This document shows positions 1 through 64,000 of a DNA stretch of 64,000 nt, piece by piece. The notes beneath the pieces are model-generated. The model worked only from the letters and a program-made list of their open reading frames with translations, made no database searches and had not been told where the DNA came from. This DNA is from an uncultured Planctomycetota bacterium. Lineage in GTDB: Bacteria > Planctomycetota > Planctomycetia > Isosphaerales > Isosphaeraceae. The stretch is taken from assembly GCA_963823665.1 (NCBI GenBank), contig CAWGMQ010000004.1, positions 2,336,001 through 2,400,000 of the forward strand, in the 5' to 3' direction. Positions within the stretch are counted from its first letter, which is position 1. Each line of letters starts with the position of its first letter. The translations under genes and the position numbers were made by a program.

Positions 1-849
1 GACCAGCGACTTGATGCGAGTCCCGTGCTGTCCCGGCTGATGCAAATGCAAGACGTGGGCTTGGTCGGAGGGCGACTGCAGGATCTTCCCGTTGTGGCTG
101 GGACGGCAACTGCATTTCCCTACCTGGGAATTACACCCCCACCGCCTAACTACCTGATCGAACCAGCGACATTGCCTTGGTCGGAGATTGACTCATCGCA
201 GGCTCGGTGGTTAAGGCGCTTCGGAGTAACGCATGGAGTCTGGGGTTCGGCAGACCCTGTTATTGGTACCACCGTGCTCGAACGAATCAACGATCCGTTA
301 CTCGACCGGATAATGGCAACCATTCCCAAGTCGCGCCAAGGTGGTCTGGGACCGTGGGCTCTCGTAAAGGTACCGGATGCCTTCCCGTCTGCATGGATCG
401 CTCACGAGCTTCACGAGGTTCGCGAGTGGGGAAACTTGTTCTCGGTTCTGTCGTCGAACGACCGGTCAAATGAGGCTTGGTTTGAGTCCGGGGATGGTCC
501 AACTGGATTTCCAAGATCAAACCGTGGCTCAGCTCATGTAAAAAGCTGGGATGGCACAGCCGCGATCGTCGTTCACGATAGCCCATGCATTTTGATCCTT
601 CGTCGCACTTACTACCCCGGATGGTCATATCAATTGGACGGTGCCCAGGCACGTCCGGTTCTCAAAGTCAACTCCGGTCTCCAAGCAGTTCCATTGCTTG
701 GTTCTGGTACCCGGCGGATCGAGTTCCACTACAACCCCACGGGATTGCCACTCTCTACCGCGATTTCGCTCACAGCTTTTGCCACCGTCATCATCGCCTC
801 TATCTTTGCCGGGTTGAGAGCCTTCAGAATGCACAGAAGCGATGCATAA
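1..849 (+). CDS. YfhO-like membrane protein, C-terminal part (5' end outside window)
   Basis: Frame open from base 1. Motif LILRRTYYPGWSYQLDG..PVLKVNSGLQAVPL..G..RIEFHY followed by a C-terminal TM helix resembles the YfhO C-terminus. Confidence 0.6.
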   Translation, partial: DQRLDASPVLSRLMQMQDVGLVGGRLQDLPVVAGTATAFPYLGITPPPPNYLIEPATLPWSEIDSSQARWLRRFGVTHGVWGSADPVIGTTVLERINDPLLDRIMATIPKSRQGGLGPWALVKVPDAFPSAWIAHELHEVREWGNLFSVLSSNDRSNEAWFESGDGPTGFPRSNRGSAHVKSWDGTAAIVVHDSPCILILRRTYYPGWSYQLDGAQARPVLKVNSGLQAVPLLGSGTRRIEFHYNPTGLPLSTAISLTAFATVIIASIFAGLRAFRMHRSDA

Positions 850-1227
850 CTGAGATCACAGCCAATCAGATCGCTACCGACGCTTGCGCACGCCTGGCCA
901 GTGATTCTCCTTCCGGTGGATCTGGGAGTAACCGGTGAAACAGACACTCGTGGATGGAGTATGAGAATCCGCGCCGTCATCCATTGATTTGTGCTGAGGA
1001 GCCTTCTCATGGCACGTGAATTAGGATAATCTACATCGCTTGAATGACTTCGAAACCGATGGTTCGTGGACCGCTGAATGCTCGTGCCTCATCTCTCCCT
1101 TTTACCTGGAGAGGAATGGGCAGGAGTTGTAGACCGTATGCGCGCGGTTTCGCATCACATCTCGAGACTGGTGAATTACACTGCCAGTTCATGGCACGAT
1201 CTGTTGATCCCTATGCTGAGGCACTCC

Positions 1228-4200
1228 ATGGACACCGAGCGCGATTTGCTTTTCGGCGTCATTGCCTTTCAGAATGGAGCGGTAGATGCCGACTGCCTTG
1301 CTGAAACTTGTACAGCATGGGCGACGAAGCCGTCTGCATCTCTGGCGGACCATTTTGTTGATCGTGGCTTGATCACCGTCGAGCAGAGGTCAGAGGTTGA
1401 AAGAACTGTTGCACAAGAGCTTGAGGCTCACGACGGTGATCCGCATGCAACACTTGCGGCAACCTTGGATCAGCGATCGTTGACAGCAATGGGCGAGCTG
1501 GCTAGCTCGAAAATCGCGGTTGATCTCAAGCTCAATCCGCCCGCACATCAAGCTGAAAGTGGACACGTCAGGCTCGGTGCTATCCCGGTGCAGGAGGCCG
1601 ATAGCCGGGATCGCTATACCTTGACCCACCTTCATGCCAAAGGGGGAATGGGACGTGTCTGGCTAGCCCGCGACACAGCTCTTGGTCGTCAAATTGCGCC
1701 TGAAAGAGCTGCGCCCCGATCAGACGGATAACTCGATTGTCTTCTCGCGATTTCTGTATGAGGCCAAGATCACGGCTCAACTCGAGCACCCCGGGATTGT
1801 ACCCGTCTACGAGCTCGGAGAGGGAGACACGCCGTACTACACGATGCGATTCGTGAAAGGCCGTACGCTAAGCGAGGGGATTCGGGCCTTTCATAAGAAA
1901 CGGGCCGTCGGCGAAGCCGACTCTGTTGAACGGATTGCGCTTTTGACTGCTTTTATTGGAGTGTGCCAGGCTGTTGCCTATGCACATTCGCGAGGCATAA
2001 TCCACCGCGATCTCAAGGGGCAAAATGTCGTCCTGGGAGATTTCGGCGAGGTCATGGTGCTCGACTGGGGTCTCGCCAAACGAGTCTCGCCGGACCAAGA
2101 TGGTACAAGCTCCACTCACGAATTGGAGCCATCTTCGTCTGATGCTTCACCTCCCGATGACAACCTGGCTACAGTCGCAAGTCACCCAGCGATCGATGAT
2201 CAAGACCCCGACTTGACTCTCCCCTCGATACCGGAAGCCAGCGCCGGCAGTGCGGAAAGGCCTCATTCGAGTACGGGTTTGAATGGCAGCGCCGAGCGTC
2301 ATTCGGCCGCAAATGCTAATGGCAGCGATCAAAAGCTTCTCCATTCGCGCCCAAGTAACGGCCAACGACGCAACCCGGAGTCGGGGGCTGGCCCCGAGGG
2401 CACAATGCAGGGCCAGCTTTTGGGGACCCCAGCTTACATGGCCCCCGAGCAAGCCCAGGGTCGCCACGATCTCGTCAATGAGCGGACCGATGTGTACGGT
2501 CTGGGTGCTATTCTTTATGAGATTCTGACCGGGCGGCCTCCCTTCATTGCGCCCAAAACCGCGGAGATCGTTCGCAAAGTCTGCAACGAGGCTCCCACCC
2601 CGCCGCGCCAGATCGTTGCCGACATCTCGCCGGCGCTAGAAGCTGTCTGCTTGAAAGCTCTGCAAAAAGCCTCGCATGAGCGCTACACCACGGCCGCTGA
2701 GCTTGCACAAGAAGTGCAGCGTAATCTAGCCGATGAGCCCGTCACGGCTTTCGAGGAACCTTGGACACATCGAGTCCTTCGTTGGGCGCGGAAACACAAG
2801 ACTTTGGTATCTTCGGCTGCGGCTCTGCTGATCACAGCCGTGATTGGTTTTGCTGTCAGCACGATTCTCGTTGCCGGTGAGCGTAACGAGGCGGAAGCCC
2901 AGGGCAAACAGGCCCGCACCGCCGTTCAAATGCTTACCAAGGTCAAGGACATCGGCTTCGACGAGCAACTCGACCCGCTTCAAAAAGAATTCCTCACCGC
3001 AGCGATCGAGTATTACGAACAATTCACCAGCCGCGTATCGCAAGACCCAGCCGTACGGCTTGAGCATGGCCGGATCTATCAGCAGATGGGCGACATCCAG
3101 CGCAAGCTGGGCAAGCTTCCCGAGTCAGAGCAGGCATACCGGAAGTCTATCGAGATTCTTGAACCGCTAGCTAGGCATTCCCGGGGAGGGCAAGAGCCTT
3201 CTCGAGCGCTGGCTCGAACTCGCACGCTGCTCGCCGACCTGCTGGTCCGTCGAGGTGACAAGGGTGACGCTGAGCCGCTATACAAACAGGCGGCGGAAAC
3301 GCAGGCCGCCATCGTTGCCGCGAAGGATGCCACTTCTGAGGATCACTTACGGCTTGGCCAGACCCTCAGAAGCCAGGGCGACTTGCTCCGTTTGAATGGT
3401 CAGCCAGCTCAGGCAAAACCCGTCTACGGTCGAGCCTTGGCGGTTCTCAACCAGGCATTGGCCACCGACCCGAAACACCCCGAGGTTCGCAATGAGCTGG
3501 CACTTGCGAGCGACGCGCGGGGCTGGATCAACCGTGAGCTTGGTGAAATCAAGGCCGCCGGTCAGGATTACCGCCACTCGTTGGATCTGCTCGAAAAGCT
3601 CGTCACCGACTTCCCCACCGCACCACGGTACCGTGAGTCGATGGCCAAGGCGTGCAATAGTCTGGGCCTCCTCGAGGAGACGACCGGAAGTCTGGTCGAG
3701 GCGGAGAATTACTACCGTCGCGAACTACCCTTGGTCGATCGGCTGGCACAGGACTTCCCAGACCATCCTGAACACAGCCGCGAGTTGGCGCGCACGCTTT
3801 GGAACCTGGGTAACGTTCTCGCCCGAAACCGTGATGCTGGCGCCGACGCAGTGCTCGAAAGGGCAGTTGCGATGAATCGCGCCTTGAACAAGAAACATCC
3901 CGAAGACGTTCAGATCCGATTCGACCTCTGCAGGGCTTTTCAATGCCTCGGTGATCTCCAATTCGAGCAAGGCAAGCTCGATGTGGCTGTCGCATCAATT
4001 GGTGAATCGCGATCACTCAGTGACGCCTTGGTCAAGGAATTTCCCGGGCATCCTCGATACGCCGATATCCTCGCACAGAATCTCGCCGAGTTGGGCCTCC
4101 TTCTGCATGCCCTCAATAAACCTCAATCGGAGCAGTCGTTCCAGGAATCCGCCGCGATTTACGAGAAGCTCGTGATAACCTACCCGGACAACTTCGAGTA

Positions 4201-5140
4201 CAAGATCGGCCAGGCTCGTTGTCTACGCGATCAAGGGACTATCGTAGCCGCTCTCGACCGCGCCGGGGAAGCCGAGGGCATCTATCGCAAGGCTCTCGCA
4301 CTGTTTAATGCCAATGACTCTCGAGCTCAGTCCGCCGAGTCACTTCGAATTCAAGCGGGGGTATTGAACAACCTCGGCGATCTCCATCGTCCCGGCGCGG
4401 AGAAGGCTTTCCGCGACTCAATTGCCCTTTCCTCTCGTCTGCTCGAGCGCTCGGCCCCGGCCAACAAGGACCTTCATAACCGATCAATCGCCCAGAATAA
4501 TCTGGCTGAGGTCTTGATCGGCGAGAAAAAACTGACGGAAGCTGAATCAGTTTACGCGCAGGCAGTGGCTGGCTTTGAAAAACTCGTCACGAATGCTCCC
4601 AAGGCAATCGACTTCCAGAGCCACTTCGGGATCGTCCTCGCCGCGCAAGGAAAATGCTTGGCCCTGATGGGCAAGCTCTCTGAAGGAAAATCGTCTCTGG
4701 AGAGCGCAATCGAGCACCAGCGGCTGGCAGTGAAGCTCGCCAAGAATAGCTCCGATCCTTATCGTCAATTGCTCGGCGCTCATCAGATCGACCAAGCCGA
4801 TTTGAGCATCAAGCTTAGCGCCTACGAGCAAGCTGCTCGCGTTGCCCTAGAGATTCCTAAATCCGTCCCGGCGTCCAATCGAGTCGAAGGCTGCTTTGAT
4901 GCCGCTCGAATCCTCGCCCGGACGGTTACCAAGTTGAGCAACGATGAAAAGATCGCCCAAGCTGAACGTGTTCGCCTCACGCAGAGTTACCTTGGCCGCA
5001 CGGCCATTCTGCTGCGTGAAGTGATTGATAGCGATCCCAAGCTTGCCGAGCAAATCAAAACCGACGCCGACATCAAGATCCTTCAGTCGCGTCCTGAGTT
5101 CCGTACGATCATGAACACGCTGGTGAATGTGCAGCCTTGA
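1228..5140 (+). CDS. Ser/Thr protein kinase with TM segment and TPR repeats (one +1 frameshift at ~1699)
   Basis: MDTERDLLFGVIA N-terminus and GGMGRV glycine loop. Removing one C in gcgCctg restores IALKELRP. Downstream HPGIVPVY, HRDLKGQN, DWG, GTPAYMAPEQ, DVYGLG, then TPR-like helices. Confidence 0.9.
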
Positions 5141-5188
5141 CTTGCACGCGGCCTGACTTGCGCATGCGGCCACATCCACGAACGAAAC

Positions 5189-5217
5189 AACCAGCCCGTG
5201 TGCCACACCGGCTGGTT
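5189..5217. terminator. Hairpin between convergent genes, possible terminator
   Basis: aaccagcc-c-gtgt-gcc-acac-c-ggctggtt inverted repeat; no strong U tract. Confidence 0.35.
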
Positions 5218-5914
5218 ATGCAGAGACGCAATGCCCCGGCACGACGGACAACGCGAAGTTAGCACGCAACCGCTTCGGCGTACAGCGCAACCGCTGCCGA
5301 AGCCAGATGAGCGGCAATACCCCCGCCCCCGCAGCCAGTAGAATCAAGGACGATGGTTCGGGCACGCTGAAGATCTGAAACGAACCGCCTCCTTGCTGCG
5401 TTTGCCCATCGATCGTGTATGTGTAATCGAGTACAGTGCCACTCGGGTAAGGCACAACTCCAGTCGGGAAGTCATAAGTCGAGGTAATTTCAAATTGGCC
5501 AAGGTATACCCGACCTCCTGGCGGTGTCGACACCGTGTAAGGAGTACTCCCGACGTATTCAAATTGTACGTCGGCAGCGTATGGAGCACTCGACGGCGGC
5601 GTTACGTCAGTCAGGCTGAAAAGCGACCATTGCAGCGGAATCACGATGGATGGCACAGTGGTGCTGCGAAGTCCGGGTAGAACATCGATGGTGAAGGAAT
5701 CACCGTTCTGGAAAGTATTTGTTCCCGTAGAGGAAGGAGCGTTCAAATACACGTCGAATATGTAATCGTACGGAGGATCACCACCTCCAGGCTTGTACCC
5801 GCCTGTGATTGTAATTGATGACGACCCAGCCTGGACGTCCCGAAGTCCGATGAACATCGTTGTCAGGGAACACAACCCAGCCAGAATCCACGTCCTCTTC
5901 ATGCATCGCATCAT
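5216..5914 (-). CDS. PEP-CTERM sorting domain protein
   Basis: Signal peptide; C-terminal VPEPSSLILLAAGAGVLPLIWLRQR; GAGGAGG RBS before the ATG at 5914. Confidence 0.85.
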   Translation of the reverse strand: MMRCMKRTWILAGLCSLTTMFIGLRDVQAGSSSITITGGYKPGGGDPPYDYIFDVYLNAPSSTGTNTFQNGDSFTIDVLPGLRSTTVPSIVIPLQWSLFSLTDVTPPSSAPYAADVQFEYVGSTPYTVSTPPGGRVYLGQFEITSTYDFPTGVVPYPSGTVLDYTYTIDGQTQQGGGSFQIFSVPEPSSLILLAAGAGVLPLIWLRQRLRCTPKRLRANFALSVVPGHCVSA

Positions 5915-6362
5915 TCTAAGTCCGCCTCCTCGCGAGTACTTCTTGAATAGCATTCTCGATCAGGGAAAAGAGGCTTGGTTCCACCTAGCACTCACTCCGG
6001 AAAGTCCTTGTCGTGTGATCGGCGCTCGCACAAACAAGATCGAACTCGCGCATCCACAGGTCGTTGTACCACTGGTTCAAGCTAAATCCCACCCATCATA
6101 ACTAGCGTGCGTGTCGTATGGCAATGATCGGTTTGGAGAATACCAAACGCGTTCTAAAAAAGGAACGTTCGCAGACCGAGATACGAATGTGAATCATCTA
6201 TCTTGCCGCCAGAATTCGTCGCAGTGATCCTGGCGCGAATGACTACGAGCGAGTGGAAATTCGGTACACATGGCACTGATTGACGTGGAGCTCATTCGCT
6301 ATTCCGACTAGAATCTTCGACCCGCCCTCTAATCACAATCTGATCCGTTATCAGGAGGTGTC

Positions 6363-6740
6363 ATGGATCTCAAAAGAGCATGGACGCTGTGCGCAGCGAG
6401 TCGCTCATTGCGGTTCCTGATTCCAATTTCCATTTTGCTACTGGCATCCGTTGGGTGGAACGTACGGTACTATCAACTCGACCGGGAGCGACGCGCTCAG
6501 GCGAAGGAGGTAGAACGCGTCACAAAGGCTGCTGCTGCGTTGGCCAGGGAGCAAGCAGACCTCGCTCAGTCCCAAAGGCGAAAGAGGGATGCGAAATCAG
6601 ACGCGCGCCTCCAGGAGCTCTATGATGAAATCAATCAGTTGACCCGCCTGAGCGAACGCGTTTTGCTACCCGATCAGGTACCTCGAACTACTCCTCCTAC
6701 AGAAGGTAACAGCCAGGATCATGCCGTACGCATTCGCTGA
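6363..6740 (+). CDS. Hypothetical membrane-anchored coiled-coil protein
   Basis: AGGAGG RBS, N-terminal hydrophobic helix, charged helical region. Confidence 0.65.
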   Translation: MDLKRAWTLCAASRSLRFLIPISILLLASVGWNVRYYQLDRERRAQAKEVERVTKAAAALAREQADLAQSQRRKRDAKSDARLQELYDEINQLTRLSERVLLPDQVPRTTPPTEGNSQDHAVRIR

Positions 6741-6782
6741 TGCTGTGACCTAGCTCGTGGTGCATCTCTCGGAAGCTGTGTG

Positions 6783-8153
6783 CTATCCCAGCGTCCATCC
6801 TTTCCGGTAATCACGTCGGATCAATGGCTTAGCCTCTGGAGCATTCAACGCGCACATTTCGGTTGTGTTCCAGTCAAGTTTTTTTCCGACCCGGTACGCC
6901 ACGTTGCCCAGATGGTTGGCCTCAGTCAGCCAACCGGCATACTCGAAGTTACACGTTGTCGGTGAGCCCGTCTTGCAGGCATGGATCCACTCGGCGTAAT
7001 GACCAAGTGATCTCGGAATAAACGGCTCAGGTGCGGTGAAATCACGATAGGCTTTCTCAGGTAAGAGAATGTTTTTCTCATAGCTGGCTAGCAGCATTCC
7101 CTTGGCGCCGACGAATAGTACACCGCTGTCCCATTTAGGGATTGCACCGGTTTTCCATACCGCTGGTTTCTCTTCTCCCTGGTACCAGTGGAGCTTCAGA
7201 GGCGGCATCGTCCCACGCGAGCCAAATTCATAGGTCACGCGCATCGAAGCTGGAGCAATTTCCCGATGCGGTGGTGGGCCCGCTGCCTCGACCGTCAGTG
7301 GAGCCTTCAGATCGAGCGCCCAGAACGGTAGGTCGTTCCAGTGACTGCCCAGATCACTCATCGTGCCATTGCCAAAATCCCACCACCGATACCATTTGGG
7401 TCCGGGAAAATAGACTTCGTGAAACGGCCGCTTGGGTGCCGGCCCGAGCCACAAGTCCCAATCCAACCCTTTGGGAAGAGGTGATATGCCCGCCGGCCGT
7501 TCAGTCGTGTCAACAATGTCATGATGGTGCTTCGCAGCCTCTTGTAACTGACGGCCCCATGCTCTCCCAACCCAGACGTGAACCTCGTGAACCTGTCCAA
7601 CCGCTCCGGTCTGAATCAACTCGACAACTCGGCGATAGTTATCGCCGGCATGAATCTGGGTTCCCATCTGGGTTGCAACCTTCGCTTTCTTCGCAGCCTG
7701 GCGAATAACACGAGCCTCCCAGACATTGTACGAAAGCGGTTTTTCACAATAGACATGCTTGCCTAGCTGCAGTGCGGGTAATGTGGCGAAGGCGTGCGTG
7801 TGCTCGGTCGTACTCACAACTACGGCGTCGAATGCATGTGCGTTGTCGTATAACCTGCGGAAATCGTTGTAACGGCGAGCCTCAGGATAATTCGCGCTGG
7901 CGCGGATGAGAAATGGCTCAAAGACGTCGCACAGCGCGGCGATGTTCTCGGAGGTAACGCCGCGTAGATTATCGCTTCCTCGTCCACCGACTCCGATCAT
8001 TGCAATATTCAAGCGGTCGTTAAGATTCCGACCGCGCACAACTGCCGGAACAGCAACAGCCGTAACGCCACCCACCAAAGCAAGGCCAAATTGTCGACGC
8101 GTTGGCTGAGACGAGCATCTCTTGGAGGAACCGGAAATTGATTCGCCACTCAT
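6783..8153 (-). CDS. Gfo/Idh/MocA family oxidoreductase, Tat signal
   Basis: TRRQF Tat motif; [32 protein letters not shown]. Confidence 0.92.
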
Positions 8154-8376
8154 GAAAACTACTCCTGAGCTGAGAACAACGTTCGTTCGGACTCTGGGGT
8201 GGCCTCCTGATCTTGCACCATCTTCCTAGAATGAATCGAACGTTTCCAGTGCTGGTTGGAGCCAGGCGTTTGCGCTTGTTCATTGTGTTGGGGAACTTTA
8301 GGATGAAGACGGATCAAGGTTTGCAAACAGACGATGGATCGCAGTCTCAGACTGGTCGCTGATGGGAGGCATCGCG

Positions 8377-9552
8377 ATGCAAAGCCAGCGGAGGATACTT
8401 GCCAGGAAGGCGTGGGTTGCAGTCGTTATCACAATCATGCTGGTCGGAGCTGCACTTGGCCAGGCGCAGCGCCAACCCGCACGTGGTCCACTGCGCAACC
8501 AAGGAGGCGTGCCTTTGAAGAAGGCACGACCTGAGGCTGGCGACCCGCTTGCCAAGGCAGTGCACGCGCTCCAGAAGCCTGCTACGGGATTATCTCATTA
8601 CACTTTTCGTCTTCGATCGTTTGATGGTACACCACTGGCCGCATCTTATTATCCCTCTCGGCTTGGTAACTCCGCCCCCACGGTCATGCTCATTCATGAG
8701 ACAGGACGGTCACGCAAGGACTTCGAAGACCCTGTCGAGGAATTGAAGGGTCAAGGTCTTGCCGCGCACCTCCAGGGGCTGGGTTACGCTGTTTTTAGCA
8801 TGGATCTCCGCTGGCAAGGACAGAATCCGCGTAGAGCTTTGACCGCCGATGAGCGGCCGAAGCTGCTCGAGGATCTACAGGCTGGATATTTCTTCTTGGT
8901 CGACCGCCACAACCGCGGTGACTTGAACCTGGAAAAGCTTGGTGTGGTCGCCTTGGGCGATGGGGCAAATCTCGTAACCAGTTGGGCGATACAGCCCAGT
9001 GCGGCAATCACGATTGAGGGCAAGCCCAGCGACGTGAGCGCTCTGGCACTGATCTCGCCTAATCCCGAAGGATTCGGCTACATCCTCAGACATGGACTGA
9101 CAACGCTCGCCCCTCGCGTGCCCATCCTCCTGATTGCCGGTGAGCGTGATAACGCATCCAAAGACGCCGTACAGTCAGTCCGGCAAGTTCTCCAGCGCGT
9201 CCGGCTCAGCAAAACCGAGCTCTTTCCGTCCGCGCTACACGGTTACAAACTCCTGCGACTCGAGCCCAAGATCACGTCAACCCTGGTTCACTTTCTGGAG
9301 ACAACTCTCAAGAATCGTCCTGTGGAGTGGGAGCCAAAATACAATTTGACGCCGATCACATTCGGTGATTCTCAACTCGTCAAGAACGACAAGCAGACTG
9401 AAAACACAAAGAACAACATCGCCAAGGACGTTCCCAAGAACCCTGAAAAAAAGGCCGAAATACCCGGGAAAACCAAAGCCGAGCCCAAGCAGCAAGAAAA
9501 AAACCTTCCGCCCTCACCAGCACAACCCGAGCCGACGGACAAAGCAGACTGA
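8377..9552 (+). CDS. Secreted alpha/beta hydrolase-fold protein
   Basis: GGGAGG RBS; signal peptide; DGTPLAASYYP, VMLIHE, GYAVFSMDLR, PILLIAGERD, ALHG; Lys/Pro-rich tail. Confidence 0.8.
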   Translation: MQSQRRILARKAWVAVVITIMLVGAALGQAQRQPARGPLRNQGGVPLKKARPEAGDPLAKAVHALQKPATGLSHYTFRLRSFDGTPLAASYYPSRLGNSAPTVMLIHETGRSRKDFEDPVEELKGQGLAAHLQGLGYAVFSMDLRWQGQNPRRALTADERPKLLEDLQAGYFFLVDRHNRGDLNLEKLGVVALGDGANLVTSWAIQPSAAITIEGKPSDVSALALISPNPEGFGYILRHGLTTLAPRVPILLIAGERDNASKDAVQSVRQVLQRVRLSKTELFPSALHGYKLLRLEPKITSTLVHFLETTLKNRPVEWEPKYNLTPITFGDSQLVKNDKQTENTKNNIAKDVPKNPEKKAEIPGKTKAEPKQQEKNLPPSPAQPEPTDKAD

Positions 9553-9737
9553 GAAAGATCCACAACGTCTGAGCAAAAAGAGCCTCTTTTCTGCAAAACA
9601 CTCTTCCCAAACCGCAATCGAACCGTAGAATCGAAATTAGGGATGTGACAACTGTCATGGACTGGGTTTGATCCTGTCCCACCTCAGTTCGCATCCTTGA
9701 TATCAGGGATCCTTGGCATCGACAAAGGGAGCTGGTC

Positions 9738-10457
9738 GTGATGACCTATCTTTCGGAGGATCCGACATATCTCGCTGGTGGTCTCTTGCTGCTTGGGGCA
9801 GCGTTTGTGATCGCGCTGAAAGCCACCCAGCAGGGAAAGTACCTTATTGGTGCCGCAACCACACTGGCCCTGGCTGTCTTGGTTGTGATAGTCGAATGGG
9901 TGTGGGTTACCGAAAACGAGCGGATCGAGAAAGTCGTATACGAGGTACGAGCAGCGGTGTTGAAGTCGGACGCAGATGGAGTTCTCGCGCATCTTGCACC
10001 CAACGTCATGTACCAGCAAGGTGATACAGCGCTCATGTCTGATGCCACCCGTGAGTTGATCCGTAAGAATGTGAGCGACGTGCGCCTGGAGTTTGCCCGG
10101 ATTACCGAACTGCGCACCAGTGTTGGTCAGCAAACGCGGCGAGGCATTGCTGAGTTCCGTGTCTTCACACGCGGGGGGTTGAAGTCTTGGTCCCAAGTCA
10201 GCGATGGGATGACGACGATGACAGCTTGGTCCCTCGGGTTCCAGGAAACGGAACCGGGTGTTTGGAAAATCTATCGAATCAGCCCGGTCTCGATACCGAC
10301 TGGTGTCCTGGCGTTGCCAGGTGGAGTAATGCCGTCTGACGGATCACACATCGGTCTCAATGACGCCATCGGCGTACCCCGGGCTGGAGTCCAGTCGTTC
10401 CCCCAGAGCCGCAATCGTTCCCGACGCACTCCAAGCGTTCATACCCGGACAAACTGA
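9738..10457 (+). CDS. Hypothetical membrane protein (2 TM plus possible NTF2/SnoaL-like domain)
   Basis: Two N-terminal TM helices, then D..GVLAHLAP...WKIYRI, typical of NTF2-like folds; GGGAG RBS. Confidence 0.6.
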   Translation: MMTYLSEDPTYLAGGLLLLGAAFVIALKATQQGKYLIGAATTLALAVLVVIVEWVWVTENERIEKVVYEVRAAVLKSDADGVLAHLAPNVMYQQGDTALMSDATRELIRKNVSDVRLEFARITELRTSVGQQTRRGIAEFRVFTRGGLKSWSQVSDGMTTMTAWSLGFQETEPGVWKIYRISPVSIPTGVLALPGGVMPSDGSHIGLNDAIGVPRAGVQSFPQSRNRSRRTPSVHTRTN

Positions 10458-10486
10458 CGCAGCGTGCCGGAAATTGCAACGTCAAC

Positions 10487-11005
10487 TTACTTGCGGTCTG
10501 GGTACTCGATGACGATGAGTTTATGCTCCTTCTCGTCATAGGCGTACTCCTGATACGCTGGAAGTTTGGGCAGCGAGATGTTATTGGCCTTGATGATCTC
10601 GGCCATGAATTCGTCATAGTCCTTGGGATATCGGTCGTTCGCGCCGTGGAACAGATTTAGTGCATGCTCAATCTGAAGTTGCGAAGCACGTCCGATGATC
10701 GCTACGTAGGCATTACCCTGCAGGGTAATGGGGTCCTTCGCAACAATTTTGGTTGAGGCAACCCTGGCATCTCCTTGCTTCAGTGCTGCCTCCGCTTCGA
10801 CGACCTTCTGCGTGCGTTGACCGATAATCGGTCCGGAATCCTCTCGCGGCTTGGAGGAAACGCTGCGTTTGCCAGCCGTAACTCTGGGCTCTTCCTCGCA
10901 TCCGCTTGATGCAATCGCAAACCCAGCCAAAAGCAGCCAGTACAAGCCGCTAATGTGCCCCATTGGCTTCCGGTCACGAGCGGTGCTGTTGGTATCTGGA
11001 CACAT
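10487..11005 (-). CDS. Hypothetical lipoprotein
   Basis: Lipobox-like IASSGC; HALNLF....RYPK.YDEFM segment; GAGGA RBS; follows surE on the same strand. Confidence 0.7.
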   Translation of the reverse strand: MCPDTNSTARDRKPMGHISGLYWLLLAGFAIASSGCEEEPRVTAGKRSVSSKPREDSGPIIGQRTQKVVEAEAALKQGDARVASTKIVAKDPITLQGNAYVAIIGRASQLQIEHALNLFHGANDRYPKDYDEFMAEIIKANNISLPKLPAYQEYAYDEKEHKLIVIEYPDRK

Positions 11006-11028
11006 GGCTCGTTCCTCTAATAACTTGG

Positions 11029-11790
11029 CTAATCACCCCAATTCCACTTGCTGATTTCCTCAATTGCGTCGTATCGGGTTAAATCGAAATGGAGTGGGGT
11101 AACAGTGATGTAGCCCTCGCACAGGCTTGTCACGTCAGTCTCAGGCCCCTCAAGGTGGTAAGGAGGGTTGTAAGTCATCCAGTAGTATGTACGCCCTCGT
11201 GGGTCTTGGCGTTGCTCAAATCCCTCGCCATAACGTCCCAACCCCATTGGTACGACGCGAATGCCCCGCGGTTCTCCACGTGAATGCGCAGGCAAGTTAA
11301 CGTTGAACAGCGACCCATTCGGAGGCCGATTCGCCAGGATTTTTTCGATGACCCGTACTGCATTCTTGGCAGCGTGAGGAAAATCAAAATGCTCGGAGAG
11401 CTCGAGTGAAACGGCAATGCTCGTGATCTTGAAAAAAGCACCCTCAATCGCTGCTGCAACCGTCCCCGAATACAAAACGTTAATTCCAGCATTTGAACCT
11501 GAGTTAATACCGGAGACAATAAGGTCCGGGGGCCGCGATAGAAGCTCGCAGATGCCAAGCTTCACGCTGTCAGCAGGGCTGCCTTCAACCTTCCATCCGA
11601 GCGTGGTGCCGTCGACATCCTCGACGCGCTTTACCACGAGCGGACTCAGGAGTGTGATTGAATGCGCGACACCGCTCTGCTCCATCGCCGGCGCCACCAC
11701 GGTTACTTCTCCTAGACGCAGCAACTCCTTGCGCAATGCTCGAAGTCCTGGTGCGAATACGCCGTCGTCGTTGGTCAACAGAATTTGCAT
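11029..11790 (-). CDS. surE: 5'/3'-nucleotidase SurE
   Basis: ILLTNDDG, VVAP..EQSG, GSPAD, SGINSGSN, YSGTVAAA.EG. Confidence 0.97.
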   Translation of the reverse strand: MQILLTNDDGVFAPGLRALRKELLRLGEVTVVAPAMEQSGVAHSITLLSPLVVKRVEDVDGTTLGWKVEGSPADSVKLGICELLSRPPDLIVSGINSGSNAGINVLYSGTVAAAIEGAFFKITSIAVSLELSEHFDFPHAAKNAVRVIEKILANRPPNGSLFNVNLPAHSRGEPRGIRVVPMGLGRYGEGFEQRQDPRGRTYYWMTYNPPYHLEGPETDVTSLCEGYITVTPLHFDLTRYDAIEEISKWNWGD

Positions 11791-11886
11791 CGTTCAATCA
11801 GTGATGTGATTCACGAATTCCGAGGCGTCATTTTGAACCCATTGGCTCAGCCGATCGTAACGGGATGTGCCAATGCACGTCAACCA

Positions 11887-11934
11887 AAACGTTTATCGCG
11901 TGCGTCCTCACTTCGCAAAGCAGCAAACGTTTAT
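11887..11934. promoter_or_regulatory. Two AAACGTTTAT boxes (LacI/PurR-like palindromic core) in a divergent promoter region
   Basis: Identical 10-mers at 11887-11896 and 11925-11934. Confidence 0.35.
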
Positions 11935-12067
11935 TAAATGCCAGCAACAGATCGATCGTGCTGAAGGCACTCGATTGCGCTTCGGGTCGACCTTTTCCCA
12001 AGAAAATGGCATGATGAGCTGCATAAGGAAGTGGTCGTGAAGGAGAGTTTCCGGCGGAGAAGAGGTA

Positions 12068-12892
12068 ATGGATCGGCGAAGATTCCTGAAGCAGGCGGGC
12101 ATTGGTGCCCTGGGGTCGGGTGCTGCCAGTGCGGTTATCTATCCCTTTCTAGAAGCTAAATGGTGCCGGGTCGTTCCCCAAACGATTGTATTGCCTAACC
12201 TCCCCGAGGCCTTCCGCGGAACGCGCATCGCGCTCATGGCCGATATCCATCATGGTCCATTCGTGCCGTTAGCGTATATCCGGCACGTCGTATCGCTGGC
12301 TAATGCCCTCAATCCAGACATTACCCTCCTGGCAGGCGACTACGTGCATGGGCATCATTCTTACATAGCACCGGGAATTAATGAGCTCGGCAAGCTCAAA
12401 GCAACCCTTGGCCGATTTGCCGTAAGAGGCAACCACGACAACCGTTCCTACGCTCTCAATTCAGCGTCAGCTCTGGCGGATGCCGGTCTACCTGATCTGA
12501 ACAATACGGGTGTCTGGCTTGAACGAGGAGGATCCAGATTGCGAATCTGCGGGGTTGGCGATCTCTGGACAGATCACCAGATCCTCAGCTCGGCACTGGG
12601 TAACTCGACCGAGCATGACGCTGTCATCTTGCTTTCCCACAACCCCGATTTCGCCGAGATTATTCGTGATCGTCGAGTCGGGCTGGTCTTAAGCGGCCAC
12701 ACTCATGGCGGCCAAGTTGTCGTCCCCGGCTTAGGCGCTCCGATTGTTCCATCCCGCTATGGTCAGAAATACCTTTATGGGCTCGTTCGGGCGCCGGTAT
12801 GTCAGGTATTTGTCACGCGCGGTGTGGGCACCGTTACGCCGCCTGCTCGCTTCCTTTGCCGGCCCGAGGTTGTCTTGATCACTTTGATCTAG
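12068..12892 (+). CDS. Calcineurin-like metallophosphoesterase (YkuE-like), Tat signal
   Basis: MDRRRFLK; DIH, GDY, GNHD, HNPD, GHTHGGQ, RGVG motifs. Confidence 0.93.
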   Translation: MDRRRFLKQAGIGALGSGAASAVIYPFLEAKWCRVVPQTIVLPNLPEAFRGTRIALMADIHHGPFVPLAYIRHVVSLANALNPDITLLAGDYVHGHHSYIAPGINELGKLKATLGRFAVRGNHDNRSYALNSASALADAGLPDLNNTGVWLERGGSRLRICGVGDLWTDHQILSSALGNSTEHDAVILLSHNPDFAEIIRDRRVGLVLSGHTHGGQVVVPGLGAPIVPSRYGQKYLYGLVRAPVCQVFVTRGVGTVTPPARFLCRPEVVLITLI

Positions 12893-12902
12893 AATGGACA
12901 TC

Positions 12903-13967
12903 TCAGAGAAACGACCGACCGACTGCTGAGAAAAGAGCAGTGCGAGCTCGCAGTGTGGCGAGTGAATCGGTTGCCCCAACTCCAAGCCGGCAGATTTCAA
13001 ACGGGTCCAGCTTTCTCGGGTGATTAACACCGCTCTGCGAGATAAACGCGAGTCGGTAACCGGCTTTGATGGCCGAACTCCTGGTCGTCTGGTTGTAAGT
13101 ACCGTACCATCCAAAAGGGTATGCAAGTGCAGATACCTCACGCCCGAGACGCTCTTGCAGGATTTGTTTGGAGAGCACCAGTTCACGCTCGAGAGACCGT
13201 TCGTCGAGCTTGCCTAGATCGAGATGGCTATGCGAATGCGAGCCAATAGTCAACCGGCCTTCTGTGTCGGCGAGCTGGCGCATTTGCTCCCAGCTCATAA
13301 AGAGAGACTTGCCCAGGTATTCCGATTCAACTGTGATTTCAGCCCGAGCCGCTAGATGCTCAAGGAACCAAGGAAGATCCGTGACCCTTCCGGCAAGAAT
13401 GGCACGGATGATCGTCATCATCGCGTCTGGTCTTGACGTGTTTTCAAGTTCGACATCAAGCGGCAACCTGGTATGACTCGGATCACAATTCAAGAGAAGG
13501 CGGCGCATGCGCGTTTTTTTGATGATATATGCGACATGATCCCACCACGGAAGCTTGGGCGATTGTAGAAACTCGGTTGGAATAAAAAACGTCGCGGGAA
13601 CGTTCAATTCGTTCAAAATAGAAACTGCTGTGGTGAAGTTGTCATGATAACCGTCGTCAAACGTTATAAATGCCGCTTGCTCAGTCCACGGTGCAGCGGT
13701 CTGGATTCGGTTATCGAGCTCAAGTAGCGTCAAGATGCGCATGTGTTTACGCAGCCACTCGATTTGCATGCGAAATGATTGCGGCGCAGCCGAGATGACG
13801 GGATCGTAAAACAGATCGGTGTCCCGCTCTGCGATGCGGTGATAGGTCAATACAACGAGCGCCGGCCTGGTCGTGGCGACCACACGTTCGAGGAGATCTA
13901 TTAAACCGAGCCGTTCCAGCGTTCGGGCCAGGAACTGACGTTTGTTGGATATTCTGCTAAGTCTCAA
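12903..13967 (-). CDS. Polysaccharide deacetylase family protein
   Basis: VLTYHRI, ITFDDGY, ATFF, GSHSHSH, LAYPFG; probable TTG start overlapping the upstream TGA. Confidence 0.9.
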   Translation of the reverse strand: MRLSRISNKRQFLARTLERLGLIDLLERVVATTRPALVVLTYHRIAERDTDLFYDPVISAAPQSFRMQIEWLRKHMRILTLLELDNRIQTAAPWTEQAAFITFDDGYHDNFTTAVSILNELNVPATFFIPTEFLQSPKLPWWDHVAYIIKKTRMRRLLLNCDPSHTRLPLDVELENTSRPDAMMTIIRAILAGRVTDLPWFLEHLAARAEITVESEYLGKSLFMSWEQMRQLADTEGRLTIGSHSHSHLDLGKLDERSLERELVLSKQILQERLGREVSALAYPFGWYGTYNQTTRSSAIKAGYRLAFISQSGVNHPRKLDPFEICRLGVGATDSLATLRARTALFSAVGRSFL

Positions 13968-15100
13968 GTGTAAGCGTAATCTCCTTCGAGTGTCGTGAGA
14001 TGAAACATCGCGTCGCGCGGAATCAGTTCTTGCGGATCTCGAATGTGAAACTTCACGCTGAATCGCGAGACAAATCCACAAGCCGAGAGAGCCTCTGAAA
14101 TCCACGGTGTGGACCCGTAGCACTGAACAATGTCTGCTCCTTCGTGTGCGAGCTCTCGCACCAATGCCAGAATAGCCGCTTGCCAGTAAGCAACCTCAAT
14201 TCCGTCAAGCAGACAGTCCACGATCTTACCGGTGCGAGTTCGTCCTTCGTCATGAGAAACAAGATTCAAGAGCGCAAATCCACGTATCCGACCGGTCTCA
14301 TCGCGCAGATACCAGCCAGAAAAATCCTGGCGCGGGAATCGAAGAAATGTGTTCAATCGTGTAGGATCCCGTACCGTGAGGATTACATATGTTTCAGCTT
14401 TTGTGGTGACCTCGAGAATCTCCGGACCAAAGGCCGAAACCCGTTCCAGCGCAAGAAAGGCTCGCGGTCTACCAGGACGCCTGACCAGACGACCGACCGT
14501 ATCATGTGCCAAGCGAAGGAAACGTTCAATCGGGCGAAGACCTCCTTTACGAAGTGAGTACCCAGCTCGTAACACGCGATTGTAAACCGGCACTGATCCT
14601 CGAAGCTGATAGCCCGCTCGCTCTCCGACAGCAAGTGCCGATGGACTGACACCCAGGCCGAACTGAGTTTCGGCTCCCTGATGCGACAACCGCATCAAGC
14701 TAATCCCAATTGCGCGGTGATCCGATGATCCAAGCCAATCAATAATGTGCATTGTCCCGACCTGGCCGGAAGGTACGGTAATTCCTTTGCCCCGGAAGTA
14801 CGTTCGACAAAACCCAAGATGACCGGCAATTTTACCGGACTCGCTGGCAGCTACGTAGCTAAGCGGAGCATGGCAACAACCGCGAAAATCAATCGATTGA
14901 TCCTGCAGACTTTCGTCAGTAGACGAGGTACCACTTTCTGAGCTGATACTGTTTCCGAAACCCAATGGTTCCAGGTATTTCCAGCGAAGCACTGCGGGAG
15001 CAGCGAAGTCGGCATCAGGCCGTGCCTGAAAACCTGCGGCCAGAAATTGGCTCAGCTCAGGAAGATCCTTTGGACACAGTGGTCGGATGTCGCGGGCCAT
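13964..15100 (-). CDS. GNAT-family-like N-acetyltransferase
   Basis: IRPL..DLPEL, LRWKY, IDWL, GISL, KIVDCL pattern of tandem GNAT-like domains; overlaps the deacetylase start. Confidence 0.6.
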   Translation of the reverse strand: MARDIRPLCPKDLPELSQFLAAGFQARPDADFAAPAVLRWKYLEPLGFGNSISSESGTSSTDESLQDQSIDFRGCCHAPLSYVAASESGKIAGHLGFCRTYFRGKGITVPSGQVGTMHIIDWLGSSDHRAIGISLMRLSHQGAETQFGLGVSPSALAVGERAGYQLRGSVPVYNRVLRAGYSLRKGGLRPIERFLRLAHDTVGRLVRRPGRPRAFLALERVSAFGPEILEVTTKAETYVILTVRDPTRLNTFLRFPRQDFSGWYLRDETGRIRGFALLNLVSHDEGRTRTGKIVDCLLDGIEVAYWQAAILALVRELAHEGADIVQCYGSTPWISEALSACGFVSRFSVKFHIRDPQELIPRDAMFHLTTLEGDYAYT

Positions 15101-15340
15101 GATGATGGCTGCGGTGCAGTTATCTCGTGGGTTCGTATTCGAGTTTCTCTTGGTTTCCCACTCTCCTTCGAGTGTACCACAGGCTTTACCAATCACCGAA
15201 TCTCGCATTCTACGGGTCAAGTTGCTAGAATCCCGTGCGGCACGGAAGATACAAAAGCCATTCTTGTATCGAGCTTCAGAACAGGGGTGTGCGCCGGTAA
15301 CGGCCTACGCCTTTGATTCTTCATCCACAAGGAGGTTCCA

Positions 15341-15814
15341 ATGGCCAGTTCCAGGCGACGTACTCTTGGATTTGATTGCCTTGAAGGAAAGCTCTTGCTA
15401 TCGACAGGAATGGCCGACCCTGCCGCAATTGTCCATCAGGCAAAGGCAAATCGTTTCCACCTAAACGGCACGCTTCGCGGAATCCCATCCGGCACGGCCG
15501 TTCCTAATGGCTTCATAGTTTCTTCGTTCGTGCTCAGTGGAAATGTCGCCTCGATGGGTAATATTGAGGGGGCGTTCTTCCTGAAGCACAGTTTCATTCC
15601 ATCTGGAAAACTTCCTGATCTCAGCAAGGCAACATTGGTGCTTCTCAATCAGAAGGGCAGAGTCAACATCGCGCTCGACGCAACTGGCTCACACCATTAC
15701 AAGTTCACAATCATGTCAGGTTCCGGCGACTACACTTTTGCTTCTGGAACGGGGAATCTTACAGTCTCCGGAAGCCACAAGTCGCCCTACTTCACCATCA
15801 AGATGCACTCATAG
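15341..15814 (+). CDS. Small secreted protein with planctomycete LEPR-XLL-like N-terminal motif
   Basis: AAGGAGG RBS; RRRTLGFDCLEGKLLLS; beta-rich C-terminal domain. Confidence 0.7.
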   Translation: MASSRRRTLGFDCLEGKLLLSTGMADPAAIVHQAKANRFHLNGTLRGIPSGTAVPNGFIVSSFVLSGNVASMGNIEGAFFLKHSFIPSGKLPDLSKATLVLLNQKGRVNIALDATGSHHYKFTIMSGSGDYTFASGTGNLTVSGSHKSPYFTIKMHS

Positions 15815-15854
15815 AGGGTGAAGGATATGCATCACGGCTCGCGGAGGGTTTTAA

Positions 15855-17087
15855 GTGTATCGTGACGTCCTGACGATTGTTCTAGCCGGAGGACGAGGAT
15901 CGCGCCTTGAGCCCTTGACTCGCGACCGTGCCAAACCTGCTGTCCCGTTCGGTGGTATTTACCGCATTATTGATTTCACGCTATCGAACTGCATCAACTC
16001 GGATTTGCGCAAGGTCCTCGTGCTGACTCAATACAAAGCCACCAGCCTGAACCGGCATCTCGACGAAGGTTGGAGATTCCTCTGCCGTGAACTCGGTGAG
16101 TATATCGAAGTCAGCCCCCCGCAGCAAAGAATCGCCGAGATGTGGTATCAAGGGACGGCGGATGCGATTTATCAGAATGTTTACACAATCGAAAAGGCAG
16201 CACCACGCGACACAATGATTCTGGCTGGCGACCATATTTATAAGATGAATTACGCACGAATGATTGATTACCACCGAGAGAATCATGCCGATCTGACAAT
16301 TGCCTGCTTGCCGACCCAGCGCACCCAGGCACGCGATCTTGGCGTGATGGTGATCAATAACGAACAGCGCGTGACCCAGTTTGTTGAAAAGCCGAGAGAT
16401 CCTCCGGGAATGCCCGGCCAGCCTGATAAAGCACTCGGCTCCATGGGCATCTACATCTTCAACACGGACGTGATGTACGAGCTTTTATTTCAAGATGCAG
16501 CCAAGAAGGAAGCCAGCCGCCATGACTTCGGCCAGGATATCATCCCGGCAATGATCACGGGGGGCTCACGTGTCTTTGCGTATCCATTCCGTGATGAGAA
16601 TCGCAAGGAGGCTGCATACTGGCGCGATGTTGGTACACTCGATGCCTATTTCCAGACGAACATGGACCTGATCCAGGTCGACCCGGTGCTGAATCTTTAC
16701 GACCAGGAATGGCCAATCCATACTCACCAGCCTGCTTTTCCACCTCCCAAGTTCGTACACACTGAAGGAGACCGTCGGGGAGCTGCCTTTGACTCGATTG
16801 TCTGCCAGGGGGCCATTATCTCGGGAGGCCAGGTCTACCGTAGCATTGTTTCACCGGGTGTGCGCGTTAATAGTTTTGCACTTGTCGAAGATGCGATCCT
16901 CTTCGATGGCGTCGACGTGGGACGCTACTCACGTATTCGCCGGGCAATCATCGATAAGGAAGTCCGCATTCCTACTGGTTTCGAGATCGGCTGGAACCGC
17001 GAGGTCGATCTTGAACGTGGATTCACTGTCACCGACGACGGCATCGTCGTTGTCGCCAAGGGAGAAGACCTGGAACGCTTCGGATAA
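15855..17087 (+). CDS. glgC: Glucose-1-phosphate adenylyltransferase (ADP-glucose pyrophosphorylase)
   Basis: LAGGRGSRLEPLT.DRAKPAVPFGG, WYQGTADA, GDHIYKM, FVEKP, SMGIY, YWRDVGT. Confidence 0.97.
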   Translation: MYRDVLTIVLAGGRGSRLEPLTRDRAKPAVPFGGIYRIIDFTLSNCINSDLRKVLVLTQYKATSLNRHLDEGWRFLCRELGEYIEVSPPQQRIAEMWYQGTADAIYQNVYTIEKAAPRDTMILAGDHIYKMNYARMIDYHRENHADLTIACLPTQRTQARDLGVMVINNEQRVTQFVEKPRDPPGMPGQPDKALGSMGIYIFNTDVMYELLFQDAAKKEASRHDFGQDIIPAMITGGSRVFAYPFRDENRKEAAYWRDVGTLDAYFQTNMDLIQVDPVLNLYDQEWPIHTHQPAFPPPKFVHTEGDRRGAAFDSIVCQGAIISGGQVYRSIVSPGVRVNSFALVEDAILFDGVDVGRYSRIRRAIIDKEVRIPTGFEIGWNREVDLERGFTVTDDGIVVVAKGEDLERFG

Positions 17088-17127
17088 TCTGGAAGTGGGG
17101 CTTTCGCGACCAAGACAAGACGCCCGA

Positions 17128-18120
17128 TCAACTCGCAGACTCTTCCTCCGTGGTTGCTCCGCGTTTTTCCCCGTGCTGTTCACTCTCCTGTGCTTTTAAT
17201 CGGAGTGCTTCATCCGCTCCGATGATCTGAATCGGTGGAACATTGACACGCTGAAGATGGTCTTCAATCCCAGCGGCCGTACGATACATGTGATGAACGT
17301 TATCCTTCTGTGCGGCGATAGACCGCCGCTTTTCCTGCCACGCTAGAAGCTCTGCGGCAGCTTTGGGCTCGGCGAACCCGATTGGCGCCTCCACTGCCGT
17401 AGCGCCCTCGAACGTGGAATGTGGAACCGGTAAGAGCTGCCCCAAACTTTCACCTTGCCGGAACACCACTGTACCGGGCTGGACCAGCTTCCAGTTCAAT
17501 GTGAACGTGTAGTTCAGCCACCAAGTCTCAATCACACCCTCAAGTGGTACACAATTCGGCTTCCAACGATTACTTGGTCCCTTCAGATAGAGATCCCAGC
17601 CTGGCGGTGTGCGAAAAAGCCAAGGCGGCGAGAAGGTGACAATGCCAGCGCCAAATTGGCTCTTGATTGCCGGGACAAACTGAGGAGGAACTTCGACTCG
17701 AAGACCTTCAAGCCCGGGTCTTCCATCCCACGTAGCAACAACATCGGTTGGGCAAAGCACCTGCCAGCCCCACTGGTTAGCCACAACAAGCGGAAGACAC
17801 TTATAAGCGTGCGGTAACTCGTCCATCCAATGCCGTCGCGCAGGAGAAGGTCGCAGTTGCCATCCTTCACCCCAACCGTAAGGAATCAGGCGAAGTGCCT
17901 TGAACTCCACAGGAGGCAGATTCTCCGATTTAGCGGCTGAAGGCGCCTGATTCTCGGCAAATCGTTCTGATGCTGCTTTTTCGAGATCTGCAATTCGCAA
18001 CTCGAGAGACTGGCATCTCGGGCATAAAGCCGAGTGTTGCTCGTGGTCTTGAACCACTTGCGTGCGGTCATCGCTTGAGGTTTCAACTTGCTTACTCGAT
18101 CGCTTGGCTGACCGACCCAA
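17128..18120 (-). CDS. DUF6065-like protein
   Basis: R.WMD...AYKCLPLVVANQWGW, GAGIVTF, GPSN, LEGVIETWW..YTFTLNWK. Confidence 0.75.
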   Translation of the reverse strand: MGRSAKRSSKQVETSSDDRTQVVQDHEQHSALCPRCQSLELRIADLEKAASERFAENQAPSAAKSENLPPVEFKALRLIPYGWGEGWQLRPSPARRHWMDELPHAYKCLPLVVANQWGWQVLCPTDVVATWDGRPGLEGLRVEVPPQFVPAIKSQFGAGIVTFSPPWLFRTPPGWDLYLKGPSNRWKPNCVPLEGVIETWWLNYTFTLNWKLVQPGTVVFRQGESLGQLLPVPHSTFEGATAVEAPIGFAEPKAAAELLAWQEKRRSIAAQKDNVHHMYRTAAGIEDHLQRVNVPPIQIIGADEALRLKAQESEQHGEKRGATTEEESAS

Positions 18121-18231
18121 GGTGTTGTCCTCCTGACTCTGTTACGCCCCAGTTACGGAACCGCTGGTGCGTTGGCCCGATAGGCATGCTCGCCTTAGAG
18201 CATAAGCCTTACGAAGCTGTCATCGCAATGA

Positions 18232-19926
18232 TTAAAGATAGCCGAGGTCTGCTAGTCGTTCCTTGATCGTGGCGTCTTCGTCCTGTGTATAGTGAAAATC
18301 GTCAGGCGGGCTTGAGCCCCTATTGATCCCTGCAAAAGCAGGCGACAAAACCACCTGCGGTGATGCGAGCGCGGGCTCCTGATCGAGCAATTCCGTCAGG
18401 ATCCGGCCGTCTATATCGTCGGGAATATTGATCCCAAGCAGAGAAAGCACCGTCGGTGCAATATCGAGTAAGCTTGCCTCGGTTGGCTCGACACCGCAGC
18501 GAACAAGTGGTCCGTTTGCAATGAGGATGCCCTCAGGACGGTGATCACCCGTTGGCCCAAATGCTGGGGTGATCACGCGGTTAGTCGTGAAATCGTGAAG
18601 GCCGATTGTGCGATACCGCCAGTCTGTGAGTACAACGGTCAAGTCTGGGGCCAAGGCGGTATGTGGGCCGTGGTACAACTCATCTCGCTCGTAAACATGC
18701 TCAACGAGCGGCTTGCCTGTGCCGGGGTGTGGAATGGAGTTGAGATCGGACTTCAACTCCTCGATCAAGGAGCTTACTTCGGCTGGGGCGACGCAGCCGT
18801 CTGGCTGACGTCCCTTCAGGTTCAAGAAGATCTGGCCGAAGTTCCCCTGCGCGTAGGCACGGGTCCGTGACCAGTCAATGTGTCTGCGCGAGAGAAAGAG
18901 CGATTCGCCCAGTCTGTCCATGAAGCTGTCTTGCTTCCCTCGAAACCGGCTAACCCGATGGCTGCCCAGACCAAGCTTCGTCATCAAGCCGTATATCCAT
19001 TCGGGCGTCACACCTCTGCGGTAGCACCAGTGTTTCTGCTTGACGTAGAACGAATCCTTGAGTGCGATATAGCCCCTCTCAAGCAGCCAGACGTTGAAAT
19101 TAACGTAATGCTCGATTGGACCGAAACCGTGGTCGCTAATTATCAAAAACGTCGTATCGGGCGGCAGGCTTGCCTCAATTTCTCCGACACCTCTGTCAAG
19201 CTGTCGCCAGAATTCCAGCAGCTTCGGCCGCAACGCTTTTAGCTCGCGTTCTCGCCCACGTACAGCCTGGTGAGTCAAGTCCCAGACATGCCATAACTCG
19301 TGCTGTAACCGATCAGTGGCCATCAGGTCAAAAATGAAGAGATCCCAATCACATCGATCCATCATGAACTTGATCGCGTCGAGATGCTGCTGCATGAAGC
19401 GAAACAAGTCGTCAAGAACCTGGGCTTCGTTCCCACCATCGTGGATCGAAGTTGACCAGGGCTGGTAAGGGCCAACGGCTTTCTCAAGCTCGGCGAAGAG
19501 AGCCGGGTCAGTGGAGAAGTCAGATGCGCCGGTGGGGCTAAGGAAATCGCCGAGAAAAAAACCTGGAAATCGCTTTGCGGGCCGTGGCGGATAACTCATC
19601 GGCACTCCGCCCGCTACTGTTTTCTTACCGTATTGCTGAATGATCTCCCATAATAACCTTGATTGAATTGCCCGTGACGAGTTCACTCGTCCCTTCAAAG
19701 GATCATGTCGATAGTCGACGAACTCGAAGATCCCGTGCTTGCCTGAATTCTGCCCCGTCATCACACCAGTCCACGCAACTGGTGACAAGGGTGGGAACAC
19801 GGAGCGCAGTGATCCCCATGCCCCCTGTTCACGAAGCCTGGCCAGATTCGGCAGCCAGCCGTCCTGAATTAACGGCTCGAGCACATCCCACGTCGCGCCG
19901 TCCAAGCCCAGAACGAAGACCTTCAT
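18232..19926 (-). CDS. Alkaline phosphatase superfamily (type I phosphodiesterase/nucleotide pyrophosphatase) protein
   Basis: VLGLDGATW, SPVAWT..TG.N.GKHGIF, DRLQH, SDHGFG, GDHR.EG, LLDIAPT, C-terminal RLADLGYL. Confidence 0.9.
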   Translation of the reverse strand: MKVFVLGLDGATWDVLEPLIQDGWLPNLARLREQGAWGSLRSVFPPLSPVAWTGVMTGQNSGKHGIFEFVDYRHDPLKGRVNSSRAIQSRLLWEIIQQYGKKTVAGGVPMSYPPRPAKRFPGFFLGDFLSPTGASDFSTDPALFAELEKAVGPYQPWSTSIHDGGNEAQVLDDLFRFMQQHLDAIKFMMDRCDWDLFIFDLMATDRLQHELWHVWDLTHQAVRGRERELKALRPKLLEFWRQLDRGVGEIEASLPPDTTFLIISDHGFGPIEHYVNFNVWLLERGYIALKDSFYVKQKHWCYRRGVTPEWIYGLMTKLGLGSHRVSRFRGKQDSFMDRLGESLFLSRRHIDWSRTRAYAQGNFGQIFLNLKGRQPDGCVAPAEVSSLIEELKSDLNSIPHPGTGKPLVEHVYERDELYHGPHTALAPDLTVVLTDWRYRTIGLHDFTTNRVITPAFGPTGDHRPEGILIANGPLVRCGVEPTEASLLDIAPTVLSLLGINIPDDIDGRILTELLDQEPALASPQVVLSPAFAGINRGSSPPDDFHYTQDEDATIKERLADLGYL

Positions 19927-20553
19927 CGTGCCAAGATCCTTTCCGGTGCTTCTTTCGGGAAGACAGCCCTTTGTACATAACCGATCATGCTGCCGAGTTC
20001 GTGATAAATAAATCGCGAATTCCGCTGTCTTGAAGGAAACATTTTACCCAAACATCGCAAACATTTGAAATCACTAAACATGCGCCATGGCCCTAAACCT
20101 CCAGTATTCCCTCTATTCGATCCTCACGCAAATATCCGACGTCTATTCCATAAGTAATTGCCATGAAATAATTTGCCGATTACGTTGCTATCTATGACTT
20201 GCACTCACACTTGGATTGGATCAATTTCGTGGCAAAGCAAATTGGTCATCGTTCTCGTCCTAGCGGACTGAAGGTCGTGGAATTGGCCGAATTGTATTGA
20301 TAAACGAGAACTTCCGCAGCGCGACCTTCGGCGGCCAGTTGATTGTCCAAGTCCGCGCAGAACAGGTCTCCGCCTGCTCGAATGAAAGGCAATTGCTGTT
20401 CCAGCGCCGTGCTGAGAATCCGCCCAGAAACTCCGCACGATCGCTTACAGACGTGGCTATCCGAGCCGACAATCTCAAGCGGGCTGACGACGGGTGCGAA
20501 ATATTCGTCTGATCTAAAACAAAATAGCTAAACGTGTTAGGTATATTGCGTCA

Positions 20554-20759
20554 AGCTTGGTCAGCGTGACCAGCCTGTGTCGGCATGCAGCGTGCTTTTC
20601 TTGAGATCATTATCACGAGGCCTGAAACAAAATCACGCTGGTCTAAAGAAGCAGCACTGACTTGAGGTGCTTCCCTCCCGACAACTTTTACAGAAATCAC
20701 GAGCAAGCGTCGTTCTCCCTGGCTGTGCCCGGCCCCCTCGTTGGGGGCCGGGTTTTTTT
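20554..20759 (+). ncRNA. Putative small RNA of unknown family
   Basis: TATATT -10-like box at 20542-20547, several stems, and a strong plus-strand intrinsic terminator with no plus-strand gene nearby. The 5' end is a guess. Confidence 0.4.
20728..20759 (+). terminator. Rho-independent terminator
   Basis: cccggccccc-tcgtt-gggggccggg followed by T7. Confidence 0.85.
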
Positions 20760-20858
20760 ATTTCTTTGTCGCATACGGTTTTCGACTGTAGGCAGAACCT
20801 CAGCTAGCTAGCGAACCCGGTATTCGGTTTTGCCTTATACTTTTCGAGTGCGTGGAAA

Positions 20859-21733
20859 CTATTCCAAACTCATCAAGTACGCAAAGAGGTCGTGCAATTC
20901 CTTGACTGTCAGTAACTCGGCGATATTCTCCGGCATCAGTGACTTCTTCAAGACTTTGAAGTCTTCCAAGTCGCGCTTGAGCAGCGAGTGAAATCGCCCG
21001 TTCTCCTCGTAGAGCTGAACGCTGAAATTCGTCTCGTTCACGCGCAGGCCTGTGATCACCTTGCCGTCTTTGGTTGCGACGGCGACCGCCTCGTACTCGG
21101 AAGCAATTTCTTTCGAGGGTTGTACGATTGACTCCATCACAAACTCCGGGCGCACGACGGCTCGCAATGCGATCAAGTGCCGGCCCGATTCGTCCCCCTT
21201 CACCCCCTACGTGGTGACACTTCGCACACTGCACCTTTCCTTGCTGATCGAAGAAGATCTTTCGGCCCGCCTCTGCTTTACCTGGCATGTATGGCTTCCA
21301 CGTGCTCTCACCAGGTGAACGCGCGAGGCTGTGGATATAGCCAATCAACGTGCGAATCTGCGCAGGCTTCGAGCGCATCCCCTAGCTTCTTCATCGTTGT
21401 GTTCGGCACGCCGTTCTCGATAACTCGGGCGATGTCTGTGTCGCTGCTGCCATGGATCCAGCGATTGTCCGTCAGGTCGGGTCCCTTTCCCCCACGTCCA
21501 GCCCCGCCATGGCATCCACTACAAAGACCGCGAAACATTGCTTGGCCTTCTGCCAATGTCGCCGGATCTTGGGCTGCATTCTGTGGTGCAGTCGACTGTA
21601 CGGTCCCGGTCGTCGTCGGGGGTGCCGCCGGCTGTTGCTGGCTTCCCAGAGTGAAAACTGCGGCCCAGCTCAGCAAACCCATCATGATGGTGGCACGAAG
21701 GTACGTGACACGCCAGCTCATCGATCGCGTCAC
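20859..21733 (-). CDS. Diheme c-type cytochrome (class I cytochrome c plus planctomycete heme-binding domain); two +1 frameshifts at ~21370 and ~21149
   Basis: Signal peptide; CSGCH..GPDL..W.HG..GVPNTTM; after the first shift CAKCH..GGRIGPAL; after the second ESIVQPS..SLMP..DLFAYL. Removing 2 nt gives 291 codons. Confidence 0.85.
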
Positions 21734-21737
21734 AAGC

Positions 21738-24111
21738 CTATCCCTTTTTCGGATCGATAACTGTTGGCGGCTCGTACGGAATATGCCAACGGGTAAAGAC
21801 GTGCGCAAGCTTCCCTGTTTTATCGAGCACATCCCAGGCACGGTCGATTGCGGCCCTGAGGTCGCCATCGGACTTGCGCACCGCTGCACTGATCGGAAAA
21901 CGATCCAGCTTTTCCGTACCAGGAAGGGAAACAAGCTTGCCGGGCCATTCCTCGTGGGACAGCCACGCTCCCCGGGTTGAAACCACATAACCGGCAGGTA
22001 ATCGACCTTCTGCAACGGCTTTCAGAATAGCCTCAGTAGTCGGAAACGTCTTCACCATGCGCCCCTTGAGACCCCGCAGTGCTAGACCTTCTTCGATGCC
22101 AATCGGCTCCGAATCCACAAGTGCGCCTCGCCCGGTCTGAATCACTACCTGGTAACTTGCCATATAATATGGCCGCGAGAATTGCACTCGCTGCGCAAAC
22201 CGGTCATCAGGTGTTACACCGAGAAGCACGTCGCAAAGCCCTTTGGATAGCTTCGACGGATAGGAGTCATGCGAGGAATAGGCCCAGTAGACCCGAAGCC
22301 GAACTCCTAACTCCATGGCAAGGAGACGGGCGATCTCATATTCAAACCCCGCCGGCTCGGGGTGAGCCGTCGAGTATGGCATGTTGTTCTGATCCAAACC
22401 TACCACCAACTCACCCGCGGATCTGATGCGGCTCAGTCCTGAATATGCGTGCTTGGAGGTCTGGACGTTCTGCAACTGCGGCTCAATGCCTCGGTCCGCG
22501 ACGGGATGATGAATCGGTTCCAAGTTGCTGTTCAAGGCACTACGCGTGGGCTCAACTGCCGCAGCGTGAAAAGGCAGGTGGTAACGGCGCGAGCAAATGA
22601 TCTACCGTACCATCCTTGATCAAGGCTGCGGTCGCCGCATCAACTTGACGCTTGAGCTCGTGGTCTCCACGGTCCATCGCGATTGCGATGTCCCAGACGT
22701 CGACCGGTACATAATCGGGAACAATCTGGAGGTTCCACTCCGGGGTAGCGTACAAGGTCCAGCCAACATTGGCCCATAGATAGGCATGGTCGATGTCACC
22801 GTCGTTGAGCGCATTGAGTGTGGCAAGTTGGTTGCGGTATAACCTGCGTAGAAACCCCCTCTGCCGCAGCAGGTAATCTGCAACTGAGCCGGCTTCCGTA
22901 CCCAGGCGTTGGGACTTTACCCCCTTGAGCTCTACCAACGACTGGATGTGCGGTCCGTTCTTGCGCTGCACGAGCACATAGCCAGTCCGGTAGTAAGGTT
23001 TCGAGTACAGTAGCTTGCCCGCTAATTCCTCATCATCGGCAACAATATTGGCTGCAATCGCTTCGCCGAAAACCAGATCACATTGGTGTTCGAGGAGCTG
23101 GCCTACGGCGGTCTGGTGCTGCACATCGAGCCATGCAACCTTTAGCTTGAGCTGAAGCCGTTCTGCCACCGCCCTCGCCAGCTCGAGGTCAAATCCTGGC
23201 TGTTCATTCTTCGCGCTGGAATAAGGCAGGTTGGCGGGGTCCATGCTGATCAAGAGCTCGCCTCGCTCGCGAACCTGGTGCCAGGTATCGCGAGCTATTT
23301 CTCGTCGAGCTGGCCCGGAAAACGGCGGATGAAATGGCACTCCGGTGGCATCGTAGATCTGTTGTAATGCCTTCGATTCCGCAAGTTGGCCCAAGGCTTG
23401 GTTGATCTGCACCAGAAGCTGTGCGTCCGTGGCGCGCACTGCAAGGGCCATGTTCCAGCGCTCGCGCGGCACGTAGTCTGCCAGCAGCCGCAAGCTAACT
23501 TCAGGGTGCTCATGTGAGTACCAGGCGGCAAAGTCGGCGTCGACGAATGCAGTGTCGAGACCGGCAGCCGCGAAGCCGCCCAGAAGATCCTCTCGCGACT
23601 TGAACTTGACGACAGAATGGTCTTTCTCCGAGATCGCCACGGTCCCAGCCACGATACCAACCCGTTTGCCCCGGAAATCCGCAAGCGAACCGGAAGTTCG
23701 TGAATTATGTGGAACCACAAGCGCGAACTGGGCGGTTGCATAGGGCACACTCCAGACCACCTCACGGGCCGGTCCTGAGCCCTGCGGTTGCCCGATCACG
23801 ACGTCACAACGACCCGCCGGCAGACAGTTCCATGCGCATTGCGCGCTGGCGCACCAGTGAAATTCAATCGGTCGCCCGAGGATCCTACCCAGTCGTTCTA
23901 TCACAGCAACGTCAAGACCGATGGGCTTGCCGTCTGCCGTCTTGTCCGTTCGTGGCATGGACCTGGGTATGGCGCAGATCGTCAGGACCTTGGACAGGGG
24001 AGCGTGCGCGCCGTCATCGCCAGCATGAGCGGATGCCACAACCAGCGCAGCGCAAATCAATCCTCCTGCGGTTACCACACCAAGCACTTTGCTCGGTCGA
24101 ATTCCAGCCAT
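21738..24111 (-). CDS. Three-domain periplasmic substrate-binding protein (SBP family 3, MxaJ/XoxJ-like); one +1 frameshift at ~22586
   Basis: Signal peptide from the ATG at 24111; three SBP repeats (P.SMP / DPANLPYS / DQNNMPYS; G(L/F)(D/E); CD(V/L)V; S.PY). Removing one base joins the two ORFs as LARYHLPFHAAAVEP (790 aa). Confidence 0.82.
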
Positions 24112-24136
24112 TTGGGATTTGGCCCTCGAGCCTTTC

Positions 24137-25978
24137 CTACTTTTCAACTTCCGGGAGGGCAAAGACAAAAAGGGTATTGCCGCGACGGGCGTTGCGCAGC
24201 CACGGAGCCCCATCGCCGATGAATCCGGCTGTCCAGCCTCCCCAGCCCACGCATACGGCGATATATTGCCTGCCGTCCAGGCTGTATGTAATTGGCCCGG
24301 AGTGGTGGCCTGAGCCGCACTGGAAGGTCCAGAGAACCTTACCTGTCTGGGACTCGTAAGCCGTGAAGAACCCTTCCGCATCTCCGGTGAAGACGAGGCC
24401 ACCAGCCGTGCAGAGCACGCCGGCGACCATAGGCGACCGAGCGGCGACATCCCACTTGATCTTACCAGTGGTCGCATCAATTGCCTTGAAGGCACCGGAA
24501 GCCTGATTGTCGATCAGCGTTAGCGAGCTTCCCCAGTACGGTTGCCCCTTGATGAAGAAAGCCTTGCCTGATGTGAACTTGGCGCAGTTGTTGATCACGG
24601 AGACAAACGCAGTGGAACTGGTGGGGTCAAACGCCATGGGGTTCCATTCCTTGCCTCCGGCTGCTCCCGGACATACACGCGCACCGGCTTCCGTTGGCAA
24701 TGCAGCCGGGCTGACAAAAGGCCGACCCGTCTTGGGATCAAGACCATCAACGCCCTTGGTTTTGTCGGTCCAGGTCACTTCGCAAAATGGCTTGCCGTAC
24801 AAGAACTCGCCGTTCTCGCGGTTCAGGCAATAGAAATAACCGTTGCGGTGAGCTTGAATGAGGGCCTTGGTGGGCTTGCCAGCCACGTTGACGTCAACCA
24901 GAAGAGGCTCGTTGACGCCGTCATAGTCCCAGAGGTCATGTGGGCTGTTCTGGAAATGCCATTTATATGAGCCGTCATCTGGATTGAGAGCAAGAATCGA
25001 GCACGTGTAGAGGTTGTCTCCTTTGCGGACCTCGCCGTTAAAGTCAGGCGAGGGATTGCCGATACCCCAGTACAGCGTATTGAGCTCAGGGTCGAACGTC
25101 CCGGTGACCCACGCAGAGCCGCCTCCAGTTAGCCAGGAATTGCCTTCCCAGGTCGTTCGTGCCTTCTGTGCATGCTCCGACTTGTCATCGGCGCCGGGAA
25201 CTGTGAAGAATCGCCACTGTCGTTTGCCGGTCTTGGCATCGTACGCGTCAATAAATCCGCGAATGCCATACTCGGCCCCGCTGATTCCGATGATGATCTT
25301 CCCTTTGACGGCCAGCGGAGCCACAGTTGCACTGTAGGCCATTTTGTAGATGTCGCTGATCTCTTTGCCATCTTCGCCGGCAACAGTGATCGGCATATCC
25401 CACACTTCTTCGCCGGTATTCCGATCAAGGCACACCAGGTGTGCGTCGAGCGTTGCCATGTAGAGCCGGTCACCCCAGGCCGCAAAGCCGCGATTCACAG
25501 CATCACAGCATAGCGCCAGGTTCTGTGGCAGCGATTTCTGGTAATGCCATAGCTGCGAACCTGTCTTGCAGTCAATTGCATAAGCGTGATTCCACGGTGT
25601 CGTCACGTACATGATGCCGTCGATCACCAGTGGCGAGCATTCAAATCCGTCGAGCACACCGGTTTGAAACGTCCAAACCGGGATCAACCCTTTGACATTC
25701 TTGGTATTGATCTGGTTGAGCGAGCTATAGCGATGCGCATTATAGGTCCGGCCGTACATCAACCAATTGGCGTCATTGGCACCCGCTTTGAGCAGATCAT
25801 TTTCATCAACAGCGCCGACCGGCTCCGCCGGCTGTTGGGAATTCCCGTTCGGTCCAAATGCTTGGAGGTGCCCTCCCATGAACACGAGCCAAACGGCGAG
25901 GCAAAGTGAGATGATCAGATAGAGACTATGCACTCGCAGACGTGCGGGCGCGCAGCAGGAGAGGTGCAATGCGCTCAC
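24137..25978 (-). CDS. PQQ-dependent alcohol dehydrogenase (methanol/ethanol family), predicted lanthanide-dependent
   Basis: Signal peptide; NWLMYGRTY..HRYS, vicinal CCDAVNRG, GAEYGIRG, YWGIGNP, HDLWDYDGVNE, CPG..GGKEW, GWGGW. Confidence 0.95.
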   Translation of the reverse strand: MSALHLSCCAPARLRVHSLYLIISLCLAVWLVFMGGHLQAFGPNGNSQQPAEPVGAVDENDLLKAGANDANWLMYGRTYNAHRYSSLNQINTKNVKGLIPVWTFQTGVLDGFECSPLVIDGIMYVTTPWNHAYAIDCKTGSQLWHYQKSLPQNLALCCDAVNRGFAAWGDRLYMATLDAHLVCLDRNTGEEVWDMPITVAGEDGKEISDIYKMAYSATVAPLAVKGKIIIGISGAEYGIRGFIDAYDAKTGKRQWRFFTVPGADDKSEHAQKARTTWEGNSWLTGGGSAWVTGTFDPELNTLYWGIGNPSPDFNGEVRKGDNLYTCSILALNPDDGSYKWHFQNSPHDLWDYDGVNEPLLVDVNVAGKPTKALIQAHRNGYFYCLNRENGEFLYGKPFCEVTWTDKTKGVDGLDPKTGRPFVSPAALPTEAGARVCPGAAGGKEWNPMAFDPTSSTAFVSVINNCAKFTSGKAFFIKGQPYWGSSLTLIDNQASGAFKAIDATTGKIKWDVAARSPMVAGVLCTAGGLVFTGDAEGFFTAYESQTGKVLWTFQCGSGHHSGPITYSLDGRQYIAVCVGWGGWTAGFIGDGAPWLRNARRGNTLFVFALPEVEK

Positions 25979-26063
25979 GGCGACTCCCTCGCTTCCACAT
26001 CAGGGTGTGTTACGGAATCCCGATCCGCGACCAAGGAATTCCAGCTTGACCCGGCAAATGGCC

Positions 26064-26091
26064 ATCATACTGGCAACATCCTGCCAGTCAA
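26064..26091 (-). promoter_or_regulatory. sigma70-type promoter with overlapping palindromic operator for the PQQ operon
   Basis: Minus strand TTGACT-N16-TATGAT; ACTGGCA-N6-TGCCAGT (26069-26088) fills the spacer. Confidence 0.7.
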
Positions 26092-26232
26092 GGAAGTCAA
26101 AACCCGTGGGGAAACATGGTGAAATGCTCGCCAGACCCTGCTCAATGCACTGATCCGGCGCGCGCGTCAGGTGACTTATCGAGTGTTCAACGCGCAGGTC
26201 CGCTGCTTGCCCGTTCCTTGAATGTGAAGCTC

Positions 26233-27477
26233 CTAGCCCCAATATGATTCGCCAGGCGCAAGGTGGGCTTTCACGACATCTGGGTTTAACTCCAGGCCAA
26301 GCCCGGGCCGGTCGAAGAGCGTGATATGACCGTCCTTGATGACACGCTGGTCATGAATAACAACATCGTCCATCCAGTCCCCATGACCCACTACCGTCTC
26401 CGAGGCGAGAAAATCGCGGATCGTACCAGCCCAGTTCGCTGTTGCAATCGTGTGAACGAGGCTGCCGGTATTGTGAGTTGCCATCGGCAGAGAGAATATT
26501 TCGGCGAGGTCGGCAATTCGCTTGGTCTCCAGAAATCCTCCTGTGTTGCGCAAATCCGGGTGGAGAATGTCGCAGCCTTGATTGATGACGAAATCCTTGA
26601 ATCCCTGTCGCCGGCAAAGGTTTTCACCAGTGCAGATCGGAACTTTTGAGCTTGCGACCAGACGGCGCCAGCTTTCGGTGTATTCAACAGGCATTGGGTC
26701 CTCCAGCCACAGCGGTTGAATTGGCTCAATCGCCTCGGCAATCTGGATTGAGGTTCGGAGGTCATACTCCCAGTGGCAGTGGACCATGATGTCGTGGTCC
26801 CAGCCCAGTGCTTCACGACAGTTCTCGAAACCACGGCGAATTCGCGTGATCTCGGTAGTGGTAAGAAGTCGGTTTGAACGATCGCGTGCGGGGTCTGTCC
26901 GCGGATCAGTATGTTCGAATCCGAACTTGTGGATTGTAAAACCGCTTGGATCAGATTTCACACGTGCCGCCCACTCTCGGCATGACGACGGGTCCATCAT
27001 GTCACGTGGAGCTGAGTGATCGTACATGCGAACACGGTCACGAAACTTACCGCCGAGAAGTGTCGTCGTCGGGACTCCTAGCGTCTTCCCTGCCAGGTCC
27101 CACAGCGCCATCTCGATACCGCTTGCGGCGCGGATGAGCATATGCGCCGACCCATCAGTTCGCCATCCGAACCCGGTCATGAGCACATCAATGCCCAGCG
27201 GGTCCTTGCCGATCAAATCCGGCTTCAGTGCCAGGATTCCCTCTTTCACACCTATGCCGGGGCTCCCATAAGCCTCGCCGACGCCGTAAAGTCCTGCATC
27301 GCTCTCAACCTTCACGAGGGTATATGTCCTGGGCCCCTGCAGGATCATCACGTTGATGTCGCGGATTTTGGTCTTTCCCTTTTCTGAGGCAACCATCGCC
27401 CGAAAGTGGGAAAGAAAAGCGGCCCCGGGTAAGAATCCCAGAAATCGCAGGAATTGACGGCGGGACGTGTCTCTCAT
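26233..27477 (-). CDS. Mandelate racemase/muconate lactonizing enzyme family protein with Tat-like signal
   Basis: [42 protein letters not shown]. Confidence 0.9.
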
Positions 27478-27582
27478 AATCTCACCCTTTGCGATATTGT
27501 GCATTTTGGCTCTTGGCTAGAAGGGCTACAACAGACCAACCCAAGGCATCACCCTGGCGACCCACTCACGAGGTTTTCCTCA

Positions 27583-28605
<1,023 letters not shown>

Positions 28606-28609
28606 TAAA

Positions 28610-30346
28610 TCACTCCGAGGTTACACGAAGTTCCGGTGTCCGCGCATAAAGCTCGGCCTCAAGCTCTTGCCGGCGAAGTAACATGTCGCAATACCAAGAA
28701 TGTCGTTTGCGGTAATGGTTCGCGAGCATCCGGTTTTCGGCGACGTAGCAACGTGCGTTTTCACCAATTTGCTGCGTGAACACGGCGTCAGTGATCAATC
28801 CTTCCAGAAACGAGGCAAACTCGTCAGTGGAGCGATAAATCAAACCGGTCTTGCCGTGTTCAATAGTACGCTCGTAAACCGTGGGGCTAGCCAGACACGC
28901 GACCGAGTGTGCAGCACATTCGATGAACTTGAGGTCCGACTTGTGTTCGTTGAAACGCGTTGGCTCAAGCGGCAATAACGCGACGGTTGCCGTGTCCAGA
29001 AGTTCGTGGTACCGCTCATAAGAGCACAATGGTTCAAAGAGTTTGTATGGTGTCGCGAGAGCATCAAAGAACACGCGGTCGTAGACGACTTGAACTCTCA
29101 CCTTGTCTCCGCATCCGCTCAGTACATCGTTGAGCGCGGGCATCAAAAGCGCCCATTCGGCCTCGCGATTCAGGGCGCCGAAGAAGAGAGTCGGCGGTTT
29201 GGGTGAAGGGTCAGCTCTCCGTTCTGATCGCTGCGGTGGCAACGTGGCAACCTGATTCGAAAAAACAGCGACATGCGGATTGAACTCACGAATGGTTTCC
29301 GCCAGTAATTCCGTGGTCGTCTGAACGCAGTGGCAGCATCGCAGGGCCAGAAAGTTTGTCTTCACCATGTCGGCAAAATGCCGCGGATCATCGTCCAGCT
29401 CAGCCACAATCAGGTAACCATTTGCAAGCAGCGCCCGTTGAAGCATCAGGTGATCAGCCACTGGCACAATGACCCTTTGTTCAATGAAGACCTTCTTCTC
29501 GTCGGGCCATGTCTGCTTCAACTCGTCGAACTGGAGCCCAGTTCCAGTTCGGATACGAAGTCCTGGTATGGTGGCCAGGAACTGGAGAGGTTCTCTGACG
29601 CGTACATCGCTCGCGAGCGCCGAGCCAATCAGCGTCCAGATCAGCATCCTTGTTGCTGCCTCGGTGGCATGCACCGCCCGAACAAGATACTGAACAGCTC
29701 GCGTTTGCACCTGAAACGAAGCAGGGTCAATGGCCATCGCAGAAAGCACGGGTGCCATTATCTGATAAAAGCGATCCGCCTCTGCACCTGGCCACCATCG
29801 TGGCTGAATATCGAAGACTCGCAAACCCGCCTTGGCAAAAAGGTTTTGAATCCCCGAGCGGGTGAAGAATCGCAGATGAGTCTTGTCCAGGAGTCCTTCG
29901 TCTTGATAATCCCACTGTCCACGCAACAAGCTGACGATCACCGAGTAATGCTGGACGTTGGGGATACAAGCGAGAACTTGACCCCCTTCGCGAACAAGGC
30001 GAGAAAGTCTCGTCAATGTCGCCCACGGATCAACAAGATGCTCGAGCACGTCGCCGAAGACCAGGCAGTCAATGCTTGGTTGCTCTTCGGATAAGCCAAG
30101 TGTTTCAGGCTCGACTGTCTCCAAATCGTTTTCAATCACCCGGTCCACCTGACCACTCATGCGTGCACTGCAGGCGGCCTCAGCGTGCTTTTCGACGCCG
30201 ATATAGGTCACGCGGGGGTTGATACGCCGATAGGCCTTCGCCAGCGCACCGGCGCCGCAGCCAGCCTCGAGCACGACGGTCGCATCCGGTGGAATCAACC
30301 GTAACAAATCGGCATTGACGCGATTGTAATAGTCTGGAATGGCCAT
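28610..30346 (-). CDS. SAM-dependent methyltransferase fused to a glycosyltransferase domain
   Basis: VLEAGCGAG, GDVLEHL.DP, IPNV, GLLD.THLRFFT; C-terminal LLPL....FN..KSDLKFIE GT domain. Confidence 0.88.
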   Translation of the reverse strand: MAIPDYYNRVNADLLRLIPPDATVVLEAGCGAGALAKAYRRINPRVTYIGVEKHAEAACSARMSGQVDRVIENDLETVEPETLGLSEEQPSIDCLVFGDVLEHLVDPWATLTRLSRLVREGGQVLACIPNVQHYSVIVSLLRGQWDYQDEGLLDKTHLRFFTRSGIQNLFAKAGLRVFDIQPRWWPGAEADRFYQIMAPVLSAMAIDPASFQVQTRAVQYLVRAVHATEAATRMLIWTLIGSALASDVRVREPLQFLATIPGLRIRTGTGLQFDELKQTWPDEKKVFIEQRVIVPVADHLMLQRALLANGYLIVAELDDDPRHFADMVKTNFLALRCCHCVQTTTELLAETIREFNPHVAVFSNQVATLPPQRSERRADPSPKPPTLFFGALNREAEWALLMPALNDVLSGCGDKVRVQVVYDRVFFDALATPYKLFEPLCSYERYHELLDTATVALLPLEPTRFNEHKSDLKFIECAAHSVACLASPTVYERTIEHGKTGLIYRSTDEFASFLEGLITDAVFTQQIGENARCYVAENRMLANHYRKRHSWYCDMLLRRQELEAELYARTPELRVTSE

Positions 30347-30511
30347 GAGCCCATTTTGCCTGCGCATTGGCACCGGCAAAAGGACTCATCCAACGGCGCA
30401 CCAAACCTGCTTCATTTACACCAGTTAACTCTCCGGAGTATCTTGGACGTTCGTCAGAGGGTTTGCTCTCGCGCAAAGCAAGAATGTTTTTCAGGATTTT
30501 GAGTCCCGCCA

Positions 30512-32485
30512 ATGCTTCCTGGTCCCGTTTTTAACTTCGAGTTGATGGCCACCGCCCGGCGCAACCGTTTCTATCTGATCCGGGCGTTCTATGCGGCGAT
30601 CCTCTTTTTAATTCTGTGGGCTGTTCATGCGACCTGGACCTCAGAGACCGGTGGTGAGCTGGCAAGTCAGATGGTGCCGTGGTTTGCCTTCTCGACATTC
30701 TGTGCGATCACGATCGGTCAGGAGATCCTGGTGCTGCTTCTGACACCGGCCTTGGTGGCTGGCGTCATTGCCGACGAGAAGCAGCGCAAGACTCTGCATT
30801 ATCTGATGGCAAGCCAGTTGAGCAGTGCCGAAATTGTCCTGGGCAAGCTCTTGGTACGGATGCTCTATGTGGCCGTTCTCCTAGGCGTTAGCTTGCCAGT
30901 CTTGAGTCTACTGGTGCTCCTGGGCGGCATCGACCCGCGACTCGTTCTGCTTTCTGTTGGAGCAACCCTCAGTACAGGCTGGTTCCTGGCATCACTTTCG
31001 ATCTGGGTTTCGACGATTGCCAAGCGAGTTCGCGAGGCATTTTTCATCGCCTTTGGACTGGAATGTCTCTGGCTATGCTCGCCGTTTGTCTTGAGGCGCA
31101 TCCCGATCCCGGCATTACCCCTGTTCAACGAGGCTGCTCACTGGCTTTCCGAGTGGCTTGGCGCTAGTAATCCTATCGAAGTGGTTTGGGAATTGTTTTA
31201 CTCCACAGTCATAACGCGTGGCAGGGGCACGAAATCGGAAGTGGAGACCATAGTCTGGATGATTGGTCTGCAAACCGCGTTCGGGCTCGTCATGTCGATT
31301 GTTGCAGCGTGGCAGTTGCGACCGATTTTTCGCCGCCAGGGCTCAGAGGGCGAAGCGAGGGCGAAATGGGCTCGTTCCTTTCGCAGGAGGAGGCGTACTA
31401 ACCGTGAACTGGCTGCGAACGCGAGAAGTCCAATCGTACGAGAGGTTCAGGCTGCACCAATCAGACAACGACGTCGCCGGCTCTGGCACCGTCCAACCCT
31501 GGGTGAACATCCCATGCTCTGGAAGGAGCTTTATACCGGTCGTCCTGGGGGATTCACCCGGCTCGTCGGATTTATGCTGACGGCGATCGCCGGAGGCGTA
31601 CTTGCCTATAACACCCACTGGCTAGCATCCTTGGCAATCGAGGAGATATGGGAATACGGCCGTAACGCCCCGAGAACCCAGTACCTGGCATGGGGACATC
31701 GTATCGCGTTCATGTGGTTCCTTCGGGGGGTTCTACCGTTAATCTACATCGTCGGCATGCTGGGAGTGGCAGGTGCCGCAGCTGCGGCCTTTACCTCCGA
31801 GCATGAAGAAGACACCTGGGTAAGCTTGACGGCAACCGATCTAACAGGCCGCGAGATTCTGTTCGCGAAGATGGTTGGTGCGATCAAGAGAGCACGCATC
31901 TTCGGTGGCGTGATCGTCTTCCTGGCTGTCCTGGGCGCCCTTCTGGGATCGATCAACCCGCTCTCAATTCCCCTGCTGATCCTGGCACTGGCCGTCTATG
32001 CCTGCGCTGCTGCCACACTTGGGCTCTGGATCTCGCTTCAGCTCCGCTCGACCTGGCGAGCGCAGTTCCTGACCATGGCATGCTTGCTGCTTATCAACGT
32101 CCTCGGCCAAGGTATGCTGAATATGCTCTCACGGTTCGGATATGCTCCCCAGCTCTGGCCAGGATTCACGCCTTACGAGATCGCGAAACTGGTCCTCGAT
32201 CCTGAGTTCCTGGAGCACTTATCCAGCGTGCGCTGGCCCAATTACTGGTCCATTTCATCGATGAATGACAGCCTCTTCTGGCCAATCTCCTTCAGCGTTC
32301 TGAGCGTGTTTGCCTATTCTGCATTGTCTGCCCTGCTTATCTGGCACACGCTTCACCAATTCGAGATCGTTGCCGGCCGGGCTCGCCGCACACCACCACC
32401 ACCTCCCAGTCCTCCCACACTTCCTGATCCGCAAAACGCCCTCAGGATCACCAAACAACGTGAAGTAATCGATGGCGTTGCTTGA
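30512..32485 (+). CDS. ABC-2 type transporter permease (planctomycete type, duplicated domain)
   Basis: GPVF..EL...ARR; AG.IADEKQRKTL..L....LS..EIVLGKL; second copy EHEEDTW.SL.ATDLTGREI.FAK; many TM helices. Confidence 0.85.
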   Translation: MLPGPVFNFELMATARRNRFYLIRAFYAAILFLILWAVHATWTSETGGELASQMVPWFAFSTFCAITIGQEILVLLLTPALVAGVIADEKQRKTLHYLMASQLSSAEIVLGKLLVRMLYVAVLLGVSLPVLSLLVLLGGIDPRLVLLSVGATLSTGWFLASLSIWVSTIAKRVREAFFIAFGLECLWLCSPFVLRRIPIPALPLFNEAAHWLSEWLGASNPIEVVWELFYSTVITRGRGTKSEVETIVWMIGLQTAFGLVMSIVAAWQLRPIFRRQGSEGEARAKWARSFRRRRRTNRELAANARSPIVREVQAAPIRQRRRRLWHRPTLGEHPMLWKELYTGRPGGFTRLVGFMLTAIAGGVLAYNTHWLASLAIEEIWEYGRNAPRTQYLAWGHRIAFMWFLRGVLPLIYIVGMLGVAGAAAAAFTSEHEEDTWVSLTATDLTGREILFAKMVGAIKRARIFGGVIVFLAVLGALLGSINPLSIPLLILALAVYACAAATLGLWISLQLRSTWRAQFLTMACLLLINVLGQGMLNMLSRFGYAPQLWPGFTPYEIAKLVLDPEFLEHLSSVRWPNYWSISSMNDSLFWPISFSVLSVFAYSALSALLIWHTLHQFEIVAGRARRTPPPPPSPPTLPDPQNALRITKQREVIDGVA

Positions 32486-32621
32486 TGAGATGGGCGCACA
32501 CGGTACGCCCAATTTTACGCCCAATTGATTCCCCAGAGCCTCCAAACTTTCGTGCTCTCCGCGGTCGATCTAAGTAAGGCAAAGTATTGAGAAAGCCTAC
32601 TCGTTAATCGAGTGGCCTGCG

Positions 32622-32650
32622 TTGACGTGAAAACGGGGTTGGGCTATGGT
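32622..32650 (+). promoter_or_regulatory. sigma70-type promoter of the kdsD-kdsC operon
   Basis: TTGACG-N17-TATGGT. Confidence 0.55.
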
Positions 32651-32712
32651 TCGTCCACCAGGTCAGCATTGCTGGTTACAGGGTGGCGCCGAGGGGGGCA
32701 GGGAGGCCCACG

Positions 32713-33735
32713 ATGGCCATGATAACGGATGCGTCACTGGCCTCGGAAATCGAGGTCGAGGGGTTAGCCTTCGCGCGCGAGGTGCTCCGAATTGAGGCTG
32801 AGGCCATCGAGCGTGTTCGTGATCGCCTTGACGACACACTGGCCCGTGCCGCTGACTTGATTTATCGCTCGTCCGGCAGCGTGATTGTCACAGGCATGGG
32901 AAAGGCGGGCTTGGTTGGCCAGAAGTTGGCGGCCACGCTGGCGTCGACCGGCACCCGCGCTTTTCCGCTCCATCCTGCGGAAGCAGTTCATGGTGATCTG
33001 GGACGGATCCGCTCGGATGATGTTGTGATTGCGCTTTCTCAGAGTGGCGAGACCGAGGAAGTCTTGCGACTGATTCCTGCTCTGCGCCGGCTGGGAGCGA
33101 CTTTGGTTGCCATCACGGAGAGAGCAGGGAGCTCGCTCGGTCGAGCTGCTGATTTGTGCATCACGCTGGGACCGATCGAGGAAGCTTGCCCGCTTGGTCT
33201 GGCGCCTTCGGCCAGTACCACTGTCTTGATGGCCGTTGGCGATGCGCTCGCGCTGCTGGTGAGCCAGATGCGCGATTTCACAGCCACGGATTTCGCCCGC
33301 TATCATCCTGCCGGCAGCCTGGGCCGGAAGCTCACTCGAGTCGAGGATGCGATGCGCACAGGCTCGGAACTTCGCCGGGCACACCTCGATGAAACCGTGC
33401 GGTCGGTCTTTATTCGGCTCGCCGGACCACGGCGGCGCTCGGGCGCCATCCTGATTACAAACGACGACTCTGTGCTGCTGGGGATTTTCACCGATAGTGA
33501 CCTGGCACGGCTATTCGAGAGACGGCGCGAGACCGATCTTGATTGGCCCATCGGCACGGTCATGACCGCCAATCCTTATACAATCCACGTCGGGGCGACG
33601 TTGGCCGAGGCGATCGAGTTGATGAAGTCACACAAGATCAGCGAGCTTCCCATTGTTGACCGCAGCCATCACTTGGTTGGCCTGATCGATGTAACAGACT
33701 TGATCGGGCTGGTTCCCGACGACCTTGGGGAGTAA
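32713..33735 (+). CDS. kdsD: Arabinose-5-phosphate isomerase (KpsF/GutQ family, SIS plus CBS domains)
   Basis: TGMGKAG, STGT, HPAEA.HGDLG, SQSGET, EACPLGLAP, HPAGSLG, CBS pair; GGGAGG RBS. Confidence 0.93.
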   Translation: MAMITDASLASEIEVEGLAFAREVLRIEAEAIERVRDRLDDTLARAADLIYRSSGSVIVTGMGKAGLVGQKLAATLASTGTRAFPLHPAEAVHGDLGRIRSDDVVIALSQSGETEEVLRLIPALRRLGATLVAITERAGSSLGRAADLCITLGPIEEACPLGLAPSASTTVLMAVGDALALLVSQMRDFTATDFARYHPAGSLGRKLTRVEDAMRTGSELRRAHLDETVRSVFIRLAGPRRRSGAILITNDDSVLLGIFTDSDLARLFERRRETDLDWPIGTVMTANPYTIHVGATLAEAIELMKSHKISELPIVDRSHHLVGLIDVTDLIGLVPDDLGE

Positions 33736-33738
33736 CGG

Positions 33739-34305
33739 GTGATGGCTCTCAGTTCGCCAGCCGAACTTGCCAAGCGGTGCCAGGCAATCGAGTTGCTCGT
33801 CACCGATGTGGATGGTGTCATGACGGACGGTAGGATCGTGCTGGATGACCACGGGGTGGAGACCAAACATTTCCACGTTCGGGATGGCTTGGCTTTCTCC
33901 TTGTGGCACAAAGCTGGCAAACAATCGGCAATACTCTCCGGCCGAAAAGCGCCTTCAGTCAGCCTTCGCGCTGCGGATCTCAAGATTGCCCATGTTTTTC
34001 TAGGGATTGAACAGAAGGACGGGCCGCTTCGTACCCTCATCACACAACTCGAACTCTCACCTCGCCAGGTCTGCTACGTCGGGGACGATCTCCCCGATTT
34101 ACTTGCATTTTCTGCCGTTGGCTTGGCGGCATGTCCTATCGATGCGGCTGCCGAAGTCAAGGCTGCGGCTCATGTGGTCACCCAAGCTTCTGGAGGATAT
34201 GGCACAATCCGCGAAATCGTTGAGCTCATCCTGAAATCTCAAGGAAGATGGTCAAACCTGATCGGTGCGGTCGGTACCGCACCAGACTTGCCAGGTCCGA
34301 TCTGA
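33739..34305 (+). CDS. kdsC: 3-deoxy-D-manno-octulosonate 8-phosphate phosphatase (HAD)
   Basis: DVDGVMTDG, K.F.VRDG, SGR, GDD.PD, GG.G..RE; directly follows kdsD. Confidence 0.93.
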   Translation: MMALSSPAELAKRCQAIELLVTDVDGVMTDGRIVLDDHGVETKHFHVRDGLAFSLWHKAGKQSAILSGRKAPSVSLRAADLKIAHVFLGIEQKDGPLRTLITQLELSPRQVCYVGDDLPDLLAFSAVGLAACPIDAAAEVKAAAHVVTQASGGYGTIREIVELILKSQGRWSNLIGAVGTAPDLPGPI

Positions 34306-34427
34306 AATATGCACGTCGGGGTTAATTCTTCTGGCCCCGTCCTCTGGGTGAATCAAGCGTCGACCCGTTCACGAGACGCACTGTAGTCTCTCGAATTCAC
34401 GTTACCGAGTGGAATTGGATCTCTTTC

Positions 34428-37400
34428 GTGCTCAAGAAGACCTTCAAGGCCGTGACCGTCTTTTGCCTCCTCGTGGGGTGCTACTTCGGCTACGTCCAGG
34501 TTTTCGCAATCGTCGTACACCAGATGATGAACGTGCGCCGCACCAAGGTGCCCGACGTCTGGATCCACCATGATTCCGACTCGAAGCACGCATCCATCCG
34601 GCTTGCGAAAGCGGTGATGCCACCTGGTAATTGGAGCACACGTGACGATTTGAACTTCCGCTATTACAGCGCCGAGCGAGGCTACTATATGTACGCGCAA
34701 GAAATGGAGCAAATCCAGGAAGAAAACGGCGTACAGTACCATGGCAAACGACTTCGGCTCAAGCCTTTCCTCGCGATTATCACATCGCGCGACGGCAGGA
34801 AAATCCAGACGATCACGAGCGATCGAGCAATCATTGACCTGAACCAGCCTTTGGGCTTCAACGCCGGTGCCGATGGTGAGGTCCTCAAGGTCAAACATGT
34901 TCTCCTTGAGCCCAACGTTGTCATTCATGACAACAAAGGCACGCCGAATGACGGCACAGACGACATGACGATCGATCAACTCACCACGCTTGAATATGAT
35001 GAGCCCACGCAGCGCATCACGTCGGAGTCGCATGTCGTCATCCGAGACGCAGAAATGATCACGAGCGGCGACGGTCTTCTCGTCCAGCTTTACAAGGCGA
35101 CTGGCCCGGCCTCCGGCGACTCATCGGGATTTGATGGGGTCAAGTACCTGGAACTATTTAGAAACGTTCACGTTATCATGAAGGATATAGGCAAGTCTGG
35201 CATGATGCCCGGCACAAGCACACCGAAGCACCCGCCTACAAAAGCCGCCGCCGCCGAGGCCAAGCTCGAGCTCGCTAAAGGGGCAGATCCAAAGGTGCAG
35301 ACGCCGCCTCAACAGCAACCCACTCCGCTTGACTTAACGTGCGATTCCAAGATGCAGGTTTCGCCGGCAAAGACTCGCGTACCGGTCTTGATCGGCCCCC
35401 CTGCGCCGCCCATCCCCACGATTGTCACATTTGACCGAAATGTCGTTGTGGTACGTGGCCGGGTTGACGAACAACCCGGTCAGCTCACGTGTGACAATTT
35501 GAAGTTGATGCTGGTTCCCTCAGAAGCACCACCACCGCCGCCAAACTCGGGAACATCCCAGCCTGTAGGCGCACAGGAGAGCGACATCGCTCCTCCCGAC
35601 AAACCCGCCGCCGCCGAGAAGTCCGGCCTGTTCGGCGGGCTCACGCTCAAGCGTGCTCATGCTACCGGCCACGCCGTCTGGGTCTACTTGCCGGCTGACG
35701 GAGTAAAGCTCCGGTGTAATGAGCTCATCTACCTGCGCCAGGCGCCTGAGAAGCCAGACACGACCTACTTCCGCGGTGATCTCACTCGTCCACTCGAGCT
35801 TGAAAAAACGGATCTGGTTCAGGACGTTAAATCGCCCGATTACGGCAAGGTCAAGTCGATCACGCACATTCGAACAATTGATGCAACAACGCTCGACAAA
35901 GGTTTTGGATTCGATTCGGCCGACATTGTTGCCAATGGCCCGGGCCGCCTCGACACCCAGCCCGGACGCGGCCAGCCCATCGACCGAACCGCCATCTGGC
36001 AAGATAAGTTTACAGTTCAAAATGAAGTCGCGCCCGACGGCACAATCAAGCAAAAAATCATTCTTCTTACTGGCAATCGTCCGGTTTTCATGAGTAACTC
36101 GCAGGGGGCATCCTCAATCGACTCGGCCCAGTCAATCAAAGTTTGGCTTTTGCCGAACGATTCAACCTCCGGCGGCGGTGGCTTTGACATCAAACGTCTA
36201 CTCGCGATGCGTGATGTGCATCTGCTCGCGCCGGCAAAGACGATGGTTGGCCGGGAATGGGTCGACGCCCGTTTTATCCATTCACAACCGGTTCCCGCCT
36301 CCTCCAATAACACTTCGAATACGGCAGCCAATACTACGGCAGCCAATACTGAAGATGTTACATCGGGCACAGGCACGGACCGCGCTCCCGCGGAGAACCA
36401 GGTTGCAGCAAAAGACGAGGAACCCAAGAAACCGTCGGAACCGCTCATGACTGGTTCGGCTGATCGGATCTGGGTTGAGATTGAGATGACGCCGAAGCCG
36501 GCTGCTACTCAGGCTGGTGCTACAGAAACGGCCCAAGCCGAGACCACCTCGAAGCCCAGCGGACCTGACGGAGCTCTGGGCGATAAGCAATCGGAAATCC
36601 GAAAAGCCTGGTTGTGGGGTTCCGTTGCGATTCACCAGGACCCCGCCGAAGGGAAAACCAAAGGCCAGGATGCCTCCGGAGAAGCGATCAACCTTGAGAA
36701 CCCCGCCAAGAACAAGGCAATTACTCGTGTCTATCAGCGCGACCCTTATGAAACGAAACCGCGCCCCGGCCCGCTCCCTCCTGCAAGAGTGGAAAACGAC
36801 GAGAAGACCATTCTGGCCACAGGTGGTGCGGGCGTCATTGTCATGAATCAGGCAACCGACCAGGCCTGGGTCGAAGGACCGGGAGTACTCACACAGCTCG
36901 CGACACGGACGTCTGCCTCGCCCACTGCGCCGCCTGATCCCAACGCCAGCCCCAAGACAACTGACGCCCCGTCTTCCCGTACCACCACCGGTGCTCGTCC
37001 CGTTAAAGAGCCGCGTGCGACTTCGTTACTGGTACAGAATGGCGCGCCACGGGCCAGCGCCCCTGAACAGTTGAAATCCGCTAGCCAGAACTCGCAGCGT
37101 TCCTCGGCAGAAACTGAAGCACACACTGATGCCCCTGACCAGGCAACCGACTCAAAGCCAAAGACTCGCGCTGGCCGTCCGATGAGCGAGAAAGTCCTCT
37201 CCATCATCCACTTCAGCGAGGGGATGGAATTCAACGGCAAGTCGGTTAACCCAGAGGGTAGCCCGGCGGGCCGTGCTGACTTCTTCGGAGTTGCCACAGC
37301 GCTCCTCGAGGATGCTTTGCTCCGAGGTGAAGAGGGAATCATTGCCTATACCGACCGGCCTGTTCCGTTTGCACAACTTGGCGCACTCAGCAAACCAAAA

Positions 37401-38489
37401 CCCAAAGATGCCGAACAAGCCGACGACGAAGGTGGTGGTGACAAAGCAGCCGATGAAGGGCCGCAGCTCGCGATCATCGAATGCTACCGCAATGCCATCG
37501 GCATCAGCCGGAAAGTCGACCCTGATCGTCCGGAAGTCCTGCAAAAGCAACGAATCGAGGCGAGTGAGCTTCTGGTTTACAATCGGCGCACCGGGAATTT
37601 CCATGTCCCGGGAAAGGGGAAAGTATATCTCTACGATCGAAGCGATAATTCCCGAGCGCAGGGGATGAATCTGGATGATGGCAACTCTCCGAGTGCGAAG
37701 CCGGTTGGCACAGCACGCACTGTTACACCCGCGTCGAGCCGAAGCTCGACCACGACAACTCGCTCAACCACGCCGCCGTCAGGCAAAAGCCGCAGTTCAA
37801 TTCAGCCACAGCCTGCCGACGCACCAGCCGATGCCAAGGCTGGCGAGCTACCGCCGTTGGTTTTGACTCAGATTCACTTCGAGAAGGGAATGAGGGGTCG
37901 TTTTGGTTCCACCAGCGAGCGCGCCCCGACTGAGGTTCAATGGTATGAGTTCTTTGGAAACATCCAGCTCGCTCGTGCCAAAGCCGCAAGCCCCCAATCG
38001 ATGTTCGATTTCGACAAGCTCCCCGCAGACTGTATGTTCCTGACATCACAAATCCTTCGTGTTCGCACGGAGCCTCCACCAGTTGGTTCTCCCCCATCCA
38101 CTCCTGCTCGTGACTATGTAAAGGCCTGGGAGAAAGCCTATGTCCAGAGCAGCGATAAGAGCCTGCAAGCCGATGTGATCACGTACGATTCGGAGAAAGA
38201 CCTGGTCTATGCATATGGCGAAGGTGGGCGTGGAGTGATTTATGCACAACAGCTTTCCACTGGCCAGCCGGACACTCAGGGACTGGCCAAGGCTGTCAGT
38301 CTCAACCCCAAGACCGGTGTGGCTCGCTTTGCCGAGAATTCTACCATCCAGTTTGTCGATCAAAACTCGGGCTCACGACCTCAGATCGCCCCGATTGTCG
38401 ACCCCGACTTCAAGAAGAAAAAACCTCCCAAGAAGGGCTTCCGAATTCCCAGCAGCAGTGTTGAACGCCGCGGATTCACTGGGGCATAG
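34428..38489 (+). CDS. Very large membrane-anchored periplasmic protein, probable LptC/LptA(OstA)-like beta-jellyroll repeats
   Basis: Single N-terminal TM; recurrent beta segments (TLEYDE..QRITSESHVVI..ITSGDGL; FDRNVVV..QLTCDNL; ATGHAV; LQADVITYDSEKDLVYAYG) separated by P/S/T-rich linkers; sits after kdsD-kdsC. Confidence 0.6.
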   Translation: MLKKTFKAVTVFCLLVGCYFGYVQVFAIVVHQMMNVRRTKVPDVWIHHDSDSKHASIRLAKAVMPPGNWSTRDDLNFRYYSAERGYYMYAQEMEQIQEENGVQYHGKRLRLKPFLAIITSRDGRKIQTITSDRAIIDLNQPLGFNAGADGEVLKVKHVLLEPNVVIHDNKGTPNDGTDDMTIDQLTTLEYDEPTQRITSESHVVIRDAEMITSGDGLLVQLYKATGPASGDSSGFDGVKYLELFRNVHVIMKDIGKSGMMPGTSTPKHPPTKAAAAEAKLELAKGADPKVQTPPQQQPTPLDLTCDSKMQVSPAKTRVPVLIGPPAPPIPTIVTFDRNVVVVRGRVDEQPGQLTCDNLKLMLVPSEAPPPPPNSGTSQPVGAQESDIAPPDKPAAAEKSGLFGGLTLKRAHATGHAVWVYLPADGVKLRCNELIYLRQAPEKPDTTYFRGDLTRPLELEKTDLVQDVKSPDYGKVKSITHIRTIDATTLDKGFGFDSADIVANGPGRLDTQPGRGQPIDRTAIWQDKFTVQNEVAPDGTIKQKIILLTGNRPVFMSNSQGASSIDSAQSIKVWLLPNDSTSGGGGFDIKRLLAMRDVHLLAPAKTMVGREWVDARFIHSQPVPASSNNTSNTAANTTAANTEDVTSGTGTDRAPAENQVAAKDEEPKKPSEPLMTGSADRIWVEIEMTPKPAATQAGATETAQAETTSKPSGPDGALGDKQSEIRKAWLWGSVAIHQDPAEGKTKGQDASGEAINLENPAKNKAITRVYQRDPYETKPRPGPLPPARVENDEKTILATGGAGVIVMNQATDQAWVEGPGVLTQLATRTSASPTAPPDPNASPKTTDAPSSRTTTGARPVKEPRATSLLVQNGAPRASAPEQLKSASQNSQRSSAETEAHTDAPDQATDSKPKTRAGRPMSEKVLSIIHFSEGMEFNGKSVNPEGSPAGRADFFGVATALLEDALLRGEEGIIAYTDRPVPFAQLGALSKPKPKDAEQADDEGGGDKAADEGPQLAIIECYRNAIGISRKVDPDRPEVLQKQRIEASELLVYNRRTGNFHVPGKGKVYLYDRSDNSRAQGMNLDDGNSPSAKPVGTARTVTPASSRSSTTTTRSTTPPSGKSRSSIQPQPADAPADAKAGELPPLVLTQIHFEKGMRGRFGSTSERAPTEVQWYEFFGNIQLARAKAASPQSMFDFDKLPADCMFLTSQILRVRTEPPPVGSPPSTPARDYVKAWEKAYVQSSDKSLQADVITYDSEKDLVYAYGEGGRGVIYAQQLSTGQPDTQGLAKAVSLNPKTGVARFAENSTIQFVDQNSGSRPQIAPIVDPDFKKKKPPKKGFRIPSSSVERRGFTGA

Positions 38490-39147
38490 ACGCCAGCCCC
38501 AGTTTATTGAGCGCTGCCTCAAGCTGGGTATTGAGCTCCGTGCCCTGCCCGACTCCGCGCCACACGATCTTGCCACTTGAGTCAATCAGATTGCTGCGAT
38601 AGATCCGTCCAGAAGGCGTCAGGTTGAGCACAACATCCTGGCCTGACTCGCGCTTGTCTTCTGTAACCCGGTGGTGATAACACCGCACCAACGGAACCTG
38701 GTCCCCGAAGAAAGACTCCATACGAGCATTTACCAACCGCCAGGAGCCCCAAGTTGTCCCCGAGATATCCGGCTTTGGAAATGGCCCTAGCGGTTGGGCC
38801 AATCCATCGGAAATATTGTTGTTCCGCTCGTATGAATAGCTGACACGAAACTTCGGGTCTTTGTGCGCTTTGTCGCTACCTATAGTGCCCGTACCGGAAT
38901 CAGCAGGGTCACGCAGCGCCGTGGGATCGGGCAGGAACTCGGGAACAAGATCCGAAAGGTGGTCGGGCCACTGTTGATGCTTCCTTTCGTAACTTAGCAA
39001 AGCTCGGTGGATCGTTTTCAATCGACTGGTGCAAGTGGCAATCGGATCCTGAGCAGCGACTTCCGGTTCTGCCATTCCATGACCAGCAGCAACGATCGCC
39101 ATCAACCAAAAACCAGGGTTGATTCGGGAGTGCTTATGATCGGGCAT
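38476..39147 (-). CDS. Hypothetical secreted protein
   Basis: GAGG RBS; signal-like N-terminus; C..RL..I..AL..Y......P..L.DLVP.FL pilin-like segment; C-terminus resembles a redoxin tail. Confidence 0.55.
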   Translation of the reverse strand: MPDHKHSRINPGFWLMAIVAAGHGMAEPEVAAQDPIATCTSRLKTIHRALLSYERKHQQWPDHLSDLVPEFLPDPTALRDPADSGTGTIGSDKAHKDPKFRVSYSYERNNNISDGLAQPLGPFPKPDISGTTWGSWRLVNARMESFFGDQVPLVRCYHHRVTEDKRESGQDVVLNLTPSGRIYRSNLIDSSGKIVWRGVGQGTELNTQLEAALNKLGLASMPQ

Positions 39148-39282
39148 GCCGAAACCTCACGCTGGTGTTGATTCGACTAATCCGACGGTCGTCCAGTTGA
39201 TTCTCGATACCGTTCAAGGCGTATTCCCGACTAAACCGGTGCGCGTGTATCCTGGGAATTCACGAAGAGAGGATTCGACCCG

Positions 39283-39753
39283 ATGCCCGACGAATCAGTG
39301 GTGCTTCTGATCGATGAAGTTCGTGGAAAGACACTTCGCCTACTCCATGCCGTCAGCGAGGAGGATGCCCGCTGGGCACCGCCTGGATTACAGAACACGA
39401 TTCTGTGGCACGCAGGGCATGCGTATCTGCTGCTTGAATGGCTGACGATGAAGGCGCTCGGGCGCACACCGCACCTTCCGAAGGGATGGTACCAGCTTTT
39501 TAGCTGGGACAGTCGTCCTGCAAGCATTCCGGCCGATGGCTGGCCGACGCTTGCCGAAGTCGTCACTCGTCTCGGCGAGCAGCACGAGCGGATGATTTCT
39601 CTGGTCAAAGGTTTCAGCATAGGGGCACTCGCTGAACCGGCGGCGGACCATCCCGACGTTTCAGTCCGCTTTGCAATTCTCCATGCCCTGCATGACGAGG
39701 CTTGCCACTGCGGCGAGATTCACTTACTGCGAAAGCTACTGCTGCGGATGTGA
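39283..39753 (+). CDS. DinB/YfiT family protein
   Basis: NTILWHAGH and HALHDEACHCGEI His motifs; GAGGA RBS. Confidence 0.85.
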   Translation: MPDESVVLLIDEVRGKTLRLLHAVSEEDARWAPPGLQNTILWHAGHAYLLLEWLTMKALGRTPHLPKGWYQLFSWDSRPASIPADGWPTLAEVVTRLGEQHERMISLVKGFSIGALAEPAADHPDVSVRFAILHALHDEACHCGEIHLLRKLLLRM

Positions 39754-40710
39754 GAATTGACCGTTCAAGATCCTGGTCAATTGCTCGATGGGGATATTCC
39801 CGCCACTCAGAATCAAGCCGACGTTTTTAGCGGCAAGCTCATTTCGCCGTGCGAATGCGGCTGCAACTGTGGCGGCCCCTGCACCTTCCGCGACCTGCCG
39901 AGCCGTCTCGACCAAGATGCGAATACCCGAACCAATTTGTTCGTCGCTGACGAGCATCAGTTCGTCAACCAGTCGAGGGAAGAGAGCCAAGGGCATGGCG
40001 AATGGCTCTCGGGTTGCAAGGCCTTCAGCAAATGTTGTGACGCTTTCGGTCACGATGCGGCGACCTTCCCGCCATGAGCGATAAACCGCTGGTGCTCCTT
40101 CCGCCTGCACGCCAATCACTTTGATCGCCGGGTTCACAGCTCGTGCCACCACGCCTGCGCCCATCACGCCACTCCCACCTCCAACCGGCACGAAAATGAC
40201 GTCAAGATCAGGAGCTGATTCAAGCAGTTCGAGTGCTGCTGTTCCAACGCCGGCAACCAGGAGCGGTTCATCTGAAGAGTGTACGAATCGTGAGCGATGA
40301 CACTCGGCATAGTCTTCCGCTGCAATCCGCGCCGCATCGAAATCGCGCCCGGTTTGAATGACTTTTGCCCCGAGTGCCTGTGTTGCGGAAACTTTGAGCG
40401 GATTGGCGTTTTCCGGCATGAAGATCACTGCCCGGCAGTCAAAGAGCCGTGCGCCGTAAGCTACGGACTGACCATGGTTACCCGTTGAGGCTGTCACGAC
40501 TCCATATGAACGTTCCTCTCGCGCAAGCGCTGCGACAAGGTTTATGCCACCGCGTACCTTGAATGCGCCGGTAGGATTAAGGTTTTCGCATTTGAGCACG
40601 ACGCGGCAGCCAAGCAGTGAGGCAAGATCAGGTGGCTCAATGGCTGGTGTTGGCCGCAAATAGGGCGCAATCGCACCTCGTGCCTTGAATACATCCGCCA
40701 GCGTCGGCAT
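39736..40710 (-). CDS. PLP-dependent threonine/serine dehydratase
   Basis: KCENLNPTGAFKVRG, ASTGNHG, PVGGGSG, EGAGA, LSGGN. The start could instead be the GTG at 40734. Confidence 0.92.
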   Translation of the reverse strand: MPTLADVFKARGAIAPYLRPTPAIEPPDLASLLGCRVVLKCENLNPTGAFKVRGGINLVAALAREERSYGVVTASTGNHGQSVAYGARLFDCRAVIFMPENANPLKVSATQALGAKVIQTGRDFDAARIAAEDYAECHRSRFVHSSDEPLLVAGVGTAALELLESAPDLDVIFVPVGGGSGVMGAGVVARAVNPAIKVIGVQAEGAPAVYRSWREGRRIVTESVTTFAEGLATREPFAMPLALFPRLVDELMLVSDEQIGSGIRILVETARQVAEGAGAATVAAAFARRNELAAKNVGLILSGGNIPIEQLTRILNGQFSHPQQ

Positions 40711-40764
40711 CGTCCAAGTCGTCGCAGTTTCCACCGGAGTAATACTCTGAAGCTGTCTGCGCAC

Positions 40765-40787
40765 GTAGGTCAGGCTTTCAGCCTGAC
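40765..40787 (+). repeat. GTAG-type REP-like palindrome
   Basis: GTAG-GTCAGGCT-TTC-AGCCTGAC, intergenic; a second degenerate copy starts at 49311. Confidence 0.6.
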
Positions 40788-40841
40788 GCATTCTCTGTCA
40801 TAGCCTAGCTTTGACGCTGCGCTCGGAACAAGCCGAGGTTC

Positions 40842-41732
40842 TCACGCATGTGCGGCTGGCCGTCGTTTTCGCCAAGTGCGAGCTCGCAGCAGACCTGCTC
40901 CGACCATGGCTGACCAGAGCAGCACGGATAATGGTTCGGGTATGCTAGCGGTACCGATCTGTGTACCGCCGCTGCCGCTGTTATCAGTACCTGTATTGCC
41001 GGTGGAGGTGTCCGGAGCTTGCAAGGTGATCTTGATGTCACTACTCGAAGGAACGAGCTGCGGCGGCGAGTTCGGGTTGGTAACGTCCAGCGAAAACTTG
41101 AGAATGCCGCCGTTGGCCAGTGATGCCAACCCCCCCTGGCCAATGGACTGGCCGTAGAAGGAGAGACCGAGCGCTTGCAGCGGATTCCCATTCGAGTCCA
41201 AGAGCGGATTCCCATTCTGGTCCTTACTGGCAAGATAATCATAAACTCCGCTGGCGTAGAAGCCCTGTGAGCCCGAGGGAATAACGTTGAGTGGCCCCGA
41301 TGGCGAAGACGATGGAGGAGTAACAACGCCGCCGGCTGGGTCAACCAGTGCCACAACCTGCGGAGGTGCGATAACAGGTGTGAATGTCAGGCTTTCGCCC
41401 CCGTTTGCTGTCGCGTTCTGGCTCAGCGTAACCTGCGCCCCGCCGGATCCGATCGAAGTAACGGTAGTGCCGGTCGGTATACCGGTACCGCTGACCTGGT
41501 ATCCCACACCGACCCCGGTTGTGCTGGGTACACTGACTGTAGGCGAGCCAGTGCTCAGCGTTCCGTTCAGTGTCACGGGTGGGGTCCCTGGAGGAGGGCC
41601 GGATGGTGCAGGCAAGCCATCGGTGCTTGTCAACGTATATGTCGCAAGGCCGTCAGCCCGCGATGAAACTGGTTGTAATGCGAGGCCAAAGGCCAAAGCG
41701 GCCACCAGGAGAGTTGGACACCGACGCATCAC
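40842..41732 (-). CDS. PEP-CTERM sorting domain protein
   Basis: Signal peptide; G/T/S/P-rich body; IPEPLSVLLWSAMVGAGLLRARTWRKRR; GGAGGAG RBS. Confidence 0.85.
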   Translation of the reverse strand: MMRRCPTLLVAALAFGLALQPVSSRADGLATYTLTSTDGLPAPSGPPPGTPPVTLNGTLSTGSPTVSVPSTTGVGVGYQVSGTGIPTGTTVTSIGSGGAQVTLSQNATANGGESLTFTPVIAPPQVVALVDPAGGVVTPPSSSPSGPLNVIPSGSQGFYASGVYDYLASKDQNGNPLLDSNGNPLQALGLSFYGQSIGQGGLASLANGGILKFSLDVTNPNSPPQLVPSSSDIKITLQAPDTSTGNTGTDNSGSGGTQIGTASIPEPLSVLLWSAMVGAGLLRARTWRKRRPAAHA

Positions 41733-42159
41733 GGTAAGTCTCCTCCATGAACTCTCTGCGAGGAACCCTATGGTCCCCTGAAGCCATTCAAATCTCGAGC
41801 AGACCTGACCAGCTCACGCCCGTGACCTGGTACGAGTTGGTCCGTCGGTCACAAAGTGTCGCTTTGCCACCTCGACGTACTACTCAAGCTGCGGAAGAAC
41901 GGCATTCAGAAGTGGTAAGTGCCTGGGGAGCGACCTTCCTGAAACTTGAGGGCCGCATTGTGCAAGGGTTTCAAAAACCGGTCAAGGGAGAATGGAATTG
42001 TTTTTTGCCCATACCGTCGCTCGGACCTGACGAATCCTGCAACGACACCCGGACCTGTGCAGAAACCCAAGTCCACGGTAGGCTTTAGCAAGGCAGCGAT
42101 CGAAGATCCCGCAGCGAATAAACGCGAGACGTCCAACGTCTTATAATCCGGGTGTAAGT

Positions 42160-42750
42160 ATGCTCGAGGTTGTTACCGGCGTGCAAACGCCCGACGAAAC
42201 TCTGGTGCGGCTTGCTCGCGGCGGGGATAACCCAGCGTGTGAGGAGTTGTTCCGGCGCTACCGAAGCGATGCCTACCGCTACGCTTACCGGCAGCTCGGC
42301 CACGAGGAAGATGCACTGGATGTTGTTCAGGAATCAATGCTTAAGGCGTTTTCGGGCTTGGCTGATTTTGATGGTCGCAGTGCTTTCCGAACCTGGCTGC
42401 TACGAATCGTGATCAACACCGCTTTTGATTGGGGGAGAAGGCGCAAGCGACGGCCTAGCACGGGAGGTGGTCATGATGGTGACCTCATGCATCTGGAAGC
42501 GGCAACTGATGACGATCCATCTCGCCGTTTGCATCAGCAAGACCTACGCGTCGCTCTCGATCGTGCTCTCAGTCGCCTGAGCAACACAATCCGTTGTACG
42601 TTTGTCTTATTTGCTGAATTAGGCTTGAGTTACAGAGAGATTGCCGAAACACAAGAACTTCCGATCGGCACTGTCATGAGCCGCATTCATGCGGCTCGTG
42701 AAAAGCTCCAAGCCGAGCTCGATTGGAATGAGCTCTCCGGTCTTGGATGA
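42160..42750 (+). CDS. ECF RNA polymerase sigma factor
   Basis: A.DVVQE...KAF, F.GRSAFRTWL.RI..N, GLSYREIAE...PIGTVMSRIH.AR. Confidence 0.95.
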   Translation: MLEVVTGVQTPDETLVRLARGGDNPACEELFRRYRSDAYRYAYRQLGHEEDALDVVQESMLKAFSGLADFDGRSAFRTWLLRIVINTAFDWGRRRKRRPSTGGGHDGDLMHLEAATDDDPSRRLHQQDLRVALDRALSRLSNTIRCTFVLFAELGLSYREIAETQELPIGTVMSRIHAAREKLQAELDWNELSGLG

Positions 42751-42772
42751 AATTGAGGAAGGGTTTCTAAAG

Positions 42773-43495
42773 ATGCGTTGCGTGGATGTAATTCGAGAGC
42801 TGGCTACACCAACCGACAAGCGAGATGCCGTCGGTTTGGCTGACCACTTGCGCCGATGTTCATCCTGTGCGAACTGGGCCAGGCACGCGGAGCAGCTCGA
42901 TCGCCTCTGGGATCTAACCCGTCCGGCCGAGCCTTCGCCCGAGGTCTGGGATAGCCTGTGGTCGCAAGTTGCTCACTCGCTTGATAACCCAACAGCACAA
43001 GAAGTTGCATCGCCGTCACCGTCACGGTCGGTTTCCTGGGATCACTCGACCGATTCTTCGATGCTCGAGCTGGCGGGGAAACCTGTCCGGCATTCTGCCA
43101 CCTCGGCGTCGCGCTTCCGATTCTGGCAATCGATTGGCTGGGCTGGGCCTGCACGGGCTGCTGCCGTACTTTTGGTTGCTGGTTTGAGCTTGTGGCTCTT
43201 TGTGCCATCAAGGCAACAGGTTGCCACATTGAAGCCGGCCGCCTTGAGTCGAACTGTGCCGGAGGCCGTGGTCACTGTTTCCTTGCCCAGTGTTGATATC
43301 GAAGCAGGTCACATGGTTGTGATTCTTGCGGATCCGAACAGCCCATCGGTCGTTGATCGCACTCCAAAGGCGATCATTGCTGGCATTAGTCTCGAATACG
43401 TTGATTGGTATGGCGACGAGAGATCTTTTGACTGGTCTCAGGTATTCAACGAAGTTGAATACCTTGCCACGCCGAAGGTTGCCATGAAGGAGTGA
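42773..43495 (+). CDS. Zinc-binding anti-sigma factor (ZAS)
   Basis: MRC...HLRRCSSC (HxxxCxxC), central TM helix, directly after the ECF sigma gene. Confidence 0.85.
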   Translation: MRCVDVIRELATPTDKRDAVGLADHLRRCSSCANWARHAEQLDRLWDLTRPAEPSPEVWDSLWSQVAHSLDNPTAQEVASPSPSRSVSWDHSTDSSMLELAGKPVRHSATSASRFRFWQSIGWAGPARAAAVLLVAGLSLWLFVPSRQQVATLKPAALSRTVPEAVVTVSLPSVDIEAGHMVVILADPNSPSVVDRTPKAIIAGISLEYVDWYGDERSFDWSQVFNEVEYLATPKVAMKE

Positions 43496-43499
43496 TGCC

Positions 43500-44015
43500 G
43501 TGGCCGAATCAAGACAACACTCGCGCCGCTTTGGACTTGGGCTTCTGCTGGCTGTAGTCGCCACGGGCGGACTGGCCGTTTTGCTATCGAGTCTGCACGT
43601 GACGCGTGCTGGTTTTGATGATGACGATCGCGACGCCATCATTGCGCGACAGGTCACCGTGTTTGGAGTGCTCGCGACGCCCGGCGCCAAGACGATTGAT
43701 TCCAGGCTCTCGAACATTCAGCGTCAGTTGGGGAAGTTACTTCCGGACAACGGATTCAAGCTTCTCGACGCTCGTAGTGAGCGCATCGTCAATGGAGAAT
43801 CGATCACCTGCAGCCTCGGCAATGGCTACACACTGACGACATTATTGGTCACGCCTCTTGATGAGAACGGCAAAGTTGAGCTGCGCTGCGAGTTGTTTCA
43901 CGACGAAGTCCGTGAGTTCTCGACGCTGGTCAAGGCGCCCGTCAATCAACTCTTCTTCTGTCAGCGTCCGCTCAAGAACGGCTCGCAGTTCCTGATCGGT
44001 GTGGGAGCACGCTGA
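43500..44015 (+). CDS. Hypothetical exported protein, third gene of the ECF operon
   Basis: AAGGAG RBS; N-terminal hydrophobic helix; beta-rich domain. Confidence 0.7.
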   Translation: MAESRQHSRRFGLGLLLAVVATGGLAVLLSSLHVTRAGFDDDDRDAIIARQVTVFGVLATPGAKTIDSRLSNIQRQLGKLLPDNGFKLLDARSERIVNGESITCSLGNGYTLTTLLVTPLDENGKVELRCELFHDEVREFSTLVKAPVNQLFFCQRPLKNGSQFLIGVGAR

Positions 44016-44019
44016 GAGC

Positions 44020-44350
44020 CGGAAAGACAATCGACCGCCTGTCGGCGGTCGTCCGGCCTTTAAGGGCCGTTCGTCCCGTCGAGGGGCGGTCGCTGGCAGC
44101 GTTTCCAGCGACTGTCTTCAACCGGGCTGCCCGAAGATATCGGGCCGTCCTTGTGTTGGGACAGTTGCAAGAGAGGGTGCGCTGCGTCTTTCTGATCGTG
44201 AAGCCAAACAGGCCGTCCCTGGCCCTTGGCCCGCAAGCCGCCAGTCCGTCCCTGGACGCGACCGCCGTTTTCAGGCCATTACCGTGTCGTCCCTGACAGG
44301 TTCGGTTTTCCAACCGACATGGATTGTATCGGCCGTGCCGGGCATCCATC
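44020..44350 (-). ncRNA. Putative CsrB/RsmZ-like CsrA-binding small RNA
   Basis: Three hairpins with an identical CAGGGACG core and differing stems, four more GGA(C/T)G motifs, and a terminal 8-bp GC hairpin. Ends are approximate and the strand is inferred. Confidence 0.55.
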
Positions 44351-44403
44351 TGCAACGTTTTTGTCGCTCAAGCACTGGTCCACCCAATACAGGAATGCGC
44401 TCC

Positions 44404-44432
44404 TTGGAAAAACAAGCTCCCGGCGTTACAAT
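44404..44432 (+). promoter_or_regulatory. sigma70-type promoter for the aldolase gene
   Basis: TTGGAA-N17-TACAAT just upstream of the AAGGAG RBS. Confidence 0.55.
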
Positions 44433-44458
44433 TGTCACCCAAAAGGAGATCACTTTCG

Positions 44459-45583
44459 ATGCCTGACGTAGAGACCTCGAGCCATTGCAGTGCCATCACC
44501 CTCATGAGCAAAGGCCTGACGCCGGGCAAGCTCCGTGGTTTGCAACGAATCAGCAACCCCAACGGTACGCTCACGATGGTCGCCCTCGACCAGAACAGCT
44601 CAATGATCGAAATGGCAACCAAGGCTCTGAAAGCCAAAGGCCACGATCGCGAGCCGACGTACGGCGAAATCGTCGAGGCAAAGGTTGACCTCGCGAAGAA
44701 CCTGGCACCCTCAGCCTCGGGTGTGCTGATCGATGCCTACTACGGAGCTTGGTCCTGCATCGCGGCTGGTGCAGTTGGCCCTCAGACTGGGATGCTCGTC
44801 CGAGTAGAGATGTCCGGCAGCCCCAAGAATAAAGTGGGAGCTCCGCTCGGCCTGATTGAACCGGGCTGGAGTGTTGAGAAGATCAAGCTCATGGGGGCCG
44901 ACGCCGTCAAGCTTCTGGCTCAGTACGAGCCTACCGAGCCTCACTCCGCCGAGCACCAGTTTGAGTTGATCGAACACGTCTACGCCGAATGCAAAAAGCA
45001 CGATATCCTGATGCTGCTCGAGACCGTGGCGTTTCCGTTCGGAGGGGAAAAGAAAACAGATCCCAGTTTCATCAGCCGGAAAGCTGCGACCGTCATCGAC
45101 TCAGCCCGCCAGCTCAGCCGTTTCTGCGACATTTACAAGGCCGAGTTCCCAGGAACACTAGGTGCTGACTCGGACAAACAGCTCCGCGACAACCTCCAAG
45201 CATTGAATGCATGCAGTGAACGACCCTGGGTGCTGCTATCCGCGGGTGTCGACTATCCGGACTACTACAAACAGGTTCAGATGGCTCTGGAAGCCGGTGC
45301 CTCCGGTGTTCTCGGTGGGCGAGCTTTCTGGAAAGAGTATTTTCTGCAGGACGGCGCACAAGCACGTAGCCAATTTGCCGCGACGACCGCACTCAAACGA
45401 GTCGCCGACGTCAACACGCTCGTCCGCGAACGAGCCACTCCCTGGTCTGCCCGTTACGGCTTCACGAAGGAGTTGCTGAGCTCGATCAGGGCCACAGAAG
45501 GCTGGCACGCTCGCTACGGCTCGTCCTTGGGCTCATCCGATAGTGCCGCACGAGGAAAACGCGCTGCGGGCGACGTTTATTGA
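44459..45583 (+). CDS. lacD: Tagatose-1,6-bisphosphate aldolase-like (LacD family, class I)
   Basis: MVALDQ, S.VLID, WSVEKIK.MGADAVKLL, DIYKAEFP, PWVLLSAGV, GASGVLGGRAFW. The exact substrate is uncertain. Confidence 0.85.
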   Translation: MPDVETSSHCSAITLMSKGLTPGKLRGLQRISNPNGTLTMVALDQNSSMIEMATKALKAKGHDREPTYGEIVEAKVDLAKNLAPSASGVLIDAYYGAWSCIAAGAVGPQTGMLVRVEMSGSPKNKVGAPLGLIEPGWSVEKIKLMGADAVKLLAQYEPTEPHSAEHQFELIEHVYAECKKHDILMLLETVAFPFGGEKKTDPSFISRKAATVIDSARQLSRFCDIYKAEFPGTLGADSDKQLRDNLQALNACSERPWVLLSAGVDYPDYYKQVQMALEAGASGVLGGRAFWKEYFLQDGAQARSQFAATTALKRVADVNTLVRERATPWSARYGFTKELLSSIRATEGWHARYGSSLGSSDSAARGKRAAGDVY

Positions 45584-46968
45584 GCGGACCCTTGCCGGAC
45601 TGGCACATACGAAAGCCCCCCTTTGGGAAAGATCCGGATCCGCACCGGCGCACCCGTTTTCCTTGTCCGATTGTTCTCAATCGAGGCGCCGGCTGCTTCC
45701 CATAGCGTCTCAAGATCGGCGAAGAGCTGAACCGGACCTAGCCGTGAGCCGATACGCTCCTGTAATTGGGGTGCGTAAACCAGCACGGTCCGGTCGACGA
45801 CCAGTTCGCGCGCCCAACGCAACATGAACGCCGCTGGAGATCCGAATCCATCAGCAATGCGCTGCGCCATCGGCAAGAGCCTCTCAATGGCCCAGCCCCC
45901 TGCTCTGCCAGTTGCAGCGATACCACGAAGTGCGTTAATGGGAAATGAGCGATCGATCTCGTTGGGGTCTGTCCAGAATAGCCCCAGAAGCACTCCCTCC
46001 GGAAGACACGCGGCGCGATGATGAAGCAACGCCTTGAAACTCTGCATCGGGTCACCCGGCCAGGGGTTGTTTCCCGCGATAACCAAATCTGCCGGTGCCG
46101 ATTCAGGTGCCTGAAGGCGGCGTCGAGCTTCGACCGCTAACATGTCCTGTACGTGCTCTGGATGCCCTGCTGCAATTCGAAAAATTTGCCCCTTGCTGCC
46201 AGCTAGATGACTGATTGACCAGCACGGCCCCAGTCGGGCCGCGGCCGTGTGAATCGCCTGACGCATGGCGTTCTCTGCTGCGAAGCCCCCGAGCAATCGC
46301 GCCGGATCTACGTGCCGTTCGATTCCCTGACGATGCAGCGCGCCCAGTGTCGACCGGTGGCTCGTGCCGGGGAAAATCAGCTTGTAACCACCTCCAAAGC
46401 CGGCCTGAAGATGGGGTAGTACAGACCCAATCATGATCCGTAGATTCGCTCGAGCCACAGGGCAGAACACCCGTACCGGAATTCCATCCGGTGTTTGGCC
46501 CAAGTCGTCGTACGCGGAGATGTCGTCGACAGGCGGGCTAAAACAGCGGTAGCGGGTCGAGACCTCCCTGCCAACGCGTCTCTCCATTGCCTCCGTACTG
46601 ACCGGCGCGTGCCGGCCAACTCCCACGCTGATTGTCACGTCTGGAGGCTGAACACCCAGTGCGTGCAACCTTGCGAGCACGATCGTGAGTGCTTGGCGCA
46701 CCGGCGTCCATCGTGATGGATCATCCACCACGATCGCCACAGATGAGCCTGGTGTCACCAACTCGTCAAGCCGGGCTATTCCCACCGGTGAGTCAATCGC
46801 CTTTGAGAGCGCCGATTCATAGTCCGACAGTGGCGAGCTCAAATCAGGCCACACTACATCAACATCTACCGCCGCGAATGACCCCGAAGATGGCAGGAGA
46901 AGCTCGAGTGATCCAGTCGGCCCCCAGGGTACGCGGATCGGTGGAAGCGTGCCTTCTGGCTCGTTCAG
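45577..46968 (-). CDS. LarA-family (nickel-pincer cofactor) racemase/epimerase
   Basis: VDDPSR, G.GRH, PHLQAGFGGGYKLIFPG, LH, QSFK motifs. The frame is open to a CTG at 46968 with AGGAG 8 nt upstream. Confidence 0.85.
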   Translation of the reverse strand: MNEPEGTLPPIRVPWGPTGSLELLLPSSGSFAAVDVDVVWPDLSSPLSDYESALSKAIDSPVGIARLDELVTPGSSVAIVVDDPSRWTPVRQALTIVLARLHALGVQPPDVTISVGVGRHAPVSTEAMERRVGREVSTRYRCFSPPVDDISAYDDLGQTPDGIPVRVFCPVARANLRIMIGSVLPHLQAGFGGGYKLIFPGTSHRSTLGALHRQGIERHVDPARLLGGFAAENAMRQAIHTAAARLGPCWSISHLAGSKGQIFRIAAGHPEHVQDMLAVEARRRLQAPESAPADLVIAGNNPWPGDPMQSFKALLHHRAACLPEGVLLGLFWTDPNEIDRSFPINALRGIAATGRAGGWAIERLLPMAQRIADGFGSPAAFMLRWARELVVDRTVLVYAPQLQERIGSRLGPVQLFADLETLWEAAGASIENNRTRKTGAPVRIRIFPKGGLSYVPVRQGSAQ

Positions 46969-47579
46969 GGCATTAGCTCCTGCACGGCGATCGAGGCAAG
47001 GTCCTTTGAGTCGAGGACGAAGGGGACGAGCTCTCCGAGCTTGTAATCTTGCCGAGTGCGGTATGAAGGCGCCGCATCAGGTCCGCTCGGATCGGTGTAC
47101 ACTTCAACCTGGCGGTCGATCAGATTGACGATCCAGTAGACTGGCACGTCGCCAGCAGCATAGATCCGGCCCTTGTATACACGGTCAGGCTGCAGGGAAG
47201 AATCGGCCACCTCGATGACAAGAGCCATATCCGCAGGACTAGGATGTCGAGAAAGATAATCTCGTTCCAATCCGCGGACCACAGCAATGTTGGGCTCAGG
47301 CTCGCTGCCAGTTGTTGTGATCGCGGACTGGCCACGACGGAACCATCCGCTCGGAAGCTGTGGGCTCAGACTGCGATTCATGATGAAGGAAATCAGCGCG
47401 TCGTGAGTCGGAGTTCTTGCCATCTTCGGTACGATCCATCCTTCAAGTAGCTCAACGTCATCATCCTCACCCAATACACCGGTCTCGATCAATCGGTGGT
47501 ATTCGTCGACCGTGAATCGGCGCACCGGAAGCGGCGGTGGAATCGCCGACAACGGCGGCGTGCTTGTCATCACCGTCAT
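46965..47579 (-). CDS. Uma2 family (DUF820) PD-(D/E)XK endonuclease
   Basis: RRFTVDEYHR, VELLEG, EPEPN, LVIEVADSS...DR..K...YA...P.YWIVNL. Confidence 0.92.
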   Translation of the reverse strand: MTVMTSTPPLSAIPPPLPVRRFTVDEYHRLIETGVLGEDDDVELLEGWIVPKMARTPTHDALISFIMNRSLSPQLPSGWFRRGQSAITTTGSEPEPNIAVVRGLERDYLSRHPSPADMALVIEVADSSLQPDRVYKGRIYAAGDVPVYWIVNLIDRQVEVYTDPSGPDAAPSYRTRQDYKLGELVPFVLDSKDLASIAVQELMP

Positions 47580-47599
47580 GATAGGCCACTCCCGTTCGT

Positions 47600-48310
47600 T
47601 CAAGCCTTGGGAATCTCAAACCAATCACCGGGCTGTAGCACAATCGGCTGCGCCGCAGTTTCGTTTTTCACCCGGGCTGCCCACGCCTCGGCGTCCTGCG
47701 CAATCGGCGGAAATGTGTCGTAGTGGATAGGCAAGACAAACCGCGGCTTGAGCATCTTCACAGCTCGCACGGCGTCGTCGGGCCCCATCGTATAGTAGTC
47801 GCCAATTGGCAGAATGGCGAGGTCGAGCCCTTCGTCGCCGATAAGTGTCATGTCTCCAAAAAGAGCGGTATCGGCGGCATCGTAGATCTTTGTGCCGCCA
47901 GGGCAGGTCACCACGAAGCCGCATGGATTGCCGCCATAGGTGCCATCAGGCAACACAGATCCGTGAAAGGCCAGTGTCAGCTTGACCCGCACAGCCTTGT
48001 CAAAGAGAAAGCTGCCGCCATGCTGAAGCCCGTGCACCTTATCACCGCTCAATCCCTGTGCAGGTTGCTGCAGCCATTCGCCGATCTCGTAATTGGAAGC
48101 AACTGTCGCCCCGGTGCGTTTGGCGATTGCCACGGCATCTCCAACGTGGTCACCGTGTCCATGCGAGATCAGGATCAAGTCAGCATCTAGCTGATCCGCT
48201 TTGAGCGGGGCTTTAGGATTTCCTGTCAAGAAGGGGTCGATCAGAACCGTTCGACCGTCACATTGAAACATGAGGGCTGCGTGCCCAAGCCATTGTACAC
48301 GAGTAGCCAT
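47600..48310 (-). CDS. Metal-dependent hydrolase, MBL fold (UPF0173-like)
   Basis: WLGHA, IDPF, SHGHGDH, AFH, DTALF.DM, LPIGD.YTM, PIHYDTF. Confidence 0.92.
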   Translation of the reverse strand: MATRVQWLGHAALMFQCDGRTVLIDPFLTGNPKAPLKADQLDADLILISHGHGDHVGDAVAIAKRTGATVASNYEIGEWLQQPAQGLSGDKVHGLQHGGSFLFDKAVRVKLTLAFHGSVLPDGTYGGNPCGFVVTCPGGTKIYDAADTALFGDMTLIGDEGLDLAILPIGDYYTMGPDDAVRAVKMLKPRFVLPIHYDTFPPIAQDAEAWAARVKNETAAQPIVLQPGDWFEIPKA

Positions 48311-48446
48311 GGTCGTCTTTCGTCTCAAAAGACTCGTGGCACGGAACGGTTGTCATTCGCTGCAAGCAGTTTGAATCATCCGGCACATGCCTGTGCCTTG
48401 GCAATGCGAAAGTTGTTGAAAACAGTGGGGGACATACAGATCCAGC

Positions 48447-49295
48447 TTAATGACGCGTTCTCAGATCAAGGAGGTACAGCCCCCACAACACCAGGAGGCC
48501 GAAACCGGCTACGGCCGCAAATCCTCGATTCATACAGACCGTGAGCAAAGCGCAGGGCACAAGCCACGCCAGAACCGGTCGAATAGGCCGAAGCCGCAGA
48601 CTCTGAAACAAGATCATTACAAGGATTCGTCGTCCGTCTCGAAACGCACGGAGCTTGCTTTCTGTACCACTGATCCTTGTGTAATAAGGAATGCCAATTT
48701 CGACGACGCGAAGCCGGCGTGCGATGGCCTCGCTGGCAAGCTCGGCCTCGATCTCGAAGCCAGTTGAGCGAAGCTGAACAGCTTCGCGAAACCGACGATT
48801 GAACGTGCGATACCCAGAAAGCAGATCGGTGGTGCCCCTGCCGATAAACGTTCGAAAAGCGACACGAATGAGTAAGTTCCCGATTCCTCGAATTGGGCTC
48901 ATCGCGCCCGTACCAGGTACGGGCCGGCGAGCGCCAACGGCCATATCCGCAGCATCCACTTGGAGCGGGCCAACTAACAGTGAAACGGATTCAGCCGGAT
49001 AAGTACCATCGCCGTCGGTCAGTACGACGATGTCGAAATCGCCAAGTGCGCGAAATGCGGCGCGGACAACGTGCCCCTTACCCTGTTCTGCGACGTCGAT
49101 GACACGAACTCCCACGCCACGGGCGATTTCGCCGGTGCCGTCGGTTGAGTTATTGTTGAAAACGACGATCTCCGCTTGCGGAAGCACCGATCGATAACGC
49201 TCGATAACGCTCGCAATTGCTGCGGCTTCGTTGAAACACGGAATGGCGACGGCAATTCGGAAAGAAGAGAGCTCAGCCTCGACAGGGTTCGTCAC
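48447..49295 (-). CDS. Glycosyltransferase family 2 protein
   Basis: IPCFNEA, NNSTDGT, GKG, DGDGTY, DLLSGYR, GFEIE.E, SKL..FRDG; C-terminal TM. Start is uncertain. Confidence 0.9.
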   Translation of the reverse strand: MTNPVEAELSSFRIAVAIPCFNEAAAIASVIERYRSVLPQAEIVVFNNNSTDGTGEIARGVGVRVIDVAEQGKGHVVRAAFRALGDFDIVVLTDGDGTYPAESVSLLVGPLQVDAADMAVGARRPVPGTGAMSPIRGIGNLLIRVAFRTFIGRGTTDLLSGYRTFNRRFREAVQLRSTGFEIEAELASEAIARRLRVVEIGIPYYTRISGTESKLRAFRDGRRILVMILFQSLRLRPIRPVLAWLVPCALLTVCMNRGFAAVAGFGLLVLWGLYLLDLRTRH

Positions 49296-49310
49296 AGCGT
49301 TGATCTTTTG

Positions 49311-49332
49311 ATAGATCAGGCTTTCAGCCTGA
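49311..49332 (+). repeat. Degenerate REP-like palindrome (second copy)
   Basis: ATAGA-TCAGGCT-TTC-AGCCTGA, intergenic. Confidence 0.5.
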
Positions 49333-49371
49333 GGTTCTCTTCCAAAACCCACCCGCAGTAAGCAATTGTTC

Positions 49372-52300
49372 CTACTGCCCCGCCGCCGGTCCATGCTGAC
49401 TTCCAGCTTTACTCTGCGGTGACACGGCCCCGGAGTCAAATCCGACTGGCTTCTCCGTGACGAACGTGGTCACTGCAACCTTCTGTGCATTCGCTGGACC
49501 CTTCCGTAGGCGCAATAACAGCTTGCTCGATCCTCGAGGCAGATCGATGAGCGCAACGCGTGGCTCGCCGCGATGTTGCTCTTCCGGAGAGAAGACCACC
49601 GATTTGCCGTTGAACCACGCCGAGACGTCCAGCGGCGTATCGATCACCAACCTGGCCGGTTGTGCTTCGGGTGAATCAACGGGAACAATCGCATAGATGC
49701 CCTGCGTCGCATCGGAGTTGCCTACAAGTGCCAAGTCAGCCTGCCCCTCGGCATTGGTACCAAGCCTGCGCCACGAGAGCTGATGGCCCCGACCGTCATC
49801 AATCGGCGTATGTGGATCGAGTGCGGAACCGGGATTAAAGAGACTCGTACCGTTTGGCTCATCGAGCGGGCCGACTACCTGATACTGGCCGACGATGCTC
49901 ACCGGCTGGCGCAAAGTTGTCAGGTAAGATAGCAGGTCAACCAGCTCCTGTGTGGACATCGTCTGCGCCAGACCCTCGGGCATGAGTGATACGTCGCTTG
50001 TCCGCCGGTCTTCGACCGAGCGCGGGTCCACAGAAATACGCTGTCCGTCAGCCGTCTTGATCGCCAGCTTGTCCGCACTGTCGTCCAGCACGAGCCCCGT
50101 AATTACCCGGCCATCGTTAAGCGCCGCCACCACCGATCGATAGCTGTAGCCGATCGAGTCACTCGGGCTCAAGATCGAGCGGATCAGCTCATCGCGACCG
50201 TACTTGATGCCGATCGTCGAGAGATCAGGGCCAACCCACTGCCCCCGGCCCTGGACGCGGTGGCAGCCTGCACACGAGGTTGCCCCAGCCTTGAAGAAAA
50301 CGTCCCTGCCCTTCTCCGGATTCCCGTGACGGCGAATCAACTCGCCGATCGATGGCAAGCTCTGCCCTTCTGCCGTCTTGGGCAGCGGTAGAATACTTGC
50401 AGCCTGGTCGCGAACCCCTCGGTTGGAATCTGTGTGAACCAATGTTGTCGCGTCGTTCTTCAGGTCCGCCGGAAGCTTGCCGGCACTTGCCAACTCAAGA
50501 ACCTGGCGGCCGCCATCGCGAAGCCGTGCCAGGCTCCGTAATGCCTCTCGGCGCAGACCAAGTGGAAGATCGGATCCGGTTAGAAGCGCGATCAGCGGCT
50601 GTCCATCCTTCTTGATCCTGGCGATCGTGCGCACCGCTGCCTCTGCGACCGCATTTGAGCTTGGTTTACCCCGCACCGATTGGATCAATCGTTCCAGGAC
50701 CTCTTGCGACGAGTCCGGAAACGAGCCCAGCCCCTCCACCGCCGCGACTCGGCTCTCTTCAGGCGTCTTGGCATCTTCGGCCAAGCTCCTGAGGCTCTGG
50801 TAATAGCGGTGATCATGAGTCGCTACGGCCAGCGCGACGCCTATTCCGTTTGTGACTGGATCTTTAAGGGTTTGCTCGATAACCTTCACGATTTCCGCGT
50901 GCCCGCTCGCACTGTTCCATTCGCCCCCGATCCGGCGAGCCAAGAGCCCAAGCAGCGCACGCTGGTGTATGAGATCACTTGTTCGTGTGATGATCTTCGC
51001 GACCAGATCGGCCGTCTGTGGATCGTTCATTCGCTCCAAGATGTCATTTGTGGCCTGCTGTAACTCGACTGCGCAAACCCGGCAGAATTCGCTCGATAAG
51101 TGGTAACACCTCGCGCCGATGAATCCGCCATGCCAAACCAAGGTACTTGCTCACTGGCGAAACTGCCCGATCCGGTGTTCCCGCTGCGATGAATGCCTCG
51201 TTTCGATCCACGGGGAAATAAGGCGGAAGCGCGACGTCGCCGTTCGTGCCTGTTTTTTCGAGGTCGAGTGAGCCATACAGACTGCCGTCAAAAAGAGTCG
51301 ACACAAAGTTACTTTCACGCTTCTCGAGCGCCAGCCCCAAGGCCTCGAGATACCACCGGTCTTGACCGTCCCAAGCCGCGGTCAGCCTGTGCAGTGAATC
51401 GCCAACTTGATTCGTCGGTAGGTTGCGAAATGCCAGGATCAATTCGCGCCGCACCCCTGCGTCGGGATCGTCGGCCATCGCCTTCAATGCATCAAGATGT
51501 GCGACGGCAGGGGGCGATTGTTTGGCGTCGGGCTTCGTGTACTGGACTCTGCCGTTCTCACGGCAATCGCGGCCGAGCATCCGAACGGCCATTTCTCGAA
51601 GGCGAGGATTTTCGTCTTTCAATAGCTTGAGCGAGGAGTGATCGGTCGCGCCAGCGCCAGTGGCGATCCCATAAAGTGTCCACGCAGCTCGCGCCCGATC
51701 GATGTCCTTGTTTCCGGGCTTCGCGAGTTCCATGAGGCCTTTGAGAGCATCATGGCCTCCGATGATCTGCGGACTATCCTTGAGCTGGCCGGGCTCGAGC
51801 TTTACCCGATTAATCAAGCTCCGCCGCGCTGCATCCTGCGCCGCGATGTTCGGTGATTTAAGCGCGCTCAAGAGCCCATCGTCTGAGCCCATGTCGATTT
51901 TTATTTTCGGGGTCTTGTCGCCCTTGGGTGCCACGCGATAGATACGACCCGTTGTTTGATCACTGAAGGCATGTCCTCCCACTCCTGCGTCGTACCAGTC
52001 TGCCACGAACACCGAACCATCAGGTGCCGTGCAGGCATCAACCGGTCGGAACCACGGATCATCCCCCGACAGAAACACCTTGTACTCTGTCCGAAACGCA
52101 GCACCCTTTCGGGTTAGCGGAAACAGGTTGATCTGCCGTGTACCTGCGTCGACCTCAAACACCGCGCCTCGGTATTCCTCTGGCAGCAAATCACCTTCGT
52201 AAACCATGATGCCGCAGGGGCTTCCATTTCCGGTACCTACCAGCTTGGGAACATTGCCCGGCACTTCTTCGCCCCAGTGGCGTGAGCTTCCCGGCGTGTG

Positions 52301-53182
52301 GTAACCATAATGGCCACCGTCCATAGCCCAGATCACCCGGCAGCCACGGTTACCATCATCGTCGTTGTCGCTGGTGAAGATGTTGCCGAAAGAGTTCAGT
52401 GATGTCTCATAGTTGTTGCGCTGGCGGTCGCAGATGATCTCGAACTGCGTCCCATCTCGATTGACCCGCAACATGTTGGCGAGTTGATCGGTCCAGACAT
52501 GGCGCCCGCTCTTGTCAATCACGTCGAAATTCTGTGGCCGCTCGGAATGATCATGTTGCACCGAGCAGCAGCCGTCACCGTGGGTGAAATAAAGCTTGCC
52601 GTCCAAGCCAAGCACCATGCCGTGCACGCCATGGTCGGAGTCAATGCCCCCAAACCCGGTCAACAGTGGATAGCGTTTGTCGGCCTTGTCGTCGCCGTCG
52701 TTATCTTCGAAGATGAGAAGGTCTGGGCTATTGCCGACGTAGACACGGCAGCCCTTGTAGCTTCCATCTTGGTTGTACTGCTCCTCCACAGCGATGCCCA
52801 TCGGAACAGGGAAGATCCGGTCGGCAAAGACGGTCACCTTATCCGCCTTGCCATCGCCGTCGATGTCTTCGAGGATCTTGATCTTGTCAGCCGTTTCGTC
52901 GCGATGAAACCGCCCGTTGCGTCCCCGACTCAGTCGATAGTTCAACCCCTCGGTAACCCACACCCTGCCGCGAGAATCGACGTCGATATTCGTGGGATTG
53001 GCCAGCATCGGCTCCGATGCCCACAAGGTCGCCTCGAGCCCAGGTGCTGCCTTGAGCCGTCGCGCCGATGCGTCGGGACTGACTTGGCCCAGCAGAGTCT
53101 CGGGCTGCATTCCTATCAGCCAGGCCAGGCCCAGTGCAGCCCAGGCAATGACCGTCCGCTGCCGAAACTTGTGACACGTCAT
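49372..53182 (-). CDS. PVC-type heme-binding CxxCH protein (dehydrogenase-like beta-propeller, HEAT repeats, cytochrome c); one frameshift at ~51070
   Basis: LWASEPMLANP..IDVD.RGRVWV, DGDGKADK, SDNDDDG, FRPVD..DGS.FV.DWYD; second part CAGCH..GPDLS..SLMPEGL..DLLSYL. Confidence 0.88.
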
Positions 53183-53381
53183 CGGCGGTAACTCCAGACA
53201 CGGTTGCACGGGAAATCAAGCCGTGAGCTTCAATCCCGCACTTGTGGCAAATGACTCGATTCGTCGTCAGGAGACGGCACGCAACGGGTTTCCCCATTGT
53301 CTCGCAGTCCCGTGCGAGCGTCCAGTGTCGAAAAAACTGAATGGCGGGCTACGTTCTCGCGTCGATTCTCAGCCACCTGGT

Positions 53382-55160
53382 TCACTCTTCCAAGACTTCC
53401 CAGCGTTCGTAAGCAGCCGCGAGAGCGGCTTCAAGTTCTTCGAGATGAGACTTCGCTTGCGCGATGGCGGCTCGCTCTTGCTTGTAAAAAGCTGGATCGG
53501 CCATCGTCGCGTGCAGCTCGCGAAGCTCTGATTCGAGACTCTCAATCCGTCCTGGGAGTGCTTCCATCTCTTGCTTTTCCTTGAAACTGAGTTTCTTTCG
53601 CCGTCCGGGCATACCAGGATTTTGCACCCGCTCACTGCTTGCACTTGGTTTCTCTTCAATGGCCAATGGCTCGGGACGCTGGCACAAATAGTCGTCATAA
53701 CCGCCGTCGTATTCCCCGATCTGGCCATCTGGCTCAATCGCAAGCGTACTCGTGACCACCTCGTTGAGGAATGCGCGATCGTGGCTCACGAGTAACACCG
53801 TTCCCTGGTATGCGACAAGCAAGGACTCGAGTAGTTCGAGCGTTTCGATGTCGAGGTCGTTGGTCGGCTCGTCAAGCACCAGAAGATTCGACGGTTTGGC
53901 AAAGAGCCGCGCCAGCAGTAGCCGGCTTCGTTCGCCGCCGGAAAGAAACTTCACAAGGCTGCGCGATCGCTCGGGTGCGAACAAGAAATCCTCAAGATAA
54001 CTGATGATGTGACGAGGCTGGCCATTGATCGGGATTGTGTCGTAGTCGCTCAGGTTCTGCTGAACGGTCTTGCTCTCATCCAGAGTTGCTTTCAACTGGT
54101 CGAAGTACGCAACTTCCAGCCGTGTACCGTGCCGGATCGTTCCTGCTTGGGGTGGAAGCTCACCGAGCAGCAACCGGATCAAGGTGGTTTTGCCAGCGGC
54201 ATTCGCGCCGATCACACCTACCTTGTCACCCCGGAGGATCGTCGTCGACAAGTCCTGCACGACCCTGTGATCACCATATCCGAAACTCACGCTCCTGGCT
54301 TCGATGACCAGAGCGCCTGACCGTTCTGCTTCCTGCGCCTGGATTCGTGCAACTCCTTGCCGCTCGCGTCGTCGCCGTCGTTCGACTCGCATGGCCTCAA
54401 GCGCTCGCACTCGGCCTTCGTTGCGAGTTCGACGTGCTTCGATTCCCTTGCGGATCCAGACCTCTTCCTGAGCCAGCTTCTTGTCGAACAGCTCCTGCTG
54501 CTTTGCCTCGGCCGAGAAGAGCTCGTCGCGACGCTTCAGAAAAGTCGCGTAATTACAGGCCCAGTCATACAATCGCCCACGATCGAGCTCGACAATTCGC
54601 GTTGCCAGTTTCTCGAGAAAGACACGATCATGGGTCACGAAGACGATCGTTCCGGCGGAACGTAGCAGGAACGCTTCGAGCCAGCGGATCGATTCGATAT
54701 CAAGATGATTGGTCGGCTCATCCAGTAGCAGAATGTCAGGTTCGACGACCAGCGCTCTGGCAAGCAACACGCGCCGTTTCATTCCCGAGGAAAGGTTCTC
54801 AAAACGTCTGTCCGGGTCCAGACTCAGTCGAGAAACAACAGCCTGCACTCGATGGTCTGAATCGACTGCCTGGTAGCCCTGCTCCCGTAACCCTTCGGCT
54901 ACCTGCTCGGCAACCGTACCGGCTCGATCTCGTGGAACCTCCTGAGGCAATAGCGAAACAATCAAACCCTGCTGGCGAATGACATCGCCCTCATCGGGTT
55001 CAAGCTCGCCTTTGATCAAACGCAAGAGCGTACTCTTGCCCTCACCGTTTCGACCCATCAGGCAAAGTCGCTCACCACGCTCGATCTGTAATGATGCCTG
55101 ATCGAACAGCCGCGGTCCCCCAAAGGCCAGGCTGACTTTTCGTAGACTGAAGAGCGCCAT
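53382..55160 (-). CDS. uup: ABC-F family ATPase Uup
   Basis: Two ABC domains (GRNGEGKST, LSSG, DEPTNHLD; GANAAGKTT, LSGGE, DEPTNDLD), ARRTRNEGRVRAL linker, KKLSFKE C-terminal domain. Confidence 0.9.
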   Translation of the reverse strand: MALFSLRKVSLAFGGPRLFDQASLQIERGERLCLMGRNGEGKSTLLRLIKGELEPDEGDVIRQQGLIVSLLPQEVPRDRAGTVAEQVAEGLREQGYQAVDSDHRVQAVVSRLSLDPDRRFENLSSGMKRRVLLARALVVEPDILLLDEPTNHLDIESIRWLEAFLLRSAGTIVFVTHDRVFLEKLATRIVELDRGRLYDWACNYATFLKRRDELFSAEAKQQELFDKKLAQEEVWIRKGIEARRTRNEGRVRALEAMRVERRRRRERQGVARIQAQEAERSGALVIEARSVSFGYGDHRVVQDLSTTILRGDKVGVIGANAAGKTTLIRLLLGELPPQAGTIRHGTRLEVAYFDQLKATLDESKTVQQNLSDYDTIPINGQPRHIISYLEDFLFAPERSRSLVKFLSGGERSRLLLARLFAKPSNLLVLDEPTNDLDIETLELLESLLVAYQGTVLLVSHDRAFLNEVVTSTLAIEPDGQIGEYDGGYDDYLCQRPEPLAIEEKPSASSERVQNPGMPGRRKKLSFKEKQEMEALPGRIESLESELRELHATMADPAFYKQERAAIAQAKSHLEELEAALAAAYERWEVLEE

Positions 55161-55208
55161 ACATTCACTCGTGGCGGTATTCCGCGTGACACGCGCATCC
55201 GCCAGTAA

Positions 55209-56276
55209 TTACATTTCTTCGCCGTAGACTTGCTTTAGCTTGGCGCCTCGGTGCTCACCGTGAATCACTCGAATGGTGCCTGATCGGGCACGCATCACGA
55301 TTGACTCGGTGGTTGCGTAATCGGCCGAGAAGCGGACACCCTGTACCAGCACGCCGTCGGTTACCCCGGTGGCGGCGAAGAATACGTCGTCTCCCTTGAC
55401 AAGATCGTCTGTACTCAGCACCCGACCAAGGTCATAACCGGCGGCAATGGCGGCATCGCGCTCCTGATCGTTTCGAGGGTGTAGCCGGCCCTGAATCACT
55501 CCACCGAGACACTTGAGCGCGGCTGCCGAAACAACTCCTTCGGGCGTCCCGCCGATTCCGTAAAGCAGATCGACTCCGGTACCTCGCCGTGCTGCGGAGA
55601 TCGCCCCGGCGACGTCACCGTCAGTGATCAAGTAAACGCGAGCTCCCAACTTACGCACTCGCTCCACAATTTCATCATGACGTGGGCGATCGAGGATCAT
55701 CATTGTCACTTCGCTCACGAGCATTCGTTTAATTCGTGCGATCTGCTTGATATTGGTCTCGACCGGCGCCGTGATATCAATGGCCGGTGCCGATTCTCTC
55801 CCAGTCGCGATTTTTTCCATGTAGACGCACGGACCGGGGTTGTACATTGCGCCCCGCTCGGCGACAGCGACGACCGAGAGAGCATTGGCCTCACCTCTCG
55901 AAACCAGGCGAGTGCCATCGATGGGGTCAACGGCGACATCGACTGCCGGCTCATCGCCGGTTCCGATCGACTCGCCGTTATATAGCATGGGTGCCTGGTC
56001 TTTTTCGCCTTCCCCGATAACGACCACCCCGTCCATGTGCACCATGTTGAAGAACAACCGCATTGCGTCAACCGCCGCTTGGTCGGCGGCGTTCTTGTCT
56101 CCCCGCCCAACCCAGCGCGCGGCCGCAAGCGCCGCAGCCTCGGTACATCGCACCAGGTCAAGCGACAAGTTGTAATCCGGCATCGGATCAATTCGCCGCC
56201 CTGCGGACCGCTCTGCTCTACTCTGCCCGAACACCGTCCCCCCAACCGGGTTCCTTTCACCCGAATCAATCGACAT
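55209..56276 (-). CDS. glpX: Fructose-1,6-bisphosphatase class II
   Basis: TEAAA, GEGEKD.APML, DPIDGT, YMEK, LDRPRH, DGDV, GGTPEG, ATGVTDG. The start could instead be 56183. Confidence 0.95.
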
Positions 56277-56345
56277 AGATGGTCCCTGCATTTCGTAGTT
56301 ATTTGTTCGCTTGAAGTGCACCAAACCCGGCATCGTGGTTTTCGC

Positions 56346-57092
56346 TCAGGGCAGCTCCCTGACCCGTAACTGCCGAAATTCAACCGGTGCTCCTTCTGAC
56401 TCCAGACAAAGATAACCCGCCCGCGGCTCGCAGCCGGTTCCTCCGGAAACTTCCTCTCCGTTGACCCACAGGCGAACCTCGCCGTTTACGCACCGCACGT
56501 AGTAGTGATTCCACTGGCCGACGCCCTTGCTCATGTGCTTCGAGGGGAAACTGCGGTTACCGTCCGGTGAGACCGGTGGGAACGGCGTCATCCTGGATGT
56601 CCCGACCGGGAAGACATCGCCGTCGGTGGTGAACCAGTCCGCCTTCTTGCCAGTCTGTTTCTCATATTGGTCTTTATAACCGTGATCGAGCACTTGAACT
56701 TCAATGCCGCCGCGCGGCAGCGTACCGGGTTTGAGCCCCTCGAGCGAGGCTTCTGCGGCCCAGACGAATATTCCTGAGTTTCCGCCCGGCTGGAGATGCC
56801 GCCACTGCGCCACCAGCTCGAAGTTGGTGAGCATCTTTCGAGTGCGTGTCACGCCCACTGGCCGGCCGGTGCAGTGCACTTCGCCATCTTTCCAGCTCCA
56901 GGTTTCGGGCGCACAGTTCACGCTAACGAAATCTTCCTCGCCCAGCGACCGCCAGCCAGGTCCCGTTCCGTCCAGGTACGCTCTGGGAAGCGACTGTGCC
57001 GGTTCATCCGCCAGCGCAAGCGCGACCAGCGCAAAGATCGCGGATAGCCAACCAAGTCTGCCTAAACCACGGCGGACCGAAATGGTGTTCAT
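56346..57092 (-). CDS. DUF1080 (3-keto-disaccharide hydrolase-like) secreted protein
   Basis: NFEL..QW, GNSGIF, EVQVLD, WNHY, VNG, GYLCLESEG; GAGGAG RBS. Confidence 0.9.
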   Translation of the reverse strand: MNTISVRRGLGRLGWLSAIFALVALALADEPAQSLPRAYLDGTGPGWRSLGEEDFVSVNCAPETWSWKDGEVHCTGRPVGVTRTRKMLTNFELVAQWRHLQPGGNSGIFVWAAEASLEGLKPGTLPRGGIEVQVLDHGYKDQYEKQTGKKADWFTTDGDVFPVGTSRMTPFPPVSPDGNRSFPSKHMSKGVGQWNHYYVRCVNGEVRLWVNGEEVSGGTGCEPRAGYLCLESEGAPVEFRQLRVRELP

Positions 57093-57347
57093 CTCGGTTT
57101 TTCTCCTCTGGTTGCACCGGGGATATTTCAGCCTGCCATCATGACGTTTGGCAAACGCTGGGACAAGGCAGCCGATGGCAACCGTACTAACCGCCGGCTG
57201 AATTCGGGCCGTCAATCTTCGAAGGTTTGTTATGATAGATAGCGCGAGCATTGAGTCGAGAGCCTGATGCCCGCTCGGCAAGTACCGAGATCATCTGGCA
57301 TGGCTTGCGCACTAAACCTTCTTGGTAAACGGATGGATGGTGAGGTC

Positions 57348-58576
57348 ATGAAAGAAGGTACGATTTCGTCATCGGCGAAAACACTCTCCGCCCATGTTAT
57401 GACCGCGCTCATCACGCTGACGCTCGTGTTTGTCATATCCGGTGGTCGCCTATCCGGTCGGCTCTTGCCTGTGCAGACGCCAGAGCCCAGGCGTGAGGGC
57501 AACGCGCCTCCTCCTCCAAGGCCTGCCTTGCAAGAGGCACTGACAACAGCCGCGCGCGCGCGGCCAATTCGCAGACTCCCCTGCCCCCTGAAGATGTACT
57601 CAAGGAGCTCGATCCGGACGAGCAGAACAATGTGCGAGTCTATGCCGCGGCGAACAAGGGCGTGGTGAATATCACCACCGAGGCAGATGGCCTGGGCTTC
57701 TTCGGCGACGAATCGTCCACTGGAACCGGCTCGGGATTCGTGCTCGACAAGCAAGGCCATATCCTCACGAACTATCACGTGGTGCAGCAGGCCAATTCGG
57801 TGCGTGTCAGGCTCTTTGACGGGACACCTTACGACGCCAAGGTTATCGGAGCCGACGCCTCCACAGACGTCGCGGTGCTCGTGATCCAGGTGGCGCCTGA
57901 GAAGCTATTTCCTCTCACCCTTGGTGATTCTTCCAAAGTCCTGGTCGGTCAAAAGATCCTGGCGCTGGGAAATCCGTTCGGCCTGGAACGCACTCTGACT
58001 GCGGGTATCATCAGCAGCCTCGATCGCTCGCTGAAGGCCAAGAACGGACGGATGATCAAGGGTATCATCCAGACCGACGCAGCGATCAATCCTGGTAATT
58101 CGGGTGGTCCACTTCTGAATTCCAAGGGACAAGTTATCGGCCTGAATACCGCGATTGTAAGTCAGGTCGGGCAGTCTGCCGGAATCAGCTTCGCTGTGCC
58201 GATCAACTCGATCGCCCGAATCCTCGACCAGTTGATCGTGAATGGCAGAGTGATCCGGGCTGACCTGGGGATCACGCGAGTTTATGCCACTGGAAACGGG
58301 CTTCTCGTCCTGGATCTAGTCGAGGGAGGTCCTGCCGACCAGGCGGGAATTCAACCAATCCGTGTGCGGGTTGAACGAATCGCCCCTGGTATCGTTCGCC
58401 AGTCACTCGACCGCGAGTCTGCTGATCTCGTCGTCGCCGTCGAACACAAACGCGTGCATACCGTCGAAGAGCTTCTGAACGAAGTGGAAAAGCACCATCC
58501 CGGCGATACGGTCCGCGTCACCGTTGTACGCGATGGCAAACCGCTTGATATCCCTGTCCGGCTTGGGCGATCCTGA
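57348..58576 (+). CDS. HtrA/DegP-like S1C serine protease with PDZ domain; frameshift, most simply at the (CG)6 tract 57551-57562
   Basis: N-terminal TM in one frame; GSGF, TNYHV, DVAVL, QTDAAINPGNSGGPL and PDZ in the other. Removing one CG joins them. Confidence 0.9.
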
Positions 58577-58606
58577 TGCGCATCTTTCGATGCGGCATGC
58601 AGATGA

Positions 58607-60646
58607 TCATACGTGTCGTACCAAGAATTCCTCAGGTCGATGGTGCTTGACGGTGAGTTTGATCACTGCGCCACGCGAGCTAGCGCGTGCATTTGTTTGA
58701 GCATTCGAAACGATGCCAAAAAATGTGGTCCTGGTCGAAGTGATCGCCGCTTGACTGACCACCTTGATCGAATAGCCGAGTCCGACCCGATTCAACGTCA
58801 AGCCGCCAAACGCCGCCACTCCGTTCTGTGCCTGTAGAGTGAGAATGCCACCGAGCCGGCCACCGCCGGGCCCGCTCGCTCGCGATAATTTCACACTACC
58901 CGAATACGAATTCTCTAAGTTGCCAAATTGGTCTACGACGGCCACGCTTACCCCAAATGGCTGGTTTACGCCGATTCGCGCTGTTGGCTCGGAGAGGATG
59001 GCCAGCCGATTCGCGGCCGCCGGTGTTACCATAACGGGGTTTGTGATCGCGACGCTTTGGGCATAGGCTGCCTGGAGCGTATATCCCCTGCCCGCAACCT
59101 TGAGCGTGAGTCCAGCGAAGTTCGCTATTCCGTTCTGCGCCATGACGGTGAGCGTTCCACTCAGTGCGTCTCCCGTAGGATTATTTCCGAGCGATACCGT
59201 GATGCTTCCACTCCAGCCCTGCTCAATCATGCCGGCTGCGTTTTCGAACGCGACTGAAAAACCGAGGCCAGAACCGGCCTTCACAATTGCCGGCGGTTCA
59301 GTCGACACAACGAGTTTGTTCGTGGAGCCATAGGTTCCCAGGTCGTTCACCAAGACGTTCGCCTCTGGCGAACCCAATCCCGTCACTTCGTCATAGCCCA
59401 GCGCGGCACTGAAGCCGCCGTTACTGCCACTTGTGATGTCATGGTAGTCAGCAGTTGAGATCGAGTAAATTGCCGGCAATGTCTGACTCTCGCCGTTTAA
59501 CGTCGTGTTCCCCACGGCGGCTCGTTCCTGATTGGCTATCGCGATCAAGCTTGCCCAGATAGGTGCGGAAAAACTTGTGCCCCCTACCTGCTCCCATGGA
59601 GTCTCGCTGGTGTTGTTATAGGAGTCGAAGACTGCGACGCCTGTATCGGGATTAGCGTCGGAAGAAACGTCCGGAATGCTCCTGCGCAACGTGCCTGTGA
59701 TTGCAGCCTGGTAGTCCGGCTTCGTTTCAAACGCGCTGATACCACCACCGCTATCTGACCAAGCCGTCTCGCTGCCGTAAAATCCGTTTGCGCTCAGATA
59801 GAGGCTCGTTCCTCCGACGGCGAGCACATTCGGTGAATAAGCAGGATATTCACCGGGCGAACCCTGGTCTCCCGTGGAGGCCACAAACGTGACACCCTCG
59901 TGCCCGACCGGTGTTGTAAAATCAGTGTCGTAAGAAGTCTCGCCGCTGAATTCACTCGACCCCCAACTCATTGAGACAACCGACACGCCGGAAAGCCTCG
60001 CGGCGGTCATGACTCCCTGAAACATGTCAACGCTGCTGGCTGAGGCGCATTCGATAAGCACGATATTTGCTCCGGGCGCGAGTGCGTGGACCCATTCAAC
60101 GTCGAGGGCTTCCTCAACTTCCCAGTTCCCTTGCGGATTCCCGGCCCCAGCCGGGTCAGGACCAGGCAGATTGGTCATGCTTCCGTATTCGTTGATCTTG
60201 AAGAAACTGGGTGGGTTCTGTAACCCAAACATCTGATCAAACTTAGCCAGGTCACTGCCGAGAAAGCCGGGTCGTGTACTGTCCAGGAGTGCCGGATCGT
60301 CATAGGCGTCGACGACGGCGATCGTCTGGCCTGTACCATTGCCGATGCTGTTCAACCCGTACGCCTGAATCATCTGTGCCGGCGTGTAACCTGAAGGGTC
60401 GTTTGATCCCCAGCCCGCCGACGATATTGCTGACTTCACTGTACCGAGCGCGGTCAGGTCTGGGCCGTGGGATTGAACTCGCTCAAACGCTGGCTGCATG
60501 AGCACCGGCAAGTCAGCGCCGATGCTCGCTGTTGCCATCGAAAGCTCTGTCGGGACCACTCGAGCCTCCATGCTCTCCAGTGCATGACGCACAGAATGGC
60601 GATGTCGTGGCCGTTGCGCGTGGACGGAGCACCCAAACATTTTCAT
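58607..60646 (-). CDS. S53 (sedolisin/kumamolisin-like) peptidase with C-terminal Ig-like repeats
   Basis: EEALDVE, SMSWG, STGD, PDVS, GGTS, GYD.VTGLGSP; LESMEARVVP planctomycete signal motif. Confidence 0.9.
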   Translation of the reverse strand: MKMFGCSVHAQRPRHRHSVRHALESMEARVVPTELSMATASIGADLPVLMQPAFERVQSHGPDLTALGTVKSAISSAGWGSNDPSGYTPAQMIQAYGLNSIGNGTGQTIAVVDAYDDPALLDSTRPGFLGSDLAKFDQMFGLQNPPSFFKINEYGSMTNLPGPDPAGAGNPQGNWEVEEALDVEWVHALAPGANIVLIECASASSVDMFQGVMTAARLSGVSVVSMSWGSSEFSGETSYDTDFTTPVGHEGVTFVASTGDQGSPGEYPAYSPNVLAVGGTSLYLSANGFYGSETAWSDSGGGISAFETKPDYQAAITGTLRRSIPDVSSDANPDTGVAVFDSYNNTSETPWEQVGGTSFSAPIWASLIAIANQERAAVGNTTLNGESQTLPAIYSISTADYHDITSGSNGGFSAALGYDEVTGLGSPEANVLVNDLGTYGSTNKLVVSTEPPAIVKAGSGLGFSVAFENAAGMIEQGWSGSITVSLGNNPTGDALSGTLTVMAQNGIANFAGLTLKVAGRGYTLQAAYAQSVAITNPVMVTPAAANRLAILSEPTARIGVNQPFGVSVAVVDQFGNLENSYSGSVKLSRASGPGGGRLGGILTLQAQNGVAAFGGLTLNRVGLGYSIKVVSQAAITSTRTTFFGIVSNAQTNARASSRGAVIKLTVKHHRPEEFLVRHV

Positions 60647-60946
60647 CGACTCGCAGCAGTGCCATCCGGTCTAACGACGAGCGGTTCACATCGAATACCG
60701 GCGCCAGGAGGCTCTAATCAGCTCGCTCTCTGTCATGCGTCCTTGAGAAATGTAGGCTGCAACTCGGAGTTGAATCTCACGGACCTCCGTCATGTTGATG
60801 ATTTCCGTCGGTTCCCACCTGGCCAAGCCCACCGCCATGCCGTGATTGACCGCATCAGCGTACGTTTGCACAATAGGCGAACTGATGAAACAGGAAGCCC
60901 TCGTGCCGATAACACACCGAAGTCAGAGCGTCAGGGTTACATCGAT

Positions 60947-61333
60947 ATGGATTTGTGGTATCAGGTCGCTGCGCTGTCGGTGGGCGGAGTTCTGGGTGTC
61001 AATGCCCGATACTGGCTGGGCGGCTTGATCAATCGCTGGGCAGGCTCGCAGTTCCCATGGGCAACGTTCACCATCAATATCACCGGTTCATTCGCAATCG
61101 GGCTTTGTACCGTTTTTCTGGCACGCTGGGCTCCGCATGCCCACGCGCGGCTAGTTGTCGTGGTCGGCTTCCTAGGGGGCTACACAACGTTCTCATCCTA
61201 TTCATTTGAATCGCTTGCACTCTGGGAACGGGGCGAGCGCATGCTCTGCCTGGTCTACATGTTTGGAAGCGTTGCCGGGGGTTTTGCGGGTGTTGTTCTC
61301 GGAACCGCACTTGGCCGGGGACTCGCGAAATGA
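60947..61333 (+). CDS. crcB: Fluoride efflux channel CrcB/Fluc
   Basis: GGVLG..ARY, FPWATF.IN..GSF.IG, GFLGGYTTFSS. Confidence 0.95.
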   Translation: MDLWYQVAALSVGGVLGVNARYWLGGLINRWAGSQFPWATFTINITGSFAIGLCTVFLARWAPHAHARLVVVVGFLGGYTTFSSYSFESLALWERGERMLCLVYMFGSVAGGFAGVVLGTALGRGLAK

Positions 61334-61500
61334 CACCCGACAGTGTCCATCTCCTTCGGAATTGGTTCTCGTCCAGGATGCCGAGTTTCTCCACTACTGA
61401 CATCATGACGAGAAATGATGCAGCTTCGGCTCGGTCACTGCGCGTTGACACAAGGACGGAACTGGCGATTGCTGCAATCGCACACAACCAAAGCGCGACA

Positions 61501-63999
61501 TCATTCCTTCGGCGTTTCTACTCGCAGGGCCCTGGGCTTGTGGCAGCGTGTTCTTGCGTGTGATCGCGTCGCGGCTAGGTGAGGACCTCGATGCAGCAGC
61601 CTGGCAGGTTTTTTACTCGAAGAAGCGAGCATCGGGTTACATTCTCTCCACCATCTGAGTACTGGCCGCCGCAACTTGCATGCTGCTGCGCCGACCAAGA
61701 TTGCACAGGTCACGGCGCCAAGATCGACCTGCGCAGTAGCTCTCTCTCGTGTTCTCTTTTTTACCGGATTTTCAATGCCTGGGCTCAAGGCACGCCCACT
61801 GTGAACGAGATTGTCAACGGATTGCGTGCCACTTGCATCGGGCTGATCGTTAGCCCCCTTCGCGCTTGTCCCGAGCCAGCCCTGGACACGGGCGCCCAGC
61901 CGGAACAGCCACTCTACCTGGCTGAGCACTCGTTCATCAGCGGCTGAGCGATCGGTTTCTGGCCCGGAATGAGTCTGACTGGCAGCCGATGTCGCAGCGA
62001 GCATTGGCCCTTTGACGATAGCCTGTGCGGCCACCTGACCGGGGTTTACCGGTGGCTGCTGATCTTCGAGCCAAGTGTTCAGGTCGAGCGTGGTTTCGTA
62101 ACTAATACTGGGATCGAGGCTGTTGGCGCTGTTCGCCAGCGCCGTGGATCCGCCATCGACAATGGGACCAATGGCAGGAAGGCTCTGGCTCGAGAGTACC
62201 GGCTGTCCGATCAAGCCCGTGTTGAGTGTCACCATCAAGGTACTTGGAATCGGGCCCATCGATCCTGCGAAGTTGCTCGCGGAGACCGAGGTGGAAAATG
62301 CTGCATTCGTGCCGGCACTGTTCGCAGAATTACTGCCGCCACTGGCTCCTGCACCATCAAGGGCCGTCGAGAACAAGCTCAGCGAGAGCGCAGAGGTTTG
62401 ACTGACGCCGTTATTCAAGACCTTTTCCCAGTCAAGGGCTTCGATTGTGAACAACCAGTTGAACAACGCTGTTTGAGAGCCCGCGTTGATAAATCGAAGT
62501 GAGTACGTTCCATCATCTAATCGGAGCAGATCGCTGTTCAGTGCCTGATCAGTGCTCGCATACAGAATCGTTGTCGAGTTGTTTTCCGTGATCTCGACAG
62601 CTATATCTCCGGCTGTGATCTCGGTCTGGAGCTTGTGATAGCCGGGTACGATCACGTCAAAGCTGAAAACGATTGATTGACCGGCGGCGAGATCGGTTGT
62701 TTCCTGGAATGAACCCATTCCGGTTGACCCGGTCTGGTTCGACGACAAAGGCCAGAGTACGCCCAAGTTGTTCGGGGCTGGAGGCTGTGCCGACGGCGAG
62801 ACATTCCAGCTCGCCAGAACGCTCGAGGAGCCATTGGTCGGCAGGACCGGTTGCTCCGCAAGGTCGACCAGGCCGTGCGTAGCTGGGGAAACCAGCGTGT
62901 AGCTGCCCGGTGGCAGAGGACGGTCGAAAATGAGCTTGAGAGAGGCATCGCTCACCTCGTAGCTCTCGGCAGTCAACGGCCAAGTCTGCCCCCGTGAATC
63001 CACTAGCTCGAGGGCCGATTCTTGAATGTCGGGCACGAACAGGTTGCTGAGGTCGATCGGACCGGAAAATGTAAGTGTGATTCCGGTCGGGCTGTCTTGA
63101 CCGGAGGCCGAATAATCCAACGTGGAACTCAAGAGGCGCGTCGTCTGCGTATGAGGTGATTCGACGAGGTTGAGCGCAAAGAGCCCGCCGGACTGCGTGA
63201 TGCCGTTCAAGCCAGGAGTTCCCAGCACCGGGTCGTAACCTCCGGGACTGTATGGCACGTCGCTCGCACCGGAGATTCCTACGTAATAGGTGCCGGGCTC
63301 GAGTCCGGCGAAAAGATAGGGATCGTTTGGATTGGCAGGAATGCCCGTGCCGGAATTGCGGCTGGCAATCAGCGTGCCGTCCGCTTCAAAGAGCGAAAGG
63401 TCCGTGAGCAAGCTGCTGCCAATGCTGTTTGCTGAAATCGCGAGACCAACCTGCCAGAGATTGCCCGCGGGAAGCGTGAATTTATACAAGTCCACGGCCG
63501 CGGTAGAGTTGCTCGGGTCAATCCAACCCCATGTTGTCTGGCCCGGAATGAGTGAGCTGTCTAAAGGGCTGATCGTGGCCCCTTGACCTAAAATGGTGAA
63601 CGTTCCGATCGGCTGATCTTGATTCGGATCCCAGAGCAGCGGCCCCGGCCCATACGCACCGCTGGCCGCGTAGGAGATGCTCGTGCCTCCAACCAGATCG
63701 ATCTCGTACTGACCGGCGGGAAGGGTTACATTATCATATTCGTAATCACCGTAGTTAAACTTCTGCATCGGAACGATCAATTCAGTGCCTGTGGCGTCGG
63801 AGAGCTCAGGCGGAGCGTCGCCGAGATCCCAGAGCGGAATTTTTGTACCGTCACTGTTCAGCTCCTCGATCTGAACGTCGAAACTTCCCATCAAAACCGG
63901 CACGTTCACGTTGTTGAATGTGATAACCAGCTCCTGAGGTGACTGAGTCAAGCGCTCGCCGTTAAATGGCTGCAGTGAGGCAATCGGAGACAGACCTTC
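61501..63999 (-). CDS. Large extracellular protein with pre-peptidase C-terminal (PPC)-like and Ig-like domains (5' end outside window)
   Basis: Frame open to the window end; VDLYKF..L.LF..DG..IA..DPYL...L.PGTYYVGISG PPC-like motif; S/T/G-rich region; C-terminal hydrophobic segment and basic tail. Confidence 0.7.
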   Translation of the reverse strand, partial: EGLSPIASLQPFNGERLTQSPQELVITFNNVNVPVLMGSFDVQIEELNSDGTKIPLWDLGDAPPELSDATGTELIVPMQKFNYGDYEYDNVTLPAGQYEIDLVGGTSISYAASGAYGPGPLLWDPNQDQPIGTFTILGQGATISPLDSSLIPGQTTWGWIDPSNSTAAVDLYKFTLPAGNLWQVGLAISANSIGSSLLTDLSLFEADGTLIASRNSGTGIPANPNDPYLFAGLEPGTYYVGISGASDVPYSPGGYDPVLGTPGLNGITQSGGLFALNLVESPHTQTTRLLSSTLDYSASGQDSPTGITLTFSGPIDLSNLFVPDIQESALELVDSRGQTWPLTAESYEVSDASLKLIFDRPLPPGSYTLVSPATHGLVDLAEQPVLPTNGSSSVLASWNVSPSAQPPAPNNLGVLWPLSSNQTGSTGMGSFQETTDLAAGQSIVFSFDVIVPGYHKLQTEITAGDIAVEITENNSTTILYASTDQALNSDLLRLDDGTYSLRFINAGSQTALFNWLFTIEALDWEKVLNNGVSQTSALSLSLFSTALDGAGASGGSNSANSAGTNAAFSTSVSASNFAGSMGPIPSTLMVTLNTGLIGQPVLSSQSLPAIGPIVDGGSTALANSANSLDPSISYETTLDLNTWLEDQQPPVNPGQVAAQAIVKGPMLAATSAASQTHSGPETDRSAADERVLSQVEWLFRLGARVQGWLGTSAKGANDQPDASGTQSVDNLVHSGRALSPGIENPVKKRTRERATAQVDLGAVTCAILVGAAACKLRRPVLRWWRECNPMLASSSKKPARLLHRGPHLAATRSHARTRCHKPRALRVETPKE

Positions 64000-64000
64000 G

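Follow-up and report, generated by a model that had tools for sequence, protein, structure and literature searches.

Does a planctomycete lineage that encodes FliW also make a small RNA antagonist of CsrA? In the part of PMC7366521 consulted, small RNA sponges and FliW are treated as mutually exclusive restraints on CsrA, and the accessible text of PMC4682653 proposes FliW, rather than small RNAs, for Planctomycetes. Joint action of a small RNA and FliW in any species is left undetermined in the consulted sections of PMC7652899. An earlier note, made from the letters of a 64,000-nucleotide stretch of Isosphaeraceae DNA (the window), read the segment 44020–44350 as a candidate CsrB/RsmZ-like CsrA sponge encoded on the minus strand. 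The analysis described here favours, with a probability of about 0.68, a stand-alone, sigma-28-driven RNA that is predicted to titrate CsrA paralogs. Its host lineage has FliW, and reviews would predict no small RNA antagonist there; the question of small RNA plus FliW becomes testable, as the 115-nt transcript and the small proteins can be produced in E. coli. In the accessible portions of the literature searched the RNA is undescribed, although a description may exist in subscription papers or in supplementary motif lists. Rhodopirellula-1 is the sole Planctomycetes RNA listed in PMC2864571.

Architecture of the predicted RNA

The predicted small RNA gene occupies positions 44023..44320 of the minus strand (~298 nt), with a 5′ end placed from the −10 element and a 3′ end placed from a U-run. 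Its core of ~115 nt, similar in length to the Pseudomonas Rsm RNAs, comprises four hairpins, all on the minus strand. Hairpin H0 (44302..44317) has a GGAA loop and provides a fourth GGA site of weaker consensus; H1 (44281..44301) bears the hexaloop C-AGGGAC-G; H2 (44227..44278) is a long hairpin in which three helices stack beneath an apical AGGGAC hexaloop (44253–44248); and H3 (44210..44225) presents an AGGGAC hexaloop and is followed by a U-run. In this fold, which covariation supports, the 5′ ~115 nt display four GGA loops, three of which are full CANGGANG hexaloops, the form described as the high-affinity CsrA/RsmE target in the part of PMC4894983 consulted. Beyond H3 lie a variable linker (44093..44209, minus strand; 40–130 nt among relatives), which contains a non-conserved CAAGGACG at 44153–44146, and a terminator-like element (44023..44092, minus strand) formed by a long imperfect 3′ hairpin (44092–44032) and a U-rich tail.

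All motifs listed in the earlier note lie at the coordinates that it gave, and its three minus-strand hairpins turn out to be the conserved core. The GGAA-loop hairpin that it had added to them is conserved as H0, with GG retained in 55–56 of 56 copies. Its picture of seven motifs spread over 330 nt contracts, as the predicted functional core is the 5′ ~115 nt, in which there are four GGA loops. AAGGACG, CGGGACG and CCGGACG are present but unconserved among relatives, and ATGGATG (44343–49) falls in the spacer of the RNA promoter and is probably untranscribed. The terminal 8-bp hairpin (44032–51) is likewise present but probably an alternative fold; across relatives, its 3′ arm pairs long-range with 44085–92.

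Four copies of CANGGANG lie inside 150 nt (44146–44295), and the window as a whole holds 41 copies against 42.9 expected, i.e. is without enrichment. In dinucleotide shuffles of 44016–44360 (345 nt; n = 20,000), four copies of CANGGANG arose in 2, and three ANGGAN hexaloops with at least 4 closing pairs arose in 0 of 20,000, figures that are optimistic in that the region was chosen post hoc and by eye. Plain GGA (10 copies) is not enriched in the same region relative to shuffles. The minus-strand 351 nt fold with z = −4.0; as a strand test, folding energy gave similar values for the two strands (z −2.45 vs −2.48).

Covariation and loop conservation

RNAalifold, applied to a sequence-only alignment, returned 14 pairs, 9 of them with compensatory changes. 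Without guidance it found H1, two pairs of H0 and, in H2, the inner and middle helices, and it missed H3. On the same alignment, the four-hairpin structure was 87.7% paired with double changes in 17 of 30 pairs, a level of covariation that was matched by 0 of 500 shuffles and was far lower in slid controls, with the reservation that kin are not independent in these controls. A model-fitted alignment of 55 distinct sequences, which is biased toward the model, gave 93.3% pairing and double changes in 22 of 30 pairs. Compensatory changes affect 4 of the 6 pairs of H0 and 11 of the 14 pairs of H2, and 4 of the 5 pairs of H1 covary. Across paired columns, 130 G-U/U-G cells outnumber 26 A-C/C-A cells, which assigns the RNA to the minus strand.

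In the H1 loop of 56 copies, C and A (56 each) are followed by a free position, two G residues (56 each), A (55), a second free position and G (56). All four letters occur at both free positions, and the loops of H2 and H3 are similar, with A/GGA of H2 retained in 55 of 56. At least three CANGGA motifs are present in 52 of 56 copies, although such loop invariance is inflated because the training sequences were partly chosen for CANGGA clusters. In a control set less tied to that choice, 10 of 13 BLASTN-chosen relatives have at least two motifs; two of the three misses are contig-end coordinate offsets at loci that do show the loops, and the third is a match to a different part of the gap.

These patterns bear on whether the GGA loops might be sites for some protein apart from CsrA, or represent DNA repeats for a transcription factor. 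In this genome the CAGGGACG repeats do not differ from one another, as either possibility would allow, but the compensatory and G-U pairs favour RNA over DNA sites, the spacing of the repeats varies, and fixed and free positions are arranged exactly as in a CsrA site. Such a ligand or DNA function is accordingly regarded as improbable, and binding of the RNA to CsrA is considered very likely.

A role as 5′ leader or as small coding gene would be in keeping with a 127-codon minus-strand ORF that spans the region here, and with the same-strand gene that follows the terminator in some genomes. Among RNA copies, however, no ORF is conserved: starts, frames and lengths all vary, and an ORF of at least 15 codons is missing altogether from 6 of 29 full-length copies. 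The next gene here is convergent, and downstream genes vary among genomes, which leaves a leader or coding function exceedingly improbable. Sequence comparison instead delineates a conserved, structured, non-coding minus-strand element that carries CsrA-consensus loops, is preceded by a sigma-28-type promoter and has terminator-like ends. This element is almost certainly a real RNA gene.

Distribution within and beyond Isosphaeraceae

Searched by BLASTN in 60 relatives, the gap matched 13 of the 36 family members and none of the 24 others. For the first of two models, 47 loci were gathered: 46 from the surroundings of the adjacent 171-aa gene, and one through the BLASTN matches; model R1 was made from the 24 with a clear three-motif cluster, and the other 23 were excluded (no cluster, degenerate or truncated). 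At E ≤0.01, R1 matched 83 of 121 family genomes. Model R2, which represents the promoter and first two hairpins in 54 sequences, identified exactly one locus per genome in the same 83 genomes at E ≤8.7e-6, with background beginning at 7.5e-5; the 107 obtained with R2 at E ≤0.05 include chance matches. What stays constant among copies is the promoter together with the four GGA hairpins.

The element is single-copy in this genome, as no paralog was found by BLASTN or R1, and a further, unrelated GGA-rich RNA may exist elsewhere in it. A triple-CANGGANG pattern gave 12 matches, which correspond to the RNA locus and to repeats, several of them coding-like. Further CANGGANG clusters occur in this genome at L068 and L069 (G000:C10), one of which is a short repeat array. 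In another genome (G107), a second, partial match to the 5′ domain lacks a promoter (L151).

Neither R1 nor R2 found the RNA in 38 of the 121 family genomes. Genera without it are g16 (8 genomes), g20 (5), g22 (3), g27 (2), g7 (2) and g79 (1), alongside some incomplete genomes; near-complete genomes of all six genera carry CsrA, FliA and FliW. A relaxed R2 search of 5 genomes from no-match genera revealed no convincing copy among the best 20 loci. Some absences may reflect divergence, because a degenerate syntenic copy with a promoter in G005 escapes both models, scoring above background with neither R1 nor R2.

Outside the family, R1 matched 1 of 114 genomes, weakly (E 0.007) and in a csrA leader without the promoter, and R2 matched 4 of 150 genomes of the phylum at background scores, with the hairpin array absent. 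By these searches, there is no convincing occurrence of the RNA outside Isosphaeraceae. A collection-wide pattern scan returned mostly chance matches, 8 of 80 loci being strong with R1 (>90 bits). These eight are labelled Isosphaeraceae (3), Planctomycetaceae (3) and Planctomycetota (2), and the family label Isosphaeraceae is used here because of these names. The csrA-leader match (L149:1501–1616), the sole one to R1 from outside the family, is possibly an autoregulatory site.

Genomic neighbourhood

The usual neighbour of the RNA is a convergent 171-aa gene (43500..44015, plus strand), the last in an ECF sigma / anti-sigma-like operon. This gene is present in 45 of 48 family genomes versus 1 of 32 other genomes, and is convergent within the RNA locus at 39 of 56 loci. 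Its operon (42160–44015) encodes an ECF sigma factor, an anti-sigma-like protein and the 171-aa protein, which has no Pfam match. On the other side, outside the RNA, lies a divergent gene for a DeoC/LacD-family aldolase (44404..45583, plus strand), which is divergent and adjacent at 26 of 56 loci. The earlier note had given the aldolase its own promoter, and 44404–44432 does match the sigma-70-type consensus.

Synteny of this strength could point to an element that acts in cis, either on the convergent ECF-sigma operon, through antisense or terminator control, or on the divergent aldolase, and short RNA forms end 50–140 nt from the stop codon of the convergent gene. The RNA nevertheless lies 16–40 kb or another contig away from the 171-aa gene in G068, G072, G067 and G018, possesses its own promoter, and overlaps neither neighbour gene here. 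Strong as it is, this synteny with the ECF operon is not obligatory, and control in cis is a poor prospect as the main function.

Promoter and transcription

No clear minus-strand promoter had been seen in the earlier note. A search for a sigma-70-type promoter on the minus strand at the RNA locus found none, but a promoter of the sigma-28 (FliA) type, missed by that first reading, spans 44362–44326 and consists of an A-tract, TGCAG, 16 nt and GCCGATAC. The A-tract and the −35 element TGCAG (44354–44350) together occupy 44350..44362 (minus strand), and their column profile is kept across 55 loci. The −10 element GCCGATAC lies at 44326..44333 (minus strand), with CGAT found 11–12 nt ahead of the model start at 55 of 56 loci. 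The RNA locus thus shows the hallmarks of a sigma-28 (FliA/WhiG) promoter, a GCCGATA −10 and a TAAAG-like −35 separated by a fixed distance.

E. coli FliA promoters have the same form with a 14-nt spacer, and TGCAG is the −35 element at fliA (PMC4183435, as far as Table 2 goes). The spacer is 15–16 nt at RNA loci, as in planctomycete flagellin and flgM promoters, compared with 14 in E. coli; in genus g31, the promoter reads TAAAG or TCAAG-N15-GCCGATAA. Among 30 planctomycete flagellin genes, 18 have a matching pattern ahead of them, compared with a mean of 1.0 and at most 4 after shuffling and with 3 on the opposite strand; the same pattern, which was tuned after viewing sequences, is found at 35 of 56 RNA loci. 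The same motif type precedes flgM of this genome, in which a single FliA/WhiG protein, the cognate sigma factor, scores above cut-off. Genome-wide, the pattern is not enriched (12 vs 10 control sites), and its use in mapping the sigma-28 regulon was rejected as background level, the 11 other sites being uninformative. Transcription of the RNA is judged highly likely to be sigma-28-dependent.

One soil metatranscriptome (run X1) contained part of a 2-kb query. Among 14 contigs, several sequence variants cover 44182–44270, and one is 84 nt long and identical; some contigs extend beyond H3, which fits a longer transcript. The data are contigs without strand, ends or level, in which DNA is possibly present, and metatranscriptome support for the RNA is weak. 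The 171-aa gene has no RNA cover in run X1, which was not counted as evidence.

3′ end and length forms

A strict script identified the 3′ hairpin (44092–44032) with its U-rich tail at 29 of 56 loci, and a loose one did so at 35 of 56; RNA lengths from the strict script range from 211 to 314 nt, mostly 283–302. The basal stem of this hairpin covaries. Alternative lineage forms, read by eye, have a U-run directly after H3 (~115 nt) or a different hairpin (~185 nt), and in short-form lineages H3 is probably the terminator. An apical CTCGTTCGGCGAG in the 3′ hairpin occurs at 9 of 56 loci in distant genera (L047, L051, L058, L084, L089, L128, L131, L143 and L042), and is absent from closer relatives; as a genome-wide marker, this apical motif was rejected at background level.

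Sponging gives no explanation for the conserved 3′ hairpin. The RNA might instead bind CsrA mainly for purposes other than as a decoy, with CsrA stabilising or chaperoning it and its 3′ part or its linker targeting mRNAs or a different protein. Retention of the 3′ hairpin in many genera and the apical motif of distant loci speak for such a dual-function or guide RNA, and CsrA-assisted pairing of a small RNA is known for B. subtilis SR1 (PMC7652899, in the sections consulted). Several lineages, however, lose or replace the 3′ part yet keep the GGA domain, the linker is unconserved, and in the 56 copies the strongly conserved unpaired letters are confined to the GGA loops. A dual-function or guide role is therefore judged unlikely, and action of the RNA as a decoy is considered likely.

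CsrA paralogs and an orphan flagellar circuit

The earlier note had called for confirmation of csrA paralogs in the genome, and 10 copies score over the Pfam cut-off (L001–L010). CsrA is found in all 121 family genomes with 3–18 matches each, FliW in 59 of 60 family genomes that are at least 90% complete, and FliA in 112 of 121 family genomes, including 47 of 47 high-quality ones. Co-occurrence of the RNA with CsrA, FliA and FliW is not discriminating, as nearly all family genomes have these proteins. The equivalent of R44, which the consulted text of PMC7366521 describes as essential for RNA binding, is kept by 10 of 10 CsrA paralogs here. Asn occupies the position of B. subtilis N55 in 2 of 10 paralogs, the fliW-adjacent copy and one with an insertion; changing N55 in B. 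subtilis blocks FliW binding (PMC6529632, in the part seen). According to the available part of PMC13443453, CsrA prevalence is high in Planctomycetota, and repression of the hag leader, a GGA leader, was absent with about half of the CsrA homologs tested.

The prediction of an undescribed Csr-type RNA is supported by family-wide conservation, covarying stems, CsrA-consensus loops, the minus-strand signal, the RNA's own promoter and terminator, the 10 csrA paralogs and the lack of a conserved ORF.

This genome encodes fliA (L094), flgM (L398) and fliW–csrA (L092); a FlhG/FleN-like gene is also present. Flagellin was not found in this genome (92% complete) nor in 26 other family genomes, and is present in 58 of 84 genomes from other families. 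The consulted part of PMC5352709 describes Isosphaeraceae as having few flagellar genes and no motile swarmers. The family retains an orphan flagellar control circuit of FliA and FliW, plus FlgM in this genome, and it seems that the flagellum was lost and the control proteins kept.

Relation to known systems and proposed mechanism

Rfam gave no match for this region of the window (CsrB, CsrC, RsmX, RsmY, RsmZ and RsmW absent at E ≤10), and the same six families were absent at E ≤1 from 7 homologous loci. The label CsrB/RsmZ-like can consequently apply to a predicted functional class, and the RNA is not a homologue of CsrB/RsmZ. In common with RsmX/RsmY/RsmZ and CsrB/CsrC, as described in the sections of PMC7652899 and PMC7366521 consulted, the RNA has short ANGGA-loop hairpins and is, at the sequence level, stand-alone and non-coding with its own promoter and terminator. 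It differs from these gammaproteobacterial RNAs in phylum, in the coexistence of FliW, in its long 3′ hairpin and in its sigma-28-type promoter, which takes the place of BarA-UvrY/GacS-GacA activation; its four sites are few compared with the 22 GGA of CsrB. The best reading is that the RNA is predicted to work like RsmY/RsmZ/CsrB but is unrelated to them in sequence.

The nearest circuit is that of the Campylobacter jejuni flaA mRNA leader, which, in the part of PMC4894983 consulted, is sigma-28-transcribed, carries ANGGA hexaloops and titrates CsrA alongside FliW. The flaA transcript is a flagellin mRNA with two loops, whereas the RNA here is non-coding with four loops, in a family where no flagellin was found. 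There is also a likeness to the B. subtilis Hag-FliW-CsrA switch (PMC7652899 and PMC6529632, in the parts seen), as fliW adjoins the csrA copy with the N55 equivalent and fliA and flgM are present; unlike in B. subtilis, the third partner, flagellin, was not found, and most other csrA paralogs lack an N55 equivalent.

In the proposed mechanism, transcription by a polymerase that carries the sole FliA-type sigma factor would begin near 44320, and the 5′ ~115 nt fold, as covariation shows, into four hairpins that present GGA loops. By analogy with known CsrA/RsmE recognition, these loops would occupy both RNA surfaces of CsrA dimers, at approximately two dimers per RNA, and the RNA would draw at least one of the ~10 CsrA paralogs off its mRNAs. 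The transcript would stop at the long 3′ hairpin here; in other lineages it would end with H3 or a different hairpin. CsrA activity would thereby be coupled to the FlgM-FliA switch, retained in a family in which no flagellin was found. The RNA is hence a candidate regulator for a CsrA paralog set among the largest known, and it offers a candidate function for the sigma-28/FlgM pair kept in a family without motile swarmer cells (PMC5352709, in the consulted part).

A bolder and tentative proposal, for which the odds are rather against, is that FlgM, FliA, FliW and CsrA were kept after flagellum loss as a repurposed switch, with the RNA as a main output: a non-coding stand-in for CsrA titration by flagellin mRNA that controls the ~10 paralogs. 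If true, this would be a first case of a dedicated small RNA antagonist and FliW acting in one cell, and would mean that Csr-type sponges arose independently.

An origin of the RNA from a flagellin leader was considered and rejected: there was one weak match among 30 planctomycete flagellin loci (E 0.063), and the leaders lack the architecture of the RNA. Like sigma-28-type promoters stand before protein genes in other planctomycete classes (L394, L395 and L397), and the L394 leader, which lies behind such a promoter, contains two GGA motifs.
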